Positions 1 through 64,000 of a stretch of 64,000 nucleotides of DNA are shown here, piece after piece. Origin of the DNA: Planctomycetota bacterium (GTDB lineage Bacteria; Planctomycetota; UBA8742; UBA2392). The notes under the pieces were generated by a model, which worked only from the letters and a program-made list of their open reading frames with translations, did no database searches and had not been told where the DNA came from. The number at the start of each line of letters is the position of its first letter. Positions within the stretch are counted from its first letter, which is position 1. Location of the stretch: the NCBI GenBank assembly GCA_020849795.1, contig JADZFR010000007.1:16184-80183 (forward strand), written 5' to 3'. The position numbers and the translations under genes are program-made.

Positions 1-120
1 ACGCGCGCCGGATCCTGCTTGACGCGCTGGAGCTTTACAGCACCAGCATCCGGCCTTCATTGCCCTGAGAGTCCTACCTTGGCCGAATGACGTGTGCGCA
101 TCCCGGTCAAAACGCCACGC

Positions 121-2316
121 TCACGCAGCGACACGCGTCAGCTTCAGCAAACGCGACACCCGGTCGATCACTACCGTCAGCAGAATGATGACGATCAGGT
201 TTGTGCTTGCGCGCTCGTAGTGGAAGTGCTCGAAGTTGAAGCTGAAGATAAAGCCCAGTCCGGCGCTGCCAATGATGCCCAGCACTACGCCGATGCGTAC
301 GTTGCTCTCGAACTGGAAAAAGCTGTATGTCATCCAGTCCCGCCAGCTCGTTGGCACCGCGGTGTACCCGAAGCATGCCACACGGCTGCCGGCAAACCCC
401 TGCTCAAACCGTCGGTACGGGATGTTATCCACTGACTCGCCGAACACGCGCGTCAACAACCCCATGGTGTGCACGGCAATCGCGAACGCTCCGGCCACCA
501 CCCCCATGCCGAAAAACGCCATGAAGAACATCGCCCACATCACCTCAGGAATCGCACGCGAAGTCACAGCCACTACGCGCGAGAGCACCGCCTGCAGCCA
601 GCGCAGCAACGTCTGCCACAGCGCCGGCGTCTCGCCCGTAAACCTGTGCGACTCAAGCTGGAACGCGACCGAGTGCGGATAGCACAACAGCATCGCGCCC
701 AGCACCCCAAGCAGCGTGCCGACAATGGCCATCGCCACCGGAACCGTGGCGCTCTTCACGGCGACTTGCAGTGGGCCGGGCTCAATCTTTGTGCCCTCAT
801 ACCGCAACGTCGTAAACGCCAGGGTCGTGCGCTTGCGCCAGGCAAACACTTGCTTGTCTTTCCGCGCCTCGCCCCAGGACTCCCATTCGATTGCGCCTAT
901 GTCGGCGCGACCGTCGGCAAGGGCGCGAAATGTCTCTGCGTCGCTGCCGGTTTCGATCACTTCGCTGAACAACTCCGTGACCGGTGCCCCGCCTTCCTGC
1001 TCCAGCACCTTGCGAGGAATGCGGTGGCTGGCATCCAGACTGGAAGGCCCCAGCGCCAGCCTCAGGCCCCTCACGCGCTCCAGGAAGGCCGCCCGGTCTT
1101 CGAACTTCTCAATCTCCAGGTCCTTGCGTGCTATGAAGTGGCTGCGCACGTTGCTGGACTCTGTGTCCACGGTGGTCCAGTCAAGATCGGGCTTGAGCAG
1201 GTCCTTGAAAAACGCCATGTGCTTCCAGCCGTTGGGCTCAAACAGGGCGGTCAGCCGCTGAAGCTGCGGTTCCTGAACGGTCAAGGGGTGCGGCTGCATC
1301 TGGTACCACGCAGACCACGCCACGGCGCTGAATGCAAACCCTACGCCGATCCACTTGCGCGTGACCTGTGCCCGGAACGACTGGTTGCGCACGGCGCGCG
1401 GGTGATTGGGGTCGGTGCGAAGCTGGCGCCGTATGAAGTTCGCCGCAAGATCGGCAAGCAGCGTCAACGCCAGCGTGAACAACACCATGGTTGCCACGCG
1501 GTCATACTCGCCATAATCCAGCCGCAGCTTGATCTCGGCGCCTACCCCACCGCCGCCCACTGCGCCAATGACCGCCGCGTTGCGAATCGCGCACTCGCTG
1601 CGCATCAGCGTGTAACTCAGCATGCTGCGCTGCGTCAGAGGCCGTATGCCATACAGGAAGACACGAAACCGCCCGGCGCCGGTGGCCCGCACGTTTTCGT
1701 AGAGCCTGGGGTCTGCACTGTCCCATATCTCGCTGTAGATTTTCCCGAGGATGCCGGTCGTGCTGATGGCCAGGGCCAACATGCCGGTCATTGGGCCGAT
1801 GCCCAGCAGCGGCACCAGCAGCACCGCCCACGCGAAGTCAGGCACCGCGCGCAACACATCCAGCACAAGGCGGCACGCGGCGCACACCAGCGCGGCTGGC
1901 CTGCGCAACGGAAACCAGCGTATCCAGCGCGGGCCGCGCTCTTCGCCCACCGACACGCTGCGCGCAGCCCCCAACGCCAGCAGGTATCCGCATACGATAC
2001 CGATGGCCACCGCAAGCAGCGCCGCAGACAAAGTCTGCCACGTCAGTTCCCACCCGCGACTCAAGAACTCGCTGCTGAAGTCCGGTCGCGAGAACGACGC
2101 GAGAAAGTCGCCCAGGCGGTGAATCGCGGCGTCGAAACGTTCGGGATCGGTGAAGCTCGAGAAGTCCCAAACGTCGCCGTCGAAGTCGAGTGGATTGAAC
2201 TCGTTCGGGTCGACGGCGAAGAAAGCCAGATACAGCGCAATCAGGATGGCGCCAATCGCCATGAAGTGCCAGATCGGCCGGCGCTTGGCGTACTTGGTCA
2301 GGACCGGCGAAGTCAT
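121..2316 (-). CDS. phnE: Phosphonate ABC transporter permease, fused tandem PhnE-PhnE (731 aa)
   Basis: Two consecutive PhnE-like permease halves in one ORF (EAA-loop-like regions, multi-TM). Start overlaps the phnC stop by 4 nt (translational coupling). Confidence 0.8.
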   Translation of the reverse strand: MTSPVLTKYAKRRPIWHFMAIGAILIALYLAFFAVDPNEFNPLDFDGDVWDFSSFTDPERFDAAIHRLGDFLASFSRPDFSSEFLSRGWELTWQTLSAALLAVAIGIVCGYLLALGAARSVSVGEERGPRWIRWFPLRRPAALVCAACRLVLDVLRAVPDFAWAVLLVPLLGIGPMTGMLALAISTTGILGKIYSEIWDSADPRLYENVRATGAGRFRVFLYGIRPLTQRSMLSYTLMRSECAIRNAAVIGAVGGGGVGAEIKLRLDYGEYDRVATMVLFTLALTLLADLAANFIRRQLRTDPNHPRAVRNQSFRAQVTRKWIGVGFAFSAVAWSAWYQMQPHPLTVQEPQLQRLTALFEPNGWKHMAFFKDLLKPDLDWTTVDTESSNVRSHFIARKDLEIEKFEDRAAFLERVRGLRLALGPSSLDASHRIPRKVLEQEGGAPVTELFSEVIETGSDAETFRALADGRADIGAIEWESWGEARKDKQVFAWRKRTTLAFTTLRYEGTKIEPGPLQVAVKSATVPVAMAIVGTLLGVLGAMLLCYPHSVAFQLESHRFTGETPALWQTLLRWLQAVLSRVVAVTSRAIPEVMWAMFFMAFFGMGVVAGAFAIAVHTMGLLTRVFGESVDNIPYRRFEQGFAGSRVACFGYTAVPTSWRDWMTYSFFQFESNVRIGVVLGIIGSAGLGFIFSFNFEHFHYERASTNLIVIILLTVVIDRVSRLLKLTRVAA

Positions 2317-3134
2317 CCCGTCCGCTCCAGCGCCACATCGTCCAGGTGCAGCGCGCGGTACTCGGCGCCGTACAGTTCTTTCAGTTTCTCGCGCGTCAAT
2401 CCGCCCGGCGGCCCGTCGTAGAACGCGGCTCCTTCGCGCAGCGCAATCACGCGCTCAAAATTGTCACGTAGCAAATCAAGCGAATGCAGGTTCACCATCA
2501 GCGTGGCCTTGGCGTCCTGGGCGTACTTGTTCAGCAACGCGATCACTTCCTGGCCCAGGCGCATGTCCAGCTGGCTGACAGGCTCGTCCGCAAGCACTAC
2601 GCGCGGGCGTTGCACCAGCAGGCGCGCGATGGCCACGCGTTGCTGCTGGCCGCCTGAAAGCTCGCCCGGCAGTGCCCATAACTTGTCTTCAATTTCAACT
2701 TCGCGCAGGGCGGCGCGCGCGCGCTGCAACTGCTGCGGCCAGAACAGGCTCAGCAGCGCCTGCCCTGCCCACCAGTGGCCAAGCCGGCCCATCAACACGT
2801 TGTGGACCACGCGCAAGTGCGGCACCAGGTTGTCATTCTGGTACATGACACCGATCTCGCGACGCAAACGCCGCAGCTTGGCACCACGAAGGCGCCGCGT
2901 GTCCTGGCCCAGCGACGTCACCTGGCCCGCGGTTGGAATCAGGAATGCCGACAACAGCCGGAACAGCGTGGTCTTGCCGGCCCCGGAGGGCCCGATCACC
3001 GCTATGCGTTCGCCGGGGGCGATGGCCAGGTTCAAGTCGGTCAGCACCTCCGCGCGGCCGAAGCTGCGCGAAACGCCGGTGAGAACGAAGTCGCCGGTCT
3101 GCTGGGTCATCGGTGATGTCGTTTGTGCGTTCAT
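2313..3134 (-). CDS. phnC: Phosphonate ABC transporter ATP-binding protein
   Basis: Walker A GPSGAGKTTL, ABC signature LSGGQQQRVAIARLL, Walker B VLADEP. Sits between phnD and phnE. Confidence 0.85.
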   Translation of the reverse strand: MNAQTTSPMTQQTGDFVLTGVSRSFGRAEVLTDLNLAIAPGERIAVIGPSGAGKTTLFRLLSAFLIPTAGQVTSLGQDTRRLRGAKLRRLRREIGVMYQNDNLVPHLRVVHNVLMGRLGHWWAGQALLSLFWPQQLQRARAALREVEIEDKLWALPGELSGGQQQRVAIARLLVQRPRVVLADEPVSQLDMRLGQEVIALLNKYAQDAKATLMVNLHSLDLLRDNFERVIALREGAAFYDGPPGGLTREKLKELYGAEYRALHLDDVALERTG

Positions 3135-3188
3135 CGTGAAAACGGGGGCGCGGGTCTTCCGCGCCCCCCGAGAAGGTCATGCAACTGC

Positions 3189-4139
3189 TTACCCGCCTAC
3201 ATCTACGCCGGCGTCCAGGATCTTCCTGATACCGCTCCAGTCTTCTCTCTTGCACTCGACCATCTTGCTGTCCTTGGCGCCCCAGGACGCGAGAATCTTG
3301 TTCTGCGTCTCGTCCTTGGCGTCCAGTGCCAGCAGCGCGTCCTTGAGCTTCTTGATCAAGTCCTCACCGATGCTGTTGCGCGCCATGAACACGTAGTCAA
3401 CGTATGCCGGCGTCGTGTAGATCAACTCGCACTTTTCCTTGGCCTTGGCCAGGTCGTCCTTGGCGTTGTCCCAGTTCTTGTAGTTGATCGCGCCAACGTC
3501 CGCCGTACCGTCCGCCACGTTGCGCAGCGTCGCGTCGTGGTTGCCGCTGTAGGCCACCTTCTTGAACACGTCTTCCGGCTTTTCGCCTGCCTGCTCCTGG
3601 AAGAAGTGGCGCGGCATCACATGGCCGCTGGTGCTGCTCTTGCTGCCGAAGGTGAAGTTCCATTCACTGGCGGCCTCATTCTCCGACAATTCCAGCAGGC
3701 TCTTGATCTGGCCGATCTTGGCATTCTTGTTTGCAATGAAGTACGACTTGTACTTCAGGTCGGACTCACGACACGCAAGGTACGCGCACTTGCCGTCCAT
3801 CTTCTGGTCGGCTTGCACAGCCGTCACGCCGCCGAACCACACCACCTCAAGCTGGTCGGTGGCGAGCCCTGTAACGCACGCCGCGTAGTTCTGCTGGGCC
3901 ATGAACTTGACCGGCAGGCCCACCTTCTTGGTGAGGTACTCTGAAAGCAGATTGCACTTTTCCTCGATGGCCTTGGCGTCGGCGTCAGGAATCGCACTGA
4001 TGCGGATTTCCTTGATCTCGGCTGCCTGTACAGGCGTCATGCGTGCCTGCGGCACAGGCGCGCTGGCGGTACTGACACCGGACCACAGCAGCAGACCGAT
4101 CGTCACCGCCATCATCTTCATAGTCATCAACTTGCTCAT
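3189..4139 (-). CDS. phnD: Phosphonate ABC transporter substrate-binding protein
   Basis: Signal peptide followed by a PhnD-like periplasmic binding fold. First gene of phnDCE. Confidence 0.8.
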   Translation of the reverse strand: MSKLMTMKMMAVTIGLLLWSGVSTASAPVPQARMTPVQAAEIKEIRISAIPDADAKAIEEKCNLLSEYLTKKVGLPVKFMAQQNYAACVTGLATDQLEVVWFGGVTAVQADQKMDGKCAYLACRESDLKYKSYFIANKNAKIGQIKSLLELSENEAASEWNFTFGSKSSTSGHVMPRHFFQEQAGEKPEDVFKKVAYSGNHDATLRNVADGTADVGAINYKNWDNAKDDLAKAKEKCELIYTTPAYVDYVFMARNSIGEDLIKKLKDALLALDAKDETQNKILASWGAKDSKMVECKREDWSGIRKILDAGVDVGG

Positions 4140-4513
4140 CTATCTCTCCTCTCAATAGACCACGCGTCACGTGGAAACTCTGACCCCAATGGCTAAGCCG
4201 GTACACAAGACCGGGTTGAATTTGTCGGGAATGTGTCGGCGCAGGCACGGAACAACGGGCGCACCACCGACCGGTAGCGAAACTAGCGTACTCAGGAAAA
4301 GCCGCTGCCCACGGGCAGGCGCCGAACGGCTCACGTAAACCCGCGCGGGGCAGGCACTTGCAGTGAATGCATATCGTGAGCGTGAGTCAGCACAGTGGGC
4401 ATATCCTAGCGTAAGTGTCAGCATCAACAAGTGGAATCGACCCGCATTGTGTTACGCACAAAGCCGCCTGTGCGGGCCGGAAAAGCACAGCATGAAGAGC
4501 CCCAGAACTGAGA

Positions 4514-4537
4514 CTGGGCGCCCGTCTGGGCGCCCAG
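4514..4537 (-). terminator. Possible hairpin downstream of atpA (CTGGGCG-N10-CGCCCAG)
   Basis: 7-bp GC inverted repeat lying 30-55 nt after the atpA stop. U-tract is weak. Confidence 0.25.
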
Positions 4538-4568
4538 CACACTGAAACGTCATGTCCTGTCGCCCGCG

Positions 4569-6272
4569 TCAGGCGCTTGCGCCGACCGGCTGCTGCCTGG
4601 CCTGCTTGAGCTGGTCGTTCACGACCTTGGCGGCTTCCTTGAACGTGGCTGCGATTTCGTCGGTGAGTTCTTTCTTCACCCGCAGCGCTTCCATTTGCGG
4701 GGCCTTGTTCGTGTTCAGGTACTCGGTGTAAGCCGCCTCGAACTTCTTGACGTCTTCAATGGCCACTTCGTCCAGCATGCCGTTGGTCGCGGCCCAGATC
4801 GTTGCCACCTGGTTCTCGACCGGTACTGGCTGGTAGATGCCCTGCTTCAGCACTTCGACCAGGCGCTGGCCGCGTGCAAGCTGCTGCTGGGTGGCCTTGT
4901 CGAGGTCGCTGCCGAACTGGGCAAACGCTTCCAACTCACGGAACTGGGCAAGGTCGAGGCGCAAGCGGCCGGCAACCTTCTTCATCGCCTTGATTTGCGC
5001 GTTGCCGCCGACTCGCGACACCGAGATGCCCACGTCGATGGCCGGGCGCACGTTGGCGTAAAAGAACTCGGGCGTCAGGTAGATCTGCCCGTCAGTAATG
5101 CTGATCACGTTGGTCGGGATGTATGCCGACACGTCGCCGGCCTGCGTTTCGATCACGGGCAGCGCGGTCATGCTGCCGCCGGTCTGCGGGTGCATGCGCA
5201 ACTCATGGCCATCGCCTGCGGCCTTCAGGGCGTGCTCGGCTTCTTCCCACTCTTCGGGCGTGCGGTTTCCGTAGCGTTTGCCGTCGATGCCGCTGGTGGT
5301 GTCCCAGGGCGCGTCCTTCTTCACGACGATGAACTCTTCCTTCAGCTTGGCGGCGCGTTCCAGCAGGCGGCTGTGACAGTAGAAAATGTCGCCGGGGAAC
5401 GCCTCGCGGCCCGGCGGGCGACGCAGCAACAGCGACATCTGGCGGTAAGCAACGGCTTGCTTGGACAAGTCGTCGTAGATGCACAGGGTGTCGCGAATCT
5501 TCTGCGGCTTGTCGTCGGCGTACATGAAGTACTCGGCGAGTGCCGCGCCGGCGTAGGGTGCCAGGTATTGCAGCGGCGCCGGGTCCTGCGCGTTGGCCGA
5601 CACGACAATCGTGTAGTCCATCGCGTTGTACTTCTCCAGCGTGGCAACCACCTGGCGCACGGTGCTGGCCTTCTGGCCGATGGCGACGTACACACAGATT
5701 ACGCCCTTGCCCTTCTGGTTGATGATGGTGTCTACGGCAACGGCGGTCTTGCCCACTTCGCGGTCACCAATGATCAGCTCGCGCTGGCCGCGTCCGACCG
5801 GGATCATCGCGTCGATCGCCTTGATGCCCGTCTGCAGCGGCACCTTCACGGGCTGCCGGGACTCAATGCCGGGTGCCTTGAATTCAATCAGGCGCTGCGA
5901 TGCAGCCTCAATCGGCCCCTTGCCGTCGATCGGCTGGCCCAGCGGGTTCACGACGCGGCCCAGGAAGCCCTGGCCGCAGGGTACGCTCAGGATCTTGCCG
6001 GTGCGCTTGACCTGCTGGCCCTCGCCGATCGTCAAGAAGTCGCCCATGATCACGATGCCGACCGAGTCTTCCTCGAGGTTGAACGCCAGACCGAATGCGC
6101 CGTTCTCGAACTGGACCATCTCGTTGGCCTGCACGTTCTCAAGGCCGTAAGCGCGGCAAATGCCGTCACCGACCTCAAGCACGGTGCCGACTTCTTCCAT
6201 GCCGATTTCTTCGCCGAAAGCCTCAATCTGCTTGCGGATGACTGACGTGATTTCGTCTGAGCGCAGTTCCAT
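4569..6272 (-). CDS. atpA: F0F1 ATP synthase subunit alpha
   Basis: Full-length alpha: GDRQTGKT-like P-loop ([15 protein letters not shown]), conserved [30 protein letters not shown]. Carries a ~45-aa insertion relative to E. coli. Confidence 0.95.
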
Positions 6273-6319
6273 GGTTTTCTACCTGTGCGTTTCTGTGTGT
6301 GTTTCCTGATCGTTGCCTG

Positions 6320-6766
6320 TTAGCTTCCGCCGGCTGCCACATAGGCCTTCTTGGCCTCTGCGAACTCCGGAACTTCTTCGTAACGCTTCTTGTCTTCAAT
6401 GGTCAGCTTGCCGCCCTCTTTCTTCCACTCCGTGAACAGCACGTTCATTTCGCGGCGATGCCGCAGCAAGCCAAGGTCCTGGCCGTTCTTTTCGTGCTCA
6501 ATGCCGATGCGCAGCGTGGTATAGCACAGCGCTCCCGCCTTGGCGTAAGACTCTGCGTTCAAGTCCTTGACCATCGACTGCACTGCCTTTTCCGCTTTCT
6601 GGTACGAGTTCTCGTACTGCGCCGCGAGGCTGGGCCCCTTCTTGGGCGCCAGCGGCGCGTTCGTCGGGTTCGACTTCGTCGCGTTGGTCTTGTCGGGGGG
6701 TGGCAGTGCGCCGCCGCCGCAACCGGCCAAAGCCAGCAACAGGACCATCAGCAGCGCGTACTTCAT
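6320..6766 (-). CDS. Hypothetical lipoprotein embedded in the atp operon
   Basis: Signal peptide plus lipobox LAGC. Lys/Glu-rich 148 aa. Short gaps to both atpH (21 nt) and atpA (47 nt). Confidence 0.6.
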   Translation of the reverse strand: MKYALLMVLLLALAGCGGGALPPPDKTNATKSNPTNAPLAPKKGPSLAAQYENSYQKAEKAVQSMVKDLNAESYAKAGALCYTTLRIGIEHEKNGQDLGLLRHRREMNVLFTEWKKEGGKLTIEDKKRYEEVPEFAEAKKAYVAAGGS

Positions 6767-6787
6767 CCGCCCTCTCCTTACGTCTGC

Positions 6788-7330
6788 CTATGCCATCGAC
6801 TGCGCAAGGTGAATCAACTTCGTGCGCAGCGTGTTGTCGATCGAACGGTCACCCAGCCGCACCTTGGCGCCACCCAGCAACTCGGGCTTATGCTCGTAGT
6901 GCATGACCACTTCCTTCCCGCCTGACACCACCGAAAGCTGCTGCTTCATCGCTTCAATTTCAGACTGCTCAAACGGGCTGCCGGCTTCAACCCACGCGTG
7001 CACGCGGTTTTCTGCCTGGTCGCGGTACACATGGAACGAAGCGCAGATGTTGTCGAACTGAGGCTCGCGCCCCTTGGCAATCAGGATCTTCACGAAGTTG
7101 AGCACTTCCTGGGGTACCTTTCCCAGCAGCGCCGCCTCCATGCCCCTGATCTTGGCCGCCCGGGGGACGCGCGGGCTGGTGAAGAAGTCGCGGAACGTTT
7201 TGTCGTTCCAGGCCTCCATCAGCACCGCGATGCCCTTCTGCACGTCGCCGACGATGCCCTTGTCGCGGGCCGTTTCGTACAGCGCGACGGCGTATACGCG
7301 TGCTACGGGATCGGATTGGTTGGTCGCCAT
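6788..7330 (-). CDS. atpH: F0F1 ATP synthase subunit delta (OSCP)
   Basis: OSCP-like helical N-domain, ~180 aa, in the position between b and alpha. Confidence 0.85.
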   Translation of the reverse strand: MATNQSDPVARVYAVALYETARDKGIVGDVQKGIAVLMEAWNDKTFRDFFTSPRVPRAAKIRGMEAALLGKVPQEVLNFVKILIAKGREPQFDNICASFHVYRDQAENRVHAWVEAGSPFEQSEIEAMKQQLSVVSGGKEVVMHYEHKPELLGGAKVRLGDRSIDNTLRTKLIHLAQSMA

Positions 7331-7426
7331 AGTTCAGCTTGCTGTCTTGAGCGTGCGGCCAGCAGCCATTCGAAACTTTCTGGGGCAGTTCCTGCAAGCT
7401 GCTGGCTGCAGGCTGCCCTTTGACGC

Positions 7427-8002
7427 CTAATTCTTCATCAATGTAGAGGCTTCGATCGCTTCTTTGGCCAGGCGGCGGTGGTCGTCGCCGGTCAATGAGC
7501 GAGCAAGCACGCTGCTTCCTGCCAGCAATGCCAGTTCAATCGAGGCATCGCGCAGCTCGGCTTCAGCTTTGCGGCGCATCTGTTCAAGTTCTTTCTGCGC
7601 GCGGTCGCGGGTTTCGCGGCCCGCGGCTTCGGCATCAGCGGTGATCTTGGCTGCCGTCTCGCGTGCCGCCACAATCGCGTCGTCGGTGATCTTCTTGGCG
7701 TCGGCGTGGGCGTTGCGCATCATCTGTTCGTGGTTCTTGAGCAGCACTTCGGCTTCGGCGCGCACCTGGTCTGCCTTGTCCAGCGCGTCCTTGATGCTGG
7801 CCTGTCGCGTGCCGAGCTGCTTGAGCATTATCGGGATGACCTTCACGCCCAGCACCAGGAAGATGATGCCGAACGTGACGTACTCCCAGAACATCAGGTT
7901 GGCGGAAAAGTGCAGCACTTCATGCTGCGAAGGCTCGCCGCCGGCGGCAGCCAGCGGGGCGCAGCACAATGGCGCAAGCAACAACAGGTCGCGAATTCGC
8001 AT
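7427..8002 (-). CDS. atpF: F0F1 ATP synthase subunit b
   Basis: N-terminal TM followed by a long Ala/Glu/Arg-rich coiled coil. Start taken at the internal ATG (MRIRDLLLL) preceded by GGAAGG; the ORF extends to 8050. Confidence 0.8.
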   Translation of the reverse strand: MRIRDLLLLAPLCCAPLAAAGGEPSQHEVLHFSANLMFWEYVTFGIIFLVLGVKVIPIMLKQLGTRQASIKDALDKADQVRAEAEVLLKNHEQMMRNAHADAKKITDDAIVAARETAAKITADAEAAGRETRDRAQKELEQMRRKAEAELRDASIELALLAGSSVLARSLTGDDHRRLAKEAIEASTLMKN

Positions 8003-8061
8003 GTGTGTTCCTTCCAGTCGTTGCCATGGGGGCGGCAGAGCCGCCCCCATGACGTACGAGA

Positions 8062-8355
8062 CTAGCTCTTGACGCCCTTGAGAATCTCAACGAAGTCCGC
8101 CGCGGCGGGAATCTTGCCGCCCGCGAAAATCATTGCCAGCAGGCATACTACGATCGCGAACAGCGCCGCACCTTCCACGAACGCCGCCGTCACAATCGTC
8201 AAGCCACGGATGTCGCCCGTGCTGTCAGGCTGGCGGGCAATGCCCTCCATCGCCTGGCCCGCAAGGCGGCCAATACCGATACCTGCACCAATTGCGGCCA
8301 GACCGGCACCAATGCCGGCTGCGCCGAATGCCCATCCAAATCCACCAAAGTCCAT
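8062..8355 (-). CDS. atpE: F0F1 ATP synthase subunit c
   Basis: Two TM helices, Gly-rich helix 1, conserved acidic residue in helix 2 (FVEGAALFAIV). Confidence 0.9.
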   Translation of the reverse strand: MDFGGFGWAFGAAGIGAGLAAIGAGIGIGRLAGQAMEGIARQPDSTGDIRGLTIVTAAFVEGAALFAIVVCLLAMIFAGGKIPAAADFVEILKGVKS

Positions 8356-8452
8356 GTTCTGCTCCTGTACTCGTTGTCGGTTTCCCTGTCCTCCGCCGTG
8401 GGCGCCTTCCCGGCCGGCGCCCCGCGCGGGTCACAACCCGCGCGCACGCGGA

Positions 8453-9400
8453 TCAATGTTCCGGTACCAGGTACAAGCCGAGGAAAATCGCCGAGAGGTA
8501 AGTGAAAATGTAGGCCTGCAATATGCCCACGAATATCTCGAGCGCATACAGGCAGACGCCCATGAACACGGTCGGTATGCCGGTCGCAATACGCCACGCT
8601 TCCGCATCGTGCGGGATCAGCAGGTTGATAAACAGGAACGAAAGCAACGAGCAGTGGCCCGCCGTCATGTTCGCGAACAGACGCACTGCCAGTGCAAACG
8701 GCTTGATGAAAATGAAACCGGCGAACTCAATCCCGAACAGCAGCATCCAGACCATCAGGTCCATGGGCTTCCATGAGAACTTGTAGGGGACCAGGTTCTT
8801 GAAGAAGCCGAAAATCCCGGCGCCGACACTGCCTTCCTGGCGGATGCTCATGACAAACGCACCCACGCCGTAGACCGTAAGAGTAAGCAGTGCCAGCGAG
8901 ATCGTCACAAAGATGCTGCTGGTGGGTGTGGTGCTGCCCGGGATCAGGCCCATCAGGTTCATCAATGCAATGAAGCAGAACAGGCACACAAAGAACGGCA
9001 CGAACTTGTCTGCCAGCCAATGCGGAGGCAGCTCAGCGTGCTTATGGTCGCCATGATCGTGGCTGTGGCCGTGATCGTGGTGTGCATGCGGGTTGTGGAT
9101 GCTGGGCCGCACTACCTGGTCGCGGATGAACAGCACAATCGGTTCAAGGAAGTTGCGCAGGCCCTTGGGCACGCGCGTGTTGCGGGCGAACGTGGCGTAG
9201 CTGAAGCCGGCCAGCATGATTGCACCCGCAATCCACATCATGATCACGTGCTGCGTGATGTGCATGAACTCGGGCATGACGCCGTTCCAGCCCTTGATGA
9301 AGCCTTCGCCGTGCGCGCCCCAATACGTCACCCAGGCCGTGTAACGGTCGTACAGGTGCTCTACCGGGTTGAAGCCGTCTGATCCTGCCGCAAGAAACAC
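8453..9400 (-). CDS. atpB: F0F1 ATP synthase subunit a, with a His-rich loop insertion
   Basis: Conserved LAVRLFANMTAGH motif, multi-TM. Insertion HNPHAHHDHGHSHDHGDHKH at aa ~100-127. Confidence 0.9.
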   Translation of the reverse strand: MFLAAGSDGFNPVEHLYDRYTAWVTYWGAHGEGFIKGWNGVMPEFMHITQHVIMMWIAGAIMLAGFSYATFARNTRVPKGLRNFLEPIVLFIRDQVVRPSIHNPHAHHDHGHSHDHGDHKHAELPPHWLADKFVPFFVCLFCFIALMNLMGLIPGSTTPTSSIFVTISLALLTLTVYGVGAFVMSIRQEGSVGAGIFGFFKNLVPYKFSWKPMDLMVWMLLFGIEFAGFIFIKPFALAVRLFANMTAGHCSLLSFLFINLLIPHDAEAWRIATGIPTVFMGVCLYALEIFVGILQAYIFTYLSAIFLGLYLVPEH

Positions 9401-9436
9401 TGTGCTTCCTCCTGAGCAGCCTTCTGAGCAGCCTGA

Positions 9437-9835
9437 CTAAGCAGCCTGCGCGCCCGTTGCCGCCGGACGCGGGCCCCGCCCATATCGATACACCTGCAAC
9501 ACCAGCGACAACAGCACGCCCGCAAAGAACGCCAGGGCAAACGTCACCGGGCTGCCGATGCCTGTAAACGCCAGCAACAAAAAGCCGACCGCGAGCGCCA
9601 CCATGCGCAGCAGAAACCCGCCAAGCACATGCCCCAGCGCAGCCGCCTTGCGCGGGTCGCGAAAAGCCGCCCGCGTTGTGAACTCGTTGAACAGCATCAG
9701 CAGCATGGCCACGCCAAAACCAATGCCGGCCCCGTACACCATGCCGCAGTCAAACTCGGCCACCGCAAGCAACGCCACCACCGCGCCGGTGACTACCAGC
9801 GCGAAAGCGGCCATTGCATAGGGTTGCCAGCTCAT
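9437..9835 (-). CDS. atpI: ATP synthase protein I-like small membrane protein
   Basis: Four predicted TM segments, immediately upstream of atpB. Start taken at the internal ATG (MSWQPY); the ORF extends to 9970. Confidence 0.55.
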   Translation of the reverse strand: MSWQPYAMAAFALVVTGAVVALLAVAEFDCGMVYGAGIGFGVAMLLMLFNEFTTRAAFRDPRKAAALGHVLGGFLLRMVALAVGFLLLAFTGIGSPVTFALAFFAGVLLSLVLQVYRYGRGPRPAATGAQAA

Positions 9836-10260
9836 TCGCGATCCTTGTTGCCGCCCTTTGATTCCATGCGCGTCACTGTGCGCACAAGCCAGGTCATGCC
9901 TGCCACCGCGCCCAGCGCCGCCCCCGTCACCAGCAGCCACGGCGTTGTTTCCAGCAACGTGTCTGCCCAATACCCCGCCCCCATCGGCAGAAGCATCAGC
10001 ACCAGAAACTGCATGCCGATGCCGGTGTAGCGCACGTAGGCGTGCATGCCCGCCTGGTGCCTGCCGCGTTTTCGGCTGGCGTCCGACTGCTCGGACATCG
10101 CCGATTGCCGCAACTTCTCGGCCTCGCTTTCCAGCCGCCGATACTCTTCCGGGTCTGGTGCTTCAGGCCGCTTCATGTCGCCGTTCGGAGCCAAATCCAC
10201 GCCCCTTTTCCGGCTCGGGGCCGGGAACATAACAGGGGGGTATGGCAGGGTCAACCGCAC
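9832..10260 (-). CDS. atpZ: AtpZ-like putative F0F1-ATPase accessory subunit (atp operon gene 1 family)
   Basis: C-terminal two-TM segment GIGMQFLVLMLLPMGAGYWADTLLETTPWLLVTGAALGAVAG matches the AtpZ family. Charged N-terminal extension; start codon uncertain. Confidence 0.5.
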   Translation of the reverse strand: MRLTLPYPPVMFPAPSRKRGVDLAPNGDMKRPEAPDPEEYRRLESEAEKLRQSAMSEQSDASRKRGRHQAGMHAYVRYTGIGMQFLVLMLLPMGAGYWADTLLETTPWLLVTGAALGAVAGMTWLVRTVTRMESKGGNKDRE

Positions 10261-10342
10261 AAGTCAAAGGGTTTGGGCCGGGATAACCACAGGCCCGGAA
10301 GTGACTTCCGCACAGCAAAATCGCCCACGCCAAAACGGCTGC

Positions 10343-11470
10343 TCAGGCGGTGGCGATCGTGTCGTCGAAGGGTGCTACGCCGGCCTGGGCACAGGTCTGG
10401 CGCATGTCTTGCAGTTCGATTTCGCGGTCGCTGGCGTCGCCGTACGCGAGTGTCATTTCGTAGCCGCGCCGCCACTCGTCACGGGCCGCGCGCTCATTGC
10501 CCCGGCGCAGCAGCACCAGCGCGTAGCGACAGCGGTCGTACGCCTCATAGGGCCGGTTGTACACCGACTGGTGCAGGGTCAGCGCGGCCGCATAGCTTGC
10601 CTCGGCCTCGGCAAGTCGGCCCAGCCCGTTCAGGATCATGCCCACGTTGCCGCGCACAATCCCGGCTGTGCGCCGGTTGTCGGTCTCGGTCGCCACCTTG
10701 ATTGCCTCGTCGGCACACGCCAGAGCCTCTTGCGGCTGGCCGACGTCAGACAGGTAGACGCAAATGTTGCCAAGCGCCACCGACTCGCCACGCCGGTTGC
10801 CCGAGGCGCGATACAGATCGAGCGCCTGCTTTTGCAGTGCAAACGCTTCTTCGCGCTTCCCCCGCATACGCTGCAACCCTGCCATGTTCGTAATGGCCAT
10901 GGCCTCGGTCTCGGGGTCACCGGCTTCGCGCGCGAGCACCAACGCACCGTTCAGCAGCGACTCGGCCTCGTTCAAGCCGCCCAGCACGAACTGGGTCACC
11001 GCCTGTTTGTGGATCACTGCGGCTTGAAGCTTCGCGTCGCCAGCGGCCGCCGCAAGCTCAAGTGCCTGGGCCAGCCGCGACCCAGCTTGCTTGGCGCTGC
11101 CGGTGGTCAGAAGCTGGTCTGCGGCAAGTTGCAGGGCCTGCGCCTTTTTGGCGGGGTCGGTTTCCAGTGCCGCGGCCTGGTCAAACCAGTGCAGCGCGGC
11201 TGGATCATGCTTTGCCGACGCAAACTTCGCGGCCCGCCAAGTGTAGGCAAGCAGCGCTTCGCGCAGCGCCGGGTCGCCCGAACGCTGCGCATGCTCGGCC
11301 AGCTCGGCGGCCAACTGGTCGCGCTGCTCATCCGGGTGAAAGTGCTCGATCAGCTTCAGCGCCAGCCCATGAAGCCGCGCCTTGTCGGCGGGCAGTTGCA
11401 GTTCGTACGCGGCATCGCGCAGCAGCGCGTGCCGGAACAGGTAGTCAAGTTTCCGTATCGGTTCGTCCAT
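10343..11470 (-). CDS. TPR repeat protein (orphan STAND-type C-terminal module)
   Basis: Repeated ~34-aa Ala/Leu-rich TPR units. N-terminus begins with FRHALLRDAAYE, a motif typical of the NTPase-TPR junction of STAND regulators. Confidence 0.7.
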   Translation of the reverse strand: MDEPIRKLDYLFRHALLRDAAYELQLPADKARLHGLALKLIEHFHPDEQRDQLAAELAEHAQRSGDPALREALLAYTWRAAKFASAKHDPAALHWFDQAAALETDPAKKAQALQLAADQLLTTGSAKQAGSRLAQALELAAAAGDAKLQAAVIHKQAVTQFVLGGLNEAESLLNGALVLAREAGDPETEAMAITNMAGLQRMRGKREEAFALQKQALDLYRASGNRRGESVALGNICVYLSDVGQPQEALACADEAIKVATETDNRRTAGIVRGNVGMILNGLGRLAEAEASYAAALTLHQSVYNRPYEAYDRCRYALVLLRRGNERAARDEWRRGYEMTLAYGDASDREIELQDMRQTCAQAGVAPFDDTIATA

Positions 11471-11489
11471 GAACGACAGCGCGGGATGA

Positions 11490-11777
11490 CTACTCTGCGG
11501 TCGCGTTACCGTACAGGTCCCAGAAGTGGCCGTACCCGTACATGCAGACGTAGATCATGATCAGAGACAGCGTACCCATCACGTACCACACGTAGCGCAC
11601 CGCCGGCTGGTTGGTATGCAGCTCAAGCAGGCGAGCAGGCAACCAGATGCCCAGCACCACGCCGACCGCCGTCGCCAGCACGGTGATGATGACGCGCACC
11701 CAGTGCACGTTGGCGAGAAAGTCAAAGACGTCGCTAAGCCACTCCATCTTGGCCTGCAGGGGTGAAGCCAGGGACAT
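11490..11777 (-). CDS. Small hypothetical membrane protein
   Basis: 95 aa with two hydrophobic helices. Overlaps the 3' end of lpxL; start uncertain. Confidence 0.4.
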   Translation of the reverse strand: MSLASPLQAKMEWLSDVFDFLANVHWVRVIITVLATAVGVVLGIWLPARLLELHTNQPAVRYVWYVMGTLSLIMIYVCMYGYGHFWDLYGNATAE

Positions 11778-12765
11778 TCAGCATCGCCGCCCGCGCGTAA
11801 GGGGTCAAGCGCCGGCCCAGGTTGGCATAGCGGTCGGGCCAGCCCTTCTTGCGGGCCTTGAACCGGCGGTGTACCCAGAAGTACTGCTCGGGATATTCGC
11901 GCACGACTCGCTCAACGGCGTCGCGGTAGTCGCGCACGATCTGCATTGGGTCGGTGCCCTGCGGGTAAGTGTGAGTCTCGGGCGGCAGAAACTTGAATTG
12001 AAAGCGGTCGCCGTCGCGCACACAAAAGTGAAACGACACGTTGCCGCCGGCGCGCAGCACCAGCCGCGTGAAGTCAGTCTGCCAGGTGCAGGGTACGCCG
12101 AAAAAAGTCTCGACCGGCGCGAAATCTCCGCCGTTCTGGTCGACCAGCGTGCCGATCTGTCGCTTTTCCTTGATTGCGCGCAGGTAGGCGCGGCCGCCTT
12201 CGTCGGCTTTCACGCACTCGTTGCCAAGCGCCTTGCGTGCGCGCACCAGCCAGTAGTCCAGCAGCGGCGGCTTGACAGGCTTGGCGATCAGCGTGAGCGG
12301 CAGGTGGTCGGGGCTGCGGCCGATGTTGAACGTGACGATCTCGAAATTGCCAATGTGCGCGGTGAGGTTAAAGACCGCCTCGGGCTTACGGTACCAGTCG
12401 AGGAATTCCTGCTCGTTGACGTCGCTGTGAAAGCGCGGGCTGTGCTTGCCGGGTGTGAAATGGCGCGGGATCAACAGATAATCAACGAATTGGTAGACAC
12501 TGTGCCGGAAACCGAGCCTCGCGATGCGGTTTCGCTCGCGCACGTCCTTTTCGGGAAAGCACAGGTCCACGTTGCGCAACGAATAGCCGCGCAGCTTTGA
12601 CATCAGCAGCCAGCCCAGCGACGCCATGCGCCGCGCCCAGAAATACGCCCATGCCGGCCCGAACAGCGTCCACCAGAACGCGCACCAGCGCATCGCAAGT
12701 TCAACCGGCACGCGCACAATGGCGCGATCCAGGGCATGGCGACGTTTGGGTTTGTTTTTCTTCAC
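11734..12765 (-). CDS. lpxL: Lipid A biosynthesis acyltransferase, LpxL/HtrB family
   Basis: Lauroyl/myristoyl acyltransferase family fold with the H(x4)E-like motif AHIGNFE. 4-nt overlap with the lpxK stop. Confidence 0.7.
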   Translation of the reverse strand: MKKNKPKRRHALDRAIVRVPVELAMRWCAFWWTLFGPAWAYFWARRMASLGWLLMSKLRGYSLRNVDLCFPEKDVRERNRIARLGFRHSVYQFVDYLLIPRHFTPGKHSPRFHSDVNEQEFLDWYRKPEAVFNLTAHIGNFEIVTFNIGRSPDHLPLTLIAKPVKPPLLDYWLVRARKALGNECVKADEGGRAYLRAIKEKRQIGTLVDQNGGDFAPVETFFGVPCTWQTDFTRLVLRAGGNVSFHFCVRDGDRFQFKFLPPETHTYPQGTDPMQIVRDYRDAVERVVREYPEQYFWVHRRFKARKKGWPDRYANLGRRLTPYARAAMLNVPGFTPAGQDGVA

Positions 12766-13847
12766 GACTGCTTGGACTTGTCCAGGACGACTGACAGCAC
12801 GCGTTTGAGCTCGTCTTCTCCCTTGAGCAGCCGGAACTCCACACGCAATTCGTAGATCGGCAGCGCAGGCTCAAGTTGCTCAGCCAGATCGCGCAGCTTT
12901 ACGGCATCCTTTTGCGTGCAGACGGCCAAGGCCGCGCCGGCCTCTTTGGAAGCCCGCAGAAACGGCTCAAGCTGCCGCGTCCACACGCCGGCATCCATGC
13001 GCTGGTGATCATCCAGTTGCAGAACCCCGACGGGGCTCACGGTTGCGCCCCGAGCCTCAAGGGTGCGCTGGAAACCGGTCGGGTTGCCGATGCCGCAGAA
13101 CGGCGCCACGATCACACCGCCCAGAACGTCCAGCGGCACCTCGCGCGTGGCGCCGAGCTGCACCAGCCGCACCGGCACATGGGCGGCATGCGCCACGTCA
13201 CCCGTGAAGCCGATACAGCGGATTGTGTCTTCCAGGTCGCGCAGCCGTTCGGGCTTGGCGACGTCGGCGCGCGAAAACACCGCAAAGCGGGCGCGGCGCA
13301 CACTGCGCAACGGCTCTCGCATCAGGCCGCGCGGCAACATGCGCCCGTATCCGAAGGGATTGAGCGAGTCAAACAGCAGGATGTCGAGGTCGCGCTTGAG
13401 GCGCAGGTGGCTGAACCCGTCGTCAAGCACGACCACATCAGCGCCCTCTGCTTTGGCGCGCCGGGCTGCGGCGACACGGTCGGGGTCCTGGATGTGCGGC
13501 ACGCCCGGGCACAACTCTTCGAGCACACGTTGTTCGTCGTTGCCCGCGCCTTCAGACTTATAGCCGCGCGACACAATACAGGGCTTGCGTCCCATGGCCT
13601 GTAACGCTTTGACCACCCAGGCGACCGCAGGCGTCTTGCCCGTGCCGCCAGTCGTAAGGTTGCCTACGCAGATGACGGCAATGCCCGCACTGTGTCGCCT
13701 GCATATGCCAAGGCGATAACAGGCCAGCCGGGTCACCGCGCCCATTGCAAACCACCAGGAAGCATAGCGCAACCACAGGCGCAGGAATGCCGCCCACGGC
13801 CCGCGCCGCTGCCCGGAAATCAAGTCAATGAAGTCGCGCTGCTGCAC
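12762..13847 (-). CDS. lpxK: Tetraacyldisaccharide 4'-kinase
   Basis: P-loop VICVGNLTTGGTGKTP, characteristic of LpxK. ~360 aa. Confidence 0.85.
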   Translation of the reverse strand: MQQRDFIDLISGQRRGPWAAFLRLWLRYASWWFAMGAVTRLACYRLGICRRHSAGIAVICVGNLTTGGTGKTPAVAWVVKALQAMGRKPCIVSRGYKSEGAGNDEQRVLEELCPGVPHIQDPDRVAAARRAKAEGADVVVLDDGFSHLRLKRDLDILLFDSLNPFGYGRMLPRGLMREPLRSVRRARFAVFSRADVAKPERLRDLEDTIRCIGFTGDVAHAAHVPVRLVQLGATREVPLDVLGGVIVAPFCGIGNPTGFQRTLEARGATVSPVGVLQLDDHQRMDAGVWTRQLEPFLRASKEAGAALAVCTQKDAVKLRDLAEQLEPALPIYELRVEFRLLKGEDELKRVLSVVLDKSKQS

Positions 13848-13891
13848 AGCATGGGTTTAGGCGACGCTATGAAAAAGCGGAAGGGCCAAGG

Positions 13892-14932
13892 CTATTCGAA
13901 CAACTCGCGGTACAGGTCGTCGATCAGCTTCTTTTCGCGGGTGGTGACCTTGGTGCGCGAAACGGCGCGTTCGCCGGGGTGCTTCATCTCGGGGATACTC
14001 GGTGTTGACCCGTCAAGTGGCTTGCCGTCGGGGTTGTACACCCAGCGCGAGCGCTCTTTCGTGGTGGTGTCGCCCTTGCCCGCTTCCGGCTTGACCTTGT
14101 CGACGTTGGTCTTGATGTCCGGTTCTTCAGTTGCGGGCGGCTTTTCGGGCTGCCCCTTCTTGTCGCCGGTGCCGCCGGAGGCCGGGGCTTCGGGCGGGCC
14201 TTCATCCTTGGGCTTGGCGTTGTCGGGCGCATCACCTGCACCGCCCTGCGGCGTGTTGCCGTCCGGCTTGCCTGCGACGTCTCCTTCGCCGCCGTCGCTG
14301 CCGCCTTCTCTTTCGCCCGGCGTGTCCGGTGTCCCCTCGGTGGGCTCGCCACCGCCGCCCTGCGCGGGGGGCTGGCTATCTGGCGATGCAGCCGGTTGCT
14401 CGTTCTGGGGCGGCGTCTTGGCCATTTGGTCGGCTGAGTCTTCCCGCGGGTCAAGCTTGGCGAACACGAGCGGGAACAGCGCCAGCATCAGCGCCACAAA
14501 CAACGGTGCAAAGTGCCGCCTGGGTGCAGCGGCCTTTTCTTTGCCTGGGTCCAGGGAGCGCGCGATGCGGTCCGCCAGCGGCTGTCGGAACATGCCGCTG
14601 CCCTCAAGATACGCGGGCAAAGCGTCGCCAAGGCCAAGCGCCTTGTCCAGCAACAGCGCGTAATCCGGCGCACCGGGGGAGCCACCCTTGGTGTACGCCC
14701 GCCGCGTCAGGACCATTGCACAAACGATACCCGCCACGCCAATGATCGCTAACGCTAACAGCCACGGCCAGTCCGGCTGCAAAAGCAGGCCCGCAAGCAT
14801 GCCGGCAAAGGCGACCCCGGTGGCTGGCAGCACCGCCCAGCGCCCGCCGGCGTTTACCATGGCCGACGTCAGCCAGCGCCGACGGGTGCGGTCCAGAGCA
14901 CGAGAAATCTCAGATTGTTCGGTCTCGGCCAT
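13892..14932 (-). CDS. Hypothetical membrane protein with a Gly/Pro/Asp/Glu-rich low-complexity region
   Basis: TM helices at the N-terminus and middle, then a long PEG-rich disordered segment. Start set at MAETEQ; the ORF extends to 15217 into a divergent promoter region. Confidence 0.5.
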   Translation of the reverse strand: MAETEQSEISRALDRTRRRWLTSAMVNAGGRWAVLPATGVAFAGMLAGLLLQPDWPWLLALAIIGVAGIVCAMVLTRRAYTKGGSPGAPDYALLLDKALGLGDALPAYLEGSGMFRQPLADRIARSLDPGKEKAAAPRRHFAPLFVALMLALFPLVFAKLDPREDSADQMAKTPPQNEQPAASPDSQPPAQGGGGEPTEGTPDTPGEREGGSDGGEGDVAGKPDGNTPQGGAGDAPDNAKPKDEGPPEAPASGGTGDKKGQPEKPPATEEPDIKTNVDKVKPEAGKGDTTTKERSRWVYNPDGKPLDGSTPSIPEMKHPGERAVSRTKVTTREKKLIDDLYRELFE

Positions 14933-15108
14933 CTTCAATAGAACGCTGGCAAGTGCTTTCAGGTTCCAGTGTTGTGCGAATCGCCCGCATGCGCAAGTAC
15001 TGTTTACCAAGCTGTTACCGAAACCCGTGAAACGTTGGGCACCTTGCCACGTATCTTTCATGTACGGATTGGCACCCAATTCGCCCTCTGCCCTGACCGG
15101 AGCCTGCC

Positions 15109-16500
15109 ATGAAACGAGTGTTGCTTGCATTACCGCTGCTGCTGGCTGCGTGCGTCGCGCGCACGCCGGAACCTTCTGTTGAGCACACGACCCCCGATAT
15201 GAAAGTCTCGGCCCCAAAGGTCGCCGAGGCTCCCGCTGCGCTGGTCGCGTTGCTGCCCGCGGGCCACCGCGCCGGCATGTCGGTCGAGGTCAACGGTGCC
15301 CGCATTGTCGCGATCCTCGCCGACGACGCCACTGCTGAAACGCCCTACGTCGTGCTTGACGAGGCCATGAAGGCCGAAGTCTGCGTCATTCGCGAAACCG
15401 GCGCCGCCAGCGCCGAAGGCGAGCAGATCGAGGGCGACGTCAACACGCTGCTCGTGACCAACAGCGGCGACAAGCCGATTTTCCTGATGGCCGGCGACCT
15501 GGTGCTGGGCGGCAAGCAGGACCGCGTGCTGGCCGAAAGCGTGGTCGTGGACGCGGGCGTAACAGACATGCGCATCCCGGTGTTCTGTGTCGAAAGCGGC
15601 CGCTGGCAGGTGCAGGGCAAAGACGGCGAACACGCCGACAAAGGCACGTTTGCCAACGAAGCGTCGTGCGGCCAGGTTGACGTGAACGTCAAGCGCCAGG
15701 CCATCGCCACGGGCAACCAGGGCGAAGTTTGGAAGCAGGTCGCGATGAACAACAGTGCGCTGAAAGTCTCGGCAGACTCGGGCACATTCCGCGCCACCTA
15801 CGACGACGAAGCAACTCGCAAGCAGATTGAAGACGCCTACGCGCAGGCCGCGCGGCTTGTGAATGGCAAGCTGGTCGGGTTTGCGGTGGTCCACGACGGA
15901 GAAGTTGCCGCCATGGATATCTTTGACAGCACCGGCCTTGCGCACAAGGTCAGTGAAAAGCTGCTGCGCAGCTACATCATCACCGCGATCGGCAACGGGT
16001 ATGAAGTAGCGCTGCCTCAGAAGCTGGCGCGCGAGACAGTGAGCTTCGTGTGCACAAACATCGCAGTTACCCAGGCTGCCGGCACCCTGGGAAGGCTGCT
16101 GAACGTAGCCATCACAATTGACGAAGAAGTGAAGGGCGAAGTCACCCTTAAACTTGAAAGCACCGACGGTGTCGCGGCCATCACTGCGCTGGCCGAGCAG
16201 GTCAAGGCGGTTGCCGTTGTCCAGGAAAGCAGCCTGCTGCTGATGCCGCGGACTGAGTACGAGCAGCGCACGATTGAGTTTACGCAAAACGACAACCGGC
16301 AGCGCGTTCAGACTGAATCCATCCGCACAGCGGGCAACGATGAGCTGGAACGCCGCTCGGACGAGCCTGCACCGCCCAGCGAATCCGCGCCCAACGACCG
16401 CACCGCCAATTCGCGCGAGTACAAAAAGGACGCCGTAAACTACTCGTGCGAAGACAAGAAGACCGGACGCAAAGTGCAGTCCAGCTACATGCGCCGATAA
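15109..16500 (+). CDS. Hypothetical lipoprotein
   Basis: Signal peptide plus lipobox LAAC. 463 aa, no recognisable catalytic motif. Confidence 0.6.
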   Translation: MKRVLLALPLLLAACVARTPEPSVEHTTPDMKVSAPKVAEAPAALVALLPAGHRAGMSVEVNGARIVAILADDATAETPYVVLDEAMKAEVCVIRETGAASAEGEQIEGDVNTLLVTNSGDKPIFLMAGDLVLGGKQDRVLAESVVVDAGVTDMRIPVFCVESGRWQVQGKDGEHADKGTFANEASCGQVDVNVKRQAIATGNQGEVWKQVAMNNSALKVSADSGTFRATYDDEATRKQIEDAYAQAARLVNGKLVGFAVVHDGEVAAMDIFDSTGLAHKVSEKLLRSYIITAIGNGYEVALPQKLARETVSFVCTNIAVTQAAGTLGRLLNVAITIDEEVKGEVTLKLESTDGVAAITALAEQVKAVAVVQESSLLLMPRTEYEQRTIEFTQNDNRQRVQTESIRTAGNDELERRSDEPAPPSESAPNDRTANSREYKKDAVNYSCEDKKTGRKVQSSYMRR

Positions 16501-16524
16501 GGCATGTGTCCTGTTTGCAGCAAA

Positions 16525-16551
16525 GCATGGGCCGCCAATAGCGGCCCATGT
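16525..16551. terminator. Bidirectional hairpin between convergent genes
   Basis: Perfect 10-bp inverted repeat CATGGGCCGC-caata-GCGGCCCATG, between the stop codons at 16500 (+) and 16571 (-). Confidence 0.45.
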
Positions 16552-16570
16552 GCTTTCATGCGCGCACGCG

Positions 16571-17200
16571 TCAATCGAAAATCACTTTCACGTCCACCCG
16601 CCCGGCTTTCAGGCTGATGTCGCGCTTTGTGCCCTCAAGCTGGTCCAGCTTGGTCTGTACGGGCTCAAGCTTGCCCTCAAGCATGAACAGCGTGTTCAGG
16701 TCCTGGGCACGCTCGATCATGTCCATGATGCGCGCGCGCACGGCCCGCGTGCTTTCAATGCGGGCCTCAAGCGACCAGTATTCGCCGGTGCGGTCCCAGG
16801 CGCTGAAATCCAGTTCTTCGATTTCCCACTTGTCTGTGTTCTCAATCTCCTTCAGCAGTTTCTCGAGGCTCGTGGCCGGCATCTTGAACGTCACGCTGTT
16901 GGTGCTCAGCGACATCACGATGGCATCAAACTCAAGCGCCCGACGGCGCAGCTTTGCCGACGCCTGCAATTCGTCTTTCACATCCACCTTGATCCAGCCG
17001 CTGCGCTCAATCCTGAACTCGGCCGGGTCCGGTGCTGCTTCGCCCAGCGGCACAGTGTCTGCCCGCTCCGCCGCGGCGCCCCCGCTGTCGTCGGCCATGG
17101 TGCGCGAGTCGGGGGGCGGCGTTTCATGAGGCACCTGCCGCGACGCGCAGCCACCAAGCAGTACCAATGCGACCAGACCCACGCCCAGTGCGTTCTTCAT
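16571..17200 (-). CDS. Hypothetical lipoprotein (DUF4349-like)
   Basis: Signal peptide plus lipobox LGGC, coiled-coil central region, C-terminal beta segment. Confidence 0.55.
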   Translation of the reverse strand: MKNALGVGLVALVLLGGCASRQVPHETPPPDSRTMADDSGGAAAERADTVPLGEAAPDPAEFRIERSGWIKVDVKDELQASAKLRRRALEFDAIVMSLSTNSVTFKMPATSLEKLLKEIENTDKWEIEELDFSAWDRTGEYWSLEARIESTRAVRARIMDMIERAQDLNTLFMLEGKLEPVQTKLDQLEGTKRDISLKAGRVDVKVIFD

Positions 17201-17252
17201 GTGAAATCTCCTAAGTTGATGGTCCCGTCGCTAAAGTCCGTGCTCAGCCGCC

Positions 17253-19742
17253 ATGGGTTCAGAAACTTCCATCATCGCCCGCGCGAAACCGCGCCGCCCG
17301 GCATTGCTCGCCGGCTGCGCGGCTGTCGCCGGATGTGCGGTTGCGGCGTGGGTGTCGGATGCGGGGCCACTGAAATTCGCGGCGCTTGCTTTGGCGGTTC
17401 TGCTGGTGATCACGACCGCGCTGTTGCGGCAGAATCCTCAGCTTCGGGCATGGCTCATCGCGTGCGCCGTGGCAGCGGCGTTCACGGCTTGGGCTTCATG
17501 GCGCGCAGCGCCGGCGCCCGGCGCCCTGGAAACGTTTTTTCCTGCCGATGCCGAGTTGGTGCGCATCGAGGGCGTGATCGTCGAAGGCGGCGACTATGTG
17601 CGCCGCGACCCTGCGGCCTTTGAGTATCCCGAGGCGCCGGAGCCCCAGGGCGGTTTTCCTGTCGGCGCCGACGCGCGGCGCAATGTCAGCTATCTGCTTG
17701 AGGTGCAAAGCCTGCCCGACCTGGGCGAGGATGCCGGCGGCTTTGTCAAAGTCTACGCCCACCCCGACACCCGCCTGACACCGGGCGCACGGGTGCGCGT
17801 CATCGGCAAGCTGCGACAACCGCGCCGCGCCGGCAACCCCGGCGAAGTCGACAGCCGCGCGCTATACCGTCGGCGCGGCATCACGCACACGATGACGCTG
17901 GACCATCCCGATCATGCCGTCGTGGTTGCTGAGCCGTCGTGGTGGTCGCCGCACGCGCTGGCCTATGCCGTGCACGTGCAGTTTCACAAGCTTGTCGGCT
18001 CGCGCATGGCGCGGGATCGCGCCGCCATACTGGGCGCGACACTGCTTGGCGAACGCGGCAACTTGTCCCACGACCAGCGCGCGAGGTTCGTGCGCAGCGG
18101 CACCGTCCACCTGCTGGTGGTCAGCGGCCTGCACGTCGGCTTGCTTGCGGGCGCGGTCGTGATCTTCTTGCGCATCCTGGGGCTTGAGCCGCGCAAGGCG
18201 TGGGCCGTGGGCGCTGCCATCGCCATCGTGTACCTGTTCGTCACCGGGCTGCAGCCGAGCGTACTGCGCGCGACAGTGATGCTGGTGGTGTATGCGCTGG
18301 GCCGCATGCTGTCTCGACGCCCCGACGCGCTGAATGTGCTGGGCGCCAGCGCGCTGGTTTCTCTGGCCATCAGCCCCGGCGATGTGGCCGAGCTGGGATT
18401 TCAACTCAGCTACCTGAGCGTGCTGGGCATCTTCGTGTTCGCGCCGGCCTTCAAGCTGTTCAAGCCGCTGACGCCCTCTGAGCGCGCGACGCGTGGCATC
18501 AGCGGCCGAGCAATGAACTGGCTTGGCGGGTCGGTGCGTGCGTCGCTGGGTGTCGGCGTCTGCACCTGGCCGCTTCTGGTGTACACGGTGCATGTGCTCA
18601 GCCCGGTGATGGTTGCCTCGAACCTGTTTGCCGCGCCGCTGCTGGCGCTCATGCTTGTGCTGGGATTGCTGACGCCTCTCGCGGCAATCCCGGGGGTGGG
18701 AGCGGCCCTGGCCTGGGCGCTGTCGCTGCTGGCCGGCCTGCTGGACACCCTTGCGGGCGGCTTGGCGGCAGTACCGTACGGTCACCTGTTTCTGCCCGCG
18801 CCGGCGGTCTGGTGGCTGGCCGGGTACTACGCGCTGCTGCCCCTGATGATGATCTTGCCGCGTCTGCGCACCCCTAGAGTTGCGGGCGCGGCCCTGTGGC
18901 TGATGTGGCTGTGCATTTTGCCGGCCTCAACACTGATGGCGAGCGATGGGCCCGGCCCGGTGCGCATGACGGCGCTGGACGTGGGGCAGGGCCAGTGCGT
19001 CGTGATTGAGGTGCCGGACGGCCCTTGCGTCGTGCTGGATTGCGGCAGCACCAGCCTTGGAGCGTCCGGCGAACGTGTGCTTGCCCCCTACTTGTGGTCG
19101 CGCGGTCGGGGCCGGATTGACGCCTTGATCATTTCGCACGCGGATGCAGACCATGTGAACGGTCTGCCGCAACTGTTTGAGCGTTTTCCGGTTGGCGTGG
19201 TCTACGTGAGCGAAACGTTCGCAGATGATGAAACAGGCGCGGCGCTGCTTGCCTGGCTGACCGAACGCGCCGACGTGCGGCTGCTCAGGCGCGGCGACGA
19301 ACTTGAACTTGCGCCCAGGTTGCGTATGCGCTGTCTTTGGCCCGATATCGCCTGGGCGCACGGCCTGATGAACACGCGTGAGCAACGCAACGACGGCGGC
19401 CTGGTGCTTGAACTGCAAGCCGGCCCCAGCCGTGTGCTGCTGCCCAGCGACGTGGAAACGCACGGCATGGCGGGCGTGCTGCCGCTGACACCCCGTGCCG
19501 ACGTGGTGTTTGCGCCCCACCAGGGCAGCGCCGTGGACGGCTTGCCGGACATGCTGCGCCGCTGGCAGCCGGCACACGTGGTAGTGAGCGCCCGCGAGTC
19601 CTTTCCGGCAGACAGCGCAATGCAAGCCTTCACCGCTTCCGGCGCGGCGGTGTGGAAAACATGGCAGCACGGCGCGATTACGTTTGAACTTGGTGCCGAC
19701 GGCGGGATGGAAGTAATTCCGTGGCTCGGGCGTTCCGACTAG
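17253..19742 (+). CDS. comEC: DNA internalization-related competence protein ComEC/Rec2
   Basis: Multi-TM competence domain followed by a C-terminal metallo-beta-lactamase fold (LDVGQGQCVVIE...ISHADADHVNG). Confidence 0.85.
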   Translation: MGSETSIIARAKPRRPALLAGCAAVAGCAVAAWVSDAGPLKFAALALAVLLVITTALLRQNPQLRAWLIACAVAAAFTAWASWRAAPAPGALETFFPADAELVRIEGVIVEGGDYVRRDPAAFEYPEAPEPQGGFPVGADARRNVSYLLEVQSLPDLGEDAGGFVKVYAHPDTRLTPGARVRVIGKLRQPRRAGNPGEVDSRALYRRRGITHTMTLDHPDHAVVVAEPSWWSPHALAYAVHVQFHKLVGSRMARDRAAILGATLLGERGNLSHDQRARFVRSGTVHLLVVSGLHVGLLAGAVVIFLRILGLEPRKAWAVGAAIAIVYLFVTGLQPSVLRATVMLVVYALGRMLSRRPDALNVLGASALVSLAISPGDVAELGFQLSYLSVLGIFVFAPAFKLFKPLTPSERATRGISGRAMNWLGGSVRASLGVGVCTWPLLVYTVHVLSPVMVASNLFAAPLLALMLVLGLLTPLAAIPGVGAALAWALSLLAGLLDTLAGGLAAVPYGHLFLPAPAVWWLAGYYALLPLMMILPRLRTPRVAGAALWLMWLCILPASTLMASDGPGPVRMTALDVGQGQCVVIEVPDGPCVVLDCGSTSLGASGERVLAPYLWSRGRGRIDALIISHADADHVNGLPQLFERFPVGVVYVSETFADDETGAALLAWLTERADVRLLRRGDELELAPRLRMRCLWPDIAWAHGLMNTREQRNDGGLVLELQAGPSRVLLPSDVETHGMAGVLPLTPRADVVFAPHQGSAVDGLPDMLRRWQPAHVVVSARESFPADSAMQAFTASGAAVWKTWQHGAITFELGADGGMEVIPWLGRSD

Positions 19743-19763
19743 CATGCCGTCAAAGGAATTCCA

Positions 19764-20372
19764 ATGCGCGCACTGACTATCATTCTGGCATTCGCTTCGG
19801 CGCTGCTTTTCATTGCCGCCTGCACACACCAGGGCGCCAACGTGGAGCCCGCTGTCGTGAGGTCCTACAGCTTCGAGGAAACGCCGCCCGAGCTTGTCGG
19901 TTACCGCGACAAGGCCAAGGGCGCCTTTCAATCGGTGGGCAATCGGCTGATCCCGCGCCTGACCACGGCCCTGAGCGAGGGCGGGCCCGTCGAGGCCGTG
20001 AAAGTGTGCCGCGAAGTCGCTCAGCCCCTCACAGACGAGGCCGGCAGAGAAGTCGGCTTTGCGGTCGGCCGCACCAGCCACAAGCTGCGCAACCCGGCAA
20101 ACGCCCCGCGCGACTGGATCAAGCAGTTGGTGGCCGACTCAGCCGGCAAGAAAGGCGCAGAGGTAAAGCCGATGCTGTTCGACCTGGGCGACCGCGTGGG
20201 CGTGGCCTCGCCGATCGTGGCCGTCGAGATGTGTGTGCAGTGCCACGGCACAGATGAGCAACTGAAGCCGGAGGTCAGCCAAATCCTGGCGAAGCAGTAC
20301 CCCGACGACAAGGCCCGCGGCTTCGCGCCTGGCGACCTGCGCGGCTGGTTCTGGGCCGAACTGCCCAAGTAG
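19764..20372 (+). CDS. DUF3365-like lipoprotein with CxxCH heme-binding motif
   Basis: Signal peptide and lipobox (IAAC). Single CVQCHG motif near the C-terminus. Confidence 0.65.
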   Translation: MRALTIILAFASALLFIAACTHQGANVEPAVVRSYSFEETPPELVGYRDKAKGAFQSVGNRLIPRLTTALSEGGPVEAVKVCREVAQPLTDEAGREVGFAVGRTSHKLRNPANAPRDWIKQLVADSAGKKGAEVKPMLFDLGDRVGVASPIVAVEMCVQCHGTDEQLKPEVSQILAKQYPDDKARGFAPGDLRGWFWAELPK

Positions 20373-20405
20373 TGAACCACGGGGTATACTGAATCCGGAG
20401 CGACC

Positions 20406-20906
20406 ATGAGCCCGGACCTTTATCTTTGTCCCTGCTGCGCGGCGCACCTGCGTGTGCCGCCTGAGCTGCACGTGATGCGCTGCGACAACTGCAGTGCCGA
20501 GCTTGCATTCATTGTGGCCGGCGGCGTCAGTGGGCTGGCCCTGTTGCCACCGGTTGGCGACGTGCCCTACTCAACGCCCGCGCAGCGCGACGCGCGTCGC
20601 CACCAGACATTCGATGCGGGCGCGCTGCTGGCCAGCCGCCGCGAAGTGCTGCTGCAGCGCGCTTTGCGCAGCCATGCGCGCTGGAGCGCTGTCTTTGTGC
20701 TGTGTATGGCCGCCGTGGTTTCGGTGTTTGCAGTCGGGATTGGCGGCGGGCGCGAGCTTTTCACGGGCGCTCGCGAACACCAGGAAGTCGCGGCTTTGGC
20801 AATGCTGGGCGGGATGTTGACGTTGCCGATCGTTGCCTACATCGCCCTGTACTTCCAGGGCCGCTCGCGCCTCGCGCTTGAGCAGGCTCGCAAGTGGTCG
20901 CCATGA
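20406..20906 (+). CDS. Zinc-ribbon membrane protein, hypothetical
   Basis: N-terminal CPCC...CDNC zinc-ribbon-like pair, then two TM helices. Confidence 0.5.
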   Translation: MSPDLYLCPCCAAHLRVPPELHVMRCDNCSAELAFIVAGGVSGLALLPPVGDVPYSTPAQRDARRHQTFDAGALLASRREVLLQRALRSHARWSAVFVLCMAAVVSVFAVGIGGGRELFTGAREHQEVAALAMLGGMLTLPIVAYIALYFQGRSRLALEQARKWSP

Positions 20907-20922
20907 CCCGCAAGCGCCTAGT

Positions 20923-21912
20923 TCATGCCGCAACTTCGATGTACTTGCCCATGCCGCGCAGCTTTTTGTAGCGCTGGTCCATCAGCTGCTCGACCGGGAT
21001 CGCCATCAGCTCAGCCAGGTGTTTCAGCAGGTACTGGCGCACGAACTCGTAGGCTTTGCGCGGGTCACGGTGGGCGCCGCCGAAGGGCTCAGGCACAATC
21101 TCGTCCATGATGCCCAGCTCGATCAGGTCATTGGGCGTCAGGCGCAGCACGCGCGCGGCGTCGCTGGCCTTTTTCGCATCGTGCCACAGAATTGCCGCGC
21201 AGCCTTCGGGGCTGATGACCGAGTAATACGCGTTCTCCATAATCAGGTAGCGGTCGCCCACGCCGATGCCCAGCGCCCCGCCGCTGCCGCCTTCACCGAT
21301 CGTCAGTGTAATGATCGGCACGCGCAATCCGCTCATCTCGCGGATGTTCTCGGCGATCGCCTGGCTTTGGCCGCGTTCTTCGGCTTCGATGCCGGGGTAT
21401 GCGCCCGGCGTATTGATGAAGCTGATAATCGGCAGGTTCAGTTTCTCGGCCAGCTTCATCTTGCGCAGCGCCTTGCGGTAGCCCTCCGGGTGCGCACAGC
21501 CGAAGTTGCACTCCAGCCGTTCTTTGAGCGTGCGGCCTTTGCGGTGGCCCATCACCATGACCTTGTTGCCTTCAAAGGTGCCGAAGCCACAGACGATGGC
21601 GGCGTCGTCCTTGTAAGCGCGGTCGCCCTTGAGTTCCTGAAAGTCGTCGATCAGCACGTTGATGTAGTCGGTGACCAGGGGTCGGTTGGGGTGGCGCGAA
21701 AGCTGAACGCGGTCCCACGGGTCGAGGTTGCCGAAGACACTTTCCATCAGCTTCTTGAGGTCTTTTTCGAACTCGCTGATGTCGGTTTCGATCGAGGCTT
21801 TGCGCTCGCCGATCGCGGTCGCGAGGTCCATGCGCATGCCCTCAATCTTCATTTCAAGCTCGACGATCGGGCGCTCAAACTCAGGCACATTCAGGCGGTC
21901 TACACCGGACAT
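20923..21912 (-). CDS. accA: Acetyl-CoA carboxylase carboxyltransferase subunit alpha
   Basis: Full-length AccA with conserved TPGAYPG and GEGGSGGALG motifs. Confidence 0.9.
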   Translation of the reverse strand: MSGVDRLNVPEFERPIVELEMKIEGMRMDLATAIGERKASIETDISEFEKDLKKLMESVFGNLDPWDRVQLSRHPNRPLVTDYINVLIDDFQELKGDRAYKDDAAIVCGFGTFEGNKVMVMGHRKGRTLKERLECNFGCAHPEGYRKALRKMKLAEKLNLPIISFINTPGAYPGIEAEERGQSQAIAENIREMSGLRVPIITLTIGEGGSGGALGIGVGDRYLIMENAYYSVISPEGCAAILWHDAKKASDAARVLRLTPNDLIELGIMDEIVPEPFGGAHRDPRKAYEFVRQYLLKHLAELMAIPVEQLMDQRYKKLRGMGKYIEVAA

Positions 21913-21973
21913 AGGCGTTCTCCGTTTGGCGCGCCAAGACTACCTTGATCAGCCGACGCTGCAAACCGCCGGG

Positions 21974-22759
21974 CTAGCTTCTCTCGCCGATGTGAATTGC
22001 CATCGTCCCCAGATTCAGCTTGCGGTACCGCACGGCGCCGAAACCCGCCTGCTGCATGCGCTGCTTCAGTGCCTCGGCGTTCGGGAACAACTGGATGCTG
22101 TCGGCCAGATAGCTGTACGCCTTGTGGCTGCTGCGTGTGAGCCGGTTGCCAACCCAGGGCACGACGCGGTTGATGTACCAGTTCGCGAAGCGGCCGATCA
22201 CGCCGCGGGCGGGTGTGGCCTCAAGAATCGCCACACGGCCGCCGGGCTTCAGCACGCGGGCCAATTCGCGCAAACCGGCGTCGATGTCTTGAAAGTTGCG
22301 CACGCCGTAGCCGACGCTGACCAAGTCGAAGCTCGCGTCGGCAAACGGCAGCCGCAGCGCATCGGCCACACACAGCGGCATGGCAATGCCGGCTTTGGCG
22401 GCTTTCTGCGCCGTGAGTTTCACCATCTCGGGCGTGAAATCGCTTGCGATGACGCCGCCGGGCGAGGGCTTGGCAAACGCGAACATGAGTGCGAGGTCGC
22501 CGGTGCCGCAGCACACGTCCAGCACGCGCTCGCCGCCCTTGAGCGCCGCCATTTTCACGGTGCGCCGGCGCCAAGCCTGGTCGCGCCCGCCCGAGATAAT
22601 GCGGTTCAGCAGGTCATAGCGCCCGGCAATGCCGGCAAACATCGCCCGCACCGCCGGCCCGCGCGCGTCGTCGCGCGGGTCTACCTCAGAGTCGCCGCGC
22701 AGCTTGGGTTCAGGTGTAGTGGCTGTGCCCATGATCGGATCGTCGATACTGCCGGGCAC
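21974..22759 (-). CDS. ubiE: Demethylmenaquinone/ubiquinone C-methyltransferase
   Basis: SAM-binding motif VLDVCCGTGD, followed by the UbiE/MenG family motifs. Confidence 0.85.
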   Translation of the reverse strand: MPGSIDDPIMGTATTPEPKLRGDSEVDPRDDARGPAVRAMFAGIAGRYDLLNRIISGGRDQAWRRRTVKMAALKGGERVLDVCCGTGDLALMFAFAKPSPGGVIASDFTPEMVKLTAQKAAKAGIAMPLCVADALRLPFADASFDLVSVGYGVRNFQDIDAGLRELARVLKPGGRVAILEATPARGVIGRFANWYINRVVPWVGNRLTRSSHKAYSYLADSIQLFPNAEALKQRMQQAGFGAVRYRKLNLGTMAIHIGERS

Positions 22760-22767
22760 GCAGTCAA

Positions 22768-22803
22768 AGTAAAAGCCCCGGCGCGGTGGCCGGGGCTTTT
22801 ACT
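22768..22803 (-). terminator. Rho-independent terminator-like hairpin downstream of rpsI
   Basis: 15-bp palindromic stem AGTAAAAGCCCCGGC-gcggtg-GCCGGGGCTTTTACT with flanking A/T. Confidence 0.45.
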
Positions 22804-22818
22804 TTGAGTTGCGGTGGG

Positions 22819-23223
22819 TTAGCGCTTGCTGAACTGCGTGCCGCGGCGGGCACCGCGCATGCCGTACTTCTTGCGCTCTTTCATGCGGCTGTCGCGCGTG
22901 AGCAGGTCGTGCTCTTTGAGCTTGGGCTCAAGTTCCTTGTTCACCTTGATCAGCGCGCGGCTGATACCGAGGCGGACTGCCTCAGCTTGCGCGCCGACGC
23001 CGCCGCCGTGCACATTGGCGAAGACGTCGAACTTGTCGTTCAGGTCCGTGACCTTGAACGGCTTGCGAATGCTGTTGCGCTGCATCACGGCGACAAAAAA
23101 CTCGTCAGCGTCGCGCTTGTTGATCGTGATCTTGCCGGTGCCGGTACGGATACGAACGCGGGCGACCGCAGTCTTGCGGCGGCCCAGGCCCCAGGTGTGT
23201 GTGTTGTCTGCCATGTGGTTCAC
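22819..23223 (-). CDS. rpsI: 30S ribosomal protein S9
   Basis: Conserved C-terminus ...RRGTQFSKR, 134 aa. Confidence 0.9.
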   Translation of the reverse strand: MNHMADNTHTWGLGRRKTAVARVRIRTGTGKITINKRDADEFFVAVMQRNSIRKPFKVTDLNDKFDVFANVHGGGVGAQAEAVRLGISRALIKVNKELEPKLKEHDLLTRDSRMKERKKYGMRGARRGTQFSKR

Positions 23224-23256
23224 CTCATGCGCGCCGCTTTGGCGCGTGCTTGCTTG

Positions 23257-23730
23257 TTACGACTCGAGTGAAGCCTTGCGCCCGTACTTCACCACATACG
23301 GCTGCGGCTTCTGGGCGACGTGCGGGTGCTCGGCGCCTTCATAGATCTTGAGCTTGCCGAGCATTTTGCGGCCCAGCTTGTTTTTGGGCAGCATGCGCCG
23401 CACCGCAAGGCGCAGCACCTTTTCAGGGTTCTTTTCAATGACCTGCTCGAAGGTGCGCAGCTTGCGACCGCCCGGGTAGCCCGACCAGTCCTGGTACATC
23501 TTCTGCTTGTTCTTCTTGCCGGTCACGACCAGTTTTCCTGCGTTGGTCACGACGACAAAGTCGCCCGTGTCCACGTGCGTCGTATATGTGGCCTTGTGCT
23601 TGCCCATGAGCATCACGGCAATCTTGTTCGCCATGCGGCCGAGAATCTGGCCCGTCGCGTCGATTACGTGCCACTCCGGCTTGACATCAACCGCTTTGGC
23701 GACCCAGGTCTTCTGTGACAGTGCTACCAT
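23257..23730 (-). CDS. rplM: 50S ribosomal protein L13
   Basis: L13 fold. Start set at the internal ATG (MVALSQKTW); the ORF extends to 23883. Confidence 0.9.
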   Translation of the reverse strand: MVALSQKTWVAKAVDVKPEWHVIDATGQILGRMANKIAVMLMGKHKATYTTHVDTGDFVVVTNAGKLVVTGKKNKQKMYQDWSGYPGGRKLRTFEQVIEKNPEKVLRLAVRRMLPKNKLGRKMLGKLKIYEGAEHPHVAQKPQPYVVKYGRKASLES

Positions 23731-23891
23731 AGCTGCCTCGCTTACCCACAAACACAATGCCCCCGCTCGCAGGCGGAGGGGCGAGGAAGATAACAGCGCG
23801 GGGTACCCTGTCAACAGGGCGGGAGCTATTGTAGCGAGCGCATTCTGTTGGTTAGCTGTACGAACCCTCTTGGCAGACGCCAAGGTCGCAC

Positions 23892-24563
23892 ATGAAGTTT
23901 GATGCCCGTGTCATGGGCGTTCCGAACCACCTCGCGAACGCCCGAAAGTACCTTTCCAAGGCGGATTTCGCACTGGAACAGGCCAAAATCAAAGCCGCCG
24001 AAAACCGGCTGCTGGAAAAACTGCCCGACCAGAAGCGGGCGATTTCTGACATGTTCAAGCGCAAACTCGACTGCATCACGCACTTCCGCTGTGAGCGCTT
24101 CAACTTTCTTGAGCCACTGCAACAGTTCGCCACCTTCATCGATGGAACATCGCCCGAAGAGGTGATACAGGAAAACGCCTGGACCGGCGCGCTGCACATC
24201 GTGCTGATGGGCCAGAACGATTGCATGGTCGTGCCGTTCGACTTCAGTGTGCCGTTCGAAACCCGCGTCGAGGGCCGCACGCACCCCTACGTGCTGTGTT
24301 CAAGCCAGCGCATGAAAAAAGAACTCGACATGCTCGACGAGTACGTGGCCGTTGAGCACACGATGGGCATCCGCCAGTTCGACGCGTTCGTCGATCTGCG
24401 CCGCCAGGACATGGAAAAGTTCGAAAGAAGCGAAGGCGTCGGTCGCCGCTTCTGGGCCAAGTGGGGCGTCATGGCCCTGCGCGGCATGGTCGAGCGCAGT
24501 GTGCGGGCCGCTGTGCCCATCTTCGTCGATCCCCAGTTCGGCGAAGTCCCCGCAACCGTCTAG
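23892..24563 (+). CDS. Hypothetical protein
   Basis: 223-aa ORF divergent from rplM with coding-like composition; no recognisable motifs. Confidence 0.5.
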   Translation: MKFDARVMGVPNHLANARKYLSKADFALEQAKIKAAENRLLEKLPDQKRAISDMFKRKLDCITHFRCERFNFLEPLQQFATFIDGTSPEEVIQENAWTGALHIVLMGQNDCMVVPFDFSVPFETRVEGRTHPYVLCSSQRMKKELDMLDEYVAVEHTMGIRQFDAFVDLRRQDMEKFERSEGVGRRFWAKWGVMALRGMVERSVRAAVPIFVDPQFGEVPATV

Positions 24564-24780
24564 CAACCTGCCGCAGCCGTCCACGTTGCGGGGGTTGCCA
24601 GGTACCGACCGCTTTCGTTCACATTCTGAACGATTCATCAACCCACGAGATCCTTGTCGCCATCGCAAGCTGCACGCGTATACCGCTTTGCTGTCAACAC
24701 TTACGACGCTCCATTCATGACAAGTTTCGCCATTGGCACGAAGCCAGCATGTCTCCGGCTACCCAGTACCGGAGCCTGCC

Positions 24781-26160
24781 ATGCTCAATCCCCAGCGCGC
24801 ACTCGCACTTTGCCTTTTCCTGCTTGGTCTCATCGTCGCCGGCTGCGGCAACAGCGGCGGCTCGGCTTCCACCGTTCCCGTCGGGCCTGGCGGGGGCGGC
24901 TCGGGTGGTGGTGGTGGCGGAACCAATACTCCGCCCACCATCACCTCCAGCCCGGCGCTCGCCGGCACAGTCGGCACCGCATACCTGTACCAAGCCAGCG
25001 CAAGCGACGCCCAGGGTGACGCCTTGATCTGGTCACTCTCGGCGGCGCCTGCAAGCATGATCGTCAATGGCAGCGGCGCCCTGACCTGGACCCCCACCGC
25101 AGCCGGCAACCACAACGTCACGTTGCTCTGTGGCGATGGCCAGGCCAGCGACACCCAAAGTTGGACAATCGCGGTGGCAAGCCAGGGTGGCGGCGGCGGG
25201 CTGCCGGCCAGCGTAACACTCACGGATATGGGGCAGCTCCCCAACGGCATGCTGGTACTCAGCGACATGGTCGAGTTCGACGGCAAGCTGTACATCGCCG
25301 CGGCGCAGGCACCGCTGGCCAGCCCCTTCGGCGCAGGCATCTACTACTTCAATGGCAGCAGCATCCAGACGGCGCGCTTCGACTCCGGCAGCCAGGGTTA
25401 CCTGCGCACCAAGGTCTACAACAACAAGCTGTACGTGCCCGATGGCGACCCCAACGGCCTGGCACCCGGGTACGTATACGTGTTCAGCCCGGGCAGCACG
25501 GTACCGCTGCAGACCAGCGTGACCGGCGCCGTTCACAATTTCGATGTCGTGCAATTCGGCGGGCAGCTTTACGTCAGCGGCAGCAACAACAGCGGCCAGA
25601 GCACCCTGCATCGCTACAACGCCAGCACAAGCGTGTGGGACCAGGTCAGCACCGGCGCCTACTCGCGCCTTAAATACATGGGCGTGCTCGACAACAAGAT
25701 CTGGTCCAGCAAGACCACACAAAGCGGTGTCGATGGCGTCTGGATTGAAGGCAACATGGCCCAGAGCGGCTTTGTCGCAAGCACCAGCGGCGGCAACCTG
25801 ATCCCGTGCATCGAAGAGATCGACAACAAGCTGTACATGGTGCTGTGGGGCCAGTCGGGTGTGTTCAACTTCATCGTGAACCCGAGCAGCACGACGACAG
25901 CCATCACCGGCGTCACCGGCATCATGTGGGACATCATCAAGCATACCGACGGCAACTACTACATGGTCTCGTGGGACGGCACCAACGACCGCATCTACGG
26001 CAGCACCAATGGCGTGGCGTTCACACAACTTTACAGCGCCGCCGGCAGCAAGTTCGGACAGCCGGGCAGCAACGCCGACGGCCGGCCCAGCATCGCCAGC
26101 TTCAATGGCAAGGTGTACGTGGGCAGCAGCACGAACGGCCGCCTGTATCGCCTGGACTGA
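24781..26160 (+). CDS. Lipoprotein with Gly-rich linker, putative Ig-like domain and beta-rich repeats
   Basis: Signal peptide plus lipobox VAGC, (G)n linker, Ig-like segment (TPPTITSSP...WTIAV), then repeated beta-strand units. Confidence 0.6.
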   Translation: MLNPQRALALCLFLLGLIVAGCGNSGGSASTVPVGPGGGGSGGGGGGTNTPPTITSSPALAGTVGTAYLYQASASDAQGDALIWSLSAAPASMIVNGSGALTWTPTAAGNHNVTLLCGDGQASDTQSWTIAVASQGGGGGLPASVTLTDMGQLPNGMLVLSDMVEFDGKLYIAAAQAPLASPFGAGIYYFNGSSIQTARFDSGSQGYLRTKVYNNKLYVPDGDPNGLAPGYVYVFSPGSTVPLQTSVTGAVHNFDVVQFGGQLYVSGSNNSGQSTLHRYNASTSVWDQVSTGAYSRLKYMGVLDNKIWSSKTTQSGVDGVWIEGNMAQSGFVASTSGGNLIPCIEEIDNKLYMVLWGQSGVFNFIVNPSSTTTAITGVTGIMWDIIKHTDGNYYMVSWDGTNDRIYGSTNGVAFTQLYSAAGSKFGQPGSNADGRPSIASFNGKVYVGSSTNGRLYRLD

Positions 26161-26238
26161 ACGGTCGAGAACTCCGGGCTTGTTCCCGGGGTTCTTGTTT
26201 CAACGGCATCGTCCGCCAAAACGCCAAGTCAGGCAGCT

Positions 26239-26670
26239 CTATCGCTTCGCGCCCACGAACTGGATGCGCACTTCGCCTACCTTCGCCCCCTTCATGGGTT
26301 TGCCGGTGGCGGGGTCGATCGGCTTGAGCTGCTTGAGCAGCTCCGGGTCTACCTGCACATCATAGATGCGGCCGCTTTCGGTGCAGACAAAGTGCTGGTG
26401 AGGCTCCAGCGTCGCGTCAAAACGGCGCAGCCCGTCACTGCTGGTCAGCGACGTGATCACGCCGGCTTCGGCCAGCTTGTCGAGGTTCTGGTAAACGGTC
26501 GCGCGGCCAATGTGGTGCCCGGCCGCTTCAAGCCGCACAGCCAGCTCGTCGGCAGAAGGATGGTCGCGCACTTCTTCCAGCGACGCAAGAATGGCAACGC
26601 GTGCCGTGGTCGGCCGCAAGCCGGCCCTCGCGATTTTGTCAGCTACGATTGTGTGGGGCCTGTGCGCCAT
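26239..26670 (-). CDS. Fur family transcriptional regulator
   Basis: Winged-helix N-domain (TTARVAILASL) plus His-rich metal-site residues (HH, HQH). Start at the internal ATG; only one Cys. Confidence 0.8.
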   Translation of the reverse strand: MAHRPHTIVADKIARAGLRPTTARVAILASLEEVRDHPSADELAVRLEAAGHHIGRATVYQNLDKLAEAGVITSLTSSDGLRRFDATLEPHQHFVCTESGRIYDVQVDPELLKQLKPIDPATGKPMKGAKVGEVRIQFVGAKR

Positions 26671-26862
26671 CGTCGTTCGAACCGTTAACGCCCTGCAATC
26701 TACTTGTATGCCGGAGGACCCGCCATATGTGGAAATGGCCAGCCTGATCGGCGCCACCAAAACCGGCGCTACAATTGCCCTCTGTCGCGCTGATTCCTAA
26801 CGTATCAGGGCTGGGTCGCCTTGGCGGATGGCTTTGTCCGCCGTTGGATACTGGAGAAGATT

Positions 26863-27882
26863 ATGAGACTGCTGCTGTTACCTGCCCTGTTGCTGGCCTG
26901 CGTGCCGCTTGCCGCTCAGGAAGTGAAAGTCGGCGATGACGTTGCCGAGTTCAGCCCGCGCAACTGGATCAACCCGCCCGCGTTCGCCTCGTTTGAAGAG
27001 CTGCGCGGCGACGTCATCATGATCAAGGCCTGGGGCAAGAACTGAGGCCCCTGCATCCGGCAGTTGCCGGCAATGAACGAGTACCACGAAAAAGCGGGCC
27101 TGCACGTCGTGACCCTCTATGCGCAGACACACAAGCTTGAAGAAATCGAAGAGCTGGTCAACAAGCACGAAATCAAATACCCCATCGCCATGGACGCCTT
27201 CTGGGACGCCGGCTACCACGCGCCGGGCTTACCCAAGATGTGGATCATCGGCGCCGACGGCAAAGTCAAGTTTGCCGGCATGAGCGGCTATTCCAAAGTG
27301 CTTGAAGAAGAGCTGGCCAAGGTGAAGTATCCCGGGCTGGCCAAGGACAAAGTCCACTCAGCCCTTGAACCCGCCGCCAAGCTGTTTGTCGAGGGCAAGT
27401 ACGCCGAAGCCCACAAAGCCGCCGAGGCCCTGTACGATGAAACCGATGACGAAACAGTCGAAGAAGACGCCTCGTACATCATGAAGCGCATTGAGGCGCG
27501 TATGAGTGCATTGGCGGTCCGTGCTGAGACTGCCGAGGCGATGAAGGACTACGCGCTGGCCATGAAGTGCTGGGAACAACTTGCAGCCTACAAGGGGCTC
27601 GACGATGCCGAAGAAGCGCCCGCGCGCCTGAAGAAGCTGCAAGGCAGCGAAGATGTGAAGAAAGAGCTTGCCGCCAAACGCGCTCTGCTGGCCGAGATGC
27701 TGCTGCTTGACCTCGGATATGCCGAGATCGACGCCAGTGACGCGGACCAGCTGAAGAAGTTCCGCGAGAAGTGCCTCGAGACCTACAAGAAGTTCGCCGC
27801 AGACAACAAGGGCACCGGCGCCGCCGAGCGGGCCAACGAACTGATCGGCATTTTCAAAGAGCTGCTCGGCATCAAGGACTGA
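26863..27882 (+). CDS. Candidate selenoprotein: secreted TlpA/thioredoxin-like thiol:disulfide oxidoreductase (UGPC motif) with C-terminal acidic helical domain; in-frame TGA at 27043-27045
   Basis: ORFs 26821..27045 and 27064..27882 share one frame, separated only by the TGA. Translation through the TGA reads VIMIKAWGKN-U-GPCIRQLPAMNEYHEK, matching the TlpA active site (VVLVNFWASWCGPC...). The paralog has TGT at this position. GGAG Shine-Dalgarno sits 7 nt before ATG 26863. Alternative reading: nonsense pseudogene. Confidence 0.55.
27057..27070 (+). promoter_or_regulatory. Candidate bacterial SECIS hairpin
   Basis: CCGGC-AGUU-GCCGG hairpin starting 11 nt downstream of the in-frame UGA, with a G/U-containing apical loop. 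Geometry resembles E. coli fdhF SECIS. Confidence 0.4.
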
Positions 27883-27976
27883 CGCGAGTGCACCAGGACA
27901 ACCCGGCGGATTGCGCCGGGTTGTTTCATTGTGGGCCCACGCAATCTACTGTGGGGCGGGCCACACGGAGATTGCC

Positions 27977-29035
27977 ATGACACGACTGCTGCTGATTGCG
28001 TTGCTATGCGCGCCGTTGTGCGCGCAGGTCAAAGTCGGCGATGACGCACCGGACTTTTCGCCGCGCAACTGGATCAACCCGCCGACCTTCAACTCCTTCG
28101 ACGAGCTTGCCGGCGACGTCATTCTCCTGAAAGCCTGGGGCATCAACTGTACCGGCAGCATGAGCCAACTGGACGCTACCAACAAGCTCGCGGAAACCCC
28201 GGGCCTGCATGTCGTCACGTTCTACGCCCAGACCCACAAGCTTGAGCAGATTGAAGCCGTCGTGAAATCCAACAACATCAAGTACCCGATCGCCCTGGAC
28301 GAGACGCCATGGCTGGCCGGATACGATGCACCCGACCTGCCCAAGGTCTGGATCATCGGCACCGACGGCATCGTCAAGTTCGCGGGCACCGACACCTACG
28401 ACGAAGCACTCAAGGCTGAACTTGCGAAGGTCAAGTACCCGGGCCTGGGCAAGCACAGTATCGCAAAAGGCCTTGAGCCTGCCGCCAAACTGTTCGTCGC
28501 CGGCAAGTTCAAAGAAGCCTACGACCTCGCCGAGAAGATGTTTGACGAGACTGACGACGAAGCCGAAGAAAACGACGCCGACTGGATCATGAAGCGCATC
28601 GACGGGCGCATGAACACGCTCAGCGTGCGCGCCGCCACCTCGGAAGTGCTGAAGGAGTACACGCTGGCCATGCGCTGCTGGGAAGAGCTTGCGCGATACA
28701 AGGGGCTGGACGACGCCGAAGAGGCGCCCGGGAGACTGAAGAAGCTGCAGGAAAGCGCTGACGTCAAGAAGGAGGTTGCGGCGCGCCGTAGCCTGCTGAT
28801 GCTGATGTGCGACCTGGACGTTGAGTTTCAGGTTTTGGACGACAGTGAACCCGCGACCGTAAAGGCCTTCCGCGAGAAGTGTCTCAAGGCCTACCAGGAG
28901 TTCGCCTCAGCCAACAAAGGCACAGGCGCCGCCGACCGCGCCGATGAGCTGGTCAAGGCGTTCAAGCAGTTGTTGGGAATCCCCGACGAGCCCGCAAAGG
29001 ACCCTGTCAAACAAGAGCCGCCCAAAAAAGACTGA
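27977..29035 (+). CDS. TlpA/thioredoxin-like secreted protein, Cys paralog (CTGS motif), with C-terminal acidic helical domain
   Basis: ~55-60% identical to the upstream gene over the full length. Signal peptide present. WGINCTGS where the upstream gene has WGKN-U-GPC. GGAG 7 nt before the ATG. Confidence 0.75.
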   Translation: MTRLLLIALLCAPLCAQVKVGDDAPDFSPRNWINPPTFNSFDELAGDVILLKAWGINCTGSMSQLDATNKLAETPGLHVVTFYAQTHKLEQIEAVVKSNNIKYPIALDETPWLAGYDAPDLPKVWIIGTDGIVKFAGTDTYDEALKAELAKVKYPGLGKHSIAKGLEPAAKLFVAGKFKEAYDLAEKMFDETDDEAEENDADWIMKRIDGRMNTLSVRAATSEVLKEYTLAMRCWEELARYKGLDDAEEAPGRLKKLQESADVKKEVAARRSLLMLMCDLDVEFQVLDDSEPATVKAFREKCLKAYQEFASANKGTGAADRADELVKAFKQLLGIPDEPAKDPVKQEPPKKD

Positions 29036-29210
29036 CTCTCTCAAGTGTTGTGGGTTGCTGCCTTTACGGGAAAGCCAGCGCCGCAAGTCTGTTTTCTTTG
29101 TCGCCGGAACCTTCGCGCGTCCTGTGGGGTCCATGTAGTCTAACTGCTGTTTGATCCACTCAAAGAAACCGCGAAGGCGGGTTCCGATTGTGACTACCCA
29201 GGAGAACGGA

Positions 29211-30584
29211 ATGCTCTGGACACGTTTACTGTTTGCCGGCGTTGCCGCTGTCAGCATCGGCAGCCTTGACACGCTGGCCCAAGAAACTCCCGCGCCTGCC
29301 ACCGAGAAGAAGACCGAGGCTGCACCCGCCAACATCGACGTGAACAAGCCGGCTGTCGGAAAGTTCACGGTCGTCAAGAAGACCGATCTCAAACTGACCG
29401 ATGAAGCCCGCAAGCGCGACGTTGTGCTGGCGGCGTGCTTTCCGAAAGAAGAGGGCAGCTACCCGGTCATCCTGTACAGCGTAGGCCAGGGCGCCGTCGC
29501 CAACGACTCGCTGGCGACGCCCGAGTTTCTGGCCAGCCACGGCTACGTTGTGTTTGTGCCGACCCACCCGCAGCCCGCACGCGGCGGCGCTGCAGCACCG
29601 AACCCCGACCAGATGTTTGAGCAGTACGACACCAACAAAGACGGCAAACTTTCGAAAGAAGAGCTGCCCGAGCAACTGCGGGACTTCTTTGACACCGTGG
29701 ACACCGACAGCGACGGCTTTATCAGCAAAGACGAGCTGCGCGCAGCAATCGGCGGCGCAGCCCCCGCGCCGGCGCCCGAGCAGCCGAAGAAAGACGAGCC
29801 CAAGAAGGATGACAAAGAAAAAGAAGACGAATTCGACCGCGCGCCGGACTCGCCCGAGATGCACCTGACCGAAGACCCGGCGCAGCCCGCGCCCGAGCAG
29901 CCTCGCGGTCGCCAGGGCCGACAGGGCCGCGGCCAGCGCGGCAACGACCCCACCAGCATCATCGACCGCAGCAAAGACCTGCTGCTGGTGACCGACCAGA
30001 TGACCAAGCTTGTGGAAGCGACGCCGGAGCTCAAGGGCAAAGCCAACCTGGAACAGATTGCCGTCGTCGGCCACGGGGCCGGTGCAGCCACGGCAGTCAT
30101 CCTGGGCGGCGCCACCATTGACGTCGGCGAGGAAAAGGGCAAGTCGTTCGCAGACAAGCGCATCAAGGCCGTCGTGCAGTTCGGCCCGGCGCAGAGCGGC
30201 CGCAATGGCTTCAGCGCGGATTCGTGGAAGGGCCTGACCACGCCCATGCTTGCCGTCAGCGGCGCCACACAGATGAACTTCGGCCGCGGCACCCCGGACC
30301 CTGAGGCGCGCAAAGAGTCATTCAAAGGCGCACCCGAAGGCAACAAGTACTTCGTAAGCATTGAGGGCGCATCCGACTTCGACCTGCCGGGCGCACCGGC
30401 CATGCGCATGGGCCGCGGCGGCCAGGCACCAGCCAAGAACGAAGCCGCCGGCAACTGGACGAACAGCGTGACCCTTCAGTTCTTGAACAGCACGCTCAAA
30501 GCCGACGAATCCGCCAAGACCTGGCTCGCCGGCGACGCGCTGGACAAGGGCTCCGAGGGCAAGGCCAAGATCGAACGCAAGTAA
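29211..30584 (+). CDS. Secreted alpha/beta-hydrolase-fold protein (PAF-acetylhydrolase/chlorophyllase-like) with inserted EF-hand pair; nucleophile elbow degenerate (GHGAG)
   Basis: Signal peptide. Two canonical EF-hand loops, DTNKDGKLSKEE and DTDSDGFISKDE. Hydrolase-like segments flank them, but G-H-G-A-G replaces G-x-S-x-G. Confidence 0.65.
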   Translation: MLWTRLLFAGVAAVSIGSLDTLAQETPAPATEKKTEAAPANIDVNKPAVGKFTVVKKTDLKLTDEARKRDVVLAACFPKEEGSYPVILYSVGQGAVANDSLATPEFLASHGYVVFVPTHPQPARGGAAAPNPDQMFEQYDTNKDGKLSKEELPEQLRDFFDTVDTDSDGFISKDELRAAIGGAAPAPAPEQPKKDEPKKDDKEKEDEFDRAPDSPEMHLTEDPAQPAPEQPRGRQGRQGRGQRGNDPTSIIDRSKDLLLVTDQMTKLVEATPELKGKANLEQIAVVGHGAGAATAVILGGATIDVGEEKGKSFADKRIKAVVQFGPAQSGRNGFSADSWKGLTTPMLAVSGATQMNFGRGTPDPEARKESFKGAPEGNKYFVSIEGASDFDLPGAPAMRMGRGGQAPAKNEAAGNWTNSVTLQFLNSTLKADESAKTWLAGDALDKGSEGKAKIERK

Positions 30585-30718
30585 GCTGAATGTGGAATGC
30601 GCGTCCTGCGCATGAGTTTCGCGTGCCTGTGCACGCGCTTGCGGCGGCCCCAGGGCCGCCGCAACTCATTCGCGGGCCTGCACGCCGAAGCCGTGGCGAA
30701 GACGGGGCGCGAATGCCG

Positions 30719-32215
30719 CTACTCGAGATTCTCGTACATGGCGCCCAGCATGTCGCAGTACAGGATCCCGCGGTCTTTGTCCTCTTTGGCCAGCAGGCTG
30801 CTCTGGTGCAGGCCCTCAAGCACGAACTCCATCGCCGCTGCGAGCTCGGGCCCCTTGACATCCTTCATGTATTGACGCGTCAATGCCTCAAGCTCGGGCA
30901 CGGCCTGCAGTGCTTTCGCGTACTCTTTGTCGGGCATCTCGTCCGTCAGTTCCAGCCGCTTGCCCTTGGCAAACCAGTCGATCACCGGCTTGTACGGGCC
31001 GTCATCGCGCTGGGGCACCGCCTCGCGGCCCTGCTTCCGGCCCGTGCGCTGGCGCGTGGCGTACACGCCGGGGAACGCGGCCTCAAACACCCCGCGCAGC
31101 GCCGCACCGATAATGCCGGTCGCAACCTTGTGCGCGCCTTCCTGTTCGCCTTCGTAGACCAGTTCCAGCTTGCCCGACATGGCCGGGATCGCCGCCGACA
31201 GGTCCACCACCCGCAGCCACGTGCTATCTTGACCGGTCAACAGGCAGCGCCGTTCGGCGTTGCTTAGCACACTTTCCAGCGCGGCAATGTTCATGCGCGC
31301 GCTGACACCGCTGGCCTGGTCGACAAACTCTGATTTGCGCGCGGCAAACCCGATCTGCTCAATGGCTTCGCGAAGAAACGCAGGCACGTGCACCTTGGGC
31401 GCCTTCGGGCGCTCGGTCCAGGCCTCTTGATCCGTGATCGCGCGGCTGTCTTCCACCGAGTTGGGATAGTGCGTGATCACCTGCGACTCGATGCGGTCTT
31501 TCAGCGGAGTGATAATGCTGCCGCGGTTGGTGTAGTCCTCCGGGTTGGCCGAAAAGCACAGCATCAGGTCCAGCGGAATGCGCACCGGAAAGCCGCGAAT
31601 CTGGATGTCGGCTTCTTCAAGAATGTTCAACAGGCCCACCTGGATGCGCGGCTGCAGGTCCGGCAATTCATTGATGGCAAAGATGCCGCGGTTGGTGCGC
31701 GGGATGATGCCGAAGTGGATGACCTCTTCGTCGGCAAACGTGAGCTTTTGCGTGGCGGCCTTGATCGGGTCTACGTCGCCAATCAGGTCGGCGATGCTCA
31801 CGTCCGGCGTGGCAAGTTTCTCGGCATAGCGCGACTCTCGGTGCAGCCAGTCGATTTCGACCTCGTCGCCGTGGCGGGCCACCAGCGTTCGCGCGTACTT
31901 GGAAAGCGGCTTGTATGGGTCATCGTTGAGTTCACTGCCCTTGATCACGGGCATGTACTCGTCCAGCAGGTTGACCAGGCTGCGCAAGATGCGCGTCTTT
32001 GCCTGCCCGCGCAGCCCCAGCAGGATCAGGTTGTGGCGCGCAAGCACCGCATTGATCACCTGCGGAATGACGGTCTGGTCATAGCCGACGATGCCGGGGA
32101 ACAGCTTGCTCTTGTCGCCCAGTCGGGCCACCAGATTTTCGCGCAGTTCGTCTTTGACGCCGCGCGACTTCCAGCCCGAAGCCTTGAGCGCGCCTATCGT
32201 GGTTGGTCGTGCCAT
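30719..32215 (-). CDS. AAA+ ATPase, magnesium-chelatase ChlI/BchI-like family
   Basis: N-terminal region aligns to ChlI (GYDQTV...LLGLRGQAKT...ELNDDPY). Walker B-like FAINELPD. ~500 aa. Confidence 0.65.
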   Translation of the reverse strand: MARPTTIGALKASGWKSRGVKDELRENLVARLGDKSKLFPGIVGYDQTVIPQVINAVLARHNLILLGLRGQAKTRILRSLVNLLDEYMPVIKGSELNDDPYKPLSKYARTLVARHGDEVEIDWLHRESRYAEKLATPDVSIADLIGDVDPIKAATQKLTFADEEVIHFGIIPRTNRGIFAINELPDLQPRIQVGLLNILEEADIQIRGFPVRIPLDLMLCFSANPEDYTNRGSIITPLKDRIESQVITHYPNSVEDSRAITDQEAWTERPKAPKVHVPAFLREAIEQIGFAARKSEFVDQASGVSARMNIAALESVLSNAERRCLLTGQDSTWLRVVDLSAAIPAMSGKLELVYEGEQEGAHKVATGIIGAALRGVFEAAFPGVYATRQRTGRKQGREAVPQRDDGPYKPVIDWFAKGKRLELTDEMPDKEYAKALQAVPELEALTRQYMKDVKGPELAAAMEFVLEGLHQSSLLAKEDKDRGILYCDMLGAMYENLE

Positions 32216-32263
32216 GGCGCGGATGCTACCAGCCAGCACCCGCATTGGGAAACCCGCGGACGG

Positions 32264-33220
32264 CTAGGCCTTGAACTTCAGCAGCCATTCAAGGTCGGCC
32301 TCGTCCACGCTTTCCCATTCGCCGCTGACCAGACGCCAGTTGTGCCCGTGCCGCACCAGCAGCTTGTGAACCGTGATCTCGCGACGGTCGATGTGCGCCT
32401 TGTTGAGCTTTGCGATCAGCCACGCCACAGCGGCACCCAACGCAGCCGCCGAGACGACGACGCCCCAGAACGGCGCCCCCAGCTCGCGCAGGCGCTCGGA
32501 CCCGACAATGAAAGGCACAGCCACAACCAGCACACCCGCCGCCAGCGCCCCATAGAATGCAAGCTTGCGCCGCACCGCAATGCGCAACGTCACGCGAGCA
32601 AGCGCCACATCGGCCATCGGGCTTTCCGCTTGCAGGTCGCGCACGCTTACAAGGTGTGTGACTGCCGGGTTGCCGCGCAACAGCGCGCGCCAATACCTTG
32701 CCAGCGTCTTGGCAGAGTCCAGTTTGGGCACGGCGGCTGCGGTCAACCAGTTGAACACCGGGCGCACCGGCGGGCCGGGATGATCGAACCCACGCACCAG
32801 CGCCCCAAGCCGCCGGCTGCGCGGCCGGCGCTGCGTTGCCGCAAGATAGAACTCGTGAATCGTCTTTTCGGGGCTATCTGGTGCACTGGCGGCCCAGCGC
32901 GTCATCACTCGCGATACGCCGATGTAGAAAGCCACTGCGGCGGCCACGCCTACCAGCGCCCAGGCGCCCGGGTCGATCCAGGCGCGCCAGTCGTTGAAGT
33001 CCCCCGGCCAGACAGGCTGGAACACGGCCAGCAAAGCCGCCGCGCCGAACGGAACCAGCAGCAGCGGGACGGTACCAAAGAGGATGCGGCTGTCGCGGCC
33101 GACGCGCTTTACGGACAGGTCGGGTGCCATCGCCGCATGCAGTCGCGCCTTGGCCTCGCGGTGCGGGTCAACGGCTGGCTTGCGAGGTGAGCGCTGCGGC
33201 GGATTCAGGATGAGCGTCAT
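32264..33220 (-). CDS. Hypothetical membrane protein
   Basis: Several TM helices, no recognised motifs. Start uncertain. Confidence 0.5.
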   Translation of the reverse strand: MTLILNPPQRSPRKPAVDPHREAKARLHAAMAPDLSVKRVGRDSRILFGTVPLLLVPFGAAALLAVFQPVWPGDFNDWRAWIDPGAWALVGVAAAVAFYIGVSRVMTRWAASAPDSPEKTIHEFYLAATQRRPRSRRLGALVRGFDHPGPPVRPVFNWLTAAAVPKLDSAKTLARYWRALLRGNPAVTHLVSVRDLQAESPMADVALARVTLRIAVRRKLAFYGALAAGVLVVAVPFIVGSERLRELGAPFWGVVVSAAALGAAVAWLIAKLNKAHIDRREITVHKLLVRHGHNWRLVSGEWESVDEADLEWLLKFKA

Positions 33221-33354
33221 ACCTCAACGCTATCACCCCGACCGGCCCGGAATCGGCCATGGGCAAGGATTTGGCAAGATTTTATTGCCTTGAACGCACC
33301 GTGCAAATGTAAGGCGCCCGGCATTCGCCGGGCGCCTGTTTGATTTCGCGAACA

Positions 33355-33867
33355 CTAGTTCTTGACGGCCTTTTCTTCGGTCTTCTTCTCGGCCTTGGCG
33401 CTCGATCCGCAACCGCCGCAGTCGCTGCCCTTGGCTGCCGTGCCGCAGCCGCTGCCGCAACCCTCACAGCCGCCGCCGCAACCGCCGCAACCGCCGCCGC
33501 TACTTGCGGTGTCCGCGGTCACGACCTGCGCAGCGCTGGCGCGCTTCATGGTGCCTTTGCTTTTGCCGTTGGTGTCGGCTGCAGTGGGCTGCGCTGCCGA
33601 TGCCTTCTTGCAGTTGCCCTGACCTTCACAGCAACCCGCGGGGCACACGCCGCCGGGGCAGCAATCGCTGGCCTTGGCTTTTTCAACTTTGACGTCGGTG
33701 GTGGCTTTGTCGGTCTTGGCTTCGGCCTTTGCAGCCGCTTCCTTCTTCTCAGCTTCCTTCTTGACTGCGGCTTCTTTGGCAGCGGCTTCGCAGGCCGGGC
33801 AAGCCGAAAGGTTGCCGCCCAGACACAGCAGCAGTGCAGTCAACGTGGTAAGCAGAATGGTCTTCAT
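33355..33867 (-). CDS. Cys-rich secreted lipoprotein (metallothionein-like low complexity)
   Basis: Signal peptide plus lipobox LSAC. Clusters CPAC, CCPGGVCPAGCCEGQGNC, GGGCGGCGGGCEGCGSGCG. Lys/Ala/Glu-rich spacers. Confidence 0.55.
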   Translation of the reverse strand: MKTILLTTLTALLLCLGGNLSACPACEAAAKEAAVKKEAEKKEAAAKAEAKTDKATTDVKVEKAKASDCCPGGVCPAGCCEGQGNCKKASAAQPTAADTNGKSKGTMKRASAAQVVTADTASSGGGCGGCGGGCEGCGSGCGTAAKGSDCGGCGSSAKAEKKTEEKAVKN

Positions 33868-34030
33868 GGTCAGTCCTTTAGGAAGTGAACCGCAAGTTGT
33901 GTGCACCTTGGCGCACAAGTCTAGTGTTTAGTGGTGCTTCGGCCAATAGGCTTACAGTGCTTTTTTAGCGCGCCCGGCCCGTGCTTGCGGCAGGCGACCG
34001 TCGCGCTAAACTTCGGCCAGTCACCCATTT

Positions 34031-34546
34031 GTGAGGCTTTTCGTGTCCAAGCGCCTGCTGAAGTTCATTGTTAACGGCCGACAGGCCGAGGTTGCCGTTG
34101 AACCCCACCACACCTTGGCCAGCGTGCTGCGCAATGAGTTGAACCTGACCGGCACCAAAGTCGGATGCGACATGGGCACATGCGGGTGCTGCACAGTCCA
34201 CATCGACGGAAAAGCCAAGCTGAGCTGCCTGACGCTGGCTCTGGAGTGCCAGGGCGCGCAAATCCGCACCATCGAAGCCCTGAACGAGTACGAGATGCAC
34301 CCGCTGCAAAAGGCGTTTGCCGAGTGCGGCGGCAGCCAGTGCGGCTACTGCACGCCCGGCTTTATCATGAAGAGCTGCGAGTTGCTTGAACGCAACCCGG
34401 ACCCCACCCGCGAAGAGATCCAGGAAGCGCTGGCCGGCAACCTGTGCCGCTGCACCGGCTTCATGAAAATCTACGACGCGGTTGAGCAGGCAGCCGGCGA
34501 GCTGCGAAGGAAAGAAACACCAAAGCCTGCCCCGGCCAAAGTTTGA
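34031..34546 (+). CDS. Xanthine-dehydrogenase-family small subunit, 2x[2Fe-2S]
   Basis: Plant-type ferredoxin motif CDMGTCGCC plus second cluster motif CGYCTPG. The start may instead be the GTG at 34043. Confidence 0.85.
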
Positions 34547-34626
34547 CCACCGAACCGGCGGTTTCCAGCATAGCCGCAAAGACCTGCACACCGCGTTTCT
34601 GCGAGTGATTCTACACGAGGATAGAC

Positions 34627-37029
34627 ATGCCCACTGTCAGCGGATCCGGTGAGACCAAGAACGAACACCAGCTCAACAAGGGTGTGTGGTCTGACAACGG
34701 CGCGCCCGCAGCGGCCGAGTTCAGTGTGATCGGCAAGCGCGTTCCGCTCAAAGACGCCTACCGCAAAGTCACCGGCGAGGGCGTGTACGCTGACGACATG
34801 AAATTCCCGGGCATGCTGTACTCGCGCATTCTTCACGCTGAAAAAGCCCACGCAAAAATCAAGCGCATAGACACGTCGCGGGCCGAAGCACTGCCCGGCG
34901 TGCGTGCCGTCGTCACCGGCAACGACGCCGCCAACCGCTTCGGCGTGCTGCCCGTCAGCCAGGACGAGTTGTCGATGGCCCGCGAGAAGGTCATCTACAA
35001 CGGTGAGCCCGTCGCCGCCGTCGCTGCCGACACGGAAGAAATTGCCGCCGAAGCCATCTGGCTGATCGACGTCGAGTACGAACCGCTGGAAGAGTTCCTG
35101 AAGCCGCGAGATTCACTCAAGGACGTCTCGCCCGAGCTGCAGATTCACGACAAGGTCGAAAAGAAGCACCCCAATACCAACATCCACAAAGCGGTTGACC
35201 AGGAATTCGGCGACGTTGAAGGCGCATTCAAGACCGCCGAAGCCATCGTCAGCGCCGAATTCAAGTTCGACGGCATCAGCCACGGGTTCACTGAGCCGCA
35301 CGCCATTGTCGCGCATTGGGACGCCGACGACCGGCTGCAGCTCTACACGCCGCAGCAGGTCCCCCACTACACGCATCGCGCGCTGGCCAAGGTACTTGAG
35401 CTGCCGATGCATCGCATCCAGGTGATCCGCACCATGGTGGGCGGCGGTTTTGGCGGCAAGAGCGACCCGTTCCAGCACGAGATGATCGCCAGCCTGCTGA
35501 GCATGAAAACGCGGCGCCCGGTCAAGCTGACCATGGACCGCGAAGAAACGTTCCTGACGGGCCGCGGCCGCCACCCCACCGAGGGCAAGCTGGCCATGGC
35601 CTTCGACAAAGAGGGCAAGCTGACCGCGCTGGACAGCGACATCATCATCGATGGCGGCGCCTACGGCAGCTTTGGCGTGGTCAGCGCCTACTACAACGGA
35701 GTGCTAAGCAACGGGCCCTACTGGATGCCGGCTTTCCGCTACCACGGCAAGCGCGTGTACAGCAACCGCATCCCCAGTGGCGCGATGCGCGGCCACGGCA
35801 GCGTCAACCCGCGCTATTGCACAGAGACGTTGATCGACATGGCGGCTGTGAAGCTGGGGCTGGACCCATGCGAGATTCGCCTGCGCAACTTCCTGCCCAG
35901 CAACACGCTCACGCCCTACCACAAGTTCCGCATCACCAGCAACGGCATTCGCGAAGGCCTGGCCGAAGCCATGCGACGCAGCGAATGGAAAAAGAAGTGG
36001 GGCAAGCTGCCCTACGGGCACGGCATTGGCGTCGGCTGCGCGTGGTACATCAGCGGCAGCGCGCTTCCGATCCACTGGAACAAGCTGCCGCAAAGCACCG
36101 TGCACATCAAGATTGACATGGACGGCGGCGTGACTGTTCACAGCCTGGCCGCCGAAATCGGCCAGGGCAGCGACACCATGCTGGCCCAGTGCGTGGCAGA
36201 GGTGATCGGCTGCAACCTAGAGCGCGTGCACGTGAAGTCCACCACCACCGACACGGCGCCGATCGACCTGGGCAGCTACAGCTCGCGCGTGACTTTCATG
36301 GCCGGCAACGCCGCGCGCAAAGCCGCCGAGAACATTCGCGCACAACTGGCCGCCGCGGCAAGCAGGCTTACAGGGCAACCGGCACAGTACTTTGATTTCG
36401 CGGGTGAACAGGTGATCTGCCGCAGCAAACCCGACGTGCGCGTCACGTTCATGGAAGCACTGCACGAAGCCCAGGCCGACATCGGCGCGCTGATCGCCAG
36501 CGGCAGCTACCAGGCGCCGCCGCTGGGCACGACGTTCAAGGGCAGCAACGCGGGCCTGAGCCCCAGTTACAGTTTCAGCGCGTTCATCTGCGAGCTGAAG
36601 GTGGACCCCGAGACCGGCTTTGTACAGCCGCTGAAAATCTGGGCGGCGCACGATTGCGGCCGCGCGCTGAACCCTCTGGCCGTGGAAGGGCAGATAGAAG
36701 GCAGCGTGCACATGGGGCTGGGGCAAGCCCTGACCGAGCAATTGCGCTACCGCGGCGCGCAACTGCTGAACGGGAACTTTCTGGACTACAAGATTCCCAC
36801 GCCGTACGACACGCCTGAGATCGAAGCGATCATCGTCGAAAGCGCAGACCCCGAGGGCCCCTTCGGCGCCAAAGAGTGCGGCGAAGGCGCTCTGGCACCG
36901 ATTATTCCGGCGGTGGGCAACGCGATCTACGACGCGGTAGGCGTGCGCATGTTCGAAGTGCCGATGACCCCCGACCGAGTGCTCAAGGCCATCGAAGCCA
37001 AGAAACGCGCCGAGGCTAAAGGCGAGTAG
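34627..37029 (+). CDS. Xanthine-dehydrogenase-family molybdopterin-binding large subunit
   Basis: 800 aa with aldehyde oxidase/xanthine dehydrogenase a/b-hammerhead and MoCo-binding domains. Confidence 0.9.
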   Translation: MPTVSGSGETKNEHQLNKGVWSDNGAPAAAEFSVIGKRVPLKDAYRKVTGEGVYADDMKFPGMLYSRILHAEKAHAKIKRIDTSRAEALPGVRAVVTGNDAANRFGVLPVSQDELSMAREKVIYNGEPVAAVAADTEEIAAEAIWLIDVEYEPLEEFLKPRDSLKDVSPELQIHDKVEKKHPNTNIHKAVDQEFGDVEGAFKTAEAIVSAEFKFDGISHGFTEPHAIVAHWDADDRLQLYTPQQVPHYTHRALAKVLELPMHRIQVIRTMVGGGFGGKSDPFQHEMIASLLSMKTRRPVKLTMDREETFLTGRGRHPTEGKLAMAFDKEGKLTALDSDIIIDGGAYGSFGVVSAYYNGVLSNGPYWMPAFRYHGKRVYSNRIPSGAMRGHGSVNPRYCTETLIDMAAVKLGLDPCEIRLRNFLPSNTLTPYHKFRITSNGIREGLAEAMRRSEWKKKWGKLPYGHGIGVGCAWYISGSALPIHWNKLPQSTVHIKIDMDGGVTVHSLAAEIGQGSDTMLAQCVAEVIGCNLERVHVKSTTTDTAPIDLGSYSSRVTFMAGNAARKAAENIRAQLAAAASRLTGQPAQYFDFAGEQVICRSKPDVRVTFMEALHEAQADIGALIASGSYQAPPLGTTFKGSNAGLSPSYSFSAFICELKVDPETGFVQPLKIWAAHDCGRALNPLAVEGQIEGSVHMGLGQALTEQLRYRGAQLLNGNFLDYKIPTPYDTPEIEAIIVESADPEGPFGAKECGEGALAPIIPAVGNAIYDAVGVRMFEVPMTPDRVLKAIEAKKRAEAKGE

Positions 37030-37052
37030 CCGCGAAGTTCAAGGATTACACC

Positions 37053-38114
37053 ATGACGATGTTGCTACCGAAGTTCGAACTTCACCAACCCGCCACGCTT
37101 GATGAGGCCGTGGCGCTGGCGGCTTTGCATGTGGATGACTTTGACCTGCTTTCGGGCGGGACCGACCTGCTGCCGAACTACAAGTGCGGGCTCAATGCGC
37201 GCCACAACGTGATCAGTCTTGCCCACATTGCCGAACTCAAGCACATCGACGGGCATTCGATCGGCGCGGGCGTAACCCTGACTGAAATTGAGCGCAACAC
37301 CGATGTCCCGCGCAGCGTCGCCGATTGCGCCCGCCACATCGCGTCGCCTCTGCTGCGCGAGTCGGGCACGTTGGGCGGCAACCTGATGCTCGACAACCGC
37401 TGCCACTTTTTCAACCAAAGCTATTTCTGGCGCCGCTCGCTCGGCTACTGCCTCAAAGCCAACGGCGACCGCTGCCACGTCGTGCCGCAAATCAACGAAG
37501 GCGGCAAGAGCGTGCTGAACGACAAAGTCTGCGTCGCCACGCACTCCAGCGACCTGGCACCCATGCTGATCGCACTGGGCGCGGAAGCCACATTCATCAG
37601 CACAGCCGGCAAGCGCACGCTCAAACTGAATGACTTCTACTGGGGCGACGGCATTGAACGCTACGAGCGCAAGCCCGGCGAAATCCTGGTGCAGGTGACG
37701 CTGCCCAAGTGGGCGCACGAGGTTCGCAGCGGCTGGAAGAAGCTGGCCCCGCGTCAGAGCATTGACTTCAGTGTCGTGGGTGTCGGGGCGGCGCTGGAAC
37801 TCGACGGCAACAAAGTGAGGGCGCTGCGTGTGGCGCTTGGCGCGGTCGATACCACGCCGGTACTGTTTGATTTCTCGCGGCTGGAGAAGCGCAAAGATGC
37901 AGGACATTACCTGCTGATGGACCCGTACAAGAACATGCCCGAAGTGCTTGGCAAGACGCTCGACGACGCATTGATCGAGACGGTGGCCAAGCACGTGCAG
38001 ACGCAGGCCCAGCCAAAACTCAACGTGCCCATGGCCCCCGACTATCGCAGAAAGATGTGCGGCGTGCTGACGCGCCGCCTGCTGACCCAGTTGCGCGACG
38101 GCCCCGCGGAATAA
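37053..38114 (+). CDS. Xanthine-dehydrogenase-family FAD-binding medium subunit with Cys4 insertion (HcrB-like)
   Basis: FAD-binding domain (LLSGGTDLL, GTLGGNL). Insertion with Cys117/133/141/160 (C-x15-C-x7-C-x18-C). 353 aa versus ~290 typical. Confidence 0.85.
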   Translation: MTMLLPKFELHQPATLDEAVALAALHVDDFDLLSGGTDLLPNYKCGLNARHNVISLAHIAELKHIDGHSIGAGVTLTEIERNTDVPRSVADCARHIASPLLRESGTLGGNLMLDNRCHFFNQSYFWRRSLGYCLKANGDRCHVVPQINEGGKSVLNDKVCVATHSSDLAPMLIALGAEATFISTAGKRTLKLNDFYWGDGIERYERKPGEILVQVTLPKWAHEVRSGWKKLAPRQSIDFSVVGVGAALELDGNKVRALRVALGAVDTTPVLFDFSRLEKRKDAGHYLLMDPYKNMPEVLGKTLDDALIETVAKHVQTQAQPKLNVPMAPDYRRKMCGVLTRRLLTQLRDGPAE

Positions 38115-38156
38115 CGCTGCACCGCCACCGTGAACTGTGGCCGTGTCCGCCACCCG

Positions 38157-38768
38157 CTATTCCGGCGGCGCATCCTTGACGTCATGCGCCAGCGTTACGC
38201 CCGCGTCCTTGAGCAACGTGTCCAGAAACGCCGACAGTTTTGGGGCCGTTGTTCCCATCTCGCTGCGGTCAAGTTCCTGGCCTGCCGCATCGAACACGAT
38301 GATCTTGGAGCACTCAAAGCAGATCGAGTACAGCCGCGATTCGCTGCCTTTCGCGGCGACGATGATGTGCCGCGGATCGAAACAATCGACCATGAACCCG
38401 CCCAGCGCGTTCTCAAGCAGCGTCGCCAGCTCGCCGCGGCGGCTTGCGTCGACCGACACGTGGCCATACACGGCACGCTTGCCGTCAAAAACGCCGGATT
38501 CAAGCTCAGCCAGGCTTTGACCCTTGCCCTTGGGCAACGCTTTGGGCGTCACGGAATACAGCTGCACCGTGTCGGCGCCGCGCAGAAAATCCATCTGTTC
38601 CTGCGACAGGCGTTGTCTGGGGTTCGCAGGCTTGTCGGTGTTCGGCGCGGCAGGCGCGTTGCCCGGGGCGTTGCCTGCCGGTGGCCGGTTTCCGGGGCCA
38701 GCGTTCGCCCCGCACGCCACTACAAAGCACAGAAGTGCGACAGCAGCGACCAGCCTGATGTGTCTCAT
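38157..38768 (-). CDS. Hypothetical lipoprotein
   Basis: Signal peptide plus lipobox VVAC, then a Pro/Gly/Asn-rich linker. Start at the internal ATG. Confidence 0.55.
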   Translation of the reverse strand: MRHIRLVAAVALLCFVVACGANAGPGNRPPAGNAPGNAPAAPNTDKPANPRQRLSQEQMDFLRGADTVQLYSVTPKALPKGKGQSLAELESGVFDGKRAVYGHVSVDASRRGELATLLENALGGFMVDCFDPRHIIVAAKGSESRLYSICFECSKIIVFDAAGQELDRSEMGTTAPKLSAFLDTLLKDAGVTLAHDVKDAPPE

Positions 38769-38866
38769 AAACCCGTCCGGTTTGCCCGACAGTGTCACGT
38801 CTACCGCCCAAAGACGCGCCGCTCAATCCCCATTTCGGTGCGCGACAACCGCGTTATAACCACGCC

Positions 38867-39925
38867 ATGCCTGAGCCACTCAAACTTGCCGACATCAAGC
38901 TGCGCATGCAGGCCTATGGCGTGAAGCCGTCCAAGCGGCTTGGGCAGAACTTTCTGGCCGACTTCAACCTGTTGCGCGCCATCGTCGCCGACGCCGAGCT
39001 TGACGAGGGCGACTGTGTACTCGAGATCGGCACCGGGGCCGGATCATTGACCGGCCTGATGTGCGACGCCGCGGGGCTGGTCATCAGCGTCGAGGTAGAC
39101 CGCGGCATGTTTGAACTGTCGCGCGACATCCTTTCCGGGGTGCGCAATCTCGTGCAGTTGCGCTGCGACGCGCTGAACGCAGCCGCCCGTGGCTTACACC
39201 CGGGGCTGGAAGACCTGCTGCGCGTGTACCTTGCCTCGGACAAGATCTCGCCAACGCCGGCCGGCGAACAGGAAATCGAGGTGCACTCCAACCTGCCCGG
39301 CAGGGCGCCGCGCTGCGGCCGCCTGAAACTGGTGGCGAACCTGCCCTACTCGGTGGCTACCACCGTGATCATTGCCGCCCTTGAATCGGGGCTGCCCTTT
39401 GAGCGCATGCTGGTGATGGTGCAGCACGAAGTCGGCGAGAAGATCTCTGCCCGCCCGATCGACCGGCAATGGGGCCTGCCTGCCCTGTTGCGCTACCAGT
39501 TCGCCGAGGCGCGCATGATCCGCAAAGTGCCGGCCGCCGTGTTCTGGCCCCGCCCCAAGGTCGATTCCGCCCTGCTGGAGTTGCGGCCCAAACCGCATCG
39601 CCCGAACATGGACGCGTACCATCGGCTGCGGCGGCTTGCGCACATCATGTTCCAGCACCGCCGCAAATCGAGCAGCAACTCGCTGGCCATGGCGCTGGGA
39701 GTGCCGAACAGCCAGGCCGCAGCCTGGATCAGCGCCGCCGGCGGCAACCCGGGAGACCGGGCCGAGCAGCTGGCGCCCGAGGTGCTGCAACAGGTCGCGG
39801 ACCAGCGCGAGGTTGAGCCGCTGGTGCGCATGGCGATGCAGCAACACGAGTCGCAGGTCGATGCCAAAGCCGACAAACGCGCGCGGCGGGCGGTCTGGAA
39901 GTCGCGCGTCTACGGCGACGAGTAA
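38867..39925 (+). CDS. rsmA: 16S rRNA (adenine1518/1519-N6)-dimethyltransferase RsmA/KsgA, with ~70-aa C-terminal extension
   Basis: LGQNFL motif, SAM-binding EIGTGAGSLT, NLPY motif. Confidence 0.85.
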   Translation: MPEPLKLADIKLRMQAYGVKPSKRLGQNFLADFNLLRAIVADAELDEGDCVLEIGTGAGSLTGLMCDAAGLVISVEVDRGMFELSRDILSGVRNLVQLRCDALNAAARGLHPGLEDLLRVYLASDKISPTPAGEQEIEVHSNLPGRAPRCGRLKLVANLPYSVATTVIIAALESGLPFERMLVMVQHEVGEKISARPIDRQWGLPALLRYQFAEARMIRKVPAAVFWPRPKVDSALLELRPKPHRPNMDAYHRLRRLAHIMFQHRRKSSSNSLAMALGVPNSQAAAWISAAGGNPGDRAEQLAPEVLQQVADQREVEPLVRMAMQQHESQVDAKADKRARRAVWKSRVYGDE

Positions 39926-40024
39926 GCAGCCGCGCGCCATTGCCCCGCTTGCCCACGCTTGCTAGAAGCTGAGCCGCAATTCGTGGTCCGCTAGGCACTT
40001 GTGTCGATTCGCACAGAGGCAGAC

Positions 40025-41359
40025 ATGGTTTCGGTTTTCATTCCAAAAGAGACCCATGCGGGCGAAAACCGCGTTGCCGCAACGCCCGACACCGTCAAGC
40101 AACTGGTCAAGAAGGGCGTAAAAGTCGTCATTCAGGCCGGCGCGGGCCTGAACTCGCACTTTTCCGACGACGACTACAAGGCGCTGGGCGCCACCATTGA
40201 GCCCGAGCGCGAAAAAGGGCTCGCGCAAGCCGACCTCGTCATGCAGATCAACATCCCCGACGCGGCCACGATCAACGGCATACGCGAAGGCGGCAGCCTG
40301 ATCAGCTTTCTCTGGGCATTTGAAAATCTCGATGCCGTCAAGAAACTCAACGAGCGCAAGATCAGTATGTTCGCCATGGACGCCATCCCGCGTACCAGCC
40401 GCGCACAGAAAGACGACGCGCTGTCCAGCCAGGCCAACCTCGCCGGCTACAAAGCGGTCATCGTCGCCGCCAACCACCTGCACAAGATTCTGCCGATGAT
40501 GATGACGCCCTCGGGCACCATCAAGCCGAGCCGCTTCGTGATCATCGGTGTCGGCGTCGCGGGCTTGCAGGCGATTGCGACGGCCAAGCGCCTTGGCGCG
40601 ATTGTTGAAGCGACCGACCCGCGGCCCGAGACTAAGGAACAAGCCGAGTCACTGGGCGCAAAGTTCCTGATGGTCGAAGGCGTAGAGGTCAAGAAGGGCA
40701 CCGGCGGTTACGCAGCCGAGCAGTCCGACGAGTACAAAAAGGCACAAGCCGAGCTGCTGGCCAAGGCGTTCAAGAATGCCGACGCGATTATTACGACGGC
40801 GCTGATCCCCTACCGCCCGGCGCCCAAGACCATCAGCGCCGAACATGTGCGCAGCATGAAACCGGGCAGCGTAATCGTTGACCTGGCTGCAGAACGCGGC
40901 GGAAACTGCGAATTGACTGAGCCCGGCAAGACCGTGATCAAGGAAGGCGTCACGCTGGTCGGCGACCTGAACTGGCCCAGCACCGTGGGCGTTCACGCCA
41001 GCGAAATGTACTCGCGCAACGTGCTGAACATCCTGCTCGATTCGCTGACGAAGGAAGGCGAACTGAAGTGGGACTACAAGGACGACATCGTCGACGGCGC
41101 GATGGTGTGTCACCAGGGCGAGGTGCACCACCCGAAAGTACGCGAGTTGATGGGCCTGCCGCCTCTCCAGAAAGAAGAATCCAAGCCCGCGGAGTCAGGA
41201 AAACAGGAGCCCGGAGCGCAAGCGACGGGTAGTCAGACAGAGCCGGCAAAGGGCGCCGAACAGTCAAAAGCTGACGCCGGGGCAACGCCAGCAAGCGCAG
41301 GCAACGCGGCAGCAGACGACTACGCCAGGAAGCCGGACGGTTACGAGAAGAAGGAATAG
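40025..41359 (+). CDS. pntAA: NAD(P) transhydrogenase subunit alpha part 1
   Basis: Ala-dehydrogenase/PNT N- and C-domains (IGVGVAGLQAIATAKRLGA). Lys/Glu/Ala-rich C-terminal tail. Confidence 0.85.
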   Translation: MVSVFIPKETHAGENRVAATPDTVKQLVKKGVKVVIQAGAGLNSHFSDDDYKALGATIEPEREKGLAQADLVMQINIPDAATINGIREGGSLISFLWAFENLDAVKKLNERKISMFAMDAIPRTSRAQKDDALSSQANLAGYKAVIVAANHLHKILPMMMTPSGTIKPSRFVIIGVGVAGLQAIATAKRLGAIVEATDPRPETKEQAESLGAKFLMVEGVEVKKGTGGYAAEQSDEYKKAQAELLAKAFKNADAIITTALIPYRPAPKTISAEHVRSMKPGSVIVDLAAERGGNCELTEPGKTVIKEGVTLVGDLNWPSTVGVHASEMYSRNVLNILLDSLTKEGELKWDYKDDIVDGAMVCHQGEVHHPKVRELMGLPPLQKEESKPAESGKQEPGAQATGSQTEPAKGAEQSKADAGATPASAGNAAADDYARKPDGYEKKE

Positions 41360-41361
41360 CC

Positions 41362-41658
41362 ATGGACACAGGCGCAATCCTGATGCTGCTGTACGTGTTC
41401 GTGCTCGCTTGTTTCGCGGGCTACCAGCTCATCAGCAAGGTGCCGCCGACGCTGCACACGCCGCTGATGTCGGGCGCCAACGCGATTTCGGGCATCACAA
41501 TTCTGGGCGCCATGCTGGCCGCGCGCATCGGGCCGGGGGCGCCGTTCAACGCTTCAACCATCCTGGGCATGCTGGCGGTGGCACTGGCCACCATCAACGT
41601 GGTCGGTGGATTCATGGTCACGGACCGCATGATGGGCATGTTCAAGAGCAAGAACTAA
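41362..41658 (+). CDS. pntAB: NAD(P) transhydrogenase subunit alpha part 2 (membrane)
   Basis: 98 aa with 3-4 TM helices, between pntAA and pntB. Confidence 0.85.
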   Translation: MDTGAILMLLYVFVLACFAGYQLISKVPPTLHTPLMSGANAISGITILGAMLAARIGPGAPFNASTILGMLAVALATINVVGGFMVTDRMMGMFKSKN

Positions 41659-41668
41659 GGGGCCGGCA

Positions 41669-43126
41669 GTGAACTTCGTTGCATCGTCATCAGGTCCGCT
41701 GGAATGGAACTACATCGCCGCCAACTTCGGCTATCTGGCGTCGGTGGTGATGTTCATGCTTGCCATCATGCGCATGGGCCGCGTCAAGACCGCCCGCAGC
41801 GGCAACTTTCTGGCCGCCGCGGCCATGCTGCTGGCCGTGGTCAGCAGCTTCGTCGAGATGGGCAAGATCAACCCGGCGTTCATTGTCGCAGGCTTGATCA
41901 TCGGCGGCGCGGTCGGCGCCATCATGGCCAAGCGGGTGCAGATGACGCAGATGCCCGAGATGGTGGCGCTGCTCAACGGCTTTGGCGGCCTGGCCAGCAC
42001 GCTGGTCGGCCTGGCCACCTTCTACTCGCTCTTGGGCGGCGGCACACTGTCCATGATGATGGGCCGTGAGGGCGGCTGGTTCGGCGCGATCAACCTGGTA
42101 CTGACACTGATTGTCGGCAGCGTGACGTTCACCGGCAGCGTCATCGCGTTTCTCAAGCTGTCCGAAAAAATGTCGGGCCGGCCGATCCTGCTGCCGATGC
42201 GCCACGTCTTGAACGTGCTGCTGCTGGTCATCCCGCTGGCGATGGGCGTGGCCGCCGTCTGGTTTGTCAGCAACCCGATTCTGGTCGGCTTGATCTTGAT
42301 CGGCATCGTCCTGATCACCTTCATCCTTGGTGTCACCATCGTGATCCCGATTGGCGGCGGTGACATGCCCGTCGTGATCTCGCTGCTCAACAGCTATAGC
42401 GGCATTGCCGCCGCGTTGGCCGGCTTCACGATCGGCGAAGCGGTCCTGGTCGTCAGCGGCAGCCTGGTGGGCGCATCGGGCATGATTCTGACCCAGATCA
42501 TGTGCAAAGCCATGAACCGCAGCCTGGCCAACGTCATGTTCGGCGGTTTCGGCGCCGAGCCGGCTGCAGGCGGCGGTGGCGGCGGCGAGTATGTGGGCGT
42601 CAAGGCCGCCGACGCGGAAACCGCAGCCATGATCATGCAGGACGCGCAGAGCATCGTGATTGTGCCGGGGTATGGCATGGCCGTCGCGCAGGCACAGCAC
42701 GCCGTGCGCGAAATGGCCAAGATTCTCGAAGACAAGGGCGCGAGCATCCGCTACGCCGTGCACCCCGTGGCCGGCCGCATGCCGGGGCACATGAACGTGC
42801 TGCTGGCCGAGGCCAACGTGCCCTACGAGCAGCTGTTCGAGATGGACCAGATCAACGACGACTTCCGCAACGTCGACGTGGTACTGGTCATCGGCGCAAA
42901 CGACACCGTAAACCCGTCGGCCAAGACCGACAAGACCAGCCCGCTGTTCGGCATGCCGGTGATGAACGTCGAGGAAGCCAAAACGGTGTTCACCATGAAG
43001 CGCAGCCTCGGCGGCGGTTTCGCGCAGGTGAAGAACACGCTGTTCGAATGCCCGAACAACTACATGGTGTACGGCGACGCGCGCAAAACACTGGAAGAGA
43101 TCATCAAGGCTCTTAAAGAAGGGTAA
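41669..43126 (+). CDS. pntB: NAD(P) transhydrogenase subunit beta
   Basis: Multi-TM N-domain plus NADP(H)-binding dIII (VIVPGYGMAVAQAQ...GANDTVNP). GTG start. Confidence 0.9.
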   Translation: MNFVASSSGPLEWNYIAANFGYLASVVMFMLAIMRMGRVKTARSGNFLAAAAMLLAVVSSFVEMGKINPAFIVAGLIIGGAVGAIMAKRVQMTQMPEMVALLNGFGGLASTLVGLATFYSLLGGGTLSMMMGREGGWFGAINLVLTLIVGSVTFTGSVIAFLKLSEKMSGRPILLPMRHVLNVLLLVIPLAMGVAAVWFVSNPILVGLILIGIVLITFILGVTIVIPIGGGDMPVVISLLNSYSGIAAALAGFTIGEAVLVVSGSLVGASGMILTQIMCKAMNRSLANVMFGGFGAEPAAGGGGGGEYVGVKAADAETAAMIMQDAQSIVIVPGYGMAVAQAQHAVREMAKILEDKGASIRYAVHPVAGRMPGHMNVLLAEANVPYEQLFEMDQINDDFRNVDVVLVIGANDTVNPSAKTDKTSPLFGMPVMNVEEAKTVFTMKRSLGGGFAQVKNTLFECPNNYMVYGDARKTLEEIIKALKEG

Positions 43127-43145
43127 CGCATCACGGGAACATATG

Positions 43146-43179
43146 GGCGCTGTCCTGTGTTCACGGGACAGCGCCTTTT
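43146..43179 (+). terminator. Rho-independent terminator after pntB
   Basis: 10-12 bp GC stem GGCGCTGTCC...GGACAGCGCC followed by TTTT. Confidence 0.55.
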
Positions 43180-43195
43180 CCATTCCGGAGCCTGC

Positions 43196-44260
43196 ATGCA
43201 CAAACTTCTGCCAATCCTGTTATTGCTTGCCGGTTGTGTCGCCCGCGAACCCGCCCCTCAGCCGGTGCCGGAACTGCCGCCGCTCGACATCGGCCTGGCC
43301 ACCGGGCACCGGGCTGTTGTCGTCGCCGATGGGCTGCGCAACCCCAGCTTTGTCTCGTTCAAGCCGGGCAGCGGCGAGCCCACGGTGTGCGACAGCGGCA
43401 ACGGGCGCGTGTTGCTGATCACCGGCAACGGCCCGCGCGCGTTGATCGACGACATGGCCACCGAGTTCTGGAAGGTCCTGGAAGACGGCCGCAAGCTTTA
43501 CCAGGTCGGCCCGATGGCCGCGGTCTGGCAGGATCAAGAGACACTGGTTGTCAGCGACTCCGGCCATCCCGACGGCAAAGAATCCCTGCTGTGGGTAAAG
43601 CCAGGCAGCAACGACGGTGAACCTGGTGCGGTCACGGCGCGAAGCAACACGATTGCGCCGACCACCGACGACGCAGCAGACAAAGGCGAGGGCAACCTGA
43701 CTGGCTTCTGCCGAGACGGCACCACGCTGTACGTGTGCTGCCATGGCAACGACAAGCGCACATGGGTGGCGGTCGCTGACCTGAAGACGCGCCAGATCAA
43801 GGCCACCTTCTCGGCCGACGAACACGGCATTGCAACGAACTCGCCGATGCAGGCCCGGCTGTGGCGGGGCGGGCTGCTGGTGCTGTACAGCGGCGCGGGC
43901 GGCGTGGACGACGGCCTGCTGGTGCACTGGGACCTGGCCAGCGGCAAACCGCAGCAGCAATGGATACTGCCGGGGCTTTCCGACCCGATGGGCCTGGCGC
44001 AGATCCCCGGCAGCACAGACGAGTTCGTGGTGACCGACAACGCCTGGGCCCTCGGCAAAGTGAACGATGGCAAGCTGGCGCGGGTCAATCTCGGCAGTGA
44101 CAGGGCGCAGGTCGCGGTCATCGCGAATCGAGTCCCCGGCCCCGTGAACTGCGACTTCGGCCCTGATGGCGAACTGTACGTCACCTGCCTGGGTACCGAG
44201 ATTGACACCGACAAAGGTTTGCTGCTCCGGGTGAGCGGAATTGAAGCGCACGATCGTTAG
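43196..44260 (+). CDS. Hypothetical lipoprotein, likely beta-propeller
   Basis: Signal peptide plus lipobox LAGC. Repeated Gly/Asp-containing beta-strand units. Confidence 0.55.
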   Translation: MHKLLPILLLLAGCVAREPAPQPVPELPPLDIGLATGHRAVVVADGLRNPSFVSFKPGSGEPTVCDSGNGRVLLITGNGPRALIDDMATEFWKVLEDGRKLYQVGPMAAVWQDQETLVVSDSGHPDGKESLLWVKPGSNDGEPGAVTARSNTIAPTTDDAADKGEGNLTGFCRDGTTLYVCCHGNDKRTWVAVADLKTRQIKATFSADEHGIATNSPMQARLWRGGLLVLYSGAGGVDDGLLVHWDLASGKPQQQWILPGLSDPMGLAQIPGSTDEFVVTDNAWALGKVNDGKLARVNLGSDRAQVAVIANRVPGPVNCDFGPDGELYVTCLGTEIDTDKGLLLRVSGIEAHDR

Positions 44261-44385
44261 GGTATTGACAGGTCAATATCAGTCCGATACAGTCCCGGGC
44301 GAGGAAACCATGCGCAGCAATTTCAATCACCGTCCCTTCACGAGTCGCAGAGCGGCATAGGTCGGTGTTTCCAGAATGACCTTCA

Positions 44386-44418
44386 GCGCCCTGCGAACCT
44401 GCAGGGCGCTTGTGTTTT
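44386..44418 (+). terminator. Terminator-like hairpin upstream of tRNA-Asn
   Basis: 9-bp stem GCGCCCTGC-gaacct-GCAGGGCGC followed by TTGTGTTTT. Confidence 0.4.
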
Positions 44419-44446
44419 GCAGCCGTCAGCACGTCGGCACAGGTAC

Positions 44447-44522
44447 AGGGGTGTGGTGTCAGTTGGTAGCACGTCCGGTTGTTACCCGGAAAGTGAAGGT
44501 TCGAGTCCTTCCGCCCCTGCCA
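44447..44522 (+). tRNA. tRNA-Asn (anticodon GUU)
   Basis: 76-nt cloverleaf folded by hand. 7-bp acceptor AGGGGUG/CGCCCCU (one G-U). Anticodon loop UUGUUAC. T-arm GAAGG-UUCGAGU-CCUUC. Discriminator G, encoded CCA. Confidence 0.85.
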
Positions 44523-44650
44523 GCAACCAGGTTAGTAACCGAGGGCTCTACACGCAGCGACGATCGCTCCGCTTACGCCATTCGCTGTTCGCCTTCGGGC
44601 GAACAACGAACGGCTGCTACGCGTTCCAAACAGCGCGCTGCGCTGTTTGG

Positions 44651-44678
44651 AGGTTCGAGTCCTTCCGCCCCTGCCAGC
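44651..44678 (+). repeat. 28-bp direct repeat of the tRNA-Asn 3' end (T-arm + acceptor 3' strand + CCA); first copy at 44497..44524
   Basis: Exact 28-nt identity AGGTTCGAGTCCTTCCGCCCCTGCCAGC, 127 bp after the intact tRNA. Confidence 0.75.
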
Positions 44679-44787
44679 CGTGCCGGCGCCACAGGCCAGG
44701 CGGCTGTTGTGCAGCAACCAACATCGTGCTCTTTTCGCACTTGCTCGATCTCCGGCCCTCATATACTGCGAAGGGCTTCGGACCTTC

Positions 44788-46260
44788 ATGCTCAAGCAGA
44801 TCTTCGCGGATAACGCCACGCTGACCTGGACCCTGATCGCCATCGACTGGCTGATCCGGGTCGCGCTTGGCATCCGCATCATCATGCGCCGCAGCTCGAC
44901 CGGCTTCACGCTCGCGTGGCTGACTGCGGTGCTGTTGTTGCCGGTGCTGGGCGCGATCATCTACCTGCTGCTGGGCGAGCGCAGACTGGGAACTCGCCGT
45001 GCCAAGCGCATCGAAGAGCTGCGCAAACCCTATCGCGCGTGGCTGGAAAACTTGGCGAAAGACTTTCCGGTCGAAGCAGCCGCGCTGGGCTCGGGCGCTG
45101 ACATGATCCGGCGCCAGGCGCGGGGCACGGTGGGTGTGCCGACTTTGCCCGGCAACACGCTGCAACTGATTGACGATGCGGAAGCGTTCTTTGACCACCT
45201 GATTGCCGATATTGAAACCGCAACCTCCAGCGTTCACCTTGAGTTCTACATCTGGCTTCCCGGCGGCCGCGCCGATGACGTTGCCAACGCACTGACCCGC
45301 GCCGCCGCGCGGGGCGTGAAGTGCCGCATCCTGGTGGACGACGTCGGCGGCGCAGACCTGGTCGGCTCGGACACGCAAGCCATGCTTGAGAAAGCCGGAG
45401 TGCGCGTAGTTTCGATGCTCAAGGTAGGCCTGCTGCGCTCCATGTTCGCCCGCGTCGACTTGCGCAACCACCGTAAAATTGCCGTGATTGACGGCGTCAT
45501 CGGCTACACCGGCAGCCAGAACATTGCAGACCCCAAGCTGTTCAAGGCGCAGGAAGGCATCGGCGAGTGGCTCGATGCCATGGTGCGCATGACCGGCCCG
45601 GCTGTCGAGGCGTTGCAGGTGACACTGCTTGCGGACTGGGAGTTCGAGACCTTCGAGGGCATCGAAAAGAACGTGGCTGATTTCGATGTCAAGCGCAGCG
45701 CCCCTGTCGGCGATGCCCTGGTGCAGGTCGTGCCCTCGGGTCCCGGCCTCAGCCAGCTTGCAATCCAGGAGTTGATCCTGACCGTCATCTACGCAGCCCA
45801 CACCGAACTGGTGCTGACGACGCCCTACTTCATACCCGATGACGCGATGATCAAGGCGCTGTTGTCCGCAGCCGCCCGCGGTGTAGATGTGCAGCTGATG
45901 TTGCCGCGCTACCCCGACAGCCGCGTCGTCAAGTGGGCCGGCGAGAGCTACTTTGAAGAACTGCTTGAGGGCGGCGTCTGCATTTGCCGCTATGAGGGCG
46001 GAATGCTGCACACCAAAGCGATTGTGATCGATGGGCAGATCGCAATGTTCGGCTCGGTCAACCTGGACATGCGCAGCTTCTACCTGAATTTCGAGATCTC
46101 GATCGTCGTCTACAACGGTCTGTTCGCGCAAAAGGTGCGCAGTCTGCAGGAACACTATCGGCAAAGTTCGCAGAAACTTGACCTTGAGCGCTGGCGCTCA
46201 CGACCGGTAATGCTGCGTTTTGCACAACAAACCGCACAGTTGCTGAGCCCGCTGCTTTGA
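44788..46260 (+). CDS. cls: Cardiolipin synthase
   Basis: Two N-terminal TM helices and two HKD motifs (NHRKIAVIDG; LHTKAIVIDGQ...GSVNLD). Confidence 0.85.
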   Translation: MLKQIFADNATLTWTLIAIDWLIRVALGIRIIMRRSSTGFTLAWLTAVLLLPVLGAIIYLLLGERRLGTRRAKRIEELRKPYRAWLENLAKDFPVEAAALGSGADMIRRQARGTVGVPTLPGNTLQLIDDAEAFFDHLIADIETATSSVHLEFYIWLPGGRADDVANALTRAAARGVKCRILVDDVGGADLVGSDTQAMLEKAGVRVVSMLKVGLLRSMFARVDLRNHRKIAVIDGVIGYTGSQNIADPKLFKAQEGIGEWLDAMVRMTGPAVEALQVTLLADWEFETFEGIEKNVADFDVKRSAPVGDALVQVVPSGPGLSQLAIQELILTVIYAAHTELVLTTPYFIPDDAMIKALLSAAARGVDVQLMLPRYPDSRVVKWAGESYFEELLEGGVCICRYEGGMLHTKAIVIDGQIAMFGSVNLDMRSFYLNFEISIVVYNGLFAQKVRSLQEHYRQSSQKLDLERWRSRPVMLRFAQQTAQLLSPLL

Positions 46261-46347
46261 GGCCCGCAATTCACCCGGGATATTTTTCGATGCACCGCGC
46301 ATTGCAGAGTCGTATGGTGCAAAATCTTGTCTTATCCGGAGACTGCT

Positions 46348-47196
46348 ATGAGCGGATCAGGCGCATCGCCGGTCAATACCCGCCCCTACGGCAACACATT
46401 CCAGGGCGCGGCTGGCCCTGCCGGCAGCTTTGAAGAAGCCGCCCTGCACCGGGCCGCCACCAAACTCGCGAAAATCAGCAGCAACCAGTCGGGGGACGCG
46501 CCCGTGGGTTTCAACTGGGGCACCGGTGTCGCTGCGATCCTGCTGGCCGCAATCCCGGGTGGCTTGTTCGCGCTGCTGGCGTGGGCCGCGTTCACCGACA
46601 AGAGTGCAGGCGCCACGCCGGGCATGATCCTGACGCTGATTGCGCTGTTGTTCGTCGGTTTGCCCTTCCTGATTATCCGCACTTCCAAGCCGGATTCGCC
46701 GAAGAAGGCATTGAAAGAGTTCTATCGCGCCGTGGGGCGCGGCAATGCCAAGCGCGCGATGGCGCTGGTTACCAATGCCGACAAGGACAGCCTGCAGCGC
46801 CGCCAGCCGGTCATCCCCAAGCTCGGGCGCCCGTCCGGCTATACCCGCTCGCTGAATGACGCGGACGGCTTCAAAGGCTACTGGAACGAGCTTGTCCGCA
46901 CCCACCCGGCGCCATACTGCCTGACGCGAGTCAGCGGGCTTCAAGTTCAGGAAGTCAAACCGGGCGTGGTCATCGCCGACTTCGAACTGACACTGACCAT
47001 GAACACGCAACTGTGGTGGATCCTGATCCTGGTCGCGCTGCTGCTCGCTGCGCTGCTGGACATACTCACGCGCAAGGTCGTGAAGGTGCGCATGCGCAAA
47101 GTGCTGGTGCAGGTCGGCGAGGAATGGAAGCTCTTCAACGGCGAGTGGCAAGGCTACGAAGAAATGGACCTGCGCTGGCTCGATGCCCGAGCCTAA
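46348..47196 (+). CDS. Hypothetical membrane protein
   Basis: Two central TM helices and a C-terminal TM. GGAG before the ATG. Confidence 0.5.
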   Translation: MSGSGASPVNTRPYGNTFQGAAGPAGSFEEAALHRAATKLAKISSNQSGDAPVGFNWGTGVAAILLAAIPGGLFALLAWAAFTDKSAGATPGMILTLIALLFVGLPFLIIRTSKPDSPKKALKEFYRAVGRGNAKRAMALVTNADKDSLQRRQPVIPKLGRPSGYTRSLNDADGFKGYWNELVRTHPAPYCLTRVSGLQVQEVKPGVVIADFELTLTMNTQLWWILILVALLLAALLDILTRKVVKVRMRKVLVQVGEEWKLFNGEWQGYEEMDLRWLDARA

Positions 47197-47738
47197 ACCG
47201 GCGGGGGCAACAGTTCGGCCAGCGTCTGAAACGCCGTTCGAATGCGCGTTTTCACCGTCCCCAGCGGCATATCGAGCGCCTTGGCGATCTCGCGCTGGCT
47301 CAGCCCTACAAAGAAGCTCAGCTCAACAAGCGTGCGTTGGGCCTCGGGCAAAGTGTCGACGTGCTTTCGCATCATTTCGCGCAATTCGTCTTTGGCAATG
47401 TTGGCCGAAGGCGTCTCTTCGTCCAGGTTGCTCGCGCCCTCGGTAAAGACCTTCTCGGTGCGCCGGCGGCTTGCCGATGCGCGCGCAAAATCCAGCGCGC
47501 GGCTGCGGGTGATCATGGCGACCCAGGTTTCGGCGCTCGCGCGCGAGCGGTCAAACTTGCGCGCTTCCTGCCAGACGGCCACGGCGATTTCCTGCTCGGC
47601 GGCGTCGAAGTCTTCTTTATACAGCGTGCGGTGCAGCACCGCCTGGATCAGCGGCCGTGCGCTTTCATAAAACTCGTTGTACGCGACCGTGTCGCCGTCG
47701 GCGACGCGATGCAGCAGCTTGGTCAGCCCCTGACGCAT
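47193..47738 (-). CDS. RNA polymerase sigma-70 factor, ECF subfamily
   Basis: Sigma region 2 (FYESARPLI...) and region 4 HTH (LSQREIAKALDMPLGTVKTRI). Start at the internal ATG. Confidence 0.8.
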   Translation of the reverse strand: MRQGLTKLLHRVADGDTVAYNEFYESARPLIQAVLHRTLYKEDFDAAEQEIAVAVWQEARKFDRSRASAETWVAMITRSRALDFARASASRRRTEKVFTEGASNLDEETPSANIAKDELREMMRKHVDTLPEAQRTLVELSFFVGLSQREIAKALDMPLGTVKTRIRTAFQTLAELLPPPV

Positions 47739-47880
47739 GGCAAAACCCCGGGGTTCATTCGTGAGCGCAAACAGTATAACCACCCCATGAGAAGTCCTCC
47801 TCCAGGAAAGTGGAGCCGCCGCCGGAATAGACCGTTGCGGCGACTACGTTGGACGTTGTCCTGCATCTGCACGGATTGAA

Positions 47881-49698
47881 ATGCGCACGCTTCGCTTCAT
47901 CCTTGCCGAGTACAAAGCCAACTTGCGCTGGTTCGTGATCGGCATCAGCGCACTGATCATTGGCGCGCTGGCCCAGACTGTCGCGCCGATCTACATCAAG
48001 CTTGCCGTGGATGCCGCGTCGCCCGAAGGCTTTGTCAGCGAAGAGGGCCTTGCCGGGCGCATCGCGCTGGCCACGATGATGACAGCACCCGAACGCAGCG
48101 AGCGCTTCGTGCTGGTGTGCCTGGGCATGGTGGCGCTGACCGCGCTGATTGTGGCGCTGGCCACGTTCTACAAGCGCTACTACCTGGTGCGCATTTCGCG
48201 CCGCACCGAGTACACGCTCAAGAAGCGCATGTATGCGCGGCTGCAGGACATGCCGGCCCGCTGGTACGACCACACCCGCAGCGGCGGAGTCATGTCGCTG
48301 ATGACCAGCGACATTGAAGCCGTTCGCATGATGATCGGCCCCGCCGTCATGTACATCGGCGGCACGGTCATCATGTTCCCGGCCAGCCTCGCGATCATGC
48401 TGTCCCTGAACTGGATGCTCACGCTGCTGGCGCTGATCCCGCTGGTTGGCTTGAGCGCCGCCACGATCTGGTTCAACCCGCGAGTGCGCAAATACAGTTT
48501 GCGCAGCCAGGAAGACCTTGAGCAGCTTTCGGCCCGGGCGCAGGAAAACTTTGCCGGGGCGCGAGTCGTAAAGGCCTTCAGCCGCGAAGACTTCGAAATT
48601 GCCGAGCTGCAGCGTCTGGGCGACACGTACCTCGAGAACAAGCTGGGACAGGCGCGCAACCAGGCGCTGTTTCAGGCCTGCATCTGGGGCTTTTCGGGCG
48701 TTGGCGTGCTGATCATTCTTTACTTCGGCGCCATTGAGGTCAGCGCCGGGCGCAGCAGCGTCGGCGACATGGCTGCATTCATGCTTTACAACCTGGGCCT
48801 GTATTGGCCGATGATCGCGCTGGGCTGGGTGACGATGCTGTTCGTGCGCGCATCGGCCAGCCTCAAGCGCATCGACGCGATGACCGAAGTTGCCAGCGAC
48901 CCCTCGCGCCTCGCGGGCGGCCTAAAACCGACCAGCCTGCGGGGAGAAGTCGAGTTTCAGGATGTCAGCCTGCGCTACAGCGACGATGCACCGCCGGCGC
49001 TGGTCGACGTGAACTTTCATGTCGCGCCCGGCCGCACGCTGGGCATCGTCGGCCAGGTCGGTAGCGGCAAAAGCACGATCGCCAACCTGCTGCTGCGCCT
49101 GTTGGCGCCAACGTCGGGCCGCGTACTCATCGACGGCATGCCGATTGAACAACTCGACGCCCACGTGCTGCGCGGCTTCATGGGCTATGTCCCGCAAGAC
49201 AGCTTTCTGTTCAGCGACACCATCGCGAACAACATCGCGCTCGCGTTGCCGGCCGATGACGCGGGCCGCGATGCCGCCGTACGCAAAGCCGCACAGGCAG
49301 CCGAGTTTGAGGCGGAAGTGCTGACGTTGCCGCAGGGCTACGACACCATGCTCGGCGAGCGCGGCGTCAACCTGTCCGGCGGCCAAAAACAGCGCGCGGC
49401 GATTGCGCGGGCACTCGCAGCCAAGCCGACGATTCTGGTGCTGGACGACTGCCTCAGCGCCGTCGACACCGACACCGAAGAGCGCATTCTGCGAAACCTG
49501 AAGGCCGAAACTCGCGACATCACCACCATCATCATCTCCCAGCGCATCAGCGGCGTTTCCCACGCCGACGAGATCATCGTGCTCGACCAGGGCCGGGTGG
49601 CCCAGCGTGGCTCAGATGCCGAGCTGCGCGCCGGTGGCGGTTTGTACGCCGAGCTGGCCCGCAGGCAGGAACTGGCAGCCGAACTGGCACACGAGTAG
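47881..49698 (+). CDS. ABC exporter, fused permease/ATPase (MsbA-like)
   Basis: Six-TM domain, Walker A GQVGSGKST, signature LSGGQKQRAAIARAL, Walker B ILVLDD. Confidence 0.85.
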   Translation: MRTLRFILAEYKANLRWFVIGISALIIGALAQTVAPIYIKLAVDAASPEGFVSEEGLAGRIALATMMTAPERSERFVLVCLGMVALTALIVALATFYKRYYLVRISRRTEYTLKKRMYARLQDMPARWYDHTRSGGVMSLMTSDIEAVRMMIGPAVMYIGGTVIMFPASLAIMLSLNWMLTLLALIPLVGLSAATIWFNPRVRKYSLRSQEDLEQLSARAQENFAGARVVKAFSREDFEIAELQRLGDTYLENKLGQARNQALFQACIWGFSGVGVLIILYFGAIEVSAGRSSVGDMAAFMLYNLGLYWPMIALGWVTMLFVRASASLKRIDAMTEVASDPSRLAGGLKPTSLRGEVEFQDVSLRYSDDAPPALVDVNFHVAPGRTLGIVGQVGSGKSTIANLLLRLLAPTSGRVLIDGMPIEQLDAHVLRGFMGYVPQDSFLFSDTIANNIALALPADDAGRDAAVRKAAQAAEFEAEVLTLPQGYDTMLGERGVNLSGGQKQRAAIARALAAKPTILVLDDCLSAVDTDTEERILRNLKAETRDITTIIISQRISGVSHADEIIVLDQGRVAQRGSDAELRAGGGLYAELARRQELAAELAHE

Positions 49699-49757
49699 CC
49701 TGTGCGCCTGGGCGGATCGGGTGCCGCCTGAATGATCAAACTACCGGACTGTGCAAT

Positions 49758-49982
49758 ATGCCCATAACTCGCGTGAAAACTCGTGGCACCGTGAAGTGGT
49801 ATGACCGCCGCAAAGGCTACGGCTACGCGGCGCGCACCGGCGCCGCAGAGGTGTTTCTTCACTATGGCGCCATCCGCAGCGACGGCGTCATTGAGCTGAC
49901 GCCTGGCCAGCAGATTGAGTTCATGCTTGAGCAAACGCCGCGCGGCGCAGTCGCCCATGAAATCAGGGTTGTACCGGATTAG
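49758..49982 (+). CDS. Cold-shock domain protein
   Basis: CSD core GTVKWYDRRKGYGYA (RNP1-like), ~74 aa. Confidence 0.7.
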   Translation: MPITRVKTRGTVKWYDRRKGYGYAARTGAAEVFLHYGAIRSDGVIELTPGQQIEFMLEQTPRGAVAHEIRVVPD

Positions 49983-51085
49983 TTTTTCGGAGGCGCAACT
50001 TCGCGGGTCTCGCTGTCCGGGGTGACAGCAGGCTTGCCGCCGAACGCCGGGTCCATCGCGCCGGTGACTTCTTCTTCGACTTTCTTCAGCGCGGACTTGT
50101 TCAGGATCGCCGTCTGCTTGGTGCGGATCTGTTCGTTGATGCCACCGGCCAGCGCATACTGCGCGCCCGACGCGGGCTTGACCTGTTCTTCAATCGGCGC
50201 CAGCACGCCGCCTGAGATGATGAACTTCATCGCCTCCTGCACCGTGATGTCCAGCTGGATCACCTCTTCGGCCGCAACCACCATCGTGTAGCCGGTCATG
50301 GGTGCGGGGCTGCTTGGCACGTACACGGTCACCATGCGCTTGCGCGTATGATCCTGCACCGACCGCAAGCCGGAACCTGTCACGAACACAATCGACCACA
50401 GGCCGCGGCGCGGGTATTCAAGAATCGCGACTGTCTCAAACTCGATCGGCTTGTTGTCGGTGAAAAAGAACTCGACCAGTTGCTTGGCGTGCGGATAGAT
50501 CGACTTCACGACCGGGACGCGCGTAACAAACCACTCCAGCAGGCTGACAAACTTGCGACCCAGAAAGTTGCGCGCCAGGAAGCCCAGCAGCACGACCAAC
50601 GCCAAACCCAGTACGCTGGCCAGCAGGTAGTCAAACCAGTTGTAGCGCTCGACGCGCCCCGAAAGCGGGTTGTACTGCCGCTTCCAGCCGTTGGCATCGA
50701 GCACGGCCTGCAAGATGCTGCGCGGCTGCCCGGGTGGTGACAGGCCCTGCGTGTCGGCGGGCAGGTCCATGATGCGGGGCATTCTCTTGAGGTTGGCCTC
50801 GGTGTGCACGACGACGCCGTTGGTCGGCAGCCCGTTTCCATCCATGGGCGACTGGAAAAACGAGTCGTCGAGATAGATCAACTCAGACTCGGTCAGCGGC
50901 CGTGGATCGAACGTCGTGACCATGTCGATGCCCTGGATGGTCAGCTCGACGACGTACACGCGCAGCACGTCCCACACCCACGCAAAAATCGCAATCGTAA
51001 TCACTGCCGGCAGCAGGATTGAAAGGCCCTTCAGGAACGCCCTGCCGACAGGACCGCGCTTCTTGTGGTTGGGTTTGTTCGTCAT
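49979..51085 (-). CDS. DUF502-family membrane protein
   Basis: N-terminal TM pair with LKGL...LP motif. Conserved YPxxGxW...GF motif carrying a large insertion. Confidence 0.6.
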   Translation of the reverse strand: MTNKPNHKKRGPVGRAFLKGLSILLPAVITIAIFAWVWDVLRVYVVELTIQGIDMVTTFDPRPLTESELIYLDDSFFQSPMDGNGLPTNGVVVHTEANLKRMPRIMDLPADTQGLSPPGQPRSILQAVLDANGWKRQYNPLSGRVERYNWFDYLLASVLGLALVVLLGFLARNFLGRKFVSLLEWFVTRVPVVKSIYPHAKQLVEFFFTDNKPIEFETVAILEYPRRGLWSIVFVTGSGLRSVQDHTRKRMVTVYVPSSPAPMTGYTMVVAAEEVIQLDITVQEAMKFIISGGVLAPIEEQVKPASGAQYALAGGINEQIRTKQTAILNKSALKKVEEEVTGAMDPAFGGKPAVTPDSETREVAPPKN

Positions 51086-51176
51086 CCGCTCGCCTGGAAG
51101 TCCGTAAAACTTTAGCGCACAGAGGGTTGGGGTCAACAGCGCTTGCATATGCAGGGGGTGCCACTAGACTTCCGCG

Positions 51177-52274
51177 ATGCGGCTGTTGCGCCACGATTTT
51201 CGCGATTTGAAGCTCGCGTTCGCCCTGTCATTTGACCTGCGACGCGTGATGTACGCCGGGCTGGCCCTGTGCTGGACGGTAATGGTGATCGGCGTTGTGC
51301 TGGCTGTGCTCAGCGCGCGCGCCTATGGCCAGGCGTTCTCGCCCGAAGGCCTGTTTCTGGTGTTTGACACACTCGGCAGCATGCCCATCACGCCAGGGCG
51401 CGCACTGATGTTCGGGTGCATTCTGGCCGGGTGGTGGATCGGCTTTGGCTGGCTTACCGCCCCGGTCATGCGCAGCGCGGCAGTCGACATTGCCCGCGAC
51501 GAGCGCGAACGCCGTGCCAGCATTCCCGTGCTCAACCGCCAAGCCGCATTTGCGCCCCTGCTGGGCATCAGCGTCGCGGTGGTGGCACTGCTGTTGGCGC
51601 TGCTCTGGTCTCTGTTCGCGATGATCCCCGGCGCTGCCGGCGCAGTGCTGGCCGGCATGTTGTTGCCGCTGGTGTTGATCGTGACCGTCTTTGCCGGCGC
51701 CGTGACCATCGTGGTGCTTGCCAGCGCACCGATGATGGGACCCACCGCCGTAGTCGAGGGCAGAGATTACTTTGAGGCAGTCACCCGGCCCATGAGTTAC
51801 GCCATGCAACTGCCGGGGCGTTATCTGGCCTACCAGGGCGGCAAGCTGCTCACGGTCACCGTATCAGCAATCCTGGGTGCGGCGGCATTGGCCATCGGCT
51901 GGGCGATTGTCGCGGCGGCCCTGTGGATTGTCGGCGAGACCGGGGTGTTGCATGACGCCTGGCACGAAGCCACCGGTCGCGGCGACGGCGGCAAGGGCGG
52001 CGGTGTGCTGGCCGTGCTGATGGCGGGCATGTTCTGGGGCTCCATCGGGTTGCTGGCGACGTGGCTGATGACCGTGTGCCTGTGCGCTGACCTGATCGTT
52101 TACCTGTTGATGCGCTACCGCGTCGACGGCGTGACATTTGATGCCATCGCGATCGCCGAGGACAAGCTCAAGGTCTACCCCCGCGCCACCGAGACAGCCG
52201 AGCAAGCTGAAGCAGCCCGCAAACGCTTCGACGAGCAGCAGGCAGCCGGCGAAAAAGTCAAAGTTGAAGGCTAG
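51177..52274 (+). CDS. Hypothetical polytopic membrane protein
   Basis: 6-7 hydrophobic helices and a C-terminal Lys/Glu-rich tail. Confidence 0.5.
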   Translation: MRLLRHDFRDLKLAFALSFDLRRVMYAGLALCWTVMVIGVVLAVLSARAYGQAFSPEGLFLVFDTLGSMPITPGRALMFGCILAGWWIGFGWLTAPVMRSAAVDIARDERERRASIPVLNRQAAFAPLLGISVAVVALLLALLWSLFAMIPGAAGAVLAGMLLPLVLIVTVFAGAVTIVVLASAPMMGPTAVVEGRDYFEAVTRPMSYAMQLPGRYLAYQGGKLLTVTVSAILGAAALAIGWAIVAAALWIVGETGVLHDAWHEATGRGDGGKGGGVLAVLMAGMFWGSIGLLATWLMTVCLCADLIVYLLMRYRVDGVTFDAIAIAEDKLKVYPRATETAEQAEAARKRFDEQQAAGEKVKVEG

Positions 52275-52351
52275 CCCTTTTCCCAACCCTTTGGCCCTGC
52301 GCGCGTTAAACTCGTGCGGCCGCGTGCCGGCCCGGGCGTATTGAGGTGACC

Positions 52352-54055
52352 ATGTCGCAGTTGCTCGCCAAGTACTTGATTGAAGAGCGCGGGATCCGCC
52401 AGGACAAGGTGGACCACCTTCTCCAACGCGCCAAAGAATCCGGCGAACGCATGGATTCAGCGCTGGTCGAGCACGGCATTCTCGCGGAAAACGAGATGCT
52501 GGAATTCTACGCCTCGCAGCTCGGGTTGCCGTACGAAAACGAGCTGGCCAAATACAAGCCCAACCCGCGCTTTGCCGAGAAAGTCCCCGTCGGGTTCGCG
52601 CGCCAGTACAACCTGGTCGGCCTTGACGAAATTGCCGGCATCCTGCGCGTCGCCACCTGCCGCCCGCTTGACCTGTACCCGATGGACGAGCTTGCGGGCC
52701 TGCTGCACCAGCCGATTGAGCCGGTACTGGCCCCGCGCGTCGAAATCAGCGAGCTGATCAACAAGACCTACGCCCAGAAAAGCGAAGTCAGCGACGAGGT
52801 TGAGCGCGAACTCGAAGCTGACGGCATGCTCGAGACCGAGTTCGAATTCGACGCCAAGACCGACATCCTGAACATCGCCACCGCGGCGCCGATCATCAAG
52901 CTGGTCAACACGATCTTCAGCCAGGCGCTGCGCATGCGGGCCAGCGACATTCACATCCAGCCCAGCGAGCACAAACTGCAGATTCGGTACCGTGTAGACG
53001 GCGTGCTGTACGACGTGATGACCCCCAGCAAGAAGCTGCAGGACGCCATCATCGCGCGCATCAAGGTCATGGGGCGCATGGACATCGCCGAGCGCCGCCT
53101 GCCCCAGGACGGCCGGGCCAGCATCAAGATGGGCGACGCCGAGATCGACTTGCGTATCAGCACCGTGCCCACCAACTTCGGTGAGCGCGCGGTGATTCGT
53201 ATCCTGGAAAAGAACACCAAAGAGTTCCGGCTGTCCGACATTGGCTTCATGAAGGACAACGAGGACATCTTCAATACTTACCTGGAATACTCCAACGGCA
53301 TCATTCTGCTGACCGGCCCCACCGGCAGCGGCAAGACCACCACGCTGTACGCCGCGATCGGCAACATCAACCGGCCGGACATCAACATTCTCACGATCGA
53401 AGACCCGATCGAGTACCAGATGCCCGGCGCCAGCCAGGTCGAGGTGAACGAGAAAAAGGGCCTGACGTTTGCCCGCGCGCTGCGCAGCTTTGTGCGACAG
53501 GACCCCGACGTCATCCTGGTCGGCGAAATCCGCGACCTTGAAACCGCGCAGATTGCCATCCAGTCCGCGCTGACGGGCCACCTTGTGTTCAGCACCCTGC
53601 ACACCAACGACGCGCCCAGCACCGTCACGCGCCTTGTGGACCTTGGCGTTGAGCCGTTCCTGGTCTCAAGCTCGGTCATCTGCGTCGTCGCCCAGCGCCT
53701 TGTGCGCCGCATCTGCAAAGAGTGCAAGGGCGAGTACGTGCCCGACGAACGCGAACTCAAGGGTTTTGACCTTTCGCTGGACGACCTCGAGCACGGCCAC
53801 CTGTGGCAGGGCCGCGGTTGTGAAGCCTGCTTCAAGACCGGTTTCACGGGCCGGACGGCGATTCACGAGATTCTGCCGATCAGCGAACGCATCAAGCAGC
53901 AGATCGTGGAAAAGCAGCCGGCAGGCGAAATCAAGCGCTGGGCAGTAACCCAGGGCGGCCTGCGCACACTGCGCATGGACGGCATGCGAAAAGCCATGAT
54001 GGGCCAGACCACGCTGGCAGAAATCGCAACCACAACCCAACGCGACACGTTTTAG
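52352..54055 (+). CDS. gspE: Type II secretion / type IV pilus assembly ATPase, GspE/PilB family
   Basis: T2SSE N-domain. Walker A LLTGPTGSGKTT, Asp box, Walker B VILVGEIRD, His box, tetra-Cys motif CKEC...CEAC. Confidence 0.85.
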   Translation: MSQLLAKYLIEERGIRQDKVDHLLQRAKESGERMDSALVEHGILAENEMLEFYASQLGLPYENELAKYKPNPRFAEKVPVGFARQYNLVGLDEIAGILRVATCRPLDLYPMDELAGLLHQPIEPVLAPRVEISELINKTYAQKSEVSDEVERELEADGMLETEFEFDAKTDILNIATAAPIIKLVNTIFSQALRMRASDIHIQPSEHKLQIRYRVDGVLYDVMTPSKKLQDAIIARIKVMGRMDIAERRLPQDGRASIKMGDAEIDLRISTVPTNFGERAVIRILEKNTKEFRLSDIGFMKDNEDIFNTYLEYSNGIILLTGPTGSGKTTTLYAAIGNINRPDINILTIEDPIEYQMPGASQVEVNEKKGLTFARALRSFVRQDPDVILVGEIRDLETAQIAIQSALTGHLVFSTLHTNDAPSTVTRLVDLGVEPFLVSSSVICVVAQRLVRRICKECKGEYVPDERELKGFDLSLDDLEHGHLWQGRGCEACFKTGFTGRTAIHEILPISERIKQQIVEKQPAGEIKRWAVTQGGLRTLRMDGMRKAMMGQTTLAEIATTTQRDTF

Positions 54056-56795
54056 AAACAATCTCACGAACGTCGGAGCAACCAGCGCAGCCGCGCAATG
54101 TTTGGGTCAGGCGTGCTTTGGGTGCCCTCGGGGGAGGGGGCCCGGGCGCCGACTTGCGTGCCCCGGCTTCTCCCGCCTGACATCTAAACAAATTGGCAAG
54201 CTTCCGTTCACCAATTCGCGAAGCCGCACAGGCAAATCGGCCTCTTCTTTGCGTTGATGGAACCCCTTGTCGGGCGCGGCCCGCACGTCGGCTCTTTCGC
54301 CATCCAGCGAGCCAAGCGAAGGATCGGGCGGAGCAAGCCTGATCCCCTTTCTCAATTTGTCGGGGCCACACAATGCAAGCGTGTACTAGACTTCGATGCG
54401 CGATGTCTTCCAGATTTCCCCTACCAAGGCTATCAGCAGCCCGTGCCGAGCCTCAATGGCCTTTGCGTTCCAAGAGGGAAACGCTTGCAACTTCTCATTG
54501 ATTCGCATGATAGAGGTGTCCTTGCCGATGTTGGACAAACCGGCCAGACTGCGGGTCAAGTAGTTGCCGCTGTTGCAGTACTTGGCCCGCTTGGCCTCGT
54601 AGAAGTCGTTGCCCGCGACGATGTTGATGGGTTTCTCCAGCAAGGTCAGGTTGCCGAGCCGGTTCTTGTAGTCGTCGTACCCAGCATCTGGATTCTCGGC
54701 AACCCACTTGCCGCGCAGTTCCTCTTTTGGTTTGTCCGGCAGAATGTGTTCGATCTCTAGCTTGGTGAACGGTTCCAAACTACCCAGCGTCTTTTGGCCG
54801 CTGAAAGCCATCTCGACGTGCTGCGTCAGCCGCGCCAGAAAGTAGCGCGTCCGGTACTGCTGCATCGAGTAAAGAGTGAAGCGTCGGAGCGCATCGACCA
54901 GTTCCTGCGACTTTTTGGACATGTTCGTCTCGAAGCGCTCAGAGATGAACTCATTGATCTGCACCTTCTGCTTCACGGGGTCGGTAACTGCGGCAATTGC
55001 ACGCAGCTCGTCCGCCCATTGGGAAAAGCTCCGCTCCAGATCCTTGGTCGGCGTCTTGGTAAAGATGTAGTAGAAAAGAAAGCTCTCCAACTGCGTCACA
55101 AAGTGGTCGAACAGAGGCTTTGGGAAGCTAGCCGCAGCCATGAGCAGGACGTAGTGCAAACTGAAGGCTCCGCCCGCCAGCCGCTTCAAGCTGTCCATCG
55201 CAAGGCTTGGCTTGCCGTCGTTGCCAAGCCCATTCGAGAACGCGAGATAGTGTTCTACGCTTCGGTGAATCTTTCGAACAAACTCGAACGGCTTGCCTGC
55301 GAAACCGCACAGCGCCGCGTTCTCCTTGTCCACGAACCAGTCGTAGATTTCGTCCTCGCGCACCACGGCATCACCCCGCTCGTTCTTGATAACGTAGTTC
55401 GCCATCAGGAAATAGCGCAGAAAGCGCAGCGGCTTCTCTTTCTCTGTTTCCAGCGGCTTGGTGATATTCTTCCACTCGTCCTTGAGCCGCGTGAACTGAC
55501 CCTGCTTCACCTGTTTGAACAGTAGATTCTTAAGTAAGTCCATCGGATTCAGGCCGACACCGCGCTCATTAATGGTCTCAAAAATCTTCAGGGCGCTGCT
55601 CACGTCCGTGGAGATCTGAATGAACACCACGTAGTTCGCCAAGTAACCCCAATACTTCTTCAGCTTGGGTGTGTCCTGGTAGTTGTCCTTCAGGTAGCCG
55701 TGGAGGGTGCTATAGGCGTTCACCAGATTTTCCAGCGACCCGAAACTGGTGATACCCGCCGATTGAATGCCAGCCCGCACGGCTTGAGGGTCGGCGTCGA
55801 GTTCGACTAGCTTGGCGATGACCTCGCCCGCATTCTCGTAGCGAGGTTCTAGCTTCAAGCTGCATCGCGTTTCCCCGTCGCTATCGGTATAAGTAGTCGA
55901 AATTAGGCCGCTGACTGTTTGACGCTGTGGCTCGTGCTGAAACAGATGTTTGAGGGCGCAGAGTAGCAGGAAGAACGTAGTAAGGCGCTGCTGACCATCG
56001 ATCACGTCGTAGTGACCTTTTTGGTCGGTCGGCGACACCAGCACGGTGCCAATGAAGTATTCCCGAGGCGCGCCCGCATTGATCTGCTCGTCGATGTCAT
56101 CGAGCAACTGATGCACTTCCTTATCTGTCCAGACGTACTCGCGTTGGTAATCCGGCACGATGTAGAAGCACTCCCTGAAAGCTTCCTCAATGCTGTATTT
56201 GTGGTTTTCGATACGTGCCATGGTATTGTCCTACTGCGAAGTCTAGATTTCACTAGTACGACCGCGTTTGAAATCGGCGTTACTGCCGTCCCGGAGATGC
56301 TTCTAGCGCTTCACGCACGAGAACTAAAGAGGCACCAAGGAGAGTGGTCAATGGGGCTGTTCAACCGGGCAGGTGGGTGACAGTTTAGGCCGGCCCTAAC
56401 GATCGAATTTGGGTGGCTCCTGCTGAGATGCTGTAATCCGTGCGAGCGGACGTGCCAACGTATTCTAAGAGCCTCTAGATCGAACCGTTGCTGCGACTTC
56501 CGACTTCGCATGACCTGTGTCGATCGGGTCGGAGTGCGGCCCATCGGCCACTGTTGCAGCCGGGCGTCCGCCGGGTGGGATGCGTGACGCCATGAGCCGA
56601 GGCACGTAATTCGGCATCGCTGGGTCGCGAGCGACCACGGCGCATAAGCTAAGGCCAGCGCCCCAAGTTTACCCCTGAGCGCCCAAGGAAAACCCCTTCC
56701 TGTTAGAAGCAACCACGGATGGTGTCGCTCCGGTCTTGCCAATGGCTTGGGGCTGGGCACCATGCCATTGCCGCCGCGCTGGTCTCTGAAGAGAG
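54056..56795. other. Lower-GC islet (~55% vs ~67%) carrying a single defence gene; likely horizontally acquired
   Basis: Visible compositional shift. Contains a 330-bp and a ~570-bp non-coding flank on either side of the GmrSD gene. Confidence 0.6.
54386..56221 (-). CDS. GmrSD-family type IV (modification-dependent) restriction endonuclease, DUF262 + DUF1524
   Basis: N-terminal DUF262 with DGQQR motif (YDVIDGQQRLTT). C-terminal DUF1524 His-Me finger (EIEHILP...NLTLLEKPINI). 611 aa. Confidence 0.8.
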   Translation of the reverse strand: MARIENHKYSIEEAFRECFYIVPDYQREYVWTDKEVHQLLDDIDEQINAGAPREYFIGTVLVSPTDQKGHYDVIDGQQRLTTFFLLLCALKHLFQHEPQRQTVSGLISTTYTDSDGETRCSLKLEPRYENAGEVIAKLVELDADPQAVRAGIQSAGITSFGSLENLVNAYSTLHGYLKDNYQDTPKLKKYWGYLANYVVFIQISTDVSSALKIFETINERGVGLNPMDLLKNLLFKQVKQGQFTRLKDEWKNITKPLETEKEKPLRFLRYFLMANYVIKNERGDAVVREDEIYDWFVDKENAALCGFAGKPFEFVRKIHRSVEHYLAFSNGLGNDGKPSLAMDSLKRLAGGAFSLHYVLLMAAASFPKPLFDHFVTQLESFLFYYIFTKTPTKDLERSFSQWADELRAIAAVTDPVKQKVQINEFISERFETNMSKKSQELVDALRRFTLYSMQQYRTRYFLARLTQHVEMAFSGQKTLGSLEPFTKLEIEHILPDKPKEELRGKWVAENPDAGYDDYKNRLGNLTLLEKPINIVAGNDFYEAKRAKYCNSGNYLTRSLAGLSNIGKDTSIMRINEKLQAFPSWNAKAIEARHGLLIALVGEIWKTSRIEV

Positions 56796-57176
56796 GTGTC
56801 TATGTCGTCTACGCAACTGGACCGATTTGCCGCTGCTGCCCTTACCGGGTTGCTGGCGCGCCGTGAATGGGACGATGTCGAAGAACTTGCCGCTGATGCC
56901 TTTCGCATCGCGCGCGCCATGATGGCCCAGCGCCTGAAACAGCAGGAAATGCCCGACAGCGACGTGATGCTCGGCGACGTGCTGAACGAGAAAGTCGAGG
57001 TGCTTGACCTGCCCCTGCGCATCACCAAGAAGCTTGAGGGCCTGGGCATCAGCACGGTCCGCGACCTCACGCTCACGACCGAAAAAGCCATCCGCTTCAC
57101 CGGCCTCGCCGACGAAAGCATCAGCGAAATCAACCAGAGCCTGCACCGCCTCGGACTGACACTCAGCCCGCAATAG
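56796..57176 (+). CDS. Small protein with RNA polymerase alpha-CTD-like helix-hairpin-helix domain
   Basis: C-terminal LDLPLRITKKLEGLGISTVRDLTLTTEKAIRFTGLADESISEINQSLHRLGL resembles RpoA alpha-CTD. Confidence 0.45.
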   Translation: MSMSSTQLDRFAAAALTGLLARREWDDVEELAADAFRIARAMMAQRLKQQEMPDSDVMLGDVLNEKVEVLDLPLRITKKLEGLGISTVRDLTLTTEKAIRFTGLADESISEINQSLHRLGLTLSPQ

Positions 57177-57188
57177 CCGGCGCAGCGG

Positions 57189-58160
57189 CTACGCGGGCGG
57201 CGCCGGTGGCGGGCCGCCGATGCCCGTCGGGATGCCTTGCCCCAGCCGCGTGTTCAGCACTTTCAGCGCCTTCCTGATTTCATCCAGTTTGCCGTCAATC
57301 AAGTGCACTTCATCCTCGAGTGTCACCTTGTCCGAGACACGCCGCTTGGCCAGCGCCTCGTTTTCGGCTTCGGCCTGCATCTCGTTCATGCCCGACATGA
57401 TCACGCCGATGAACAGGTTCAGTATCACCATTGCCCCCGAGATGATGAACGACACAAAGAACAGCGCCCCCAGCAGCGGGTGAGCCGTTGAAACCCGCGT
57501 GAAGCCGTGGGCCTGCGCCCAGGCGTCCATCTCCGGGTTGTAGCCGTAGTGGTCGCTGCCATACATCTGGATGTACATCAGGTCGGTCCAGTCCTCGAGT
57601 GTGACACCCCGGAACAGCGACAGCAGCGCGCGTTGCAGGTCGCCAAAGTGCCACGGGTCGTTCGCGCCGAAGAAAAAGACGGCGGCTGCGGCGAAAATGT
57701 AGAAGTGAAGGCCCAGCAGCACGACCACATAGCCCATCGACGGGATGCTCTTTAGCAGCGCGCCCACGATCAGTTGCAGGCGCGGCAGCGCCGTCACAAG
57801 CCGGAACACACGCAAGATGCGCACCAGGCGCAGCACCGGGATCAGCGCGGCGGTGCTTTCGCCCATGGGGATGAAGCAGGCGGCGACGATCACGAAGTCG
57901 AAGATGTTCCAGCGGTCCTTGAAGAAGTGGTGCGGCTTGGGCCACTTGGCGATCAGCTTGAGCACGATTTCGACTGTGAAGATGCCGAGGATGATCTGGT
58001 CAAGCAGGTGAATGATGAAGTGGTGATCGGCATAGAACTGGTGATAGGTTTCAATGCCCACGACCACGCCGGCTAAGACAATCACGCCAATGATGAACGC
58101 CTGGAACCACTTGTGTTCGGTAACGCGCTTGGCCAGCTTGACCATGGCAATGCTCCACAA
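57189..58160 (-). CDS. Voltage-gated cation channel, NaChBac/BacNav family, with acidic filter TLEDWTD
   Basis: Six TM helices. S4 with Arg every third residue (LRLVRILRVFRLV). Pore FRGVTLEDWTD. C-terminal coiled coil. Confidence 0.8.
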   Translation of the reverse strand: MWSIAMVKLAKRVTEHKWFQAFIIGVIVLAGVVVGIETYHQFYADHHFIIHLLDQIILGIFTVEIVLKLIAKWPKPHHFFKDRWNIFDFVIVAACFIPMGESTAALIPVLRLVRILRVFRLVTALPRLQLIVGALLKSIPSMGYVVVLLGLHFYIFAAAAVFFFGANDPWHFGDLQRALLSLFRGVTLEDWTDLMYIQMYGSDHYGYNPEMDAWAQAHGFTRVSTAHPLLGALFFVSFIISGAMVILNLFIGVIMSGMNEMQAEAENEALAKRRVSDKVTLEDEVHLIDGKLDEIRKALKVLNTRLGQGIPTGIGGPPPAPPA

Positions 58161-58599
58161 TGCAACACCCGCCGTTGAAGGCGTATCGCTGAAAGGTTTG
58201 AGGGTGAGCCCCGCGGCATGATAGCAGCGCAGGGCGGCCGCAAGGTAGGTGGCACTTTTGCGGCCTTACAATCGGCGTGACGCCCTGTAATCGCGAACGC
58301 ACGGCGACGTGCGTTAATGAATGTGTCGGGAGAAGGCAAACCCGACCCCGCGGCAAGCCGCGCCGGACCGACCCGCCCCCTGCCACGGTCCCCCACCGTG
58401 AAGGCGGCAACCCCGGCCGGACTGCAAGCGGGCACCCACGGGCGCAACGGAAACTTCCCGCGCGCCCGCCTGCCTTTTGGGTTGCCGGTACAGGATTGCA
58501 GAAGCGGGCTTTCCAAGCCGCAACCAGCGCGGATCGCCTGCTGAATCCGCGAAACTGGTTGCCGCGCTCCGGCCGATGGCCGACCTTGGGCGTTACACT

Positions 58600-59955
58600 A
58601 TGTGGATGAGCAAACCCGACGAAACAATCATTCGAGTCCTCGCCGACGCCACGCGCGACCGGCCGTCCCGCCGCCGCTCGCTGCTGATCACTTTGCCGCT
58701 GGGTGTTCTCCTGCTGCTTGTGCTCGCCGTCCTGGCAGTTGAAGGCTGGCGCCAGAGCCGCATCAACGCGGCCGAAGAACGCGCGATGCAGGCCATGGCC
58801 GCCATTCGCGCGGACTACGCCAACGTCGGCGACTGGCCCGGCTGGTACAAAAGCCGCGTCAAGGGAACACGCGGCGATGCCGAGTTTCGGGCCTGGGTCG
58901 AGCGCGCCAATGCGCGCCACAGCGATACGGACCTGTCGGAGGTACTCAGCGGCCTTGAGCATCGCCTGCTGGGCGAGTCACCGGAGGGCACGCCTCTCAC
59001 AGACGACGAACTGCGCCGGTTCATTGCTGCCGCGGCAACCACAGCCGCCGAGCTTGACGAAGTTGTTGTGTACGACGGCGTTACCGGCATCCCGCCGTTC
59101 GAGAACGGCTTGCCCGCCATCGATGTGTTGCAGCAGATCACCGCCATCAAGGCAATGTGTGCGCGGTGCCTGGCGTTGGCTTGCCAGGGCCAGCTCGACG
59201 CCGCCTGGCGCGACATCGAGCGACTGTTCAAACTTGCCCAGCGCGTGCAGGACGCCTGCACGTTGATTGAGTTCATGGTCAACATCGCGATTGAGTCGTT
59301 GGTACATCAGACCTTTCAGCAGGTGTGCGCGGTCAGTGCACCGCCCGAATCTCTCGGTGCTTACTTTCCCTGGCCCGACGCGCCGGACCGGCTGACCGAG
59401 ATCGCCGAACTTGAGGCCGTTTTCTCGGCGCAGGTGATGCCCGGTGCAGACGATCTGGCCGAGTACGTCGGCGACGGCCATTCGCGCGGCTGGTTCCGGT
59501 GGTTTGACCCAACTGAGTCGCCAACCAACTGGCCCGACGAGTTCACGCGCGAAGCCACGGCCTTGGATGAGGTCGCCACCTATCTGCAGGCGGTACGCGA
59601 GCTTGCAGGCATGCAGCGCGGCAACAGCGGCACGCCCCCCGTGGCTCATGACTGGGCGCGCAACATACTCAGCAAGTCGGCGGCGGGTCGCGCACGCGTG
59701 ACCGCGGCGCGGCGAGGCTCGAACCTGGCCTGGGACTTCCGCACAGCCGAACGCCAAGGCACGCCGCTCGCCGCTTGCCAGCCCTCGAAACTCCTTTACA
59801 GCGTGCGCCGCATCGAGACATTGAACGACGGCGCCGTGGTCTGGACATGGGACCTGCCGCAAGCCGACAAAGTGCGCATCGCGGGGCCGTACGCCACGCT
59901 GGACGACCTGTTCAGCGAGACACCGGTGCTGAAGTTGTTTCCGCTGGATCGATAA
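58600..59955 (+). CDS. Hypothetical protein with N-terminal membrane anchor
   Basis: Single TM helix (LLITLPLGVLLLLVLAVLAV), then ~400 aa of soluble domain. Start at ATG 58600 or 58606. Confidence 0.5.
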   Translation: MWMSKPDETIIRVLADATRDRPSRRRSLLITLPLGVLLLLVLAVLAVEGWRQSRINAAEERAMQAMAAIRADYANVGDWPGWYKSRVKGTRGDAEFRAWVERANARHSDTDLSEVLSGLEHRLLGESPEGTPLTDDELRRFIAAAATTAAELDEVVVYDGVTGIPPFENGLPAIDVLQQITAIKAMCARCLALACQGQLDAAWRDIERLFKLAQRVQDACTLIEFMVNIAIESLVHQTFQQVCAVSAPPESLGAYFPWPDAPDRLTEIAELEAVFSAQVMPGADDLAEYVGDGHSRGWFRWFDPTESPTNWPDEFTREATALDEVATYLQAVRELAGMQRGNSGTPPVAHDWARNILSKSAAGRARVTAARRGSNLAWDFRTAERQGTPLAACQPSKLLYSVRRIETLNDGAVVWTWDLPQADKVRIAGPYATLDDLFSETPVLKLFPLDR

Positions 59956-59972
59956 CGCCCTGTTCGGCAATC

Positions 59973-60752
59973 TCACAGCGCAGCAGCGATGGCAACCAGT
60001 GCTTCGCCGGCTTTGGCTTTGAGGTGATAGTCCACATAGCCTGAAATCTCGGTTTCTTCGGGGTTGATCTCTATGGTCAGCCTGCCTTGCTGGGCGGCGA
60101 TCAGCACCGGCTGCACGATGTACGGAAACATGTTGCTGGTACCGACGCTGATCACTGCGTCGGGGACGCGGTGATAGAATTCGTCGTGCAGCCGCTGCAC
60201 TTTGTCCTCGGGCAGCATTTCGCCAAAGAAAACGACATCGGGCCGGATCGTGCCGCCGCAATCACAACGCGGCGCTTTGCCGGTGGCGACAATCGTCTGG
60301 ATGCACGGCTCATGATCAGCCTGGCGGTTCAGCGCGCCGCGCCAGCCGCATTTCATGCACAGCAGCTTGAACGTGTCGCCGTGGATGTCGATCAGGTTGC
60401 GCGTGCCGGCCGCGGCGTGAAAGCCATCGACATTCTGGGTCAGCAGCACGAAGCGCTCCACTTTGCGCTCGATTGCGACCAGCGCGTGGTGTGCGGCGTT
60501 GGGTTGGGCGCCGCTGGCCGCCCCGGCGATCCTGGCGATGGCCTGCCAGGCTCGGTCCGGGTCGGTGCGGAGTGTGGGCGCGCTCAGGGCCTCGATCGTG
60601 CGGTCGCCTTGCTCGGGGTCGTCGTAGATGCCGCCCTTGCCACGGTACGTGGGAATGCCGCTTTCGGCCGAGATGCCGGCCCCGGTAATCACGCCAAAGC
60701 TGCGCGCGGCGTGCAACCGAACGACCAGGTCTGCCGGCAGCTCAAAACCCAT
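59973..60752 (-). CDS. cobB: NAD-dependent protein deacylase, Sir2/CobB family
   Basis: GAGISAESGIPTYRG motif, QNVDGFH catalytic motif, Zn ribbon CMKC...CDCGG. Confidence 0.85.
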   Translation of the reverse strand: MGFELPADLVVRLHAARSFGVITGAGISAESGIPTYRGKGGIYDDPEQGDRTIEALSAPTLRTDPDRAWQAIARIAGAASGAQPNAAHHALVAIERKVERFVLLTQNVDGFHAAAGTRNLIDIHGDTFKLLCMKCGWRGALNRQADHEPCIQTIVATGKAPRCDCGGTIRPDVVFFGEMLPEDKVQRLHDEFYHRVPDAVISVGTSNMFPYIVQPVLIAAQQGRLTIEINPEETEISGYVDYHLKAKAGEALVAIAAAL

Positions 60753-60784
60753 GGGAAACCTCGCGCGGAATTGTAGGCGAGCCT

Positions 60785-61543
60785 ATGCTGGCTTGCCCTC
60801 ACAATCTCTATATGGACGTGCGCTTGTTTCAGCGTTCCCAGAGTTCCAGCCGTCGCCACAAGCCATCGGCCCACGCGGTCAAGGATTGGCTGGATGACAC
60901 GTGCCGTGCTGACGCGGTGCACCAGTTGATTGCGCTGGGTTTCAGCATTCTGTTCGTGCCGGTCGTGCAGGCGCTGGCGGTGGTGGTCGCGTACTATGCG
61001 CTGTGGGTGCTGCTGGGCGCCGATACGAAGCTGCTGATCGACAACCTGTGGATCATTATCGCCGCGGTCATTGCCGGCGACATCGTGTACTTCGGCGTTG
61101 GCCGCGACAGGCTTCATCGTGTGCCGATCAGCGGCGGCGTTGTGCGCTGGCGCGACAAGCGACTGGCGGCCGGGCCTGAAGCACCAGAGGCCGCGCAGTT
61201 TTCCGTGTTCTTTCGCAACGAGTTCCTGAAGCTTCTGCTGTTCCCCGGCTGGGTGATGGATGTTGCGATCATGTCCGGGTTCTGGTGGTGGCGCATGCGC
61301 ACCGCGAACACCGAGTTGATGGCCCGCATCCTGGTGCATGTGGCGCAGCAAGACCGGCGCGTGAGCTTTGACGCGCTGGAACAGGCATTCCCGCCGGACG
61401 GACTGGCAAGGGCCCTGACCACACTGCGGCACATCCGCGGCGTGCTGCTGTTTGACAAGCCTGTGCCCGCGATTGCGCTGAACATCGACCTGACGCAACA
61501 AGTGCGTGAACTGGCGGACATTCCGGCCGATGCGAGACCCTGA
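60785..61543 (+). CDS. Hypothetical membrane protein
   Basis: 2-3 TM helices. Start may instead be the ATG at 60812. Confidence 0.45.
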   Translation: MLACPHNLYMDVRLFQRSQSSSRRHKPSAHAVKDWLDDTCRADAVHQLIALGFSILFVPVVQALAVVVAYYALWVLLGADTKLLIDNLWIIIAAVIAGDIVYFGVGRDRLHRVPISGGVVRWRDKRLAAGPEAPEAAQFSVFFRNEFLKLLLFPGWVMDVAIMSGFWWWRMRTANTELMARILVHVAQQDRRVSFDALEQAFPPDGLARALTTLRHIRGVLLFDKPVPAIALNIDLTQQVRELADIPADARP

Positions 61544-61566
61544 ATGGCCTGCTAAACGGATTCGCG

Positions 61567-62592
61567 ATGCGGACACCCCGACGGCGCCTGATTGCATGGA
61601 TGATCTACCTGCGCAAACCGACGCGGCAGTTTCTGCCGTTGTTCGGGTTTGCCATGCTGGTCGTGCTGCTGGGCGGTGTCGCTTTCTACACGCTGCACGA
61701 CCGGCCGATGCCGTTTTCGCAGGCCCTGTGGGTCACGTTCGCGCTGCTGACCGGCGAGCCCACTCTGGATCAATGGCCAAGCCACTGGCTGCTGGAGGTG
61801 CTGCATTACCTGCTGCCGCTGCTGGGGCTGGTGGTAGTGCTGGACGGCCTGGTTCGGTTTTCATACTACGCGCTGCGGCGCGACGAAATGTCCCCTGAAT
61901 GGGTGCGCGCCATGACGCTGACGTTCAAGAACCACGTAATTCTGTTCGGCCTGGGCAAGGTGGGCTTTCGTGTGTTGCAGCAGCTCGTTGAGCTGAAGCA
62001 GCAGGTGGTGGTGATTGAAAAAGACCCCCTGTGCCCCAACTTCGCGTACGCCAAGCACCATGGCATCCCGGTGCGTGTCGGCACCCATCGCGAAGAAGGC
62101 GTGCTGGACGATGCGAACGTCAAATCCGCCAAGAGCATCATCTGCTGCACCGACGATGACCTGGCCAACCTTGAACTTGCCATCGACGCGCGCAAAGAGT
62201 GCCCGGAGATCCGCGTCGTACTGCGCATGTACGACCAGGAACTTGCCGAGAAAATTCGCCACTCCATGGGCATGGACCTCGCCTTCAGCACAGCCGCGCT
62301 GGCTGCCCCGGTCTTCGCCACCGCAAGCGCCGACCCCAGCATCATCAACGCGTTCTTCGTGGATGAGCGCCTGCTTGTGATCGCGCGCCTGACGGCCCGG
62401 GCCGGGACCCAGTTGTGCGGCAAAACCGTGGGCGACCTTGTGCGAACGTATCAGATGGTCGTGGTGTCTTACCGGCGGCGGGAAGGCACCGTGTTTCACC
62501 CGCCCATGGACGTTGTCATTGAGCCCGCGGACATCCTGACGATCGAGTGCGACCCCCGAACACTCAACGAGATCCACGCCCTGAACCATTAA
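61567..62592 (+). CDS. Two-TM channel-like protein with RCK/TrkA-N domain
   Basis: Two N-terminal TM helices. Rossmann GLGKVGFRVLQQL characteristic of the RCK domain. No TVGYG filter. Confidence 0.65.
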   Translation: MRTPRRRLIAWMIYLRKPTRQFLPLFGFAMLVVLLGGVAFYTLHDRPMPFSQALWVTFALLTGEPTLDQWPSHWLLEVLHYLLPLLGLVVVLDGLVRFSYYALRRDEMSPEWVRAMTLTFKNHVILFGLGKVGFRVLQQLVELKQQVVVIEKDPLCPNFAYAKHHGIPVRVGTHREEGVLDDANVKSAKSIICCTDDDLANLELAIDARKECPEIRVVLRMYDQELAEKIRHSMGMDLAFSTAALAAPVFATASADPSIINAFFVDERLLVIARLTARAGTQLCGKTVGDLVRTYQMVVVSYRRREGTVFHPPMDVVIEPADILTIECDPRTLNEIHALNH

Positions 62593-62631
62593 CCCAAGAC
62601 CTGCCGACAGACATTCGTATCCTGTGGACTG

Positions 62632-64000
62632 ATGGCTGAAACCGGCTCCGAGCTCAAGCGCGCCCAAAGCGTGCAGATGATGATGCTGCCCGATGCGCCA
62701 CAGGTGTCGGGCGTCGAGCTTGCGTGCAGCTACCGCGCGTGCGACATGCTGGGCGGCGACTTCTACGACTTCATTTACATCGACGCCTGGCGCCTTGGCA
62801 TCGTGATCGCCGACGTCTCGGGCCACGGCACCGCAGCAGCGCTGGTCATGGCCGGCGCCAAGAAGGCCCTTCAGATCTATGGCCGCGACACCTCGCCCCG
62901 CGCAGCCATGCTTGCCGTCAATGAAAGCCTGCGCGGCGACATTCCGCGCGGCATGTTCCTGTCGGCGATCTATGGGGTGTTTGACATCCGTACGCAGGCC
63001 CTGACGTTCGTGAGTTGCGGCCACAACCCGCCGCTGTTGCTGCGCGCCGGCCAGCTCAAGAGCACTTGGGGGCAGGGCAACGCGCCGGTGCTCGGGATTC
63101 TGCCGTCGTCCGAGATGCAGAAGCACATCAGGGAAGTCCAGGTGCAGCTCCAGCCCGAAGATGTCTTGCTGCTCTACACCGACGGCATCACCGAGGCCTT
63201 TGACAGCCAGCGCGGCATGTACGGCGAAGACCGCCTGCTGGCCCGACTTCACGGGCAGGTGAATACGCCCGCCGCGCAACTGCTGAAGCTGATCCAGGCC
63301 GACGTCGATGCGTTCCGCGCCGGCGCCATCATCTCCGACGACGAAACCATGCTGGCCCTGCGCGTGCAGGAAAAGCCGCGCGACCCCGTGCCGCTGCGCG
63401 CACTCAGTGGCGGGACCGAGGGCCTTCCACAGTTCACCACCGAACTCGTCGGGCGCTCGCGAGACCTGGCCGAAACCACACGCCTGCTGCGCCAGAAGGA
63501 CGCAACCGTCATCACGCTGATCGGCCCCGCCGGCGTCGGCAAAACCCGCGTCGCCGCCGAGGCCGCCCGCAGCCGTGCCGCTGATTTTCCTGGCGGCGTC
63601 TTCTTCATCGACCTGCAAAGCGCGACCGGCGTGGGCGAGGTTTGCCGGCTGGTCGGTGCAACCCTGAAACTAAGCGACGATGACGCGAACCTGGGCATGC
63701 GCATCGCCAACGCTCTGCAGAGCCGCGCCAGCGCCGGCGGCCCGGTACTCGTGATTCTGGACAACTGTGAAGGTGCCGGCACGGCAGCGGCATTGTGCAT
63801 CAAGGAGTGGCGCCAGCGCGTACCCGATTTGAAGGTGCTTTGCACCAGCCGCGTCGCCTTGGGCGCGCCGGGTGAAGTCTCGCTCACGATCAAGCCTTTG
63901 GCGCTGCCGCGCATGCACACCGGCGGCAAAGAGTCGCAACTTTTGCCCGCGATTACCGAGGCGCCGGCGGTCGTGCTGTTCACGCGGCGGGCACAACAGA
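62632..64000 (+). CDS. PP2C/SpoIIE-type Ser/Thr phosphatase fused to STAND-type P-loop NTPase (partial, continues beyond window)
   Basis: PP2C motifs DVSGHGTAAALVMA and LLYTDGITEA, then GPAGVGKTRVA Walker A. No stop codon before the window end. Confidence 0.7.
   Translation, partial: MAETGSELKRAQSVQMMMLPDAPQVSGVELACSYRACDMLGGDFYDFIYIDAWRLGIVIADVSGHGTAAALVMAGAKKALQIYGRDTSPRAAMLAVNESLRGDIPRGMFLSAIYGVFDIRTQALTFVSCGHNPPLLLRAGQLKSTWGQGNAPVLGILPSSEMQKHIREVQVQLQPEDVLLLYTDGITEAFDSQRGMYGEDRLLARLHGQVNTPAAQLLKLIQADVDAFRAGAIISDDETMLALRVQEKPRDPVPLRALSGGTEGLPQFTTELVGRSRDLAETTRLLRQKDATVITLIGPAGVGKTRVAAEAARSRAADFPGGVFFIDLQSATGVGEVCRLVGATLKLSDDDANLGMRIANALQSRASAGGPVLVILDNCEGAGTAAALCIKEWRQRVPDLKVLCTSRVALGAPGEVSLTIKPLALPRMHTGGKESQLLPAITEAPAVVLFTRRAQQ

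Follow-up and report, generated by a model that had tools for sequence, protein, structure and literature searches.

What kind of redox system is encoded where a Fur-family regulator is divergent from two tandem genes for thioredoxin-like proteins, the first of which is interrupted by an in-frame TGA, and does the regulator control the pair? The locus lies in a stretch of 64,000 nt of Planctomycetota bacterium DNA, referred to here as the window (GCA_020849795.1, contig JADZFR010000007.1, positions 16,184-80,183 of the forward strand), and was compared with Planctomycetota MAG loci that carry L numbers, L001 and L002 being the closest relatives. The three genes sit at the coordinates given for them in a first-pass annotation: the fur-like gene at 26239..26670 on the minus strand, gene A at 26863-27882 and gene B at 27977..29035, both on the plus strand. 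The reading favored here, to which we give a probability of about 60%, is that A would be a selenocysteine (Sec) reductase, B its partner protein, and the fur-like gene possibly a controller of both.

Read in one frame, gene A comprises 339 codons (a putatively secreted selenoprotein of 339 aa, assigned from Pfam, frame reading and homologue alignments) and its sole internal stop is the TGA at 27043-27045 on the plus strand (WGKN*GPC), read here as Sec (U61 in the motif WGKN-U-GPC). Public annotation divides the gene into ORFs of 60 aa and 269 aa, and this split by public gene callers is what speaks for the TGA being a true stop or a pseudogene lesion, with both ORFs as real products. TGA serves as the ordinary stop in 16 of the 49 genes of the window; the one in gene A is the only in-frame TGA there that is flanked by coding sequence on both sides. 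As a stop it is effectively refuted, and next to no credence is left for it: the TGA column is identical in ~33 gene copies from ~30 Planctomycetota MAG loci (tblastn alignments through the TGA) over deep divergence, being held even by copies at only 28-38% identity, and selection acts on both flanks (dN/dS of 0.02-0.10 in the 60 codons ahead of the UGA, 0.05-0.21 over gene A as a whole). Additionally, relatives have Cys in the TGA column, where the WCGPC of ordinary TlpA-like proteins has its first Cys; the Cys forms read CGPC in L034, CVPC in P0007, and CGPC or CPPC in the family members P0055, P0071, P0080, P0083 and P0084. A conserved hairpin with compensatory changes downstream of the TGA also stands against a stop.

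This hairpin (27056..27071, plus strand) is of the bacterial SECIS type and was defined by comparative pairing. Its stem in the window is CCGGC/GCCGG (27057-61 and 27066-70), and the AGUU loop (27062-65) is invariant and begins 16 nt past the UGA. In the alignment 95.5% of the cells are paired and three pairs show compensatory changes (21 cells), a covariation reached by 0 of 500 shuffles; slid controls pair at 23-73%, and the non-Sec paralogues retain just 1-4 of the 6 pairs. The SECIS evidence comes from this comparative analysis, the single-sequence fold being uninformative (the 68 nt past the UGA fold no better than shuffles, z = -0.04), and an Rfam scan of the window at gathering thresholds returned only a tRNA-Asn and left the SECIS unmatched. 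The conserved UGA, the covariation of the hairpin and the Cys that relatives carry in the UGA column together make the TGA of gene A a genuine selenocysteine codon, as the first-pass annotation had proposed, and it would be decoded through the hairpin inside the coding sequence, 16 nt downstream. No tRNA-Sec, selA, selB or selD was found within the 64-kb window (~45 ORFs scanned, plus an RNA search). Sec use is documented for some Planctomycetes (PMC4807772).

A and B are paralogues whose likeness is far beyond chance; they are 63% identical over 340 aa (E 2e-152), somewhat closer than the 55-60% first estimated. Both fall in the same Pfam families, A scoring 35.2 bits for AhpC-TSA and 26.7 bits for Redoxin, over the cut-offs, and B 25.7 and 25.4 bits, marginally below them; none of the curated family models reaches its cut-off for this redoxin family. 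The AlphaFold model of B (pLDDT 91.6) matched ResA, DipZ-C, CcmG and Etrx in Foldseek at probability 1.0, with a TM of ~0.7 on the target for ResA/DipZ/CcmG, and the family profile matches ResA (4nmu). A Pro is invariant at the cis-Pro loop position of the family, and the redox pair C/U-x-x-C is present in A (UGPC) and absent from B (CTGS) and the B clade. In A, a putative signal peptide (~residues 1-18) precedes the TlpA/ResA-like thioredoxin domain with U61-G-P-C64, followed by a helical domain (~162-339). The C-terminal ~180 aa shared by the paralogues are all-helical in the AlphaFold models (pLDDT 92-94), with eight helices (pLDDT 94) and weak, TPR-like structural matches. This domain is acidic and rich in Ala, Glu and Lys (pI 4.9), as had been described, and it is rare (46 clusters among 1.84 billion representatives) and homologous to the C-terminal part of NF041382. 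Judged by eye, the leaders of both proteins look typical (M-R/T-(L)n...PLAAQ or PLCAQ, position -1 being a small residue), and A and B may be exported to the cell envelope; the leader has low pLDDT. The first-pass description of a TlpA/ResA-like fold behind signal-peptide-like leaders, with a helical C-terminal domain in common, is borne out.

Gene A would encode an exported Sec-dependent thiol-disulfide oxidoreductase of the TlpA/ResA type, in which Sec61 stands where the attacking Cys would be and Cys64 would resolve the selenenylsulfide, the helical domain joined to the catalytic one probably binding a substrate or partner protein. No CcdA/DsbD electron donor was found in the 64-kb window (~45 ORFs scanned). 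An exported selenoperoxidase has also to be weighed, in which peroxide would convert the Sec to a selenenic acid that is resolved by Cys64 and recycled by a partner, a chemistry that would fit a PerR-type neighbour. The Sec of U-G-x-C occupies the same place as that of glutathione-peroxidase-type U-G-x-T sites, AhpC-TSA is the best-scoring Pfam match of A, and the regulator has a PerR-like ligand set. On the other hand, all top structural and sequence neighbours are the ResA, TlpA, CcmG and DipZ reductases, not peroxiredoxins or GPx, a CxxC-type motif with proline is a reductase signature, and the linkage to fur is weak, which together make peroxidase activity improbable.

Gene B encodes a 352-aa paralogue with the same architecture and the motif C58-T-G-S61 (28148-28159, plus strand, in the context WGINCTGS). 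A neighbor-joining tree, the phylogeny check that had been suggested for the pair, puts B in a derived clade nested within the Sec forms, and B is by this evidence an old paralogue descended from a Sec-containing ancestor, in which Sec would have changed to Cys and the resolving Cys to Ser. The motifs of the clade are CTGS, CTTS, CKDS, DKDS and NVPS, the last two without a motif Cys yet in intact genes. The CTGS motif suggests that B, although it has the fold, does not function as a dithiol enzyme. The resolving Cys is absent from B, as first noted; the working monothiol variant first suggested describes it less well than a step in the degeneration of a paralogue clade, some members of which have no motif Cys at all. 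Comparison with orthologues gave dN/dS of 0.05-0.26 across A and B (0.07-0.26 for B), indicating purifying selection on both, under which B has retained its fold, cis-proline loop and helical domain. Selection of this kind on a gene that has lost the dithiol favors a non-catalytic or single-thiol partner or adaptor over a selenium-free substitute enzyme as the likely role of B.

A selenium-sparing backup, that is, a Cys version of A for times when selenium is scarce, would account for a Cys at the Sec position of B in the window and in L001-L003, and for a gene in tandem with A, alike in architecture and under purifying selection; Cys paralogues beside selenoprotein genes are common in bacterial selenoproteomes. 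It is a poor candidate, as every CxxS member has Ser for the resolving Cys and the DKDS and NVPS members of the B clade have dispensed with the motif Cys while their genes stay intact, whereas the Cys forms of the wider family keep CGPC, CVPC or CPPC. Further paralogues exist outside the pair: a third, of the NAEC/SDAA type, lies elsewhere in this genome, and a second Sec type (UPPC) occurs in other genomes, where the neighbours (DUF4416, MarR, DinB and others) gave no functional lead.

Turning to the regulator, the fur-family gene encodes 143 aa from the ATG at 26670 (Pfam FUR, 2.7e-22; 79.6 bits vs a gathering cut-off of 23.1). Its ORF was listed as far as a TTG (26760); conservation of the protein begins at or after ATG 26670, and public gene calls give 126 aa. 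It is divergent from A and has exactly one Cys, in agreement with the first-pass annotation. Its best solved relative is the PerR of Bacillus subtilis (2fe3, E 4.5e-13, ungapped over residues 11-107). H37, D85, H91, H93 and D104, the regulatory metal ligands of PerR (B. subtilis numbering), are kept in the window regulator and in five orthologues. The structural Zn(Cys)4 site, which two CxxC pairs would form, is absent, with Cys96 alone left, Ser at position 99 and no C-terminal CxxC. The regulator is thus, on its residues, an atypical one, apparently combining a PerR-like regulatory metal site with the loss of the structural zinc site. Every PerR, Irr and Fur equivalog model scores it well under the cut-off (NCBIfam PerR models 54-56 bits vs 180-200; IrrA, nominally the best, 63.9 vs 150), and a metagenome scan with it as query was uninformative, yielding no more than three relatives, at 40% identity. 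The PerR-type ligands and the missing Cys4 site make sensing of peroxide or a metal a reasonable guess, and to this extent the regulation first proposed for the locus is upheld; its other half, a linkage to the redox genes, is loosely conserved.

In this lineage fur and A have a 190-bp control region in common, through which A, and by read-through B, may come under peroxide or metal control. The starts of A and B are identical, as had been observed, with a spacing of N6 (GGAG-N6-ATG) instead of the N7 first given, and the spacing is equal in L001-L003. Upstream of A, a promoter-like block (26771..26819, plus strand) consists of TTGCCC, 17 nt, TAACGT and then the conserved ATCAGGGCTGGGTCG; it is the only upstream block common to the window, L001, L002 and L003, even where the upstream gene differs, and a simple sigma-70 promoter scan left it unflagged. 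An inverted repeat in the leader, GGCGGA-N8-TCCGCC (26823..26842, plus strand), lies just 5' of the RBS of A and is found in the window and L002, is imperfect in L001 and is absent from L003. Searches of the fur-A control region for inverted or direct repeats, together with footprinting against L001-L003, yielded no operator, and k-mers and palindromes shared with L011 and L005 gave no convincing Fur/PerR box. Between A and B, a perfect 11-bp hairpin followed by UUUCAUU (27898..27924, plus strand) is kept in L001, L002 and L003 with differing loop sequences; it was unflagged by a simple terminator scan and looks like a terminator or an RNA-stabilising element. If it ends transcription, it would uncouple B from the promoter of A.

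The three genes had been read as a module, and they are not a conserved one: seen from the redoxin genes, just 5 of ~16 informative close-clade loci and 0 of ~17 more distant family loci have fur within 6 kb. The adjacency of fur to A is lineage-specific. Among the neighbours of the Sec gene, the one kept most consistently encodes an EF-hand/alpha-beta-hydrolase-like secreted protein (29211..30584, plus strand; Pfam EF-hand, PAF-AH_p_II, Chlorophyllase), which directly follows the redoxin gene(s) on the 3' side in L001-3, L005-7, L009, L010, L012, L014, L017 and L018 and lies nearby on the opposite strand in L016. On the fur side the constant neighbours are a nitrilase-family gene and the g23892-rplM-rpsI block, and the gene divergent from fur differs between loci (A, an NVPS-type paralogue, a gene for a TonB-dependent receptor, one for a porin or one for an ECF sigma factor).

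These arrangements give the regulator a rival explanation with a little less than an even chance, namely that fur is a mere syntenic neighbour of A that controls itself or others, such as iron-uptake genes or the nitrilase-family gene. It would then have reached A by loss of an intervening gene, and a redox module under peroxide or metal control would not exist. A 518-aa GNAT/nitrilase-superfamily gene does intervene in L001 and L002, followed after 20 nt by fur on the same strand; the nitrilase-family gene also precedes fur in L005, L063, L064, L070 and L072, and in L006, L009 and L018 it is kept along with the Sec gene while fur is absent. (An identification of the intervening gene of L001 as an apolipoprotein N-acyltransferase was rejected, as NCBIfam places it in the nitrilase/amidase superfamily.) The same explanation draws on L065, where the divergent partner of fur is a TonB-dependent receptor, accompanied by TonB, which would suit an iron regulator, and on the promoter-like block upstream of A, which is kept in L001 and L002 where fur is not adjacent. 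Against it, fur is divergent from a redoxin-family gene in two contexts, one found in the window and L003, the other in L011, L068 and L069; in so small a family a second, unrelated context makes chance hard to credit. The entire divergent control region of L003, moreover, is only 124 nt.

A more far-reaching proposal is that the paralogues together make up a new kind of redox system dedicated to the envelope, with a Sec enzyme, a CxxS or Cys-less twin, the NAEC/SDAA and UPPC types and, in this lineage, a PerR-like switch that has no structural zinc site. It is unlikely; if true, the helical domain would pair a selenoenzyme with twins that are catalytically dead and serve to deliver or hold substrates, in an exported selenium-based machine for repair or peroxide defence with built-in pseudo-enzymes. 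Apart from this, every public record examined breaks a real selenoprotein up into two 'hypothetical' ORFs, and the Sec family is small, unannotated and recognised by no curated model. Its motifs form a compact natural series, from UGPC through CxxS to the loss of Cys, that is useful for studying how a selenoenzyme decays into pseudo-enzymes and what Sec gives to an exported reductase.

With respect to known systems, current understanding stands; Sec-containing TlpA-like proteins and SECIS elements are an established category. Sec-containing TlpA-like or 'thiol-disulfide isomerase-like' selenoproteins (cd02966, UxxC) are among the predicted prokaryotic selenoproteins (PMC13188914). The A/B family resembles them in its putatively exported thioredoxin fold, in Sec for the first Cys of CxxC and in a SECIS just past the UGA, and differs from them by the added ~180-aa helical C-terminal domain, by its restriction to uncultured Planctomycetota in the collections searched and by having several paralogues per genome, degenerate ones included. 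NCBIfam NF041382 (VPGUxxT family thioredoxin-like (seleno)protein, type 1) is likewise of ~350 aa and two-part architecture, and its positions 190-348 match A and B in their C-terminal domains (E 8e-8 and 1.6e-10); the scores, 32 and 41 bits, stay far from the cut-off of 350, and the active-site motif of the present family is WG-x-N-U-G-P-C, not VPGUxxT. NF041054 (WAxxUGC) gave 26 bits with a cut-off of 300, its family motif being absent as well. The best matches of the N-terminal domain, ResA, TlpA, CcmG and the C-terminal domain of DipZ, likewise have a CxxC-type site and the conserved loop with proline; they differ in having Cys for Sec and no helical C-terminal domain, and are fed by CcdA or DsbD. 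As for the regulator, all five regulatory ligands of B. subtilis PerR (2fe3) align with it ungapped at low overall identity, and the PerR of Leptospira interrogans (5nl9) matches it at E 1.1e-9. The Leptospira protein presumably also misses the Cys4 structural site, and the window regulator probably represents a second lineage of Fur/PerR-like proteins of this kind. Two looser analogies concern architecture: Escherichia coli CnoX/YbbN, a thioredoxin plus TPR protein, joins the fold to a helical-repeat protein-binding domain, and ERp44, a single-Cys thioredoxin-fold protein, has a natural CxxS/SxxC site that forms only mixed disulfides. Both differ from A and B in that they have no detectable homology to the helical domain, act in other compartments and do not use selenium.

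The segment 26239-29035 (G+C of the window, 62.7%) holds three genes: a Fur-family ORF on the minus strand ending at 26239 (Pfam FUR, 79.6 bits), and genes A (26863-27882) and B (27977-29035) on the plus strand, separated by a gap of 94 nt. Gene A is a single frame of 339 codons whose sole break is a TGA at 27043-27045, within WGKN*GPC; gene B encodes 352 aa with WGINCTGS at the matching position, and the two products are 63% identical over 340 aa. Both leaders are short, basic then hydrophobic, and end in PLAAQ or PLCAQ. The first-pass annotation had described these genes, motifs and paralogy and is borne out overall, apart from small numerical points; for instance, the starts that it gave as GGAG-N7-ATG both read GGAG-N6-ATG. 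Because a conserved 11-bp hairpin with a U-rich tail separates A and B, they may not be strictly co-transcribed. In the closest relative (L001:7085-7245) this spacer is 150 nt longer and carries a ~60-nt highly self-complementary repeat (GGGGUCUGGCUCCG...GGUGCCUGACCCC) twice; the window lacks this repeat, which resembles a REP- or MITE-type insertion.

Comparative sequence evidence shows that the TGA of gene A is a selenocysteine (Sec) codon. A scan using one genome per species gave 56 loci, of which L001-L036, all from Planctomycetota MAGs, are true family members. TGA occupies exactly the same column in ~33 gene copies, at identities down to 28–38%, in the motifs UGPC, UPPC, UIPC and UVPC; this column is filled by the first Cys of WCGPC in ordinary TlpA-like proteins and by Cys in some family members (CVPC in the homologue P0007, CGPC in L034, CGPC or CPPC in more distant ones). 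Roughly every second database homologue is a 260–300-aa "protein" that starts just past the motif, with MRQLPHMNE or MNEYHEK, as is typical of gene callers halting at a Sec codon. Public calls (window; L057-L059) likewise split the gene into a 60-aa ORF (26863-27045) and a 269-aa "hypothetical protein" (27073-27882); this second ORF matches the "Planctomycetes bacterium" MAG protein of locus tag IT464_03100 at 100% identity, which marks the source as an uncultured planctomycete. Past the UGA lies a hairpin whose invariant AGUU loop starts 16 nt downstream of that codon; across 28 sequences 95.5% of cells are paired, with compensatory changes in three of the six pairs (21 cells), no shuffle equals the observed value, and slid controls pair at 23–73%. 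The stem varies as CCGGC/GCCGG, GCGGC/GCCGC, GACGC/GCGUC or GGGGC/GCCCC, changes that alter even the encoded residues (R-Q-L-P versus T-Q-L-R), and non-Sec paralogues retain just one to four of the six pairs. The 60 codons 5′ of the UGA show purifying selection (dN/dS 0.02–0.10). TGA is the terminal stop of 16 of the 49 other window genes, so the codon is not reassigned in this organism, and that of gene A is the only in-frame TGA of the window flanked on both sides by coding sequence. No Sec machinery was found within the 64 kb.

The N-terminal domain scores above the Pfam Redoxin and AhpC-TSA cut-offs in A and just below them in B; its nearest NCBIfam model is ResA, well under cut-off. The AlphaFold model of B (pLDDT 91.6) matches ResA, DipZ-C, CcmG, TlpA-like and Etrx structures with probability 1.0, the family profile retrieves B. 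anthracis ResA by sequence, and all 38 aligned members share a Pro at the cis-Pro loop position. The C-terminal ~180 aa, with an acidic pI of 4.9 and many Ala, Glu and Lys residues, are modelled as eight helices (pLDDT 94). No Pfam family matches this domain, and its PDB matches are weak (best E 0.07) and TPR-like (BamD, YbgF). Its profile hits just 46 clusters out of 1.84 billion representatives; most of these are truncated calls, identified as Sec forms by a domain start close to residue 100. Two helical-domain cysteines (236 and 304 in A, 234 and 302 in B; contexts ...CWE... and ...REKCL...) are kept in most A- and B-type members and absent from the NAEC type; the two may serve as a structural disulfide or as an additional redox site.

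In a neighbour-joining tree, Sec forms are spread throughout the family and two non-Sec clades are nested within the clade containing the window genes: a B clade (CTGS, CTTS, CKDS, DKDS, NVPS) and a C clade (SDAA, NAEC), the latter type having a copy elsewhere in the source MAG (P0016). The gene order is A-B in the window and L001-L003, and C-B-A in L008. Gene B is an intact gene that evolves under purifying selection (dN/dS 0.07–0.26). Its clade is progressively shedding redox residues, which speaks against B as a selenium-free backup and favours a non-catalytic or single-thiol role dependent on the fold and helical domain. The monothiol variant proposed at first is better described as a degenerating paralogue than as a working monothiol enzyme. 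A second Sec subfamily, with motif WGC(T/G/D)-U-PPC, occurs in L020-L031 (e.g. L021:6001-6978, TGA at 6145). This subfamily carries a compensating SECIS stem of its own (GACGC/GCGUC or GGCGC/GCGCC), co-occurs with the UGPC type in the same genomes (L005 with L020, L006 with L021, L009 with L026) and follows a DUF4416 gene, L021 adding MarR and DinB genes. Another locus (L019:4866-9060) clusters four copies, one pair head-to-tail and the other pair on the opposite strand; UGA (UGPC) is present in three, and the remaining one is degenerate (SRPA).

The best solved relative of the Fur-family protein is B. subtilis PerR, with residues 11–107 aligning without gaps. His37, Asp85, His91, His93 and Asp104, the PerR regulatory ligands by standard numbering, are all present and conserved in five recovered orthologues. 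One of the four structural-zinc cysteines is left (Cys96); Leptospira PerR (structure 5nl9), also matched, presumably lacks this zinc site too. None of the NCBIfam equivalogs IrrA, PerR and Fur comes near its cut-off, so the ligands are PerR-like and the subfamily and signal putative. The public call of this gene (window; L057-L059), at 126 aa, probably omits the first helix.

The three-gene arrangement is conserved only loosely. The divergent Fur gene noted at first recurs in L003 and L011, but in L001 and L002 it lies 1.7 kb off, beyond a 518-aa GNAT/nitrilase-superfamily gene, in L005 4.4 kb off, and within 6 kb it is absent from the other ~11 informative close loci and all distant ones. 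The Sec gene is steadily accompanied by an EF-hand/hydrolase gene downstream and by a gene for an AAA ATPase in convergent orientation. Seen from fur (orthologues in 20 clusters, ten contexts inspected), a same-strand upstream nitrilase-family gene and the block of rplM-rpsI with the gene at 23892-24563 are constant. The divergent partner varies: it is gene A or, in L068 and L069 (as in L011), an NVPS-type family member, while L065 has a TonB-dependent receptor with TonB in this place, L067 a porin and L071 an ECF sigma factor. Given this variable partner amid constant neighbours, the tight pairing in the window reflects loss of the intervening gene inside a conserved backbone. Speaking against pure coincidence, fur is divergent from a member of this very small redoxin family in two unrelated contexts. 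The metal- or peroxide-regulated module first proposed is plausible but weakly supported. No operator was found upstream of A, where the only conserved block (26771-26819) is promoter-like and retained also where fur is not adjacent.

The AAA ATPase gene (30719-32245, minus; 508 aa, weak AAA_5 and Mg-chelatase matches, 71–97% identity across loci) and a 318-aa gene without family match (32264-33220, minus) converge on the redoxin/EF-hand genes; no other part of the neighbourhood is conserved as strongly. A xanthine/CO-dehydrogenase-type molybdoenzyme cluster (34031-38114, plus) encodes 2Fe-2S, molybdopterin-binding and FAD-binding subunits; in several relatives the large one shares synteny with the redoxin locus. 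The 223-aa product of 23892-24563 (plus; no Pfam or NCBIfam match, 70–99% identity) is encoded beside rplM-rpsI and fur in at least seven loci. In a 567-aa ATP synthase alpha/beta-family subunit (4569-6272, minus), matches to the nucleotide-binding domain fall into two stretches, and ~110 residues separate the end of the first from the start of the C-terminal domain, which suggests an insertion. A GmrSD-type restriction endonuclease gene with N- and C-terminal domains (54386-56221, minus), its GC3 of 0.74 below that of its neighbours, may be part of a small defence or mobile island.

The gene A selenoprotein is real, and its family is rare and recognised by no curated model. It bears on selenoprotein annotation and on the origin of pseudo-enzymes from selenoenzymes. 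Sec-containing TlpA-like proteins are already catalogued as a category (PMC13188914). Of the curated models, NF041382 ("VPGUxxT family thioredoxin-like (seleno)protein, type 1") alone touches the helical domain, and its C-terminal half aligns with A and B at 32–41 bits against a cut-off of 350; with the domain searches, this identifies A and B as a small, un-modelled selenoprotein family sharing its architecture with one described family.

Follow-up and report, generated by a model that had tools for sequence, protein, structure and literature searches.

A thioredoxin-fold gene of uncultured Planctomycetota with an in-frame UGA, probably read as selenocysteine, and a covarying SECIS-like hairpin

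Descriptions of selenoproteins that combine a thioredoxin fold with a UxxC motif date back to 2004-2005, and a review from 2026 lists them in a table (PMC1088965, PMC13188914). The catalogued forms include a Prx-like thiol:disulfide oxidoreductase (PF00578), the Redoxin family (PF08534), and the thiol-disulfide isomerase-like/TlpA-like (cd02966), UGC-containing TlpA and VPGUxxT families (PMC1088965, PMC13188914). The bacterial SECIS is described as lying with 16-37 nt between the UGA and the apical loop (PMC10778597), and its apical loop as small, with G as the first or the second nucleotide (PMC13582414, PMC1088965). Complete sets of genes for selenocysteine (Sec) are present in some cultured Planctomycetes (PMC4807772). 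Here, we describe a gene in a 64-kb window, that is, the whole stretch of planctomycetotal DNA that was analysed, and we consider it about 90% probable that an in-frame UGA in this gene encodes Sec.

The gene occupies a single reading frame, 26863..27882 (+), and its sole in-frame interruption is the TGA at 27043-27045. The initial annotation of this DNA had described two ORFs in one frame, 26821..27045 and 27064..27882, split solely by this TGA, and this was confirmed. The likely start is the ATG at 26863, from which read-through gives a product of 339 residues with a hydrophobic N-terminus (MRLLLLPALLLACVPLAAQ) and, later, GDVIMIKAWGKN, the TGA and GPCIRQLPAMNEYH in succession. The peptide around the stop thus reads IMIKAWGKN, the stop and GPCIRQLPAMNEYH, with the motif WGKN-U-GPC. 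The N-terminal segment has the character of a signal peptide, which implies, as far as can be read from the sequence, that the protein is exported; it contains no twin-arginine motif. In the GenBank entry, only 27073..27882 is given as a 269-aa "hypothetical protein" (IT464_03100; P0001), with a separate 60-aa ORF called upstream, and all of the gene callers sampled split the gene in the same way. The features of the locus are summarised in Table 1.

Table 1. Features of the locus in window coordinates, with functional assignments as predicted.
Feature	Position	Strand	Basis or remark
Divergent Fur-family (PerR/Irr-like) regulator	26239..26760	-	Pfam FUR, 78.9 bits
Shine-Dalgarno-like GGAG	26853..26856	+	6 nt 5' of the ATG; read from sequence
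Putative full selenoprotein CDS, 339 residues plus stop, one in-frame UGA	26863..27882	+	
Predicted hydrophobic N-terminal signal peptide, MRLLLLPALLLACVPLAAQ	26863..26919	+	From sequence; N-termini of homologues equivalent
Thioredoxin-fold domain (AhpC-TSA/Redoxin, ResA/TlpA/DsbE-like)	26920..27342	+	
UGA, probable Sec residue 61, N-terminal nucleophile of U-G-P-C (motif 27043-27054)	27043..27045	+	
SECIS-like hairpin	27054..27075	+	Sequence and RNAfold; covariation across relatives
Invariant Pro124 (G-L-P-K-M-W)	27232..27234	+	Invariant in alignment A1
All-helical C-terminal domain, residues ~163-339	27349..27879	+	NCBIfam match and model
9-bp GC-rich hairpin 3' of the stop codon, weak T tract	27900..27922	+	Read from sequence
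Tandem paralogue, motif C-T-G-S	27977..29035	+	63% identical over the whole length

Among protein sequences, 41 close homologues (E <= 1e-83) were retrieved, together with two distant thioredoxin-domain proteins (P0042 and P0043). The N-terminus was missing in 23 of the 41 close homologues, as would be expected of gene callers that halt at a conserved TGA; most of the 23 start right after the motif (MNEYH..., MNKYH... or MRQLP...), with three shorter fragments among them. At the DNA level, for which metagenomes and one genome per species were aligned with tblastn, the codon aligned to residue 61 was TGA in every one of the 41 distinct Sec-position sequences, with no case of TAA or TAG. These sequences come from 22 species-representative Planctomycetota MAGs and from metagenome contigs, and they are 28-94% identical in protein to the window protein; the 94%-identical relative sits on a 4.12-Mb contig (JADJRK010000001.1). 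A gene identical to that of the window is contained in the Logan runs SRR18162975 and SRR18162977. Frameshifts or other decay in orthologues, which the initial annotation had named as evidence that would count against its reading, were looked for and not found, the tblastn alignments crossing the stop uninterrupted from residue 1 to ~335. Furthermore, Cys occupies the position of the TGA codon in homologues of the same two-domain architecture, namely, P0007 (CVPC), L012 and L075 (CGPC), and L015 and L016 (CPPC), and in more distant TlpA-like proteins (WATWCGPC). The stop accordingly sits, as had been claimed, at the first Cys of the TlpA/thioredoxin active site, and TGA alternates with TGC/TGT at exactly the homologous codon. 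In the stretch of 41 codons that precedes the TGA, the first, second and third codon positions showed 82, 72 and 164 differences, and the changes in close orthologues were mostly synonymous there (for example, 10 synonymous against 2 replacement changes in L044); by these counts, purifying selection acts on the part of the gene that lies upstream of the TGA. The published comparative approach asks that at least two different sequences share the TGA, that at least two homologues have an aligned Cys and that coding conservation is seen on either side of the TGA (PMC1088965), all of which were found here, with 41 distinct TGA sequences, the five Cys homologues named above and conservation on both sides.

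A reassigned genetic code was rejected as the explanation because TGA is an ordinary stop in the window, where 21 of the 54 long high-GC3 ORFs that were picked close with TGA. When the window was scanned for other in-frame TGAs with coding-like flanks, only that at 27043 was credible. The junction between 44647..46260 and 46327..47196 was considered as a second recoded TGA and rejected, as it has no redox motif.

The tandem paralogue just downstream has TGT at the codon homologous to the Sec codon, in agreement with what had been noted before, and is missing both the second (resolving) Cys and the SECIS hairpin. Its motif is CTGS, not CxxC, which the initial annotation had not remarked. In the close family, a complete redox motif is found only in the Sec forms and in the rare Cys form P0007, and the other full-length paralogues carry CTGS, CKDS, DKDS, NAEC, NAES or SDAA. 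Sec paralogues are present at two or more per genome, with three of them in one 4.3-kb cluster, and their active sites are of three types, U-G-P-C, C-x-U-P-P-C and U-G-P-S. The initial annotation had raised, as an alternative, a one-step nonsense pseudogene; in this reading, one redoxin copy would have been killed by a change of TGC or TGT to TGA, with the tandem paralogue functioning instead. The presence of a paralogue, the single step that separates TGA from TGT and TGC, and the treatment of the TGA as a stop by gene callers and GenBank are all what a pseudogene would lead one to expect. However, a dead copy is contradicted by the retention of the TGA in 22 species, down to 28% identity, with neither a frameshift nor a second stop, and by the purifying selection upstream of the TGA; moreover, the paralogue has lost the resolving Cys and, therefore, is not a functional replacement. 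We regard the pseudogene as extremely improbable.

The other line of evidence for Sec is a hairpin downstream of the TGA. The 5-bp GC hairpin that had been reported 11 nt past the UGA was confirmed, with 11 nt (27046-27056) between the TGA and an apical stem formed by CCGGC (27057-27061) and GCCGG (27066-27070) around the loop AGUU (27062-27065). RNAfold lengthens the stem by pairing 27054-27056 with 27073-27075 below a 2-nt bulge. The stem is short, with 5-6 bp and an additional 3 bp below the bulge. The distance from the UGA to the apical loop is 16 nt (27046-27061), at the lower bound of the published range, and the loop A-G-U-U has G at its second position, so that the spacing and loop composition agree with those of a bacterial SECIS, as had been claimed. 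The hairpin of the window alone is not more stable than expected by chance, its minimum free energy (MFE) being -9.8 kcal/mol compared with a mean of -11.15 kcal/mol for dinucleotide shuffles (z = +0.52), which is unremarkable for a sequence with such a GC-rich background. No SECIS or tRNA-Sec was detected by Rfam, either at the gathering threshold over the whole window or at E <= 10 over 26950-27200. To our knowledge, Rfam holds no general bacterial SECIS model, and the absence of a match there, hence, says little.

The comparison among relatives was more informative. In a gap-free alignment of 41 segments (A2; helix columns 23-28/33-38), standard pairs accounted for 91.9% of the helix cells compared with 72.1% in shuffles, and helix cells with double changes numbered 36 compared with 9.8 in shuffles, the observed value being reached in none of 500 shuffles in either case. 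The double changes, which fall in four of the six stem pairs, represent compensatory change of the kind looked for in a SECIS. Pair 25-36 was never broken, being CG (25 sequences), AU (11) or GC (5), and pair 26-35 was GC in 26, CG in 11 and AU in 1. Sliding the 3' partner by 1-3 columns gave pairing of 26-71%, and RNAalifold independently yielded the same five stem pairs. The hairpin is, thus, both conserved and covarying, which the initial annotation had left as a point to be checked in orthologues. In the loop, conservation reaches at least 90% in each of alignment columns 30 (G) and 31 (U), and column 32 (U) does not vary at all. Since the stem lies in the coding sequence and compensatory changes are kept, the residues at +5 and +8 after Sec covary (R-Q-L-P, A-Q-L-R, T-Q-L-R, Q-Q-L-L and G-Q-L-P), with the loop codons for Q-L fixed.

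The hairpin was also associated with the Sec forms. Over the same 30 nt, the mean MFE was -10.6 kcal/mol for the Sec forms compared with -5.7 kcal/mol for non-Sec family members, and the GCAGUUGC core was absent from the latter, to which the Cys forms and the tandem paralogue in the window belong. In L060, two paralogues retain a hairpin with a GUU loop, its register being slightly displaced. The AGUU hairpin was not seen in two distant TGA forms (L074 and L076), which may carry a different hairpin. A scan of the window and related loci for a TGA followed after 9-14 nt by a 5-bp stem with a GUU-containing loop, inside an ORF, gave 54 matches, 45 in this redoxin family and 9 noise-like, and no second selenoprotein family was detected. 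Judged from these alignments, the conservation of the TGA and the covariation of the hairpin across relatives go far beyond what chance would give. Taken together, a TGA conserved in 41 sequences, the Cys homologues, the covarying hairpin and the purifying selection make up the standard signature of a bacterial selenoprotein and, therefore, support the earlier overall reading of this gene as a U-x-x-C selenoprotein with a SECIS.

With respect to the machinery for Sec, selA, selB, selD and tRNA-Sec were not found in the 64-kb window by tblastn with E. coli SelA, SelB and SelD, by ARAGORN or by Rfam; the window holds one tRNA, for Asn. In 1.28 Mb of related loci, ARAGORN found no tRNA-Sec and tblastn with the E. 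coli queries found no SelA or SelD, the sole match being to the N-terminus of SelB in L016, where the selB fragment lies at a contig end, ~600 nt downstream of a Cys-form family member. When this 89-aa SelB fragment was used as a query, the best 120 matches listed were all short (93-156 aa). A full-length Planctomycetota SelB query, which was the L106 sequence with its TAG replaced by Glu, gave many Planctomycetota selB genes, and full-length selB was common in MAGs of uncultured Planctomycetota, in which it lies in a conserved dnaG-rpoD-...-radical SAM-selB block. The redoxin family was present in none of the six MAGs whose selB was traced (JADJNY, JACKHS, JAEUIA, CAYXZD, JAJDEW and JAJDEU).

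It is conceivable that the UGA is read through with another amino acid, either Cys or Trp by near-cognate or suppressor decoding or Cys on tRNA-Sec at low selenium, and that the hairpin is a general stimulator of read-through. Downstream RNA structures can promote stop-codon read-through in general, and no Sec machinery was found in the 64 kb of the host genome that were analysed; both would be in keeping with this possibility. Nevertheless, the site is that of the redox nucleophile and follows the known pattern of Sec/Cys exchange (PMC1088965), and the position of the hairpin and the G in its loop conform to the SECIS rules (PMC10778597, PMC13582414), which disfavours such read-through. In addition, selB is widespread in related MAGs, and TGC or TGT, which relatives do use, would be simpler if Cys were intended. 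Insertion of another amino acid is, accordingly, considered unlikely, and we retain Sec as the preferred assignment.

As for the protein itself, with Cys in place of the stop, it matched the Pfam families AhpC-TSA (PF00578; 35.2 bits, cut-off 26) and Redoxin (PF08534; 26.7 bits, cut-off 26.6) over residues ~37-137. Pro124 is a candidate for the cis-proline of the thioredoxin fold, a role suggested by analogy with the family. As a structural guide, we used P0007, a natural Cys homologue that is 61% identical to the window protein and for which AlphaFold2 gave a model with a mean pLDDT of 88.6 and a pTM of 0.82. In this model, a thioredoxin fold precedes an all-helical domain made up of eight helices, and Cys82, the first Cys of CVPC, lies between the strand 72-78 and the helix 83-96; in the model, the Sec-equivalent residue is, thus, at the canonical position of the CxxC nucleophile, at the N-terminus of helix alpha-1. 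The best solved structures in Foldseek were ResA, DipZ and Etrx2 (E ~1e-7), which are extracytoplasmic thiol-disulfide oxidoreductases. Among the PDB matches listed, the aligned stretches were of the size of the N-domain, at most 170 residues, and the helical domain had no evident solved counterpart among the Foldseek matches listed.

This architecture is of importance in weighing whether the TGA is a real stop, so that the locus would produce a 60-residue secreted peptide together with a protein of 269-272 residues from TTG 27064 or ATG 27073, or the downstream protein alone. The two in-frame starts are indeed found right after the motif, and annotation pipelines pick them. A real stop would, however, cut the thioredoxin fold at its active site and deprive the main product of its signal peptide, of the first beta-strands and of the U/CxxC motif, whereas the Cys homologues are single polypeptides. 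The apparent downstream starts also vary between orthologues (MNEYH vs MRQLP), and it would be left unexplained why 41 sequences all have TGA here, never TAA or TAG, and why the hairpin covaries. Termination at this codon is, therefore, judged to be highly improbable, and the gene is treated below as encoding one Sec-containing protein.

Comparison with curated profiles placed the protein outside each of the specific families examined. The NCBIfam scores were 47.3 bits for ResA (NF002854) against a cut-off of 170 and 17.1 bits for TlpA (NF047696) against a cut-off of 230; on these scores, the window protein is not an orthologue of the ResA/TlpA equivalogs, though it is predicted to work alike. 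The profile for ResA-like WAxxUGC proteins (NF041054) matched the N-domain with 26.1 bits, the cut-off being 300 and the motif being different, and that for VPGUxxT type 1 (NF041382) gave 32 bits with a cut-off of 350, the motif being WGKNUGPC instead. The latter match is confined to the C-terminal domain, aligning residues 163-328 with profile positions 190-347 of 349 (window protein, E = 7.9e-8; paralogue, E = 1.6e-10). The peroxiredoxin motif PxxxTxxU/C was not found, there being no PxxxT. Since U-G-P-C is, hence, of the CxxC type and not of the peroxiredoxin PxxxTxxC type, periplasmic thiol/selenol-disulfide exchange would be the most likely activity, both export and chemistry being predictions from sequence and fold. 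The helical domain would probably bind a partner or substrate.

Several neighbouring genes were noted. The hairpin at 27900..27922 is a possible terminator between the Sec gene and the paralogue, as suggested by its sequence, and was not called by a consensus terminator scan. The divergent regulator matched the NCBIfam PerR and Irr profiles below their cut-offs; it adjoins the Sec gene in the closest relatives only, and its link to the Sec gene is uncertain. A gene encoding an EF-hand and an alpha/beta-hydrolase domain (29151..30584) lies downstream of the Sec gene in many relatives, and beyond it are a convergent gene for a 508-aa AAA+ protein (30719..32245, minus strand) and a 318-aa gene. 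These conserved neighbours may reflect either a functional linkage or merely a gene order common to the clade.

Based on these results, we propose that 26863..27882 would encode one exported protein of two domains, a ResA/TlpA-like thioredoxin fold and an all-helical C-terminal domain, and that the UGA at 27043 would be recoded during translation, providing Sec as the catalytic N-terminal nucleophile of U-G-P-C. The hairpin located 11 nt downstream, in which 16 nt separate the loop A-G-U-U from the UGA, would function as a bacterial SECIS and recruit SelB-GTP-Sec-tRNA(Sec) to the ribosome, which would result in the insertion of Sec with no termination. The exported enzyme may then operate as a thiol/selenol-disulfide oxidoreductase, in which Sec61 would attack a substrate disulfide or oxidised substrate and Cys64 would resolve the selenenylsulfide. 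In this scheme, we infer SelB dependence, export, the redox chemistry and the nature of the substrate.

The practical value of this finding is in annotation, as the same split-gene error is present in at least 22 MAG species. Its significance, accordingly, lies in the correction of a recurrent annotation error and in a clean case of amino-acid covariation driven by a SECIS, the hairpin being a clear natural example of an in-ORF SECIS that constrains protein sequence. It also adds a well-supported selenoprotein family, with 41 sequences and a clean Sec/Cys pair, to a poorly known group of Planctomycetota. Our knowledge of Sec decoding and of thioredoxin-fold chemistry is unchanged by it.

In comparison with known systems, the hairpin resembles the SECIS of the E. 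coli fdhF type in being located within the ORF and in having G and U side by side in a small apical loop. In the minimal fdhF element of E. coli, the stem begins 11 nt after the UGA, which is equal to the spacing in the window. The hairpin of the window differs from the fdhF type in its shorter stem without an obvious bulged U and in its loop AGUU, which is nearly invariant in this clade and to which SelB binding is putative.

The protein, in turn, shares with the catalogued Prx-like, Redoxin and TlpA-like UxxC selenoproteins the AhpC-TSA/Redoxin fold, Sec as the first residue of UxxC, the existence of Cys homologues, an in-ORF SECIS right after the UGA and mis-annotation as a truncated protein. 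Unlike them, the window family has in addition an all-helical C-terminal domain of ~180 residues and a signal peptide, and its members in the present searches all came from one group of uncultured Planctomycetota; the comparison with published representatives (e.g., WP_010940744.1 and HEU0032618.1) is one of described features. ResA, TlpA, CcmG (DsbE), the C-terminal domain of DipZ and Etrx, which are extracytoplasmic CxxC proteins, use Cys, whereas the window protein would use Sec; it also has the helical C-terminal domain as an extra part, and its locus has no gene context of cytochrome maturation or copper chaperones. NF041382 and NF041054 are similar in being curated selenoprotein families that have a thioredoxin-like domain and a length of ~350 residues. 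The helical domain at the C-terminus of the window protein is related to the C-terminal part of NF041382, and the N-domain is weakly matched by NF041054; the motif WGKN-U-GPC differs from both VPGUxxT and WAxxUGC. The helical domain in common with the VPGUxxT family hints, by its sequence, at a shared partner-binding module. Because the defining UxxC features are present and every specific curated cut-off that was tried was missed, we assign the protein to a known type of selenoprotein as a new family member, and the family appears to be clade-restricted, two-domain and uncatalogued. Since the non-Sec paralogues of the close family nearly all lack the redox motif, Sec would be its default catalytic residue. 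We advance only tentatively, and with more doubt than belief, the wider proposal that a family of exported selenoproteins, two-domain, clade-restricted and uncatalogued, has undergone expansion in uncultured Planctomycetota with Sec, not Cys, as the default. Beside the systems described to date, this gene is almost certainly a real but fairly ordinary type of bacterial selenoprotein.

The residues at positions +5 and +8 after selenocysteine (Sec) were found to covary (R..P, A..R, T..R, Q..L, and G..P) when window positions 27055-27069 were compared with the homologous columns of A2, a gap-free alignment of 41 TGA-form segments, because the SECIS stem forces paired changes. The Gln-Leu loop codons in the same columns were fixed while +5 and +8 varied.

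Other Sec forms of the family were also observed. A second Sec subfamily was characterized by the motif KKWGC[TDG]-U-PPC-L[AT]QLRR, with an additional Cys located 2 residues N-terminal to Sec and a SECIS stem of GGCGC/GCGCC or GACGC/GCGTC, and it occurred in MAGs that also carried the window-type gene (e.g., JACKIE, JAOSKM, and JACKID). A U-G-P-S form was without the resolving Cys and retained the AGUU hairpin, the stem being GGGGC/GCCCC. Furthermore, a single MAG contig carried 4 family copies within about 4.3 kb, of which three had TGA and one had Ser; two of the three TGA copies were on the opposite strand, where the GUU-loop hairpin was in a shifted register.

In the non-Sec paralogues of the family, which were frequently placed in tandem beside the Sec gene, the active sites were degenerate (CTGS, CKDS, DKDS, NAEC, NVPS, and SDAA). 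A complete CxxC was present in 1 of 41 close database homologues, the natural Cys homologue P0007.

With respect to the surroundings of the Sec gene in the window, the Fur-family regulator, for which the top NCBIfam matches were Irr and PerR, both sub-threshold, adjoins the Sec gene only in the closest relatives. In many relatives, distant ones among them, the hydrolase gene, the AAA+ gene, and the 318-aa gene, the product of which had no match in Pfam, were kept beside the Sec gene. A hairpin located 18 nt past the Sec-gene stop codon had a weak T tract, and a consensus terminator scan made no call there.

Features around the Sec gene family, selB, and neighbouring genes
Feature	Location	Strand	Remark
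Fur-family regulator	window 26239-26760	-	divergent from Sec gene
GC-rich hairpin, AACCCGGCG / CGCCGGGTT	window 27900-27922	+	9 bp
Non-Sec paralogues, degenerate motifs	window 27977-29035	+	
Non-Sec paralogues, degenerate motifs	L042, L043, L044, L049, L052, L054, L056		related loci
EF-hand + PAF-acetylhydrolase/chlorophyllase-like hydrolase gene	window 29151-30584	+	
AAA+ (MoxR/ChlI-like) gene	window 30719-32245	-	508 aa
318-aa gene	window 32264-33220	-	
Other in-frame TGA	window 46258-46260	+	between 44647..46260 and 46327..47196
Second Sec subfamily	L007, L061-L064, L067, L069-L072		at about 10,145 in every 20-kb locus
U-G-P-S Sec form	L013 8596-9546; L073 9956-10906		
Family cluster	L060 8866-13117		JADLAK010000095.1
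selB N-terminus	L016 1933-2199		
In-frame TAG in Planctomycetota-like selB	L106 3295-3297		

Another TGA in the window, which together with 66 nt separates two genes in the same frame, was rejected as a Sec codon and judged to be an ordinary stop because both a redox motif and a hairpin were absent.

As for selB, in uncultured Planctomycetota (loci L109-L114) it was part of a conserved block, with dnaG, rpoD, a Zn_ribbon_9 protein, and an oppositely oriented radical SAM protein on one side and an unknown ~500-aa protein, a HEAT/VWA protein, the tRNA-Pro(CGG) gene, and rho on the other. In the selB of locus L106, the Glu codon within the conserved motif QTREHL was replaced by TAG, and the gene was therefore called as two ORFs of 98 and 533 aa; possible explanations for this TAG are sequencing error, a pseudogene, and recoding. 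At locus L016, a Cys-form family member was followed about 600 nt downstream, with a single 166-aa ORF in between, by the N-terminus of selB, at which the contig ends and which shared 62% identity with E. coli SelB across 89 residues.

Follow-up and report, generated by a model that had tools for sequence, protein, structure and literature searches.

What is a solitary nuclease gene of low GC content doing directly behind gspE in a Planctomycete chromosome, and is it native there? The question concerns positions 54056–56795 of the window, i.e. the whole 64-kb stretch of DNA analysed, which an earlier note had read as a defence islet with one type IV restriction enzyme between gspE and a channel gene. 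Our answer is that the locus is very probably a single-gene defence cassette, acquired horizontally into a variable site directly after gspE.

The left border of the site is the stop codon of a T2SSE-family (GspE/PilB-like, MshEN-containing) ATPase gene (52346–54055, + strand; Pfam T2SSE, 1e-135). There follows a variable, lineage-specific segment of 2664 bp (54056–56719), for which blastn finds no counterpart in the closest relative. It consists of 330 bp of non-coding DNA downstream of the nuclease gene up to the gspE stop codon (54056–54385), the nuclease gene itself (54386–56221, − strand) and 498 bp of non-coding DNA upstream of it (56222–56719), presumably holding the promoter; both non-coding stretches are unique sequence. 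The right border is set by the native upstream region of an RNA-polymerase-alpha-CTD-like gene (56720–56795, + strand), which is conserved with the closest relative, and the non-coding DNA upstream of the nuclease gene thus totals 574 bp (56222–56795; 498 bp variable and 76 bp native). The small alpha-CTD-like gene comes next (56796–57176, + strand; Pfam RNA_pol_A_CTD, 2e-6) and, beyond it, the channel gene (57189–58160). The placing between gspE and a channel gene therefore holds on the left side, whereas the immediate right neighbour is the alpha-CTD-like gene.

The nuclease gene encodes 611 amino acids and is intact, as judged from Pfam, PADLOC, dN/dS and an AF2 model, and its length equals that of its homologues. 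The N-terminal DUF262 domain (GmrSD_N, a ParB/Srx-like NTPase) is located at residues 17–235 (55517–56173, − strand; Pfam and motifs) and matches PF03235 at 7.3e-40, with 137.6 bits against a cut-off of 33.2 and over profile positions 11–199 of 199. The C-terminal DUF1524 domain (GmrSD_C, a His-Me finger nuclease) is located at residues 437–598 (54428–54913, − strand; Pfam and motifs) and matches PF07510 at 9.2e-21 (cut-off 23 bits). The single-gene GmrSD-like models of PADLOC cover the whole protein: the best is Orf5 (9e-84), followed by the HEC-06 model PDLC04157 (4e-69; protein residues 3–564, profile 6–534 of 558) and two other HEC-06 models, matched near full length (1e-68 and 8e-60). The PADLOC model ‘mREase_IV’ is matched merely at 8.5e-14 and by the N-domain alone; no NCBIfam profile matches the protein.

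All motifs of the family, as defined by Machnicka et al. 2015 (PMC4619093), are kept. The N-terminal ones are YQR (residues 25–27) and DGQQR (75–79; nt 55985–55999), and the stretch VIDGQQRLTTFFLL (residues 73–86) agrees with the (I/V)(I/V)DGQQRLTT motif of the GmrSD family. The C-terminal ones are IEHILP (490–495; nt 54737–54754), LGNLTLLEKPIN at 522–533, which corresponds to LGNLTLL…N and exceeds the published pattern by one residue, NDFYEAKR (538–545) and the W…W motif (584–604). Across 94 family members of 26–87% identity, the invariant residues are Q26, R27, D75, G76, Q77, Q78 and R79 in the N-domain and E491, H492, N533 and K544 in the C-domain. The protein shows the complete GmrSD-family architecture, i.e. 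an N-terminal DUF262, a C-terminal DUF1524 with the E/D-H…N…N motifs and, between them, a helical linker; the earlier description of a 611-aa DUF262(DGQQR)–DUF1524 protein is thereby confirmed by Pfam and PADLOC, with profile searches supporting both domains.

The AF2 model, built on the alignment of 94 sequences, has a pLDDT of 94.2 (a shallow alignment of 32 sequences at 84–88% identity, which it replaced, gave 40.6) and consists of a strand-and-helix N-domain, a helical middle and a beta-beta-alpha C-terminal region. The linker (residues ~240–475) is nearly all helical, which fits the α-helical linker of 200–400 residues of the family. The best solved fold match over the full length is DndI (PDB 9JFL), with a TM of 0.60–0.62 and an E of 3e-16 in Foldseek; the profile match to it is also full length (4.9e-48). 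SspE is second in Foldseek (8e-14), with a low global TM of 0.22–0.37, and BrxU (7P9K) is matched by profile at 7e-8 over N-terminal residues only and is absent among the significant Foldseek hits. Judged by these profiles and motifs, the nuclease is assigned to the GmrSD family and, within it, to an HEC-06/DndI-like branch. A fold like that of DndI and SspE is common to the whole superfamily, so the fold does not settle the mechanism.

Concerning the function, an anti-phage role is suggested by analogy with HEC-06, the nearest relative that has been validated. The N-terminal ParB/Srx-like DUF262 domain with its DGQQR motif would bind and hydrolyse NTP, the long helical linker would connect it to DUF1524, and the His-Me finger of the latter (E491–H492, N524, N533) would cut DNA. 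The enzyme would scan DNA, and NTP hydrolysis by DUF262 would gate the nuclease so that it nicks or cleaves phage DNA but leaves that of the host intact. The nuclease gene is solitary; Pfam scans find no partner genes among its neighbours. Since a modification partner is missing nearby, both here and around the close homologues carried by prophages, ICEs and viral contigs, the simplest rule of discrimination would be an attack on modified-base DNA, i.e. type IV, modification-dependent restriction. This label had been given to the protein from the start; membership of the GmrSD family stands, but modification dependence is a family-level expectation, and the closest solved relative is DndI. A type IV enzyme of the family in the sense of Machnicka et al. 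would need modified cytosines (glc-hmC, hmC or 5mC) for cleavage and would be stimulated by NTP. Both DndI and SspE sense the phosphorothioate of the host and act on unmodified DNA, so family membership alone is no proof of type IV activity. A blanket ‘modification-dependent type IV’ label for DUF262–DUF1524 proteins is unsafe, because neither BrxU nor the founding GmrSD is as close in sequence and fold to the branch studied here as DndI.

The same relatives suggest another mechanism, in which the nuclease would, like DndI and SspE, be an effector that senses phosphorothioate and nicks DNA lacking the host mark, with dndBCDE or sspABCD elsewhere protecting the host. The order of the solved structures (DndI first by profile and TM, SspE next, BrxU much weaker) and the rank of ‘Orf5’ as the best PADLOC model agree with it, and the tyrosine with which DndI senses phosphorothioate (Y25; PMC11662687) falls on a tyrosine of the window protein, also Y25, in the alignment. 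However, Y25 is part of the general YQR motif of DUF262 and so does not discriminate phosphorothioate sensing, and the identity of the nuclease to DndI is just ~16–17%. None of the 42 ORFs of the 64-kb window matches a Dnd or Ssp model of PADLOC (E ≤ 1e-5), and no PAPS-reductase, DndD or DndE-type neighbours are found within 4–8 kb of the homologues of 84–88% identity (prophage-like elements, an ICE and viral contigs). HEC-06, moreover, is described as acting alone in R-M-free E. coli. We consider a phosphorothioate-sensing effector unlikely.

An intact gene could also be a silent passenger that this host does not express or does not profit from and that awaits decay. This is consistent with the lack of a recognisable promoter or terminator, there being no sigma-70-like site in the 498-bp upstream stretch and no terminator-like site in the 330-bp stretch. 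The dN/dS of the gene is ~0.09–0.10 against its homologues, and most of this purifying selection was measured on branches outside the host; the window protein also has 25 lineage-specific substitutions at positions otherwise at least 95% conserved. On the other side, the sigma-70 consensus is not informative for Planctomycetes, the ORF is full length and keeps all invariant residues of the family, a Shine–Dalgarno-like AGGA is present 7 nt before the ATG, and codon usage is near that of the host. A silent passenger is improbable, and the defence gene is presumably expressed in its present host.

Whether the gene is native can be seen from the same site in 12 related Planctomycetota loci, whose GspE proteins are 84–99% identical. 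The GmrSD gene is absent at the site in all 12, including two loci with 99% identical GspE; a relative with the same gene at the same site and with native GC content, which the earlier note had named as evidence against its reading, is thus not among them. With the closest relative (L001), blastn aligns the window at ~92–95% up to 54051, the break falling at the stop codon of gspE, and again from 56720 onwards. Elsewhere between 42 and 62 kb the two sequences are collinear, and where the window has the variable segment L001 has an unrelated 4.2 kb. The alpha-CTD-like gene is found downstream of gspE in about 10 of the 12 loci, the other contigs ending earlier. In L003 and L004 the two genes are direct neighbours, only 48 and 94 bp apart, so the empty site predicted for relatives without the insert does exist.

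Three genomes with 99% identical GspE have three different contents at the site: the GmrSD gene, a set of LRR, 417-aa and capsid-like genes, and a PDZ and 417-like set. In relatives that are more distant, the site is empty or is occupied by a SpoIIE–STAND gene or an 807/838-aa protein. These alternative cargos have no PADLOC matches, and Pfam finds only LRR, PDZ and SpoIIE/STAND/TPR in them; with no recognisable defence genes among them, the site is not called a defence hotspot. The term ‘defence islet’ thus covers a single gene.

The nearest homologues of the nuclease (84–88% amino acid identity) are from Burkholderia, Pseudomonas, Xylophilus, Dechloromonas, Stenotrophomonas and Salmonella. 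They are carried by Burkholderiales prophage-like elements that encode a large serine recombinase, by an ICE of P. aeruginosa and by 38 viral contigs of IMG/VR. The source is the sole Planctomycete among the best 120 of 4867 hits. At the DNA level, every comparison, also that between two proteobacterial contexts, shows homology in the ORF alone: in the Planctomycete, the ICE of P. aeruginosa and a prophage-like element of Burkholderiales it runs from start to stop, and in proteobacterial loci it reaches at most 11 nt upstream of the nuclease ATG. The dS to the best homologue is ~0.67–0.9, and that of the flanks to the closest relative is ~0.24. In the tree, the window protein falls outside the clade formed by the 119 sampled homologues. 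Given this branching and the large dS, the donor is unsampled, and the direction and timing of the transfer are not strictly proven. On the basis of synteny and phylogeny, the nuclease gene is foreign.

The GC content of the ORF is 54.7%, which makes it the lowest-GC 1836-bp stretch in the 64 kb, ~4 SD under the sliding-window mean; the whole of 54056–56795 has 56.6% and the window has a mean of 62.7%. The non-coding flanks (61.5% and 59.6%) are near the background, and the ORF alone is truly low. The GC dip reported earlier is thus real in windowed GC, but its size is ~8 points and not ~12, and the background is 62.7% and not ~67%. By codon position, GC1/GC2/GC3 are 0.55/0.35/0.74 in the ORF vs 0.645/0.452/0.797 in the window's 39 likely genes; GC1 as well as GC2 lies ~1.7 SD beneath the host genes, and ~78% of the deficit falls in positions 1 and 2, so the dip is mostly a matter of amino acid composition. 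Synonymous codon usage is host-like (rank 7 of 39 in closeness to the pooled usage of the window), and the proposed check of codon adaptation accordingly finds nothing atypical. Since the dip is small and mostly due to amino acid composition, it is weak evidence of foreignness by itself and the case is carried by synteny and phylogeny; composition alone was insufficient to prove foreign origin.

These data also bear on a reverse history, in which the nuclease gene would be ancestral in the Planctomycete lineage and lost or replaced in the sampled relatives, and the proteobacterial copies would have been exported from Planctomycetes. The position of the window protein outside, and not nested in, the clade of its 119 closest homologues would suit such a history, as would the host-like codon usage and a dS of at least 0.67 to every homologue. 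It is nevertheless very unlikely, given that 12 of 12 related loci lack the gene (two of them with 99% identical GspE) and two sites are empty, that the source is the only Planctomycete among the best 120 of 4867, that GC1 and GC2 are both under those of the host genes, and that the rest of the clade is embedded in mobile elements. A chimeric assembly that put a proteobacterial gene into a Planctomycete contig, imaginable for a metagenome-assembled genome and a gene with relatives in another phylum, is extremely improbable, as it would require two precise joins, whereas both junctions lie in one contig with syntenic Planctomycete genes on either side, the gene is only ~85% identical in DNA to the closest sampled sequences, its GC3 is 0.74 vs 0.84–0.86 in the proteobacterial copies, and the 828 bp of flanking DNA match no proteobacterial context.

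The flanks themselves, 828 bp in total, are unique sequence. They had been called unusually long, and their lengths (330 and 574 bp) are correct; however, ORFs of 150 aa or more are separated by 300–500 bp at other places in the window as well, so the 330-bp flank is unremarkable and the 574-bp flank merely at the long end. Neither the 330-bp nor the 498-bp stretch recurs in the rest of the window or in 63 loci, and no match is found among plasmids, phages and, in two exact-word scans, viral contigs. The decayed partner gene suspected upstream is not detectable, nor is a former occupant of the site: six-frame peptides of both flanks have no Pfam match even at E ≤ 1, and a tblastn search with 18 proteins, neighbours and cargo at the loci of homologues and relatives, gives only noise in the islet (E ≥ 3). 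A structured RNA or regulatory element was likewise rejected, as Rfam has no match in the flanks, the RNA fold z-scores are −1.68 (498 bp) and +0.17 (330 bp) and no promoter-like site is present.

Concerning mobility, no integrase, transposase or recombinase domains are found by Pfam in the genes between 40 and 62.6 kb, which bears out the earlier statement on integrases and transposases for this range. The sole tRNA found (Asn, at 44447) is ~9.5 kb off, and flanking repeats are of chance size only (longest perfect, 10–11 nt). A 10-nt inverted repeat around the ORF (54386–54395 and 56237–56246) was rejected as an insertion mark and attributed to chance, because it is one of three perfect 10–11-nt pairs in 3.1 kb and its upstream arm is missing in the homologues. 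Among the features of genomic islands, the locus thus has atypical composition (lowest GC) and absence from close relatives, while codon usage is not atypical, and it lacks the classical hallmarks of an island or integrative element (integrase or transposase, tRNA/att target, direct repeats). The likely route of entry would be recombination near the ends of the ORF without a dedicated integrase.

Taken as horizontal acquisition, the locus means that a nuclease common on proteobacterial prophage-like elements, ICEs and viral contigs entered a Planctomycete chromosome as a bare gene, with base-level breakpoints of the insert and no mobility genes nearby. Tentatively, the junction of gspE and the alpha-CTD-like gene may be an integrase-independent hotspot of cassette exchange in this Planctomycete clade, with the GmrSD gene itself moving from phylum to phylum as an ORF-precise cassette. 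If this is general, Planctomycetes would have an analogue of the ‘core defence hotspots’ of Pseudomonas, Vibrio and E. coli, and a gene-sized recombination mechanism would be indicated. The case is a clean yet ordinary transfer of a defence gene, the protein being a member of the known GmrSD family, and no expectation is overturned. Phage defence in Planctomycetes is little studied, and a defence candidate from this group is useful.

Compared with known systems, the window protein has the DUF262 and DUF1524 make-up in common with BrxU, an NTP-regulated nuclease of the GmrSD family in phage defence (PDB 7P9K; PMC8565348). It differs in that the match is weak and no BREX genes are among the neighbours, and the RLFDS nucleotide-binding motif of BrxU was not seen in the sequence of the window protein. 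SspE (PDB 6JIV/7DRS) likewise has a DUF262 NTPase and a C-terminal HNH-type nuclease and is the second-best structural match, but it is larger (771 aa), has the low TM given above and depends on phosphorothioation by SspABCD. The GmrSD of E. coli CT596 and Eco94GmrSD carry out type IV restriction of glucosyl-hmC DNA (PMC4619093); they represent the founding architecture, and the window protein shares with them all four motif blocks of Machnicka et al. and a stand-alone occurrence on mobile DNA. It belongs to a distant branch, as seen from the ‘mREase_IV’ match, and the specificity for glucosylated hmC is that of the founding GmrSD.

DndI of Salmonella (PDB 9JFL; PMC11662687), which comes first among solved structures by both profile and fold, resembles the window protein in its DUF262 and HNH/DUF1524 layout, in the DGQQR and YQR motifs and in length (596 vs 611 aa). 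It works with IscS–DndBCDE and is co-transcribed with dndFGH (PMC11662687), whereas no dnd partner genes are found in the window or beside the close homologues, and sequence identity is low. The last system, HEC-06 (Hma-embedded candidate 6), is described by Payne et al. (bioRxiv 10.1101/2024.01.29.577857) as a validated stand-alone GmrSD-like anti-phage protein, which needs both its DGQQR and EH motifs and acts alone in E. coli without R-M systems. The host studied here is a Planctomycete and the window gene is not embedded in any system, although the ‘embedded’ context of HEC-06 is resembled by the P. aeruginosa homologue (86% identical), which adjoins a methylase/SNF2-helicase cluster. The required DGQQR and EH residues are present in the window protein, activity being known solely for the HEC-06 tested, and both are partner-free single polypeptides in which a helical linker joins DUF262 (DGQQR) to DUF1524 (EH…).

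The gene at 54386-56221(-) is best read as encoding a GmrSD-family His-Me nuclease that is gated by its NTPase, acts autonomously and serves in phage defence, and we consider it highly probable that it is an acquired and functional defence nuclease of this family. The 611-aa product contains GmrSD_N/DUF262 (7.3e-40, residues 17-235) and GmrSD_C/DUF1524 (9.2e-21, residues 437-598), so the GmrSD architecture proposed in the earlier note is supported by Pfam. Every family-defining motif block (Machnicka et al. 2015, PMC4619093) is found in the protein: VIDGQQRLTTFFLL (residues 73-86), IEHILP (490-495), LGNLTLLEKPIN (522-533), NDFYEAKR (538-545) and the W…W motif (584-604). The family is large: an exhaustive search at E<=1e-3 returns 18,668 cluster representatives. 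Aligned with 93 of them (26-87% identity), the window protein keeps every invariant column, namely Q26, R27, W31, G58, D75-R79, N218, G221, L224, E491, H492, N533, K544 and R592; that the gene is a silent passenger seems unlikely to us. The top PADLOC models are 'Orf5' (9e-84) and the stand-alone GmrSD-like defence gene HEC-06 (4e-69 and 1e-68, both over the full length); matches confined to the N-domain are those of the generic type IV model (8.5e-14) and SspE (2e-18). Among the 42 ORFs scanned, the MADS system models mad2, mad3 and mad8 also match two to three window ORFs each (best 2.4e-25) and DrmC models match one, which probably encodes the PLD-domain protein (44647-46260); such hits likely reflect generic domains and not defence systems.

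This reading is weakest on the substrate rule. A nuclease travelling alone between hosts would have to recognise something intrinsic to invaders, and modified bases would be the economical guess; modified DNA is the target of GmrSD and BrxU. We give modification dependence specifically an even chance. DndI and SspE spare phosphorothioate (PT)-marked self DNA and attack unmarked DNA. In Foldseek against the PDB, the AlphaFold2 model from a deep alignment (pLDDT 94.2, pTM 0.85) retrieves DndI (9JFL) first (E 3e-16, TM 0.60-0.62) and SspE second, and the family profile against PDB sequences ranks DndI (4.9e-48, full length), SspE (about 1e-26) and BrxU (7e-8). These rankings put the window branch closer to DndI than to either BrxU or the GmrSD that founded the family, while it is remote from all three (about 16% identity). 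DndI is PT-sensing (PMC11662687), and the window protein could be such an effector, sparing PT-marked self DNA; however, PADLOC matches no Dnd or Ssp models among the 42 window ORFs, no dnd/ssp-type genes lie within 4-8 kb of any close homologue across several kinds of mobile element, and HEC-06 functions alone. We regard a PT-sensing effector as improbable.

Turning to the distribution of the nuclease, the best 119 of 4867 matches (identical source entry set aside) are 84-88% identical to the window protein, with Burkholderia, Xylophilus, Xenophilus, Acidovorax, Dechloromonas, Ottowia, Pseudomonas aeruginosa, Stenotrophomonas, Lysobacter and Salmonella among the named hosts. One context is conserved, HTH(XRE) - M78 peptidase - GmrSD - OST-HTH - DUF2924 - large serine recombinase - Bro-N/AAA_24, and is a prophage-like integrative element. 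A second context is an ICE of P. aeruginosa, in which TraG and DtrJ genes adjoin the homologue, as does a cluster of methylase, SNF2 helicase and S8 peptidase genes. Relatives are also found on 38 IMG/VR viral contigs. In the betaproteobacterial elements (L010-L014, L022-L025) the gene directly follows XRE-type HTH and M78 (ImmA/IrrE-like) peptidase genes on the same strand, usually with an OST-HTH protein next; these neighbours, which could be a regulatory module, did not pass to the Planctomycete with the nuclease gene.

DNA homology between the window and the proteobacterial loci (80-85%) covers the ORF only, with at most 11 nt upstream. Likewise, the Burkholderiales prophage-like element (L014:8001-9836) and the P. 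aeruginosa ICE (L015:8001-9836) share 90% DNA identity exactly from start to stop codon, and no flanking homology around the gene. The gene's behaviour is thus that of a cassette no larger than the ORF, and it appears to move with that precision. The sampled clade of homologues does not include the window copy, which branches immediately outside it. This copy has 25 private substitutions, none in motifs, and a dN/dS of 0.09-0.10 against the best homologues. Its dS to the same homologues is 0.67-0.90, that of the flanking genes to the closest relative, L001 (JADJRK010000001.1), is about 0.24, and GC3 is 0.84-0.86 in proteobacterial copies vs 0.74 in the window copy. Either no sampled sequence represents the donor or the gene has ameliorated in part, and when the transfer took place is uncertain. 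Donor and recipient plausibly occur together, because several of the named genera are typical of activated sludge and some of the closest related MAGs bear names suggesting wastewater origin.

Scans with GspE gave 12 Planctomycetota loci (GspE identity 84-99%), and the nuclease gene is absent from all 12; an origin ancestral to the Planctomycete lineage is very unlikely. The window is collinear with L001 from 42 to 62 kb (84-92% DNA identity) with one large exception, the nuclease-gene site, and we give hardly any credence to an assembly chimera. Homology ends at 54051, in the final gspE codons (the stop codons differ, TAG vs TGA), and picks up again at 56720, which is 76 bp before the alpha-CTD-like gene starts; accordingly, 54056-56719 is lineage-specific and takes in nearly all of both non-coding flanks, while the final 76 bp are native DNA. 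The alpha-CTD-like gene, at 56796-57176(+), is kept downstream of gspE throughout the clade; its 126-aa product has one recognisable region, like the RNA-polymerase alpha C-terminal domain (Pfam 2e-6), and NCBIfam rpoA models fall far under cut-off. A second small indel relative to L001 lies within 44447-44797, directly behind tRNA-Asn (44447-44522): the window has ~275 bp there and L001 ~60 bp.

The gspE/alpha-CTD site is empty in L003 and L004 (48-bp and 94-bp spacers), and holds a SpoIIE-STAND-TPR gene of native GC in L005, L007, L019 and L021, an 807/838-aa protein without known identity in L006, L008 and L020, an LRR/PDZ + 417-aa set in L001 and L002, and the GmrSD-family nuclease in the window. 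The unrelated 4.2 kb of L001 (11708-15909) comprises three minus-strand ORFs: one for an LRR protein of 572 aa, one for an uncharacterised 417-aa protein with a homologue in L002, and one for a 326-aa protein. The last weakly matches phrog_212, a major head protein (E 6e-7), and this may be what is left of a phage or encapsulin-like element. The SpoIIE phosphatase-STAND NTPase-TPR occupant (1142 aa) has a paralogue (36% identity, E 6e-66) at 62653-63909(+), running off the window end. No PADLOC model matches the alternative cargos. The site is variable and a defence hotspot is not demonstrable; that cassettes are exchanged here without an integrase, as at a hotspot of the clade, is a tentative and rather doubtful suggestion.

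Concerning base composition, the ORF has 54.7% GC, the minimum among all 1836-bp stretches of the 64 kb and ~4 SD under the sliding-window mean. The GC dip described earlier is real, but amounts to ~8 points and not 12 ("55 vs 67"), the window mean being 62.7%; both flanks, 54056-54385 (330 bp, 61.5%) and 56222-56795 (574 bp, 59.6%), are near background. Compared with 39 likely window genes, GC1, GC2 and GC3 are 0.55, 0.35 and 0.74 vs 0.645, 0.452 and 0.797. Positions 1 and 2 account for ~78% of the deficit, reflecting a protein rich in Lys/Asn/Tyr/Phe/Ile/Glu, and synonymous codon usage is among the most host-like (rank 7/39). Composition flags the gene without demonstrating foreignness; the earlier finding is correct in substance, with its background GC figure and the weight given to GC in need of correction.

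As had been claimed, no recombinase or transposase domain is detected in the genes from 40 to 62.6 kb. There is no tRNA near the nuclease gene and no flanking repeat exceeding chance size. In the 330-bp flank and the unique 498 bp of the other, we found no Rfam family, unusual RNA folding, or consensus promoter or terminator; neither flank has copies elsewhere in the window, in 63 loci, plasmids/phages or two exact-word viral-contig scans. The suggestion of a decayed partner gene upstream finds no support: six-frame searches of both flanks yield no Pfam-detectable peptide and no remnant of homologue-neighbour genes or of the relatives' site cargo.

Experiments have validated HEC-06 as a stand-alone anti-phage GmrSD-like gene that cannot do without its DGQQR and EH residues (bioRxiv 10.1101/2024.01.29.577857). 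What the window shows is a neat transfer between phyla, in which single-gene defence of an already known kind entered a variable site of the chromosome.
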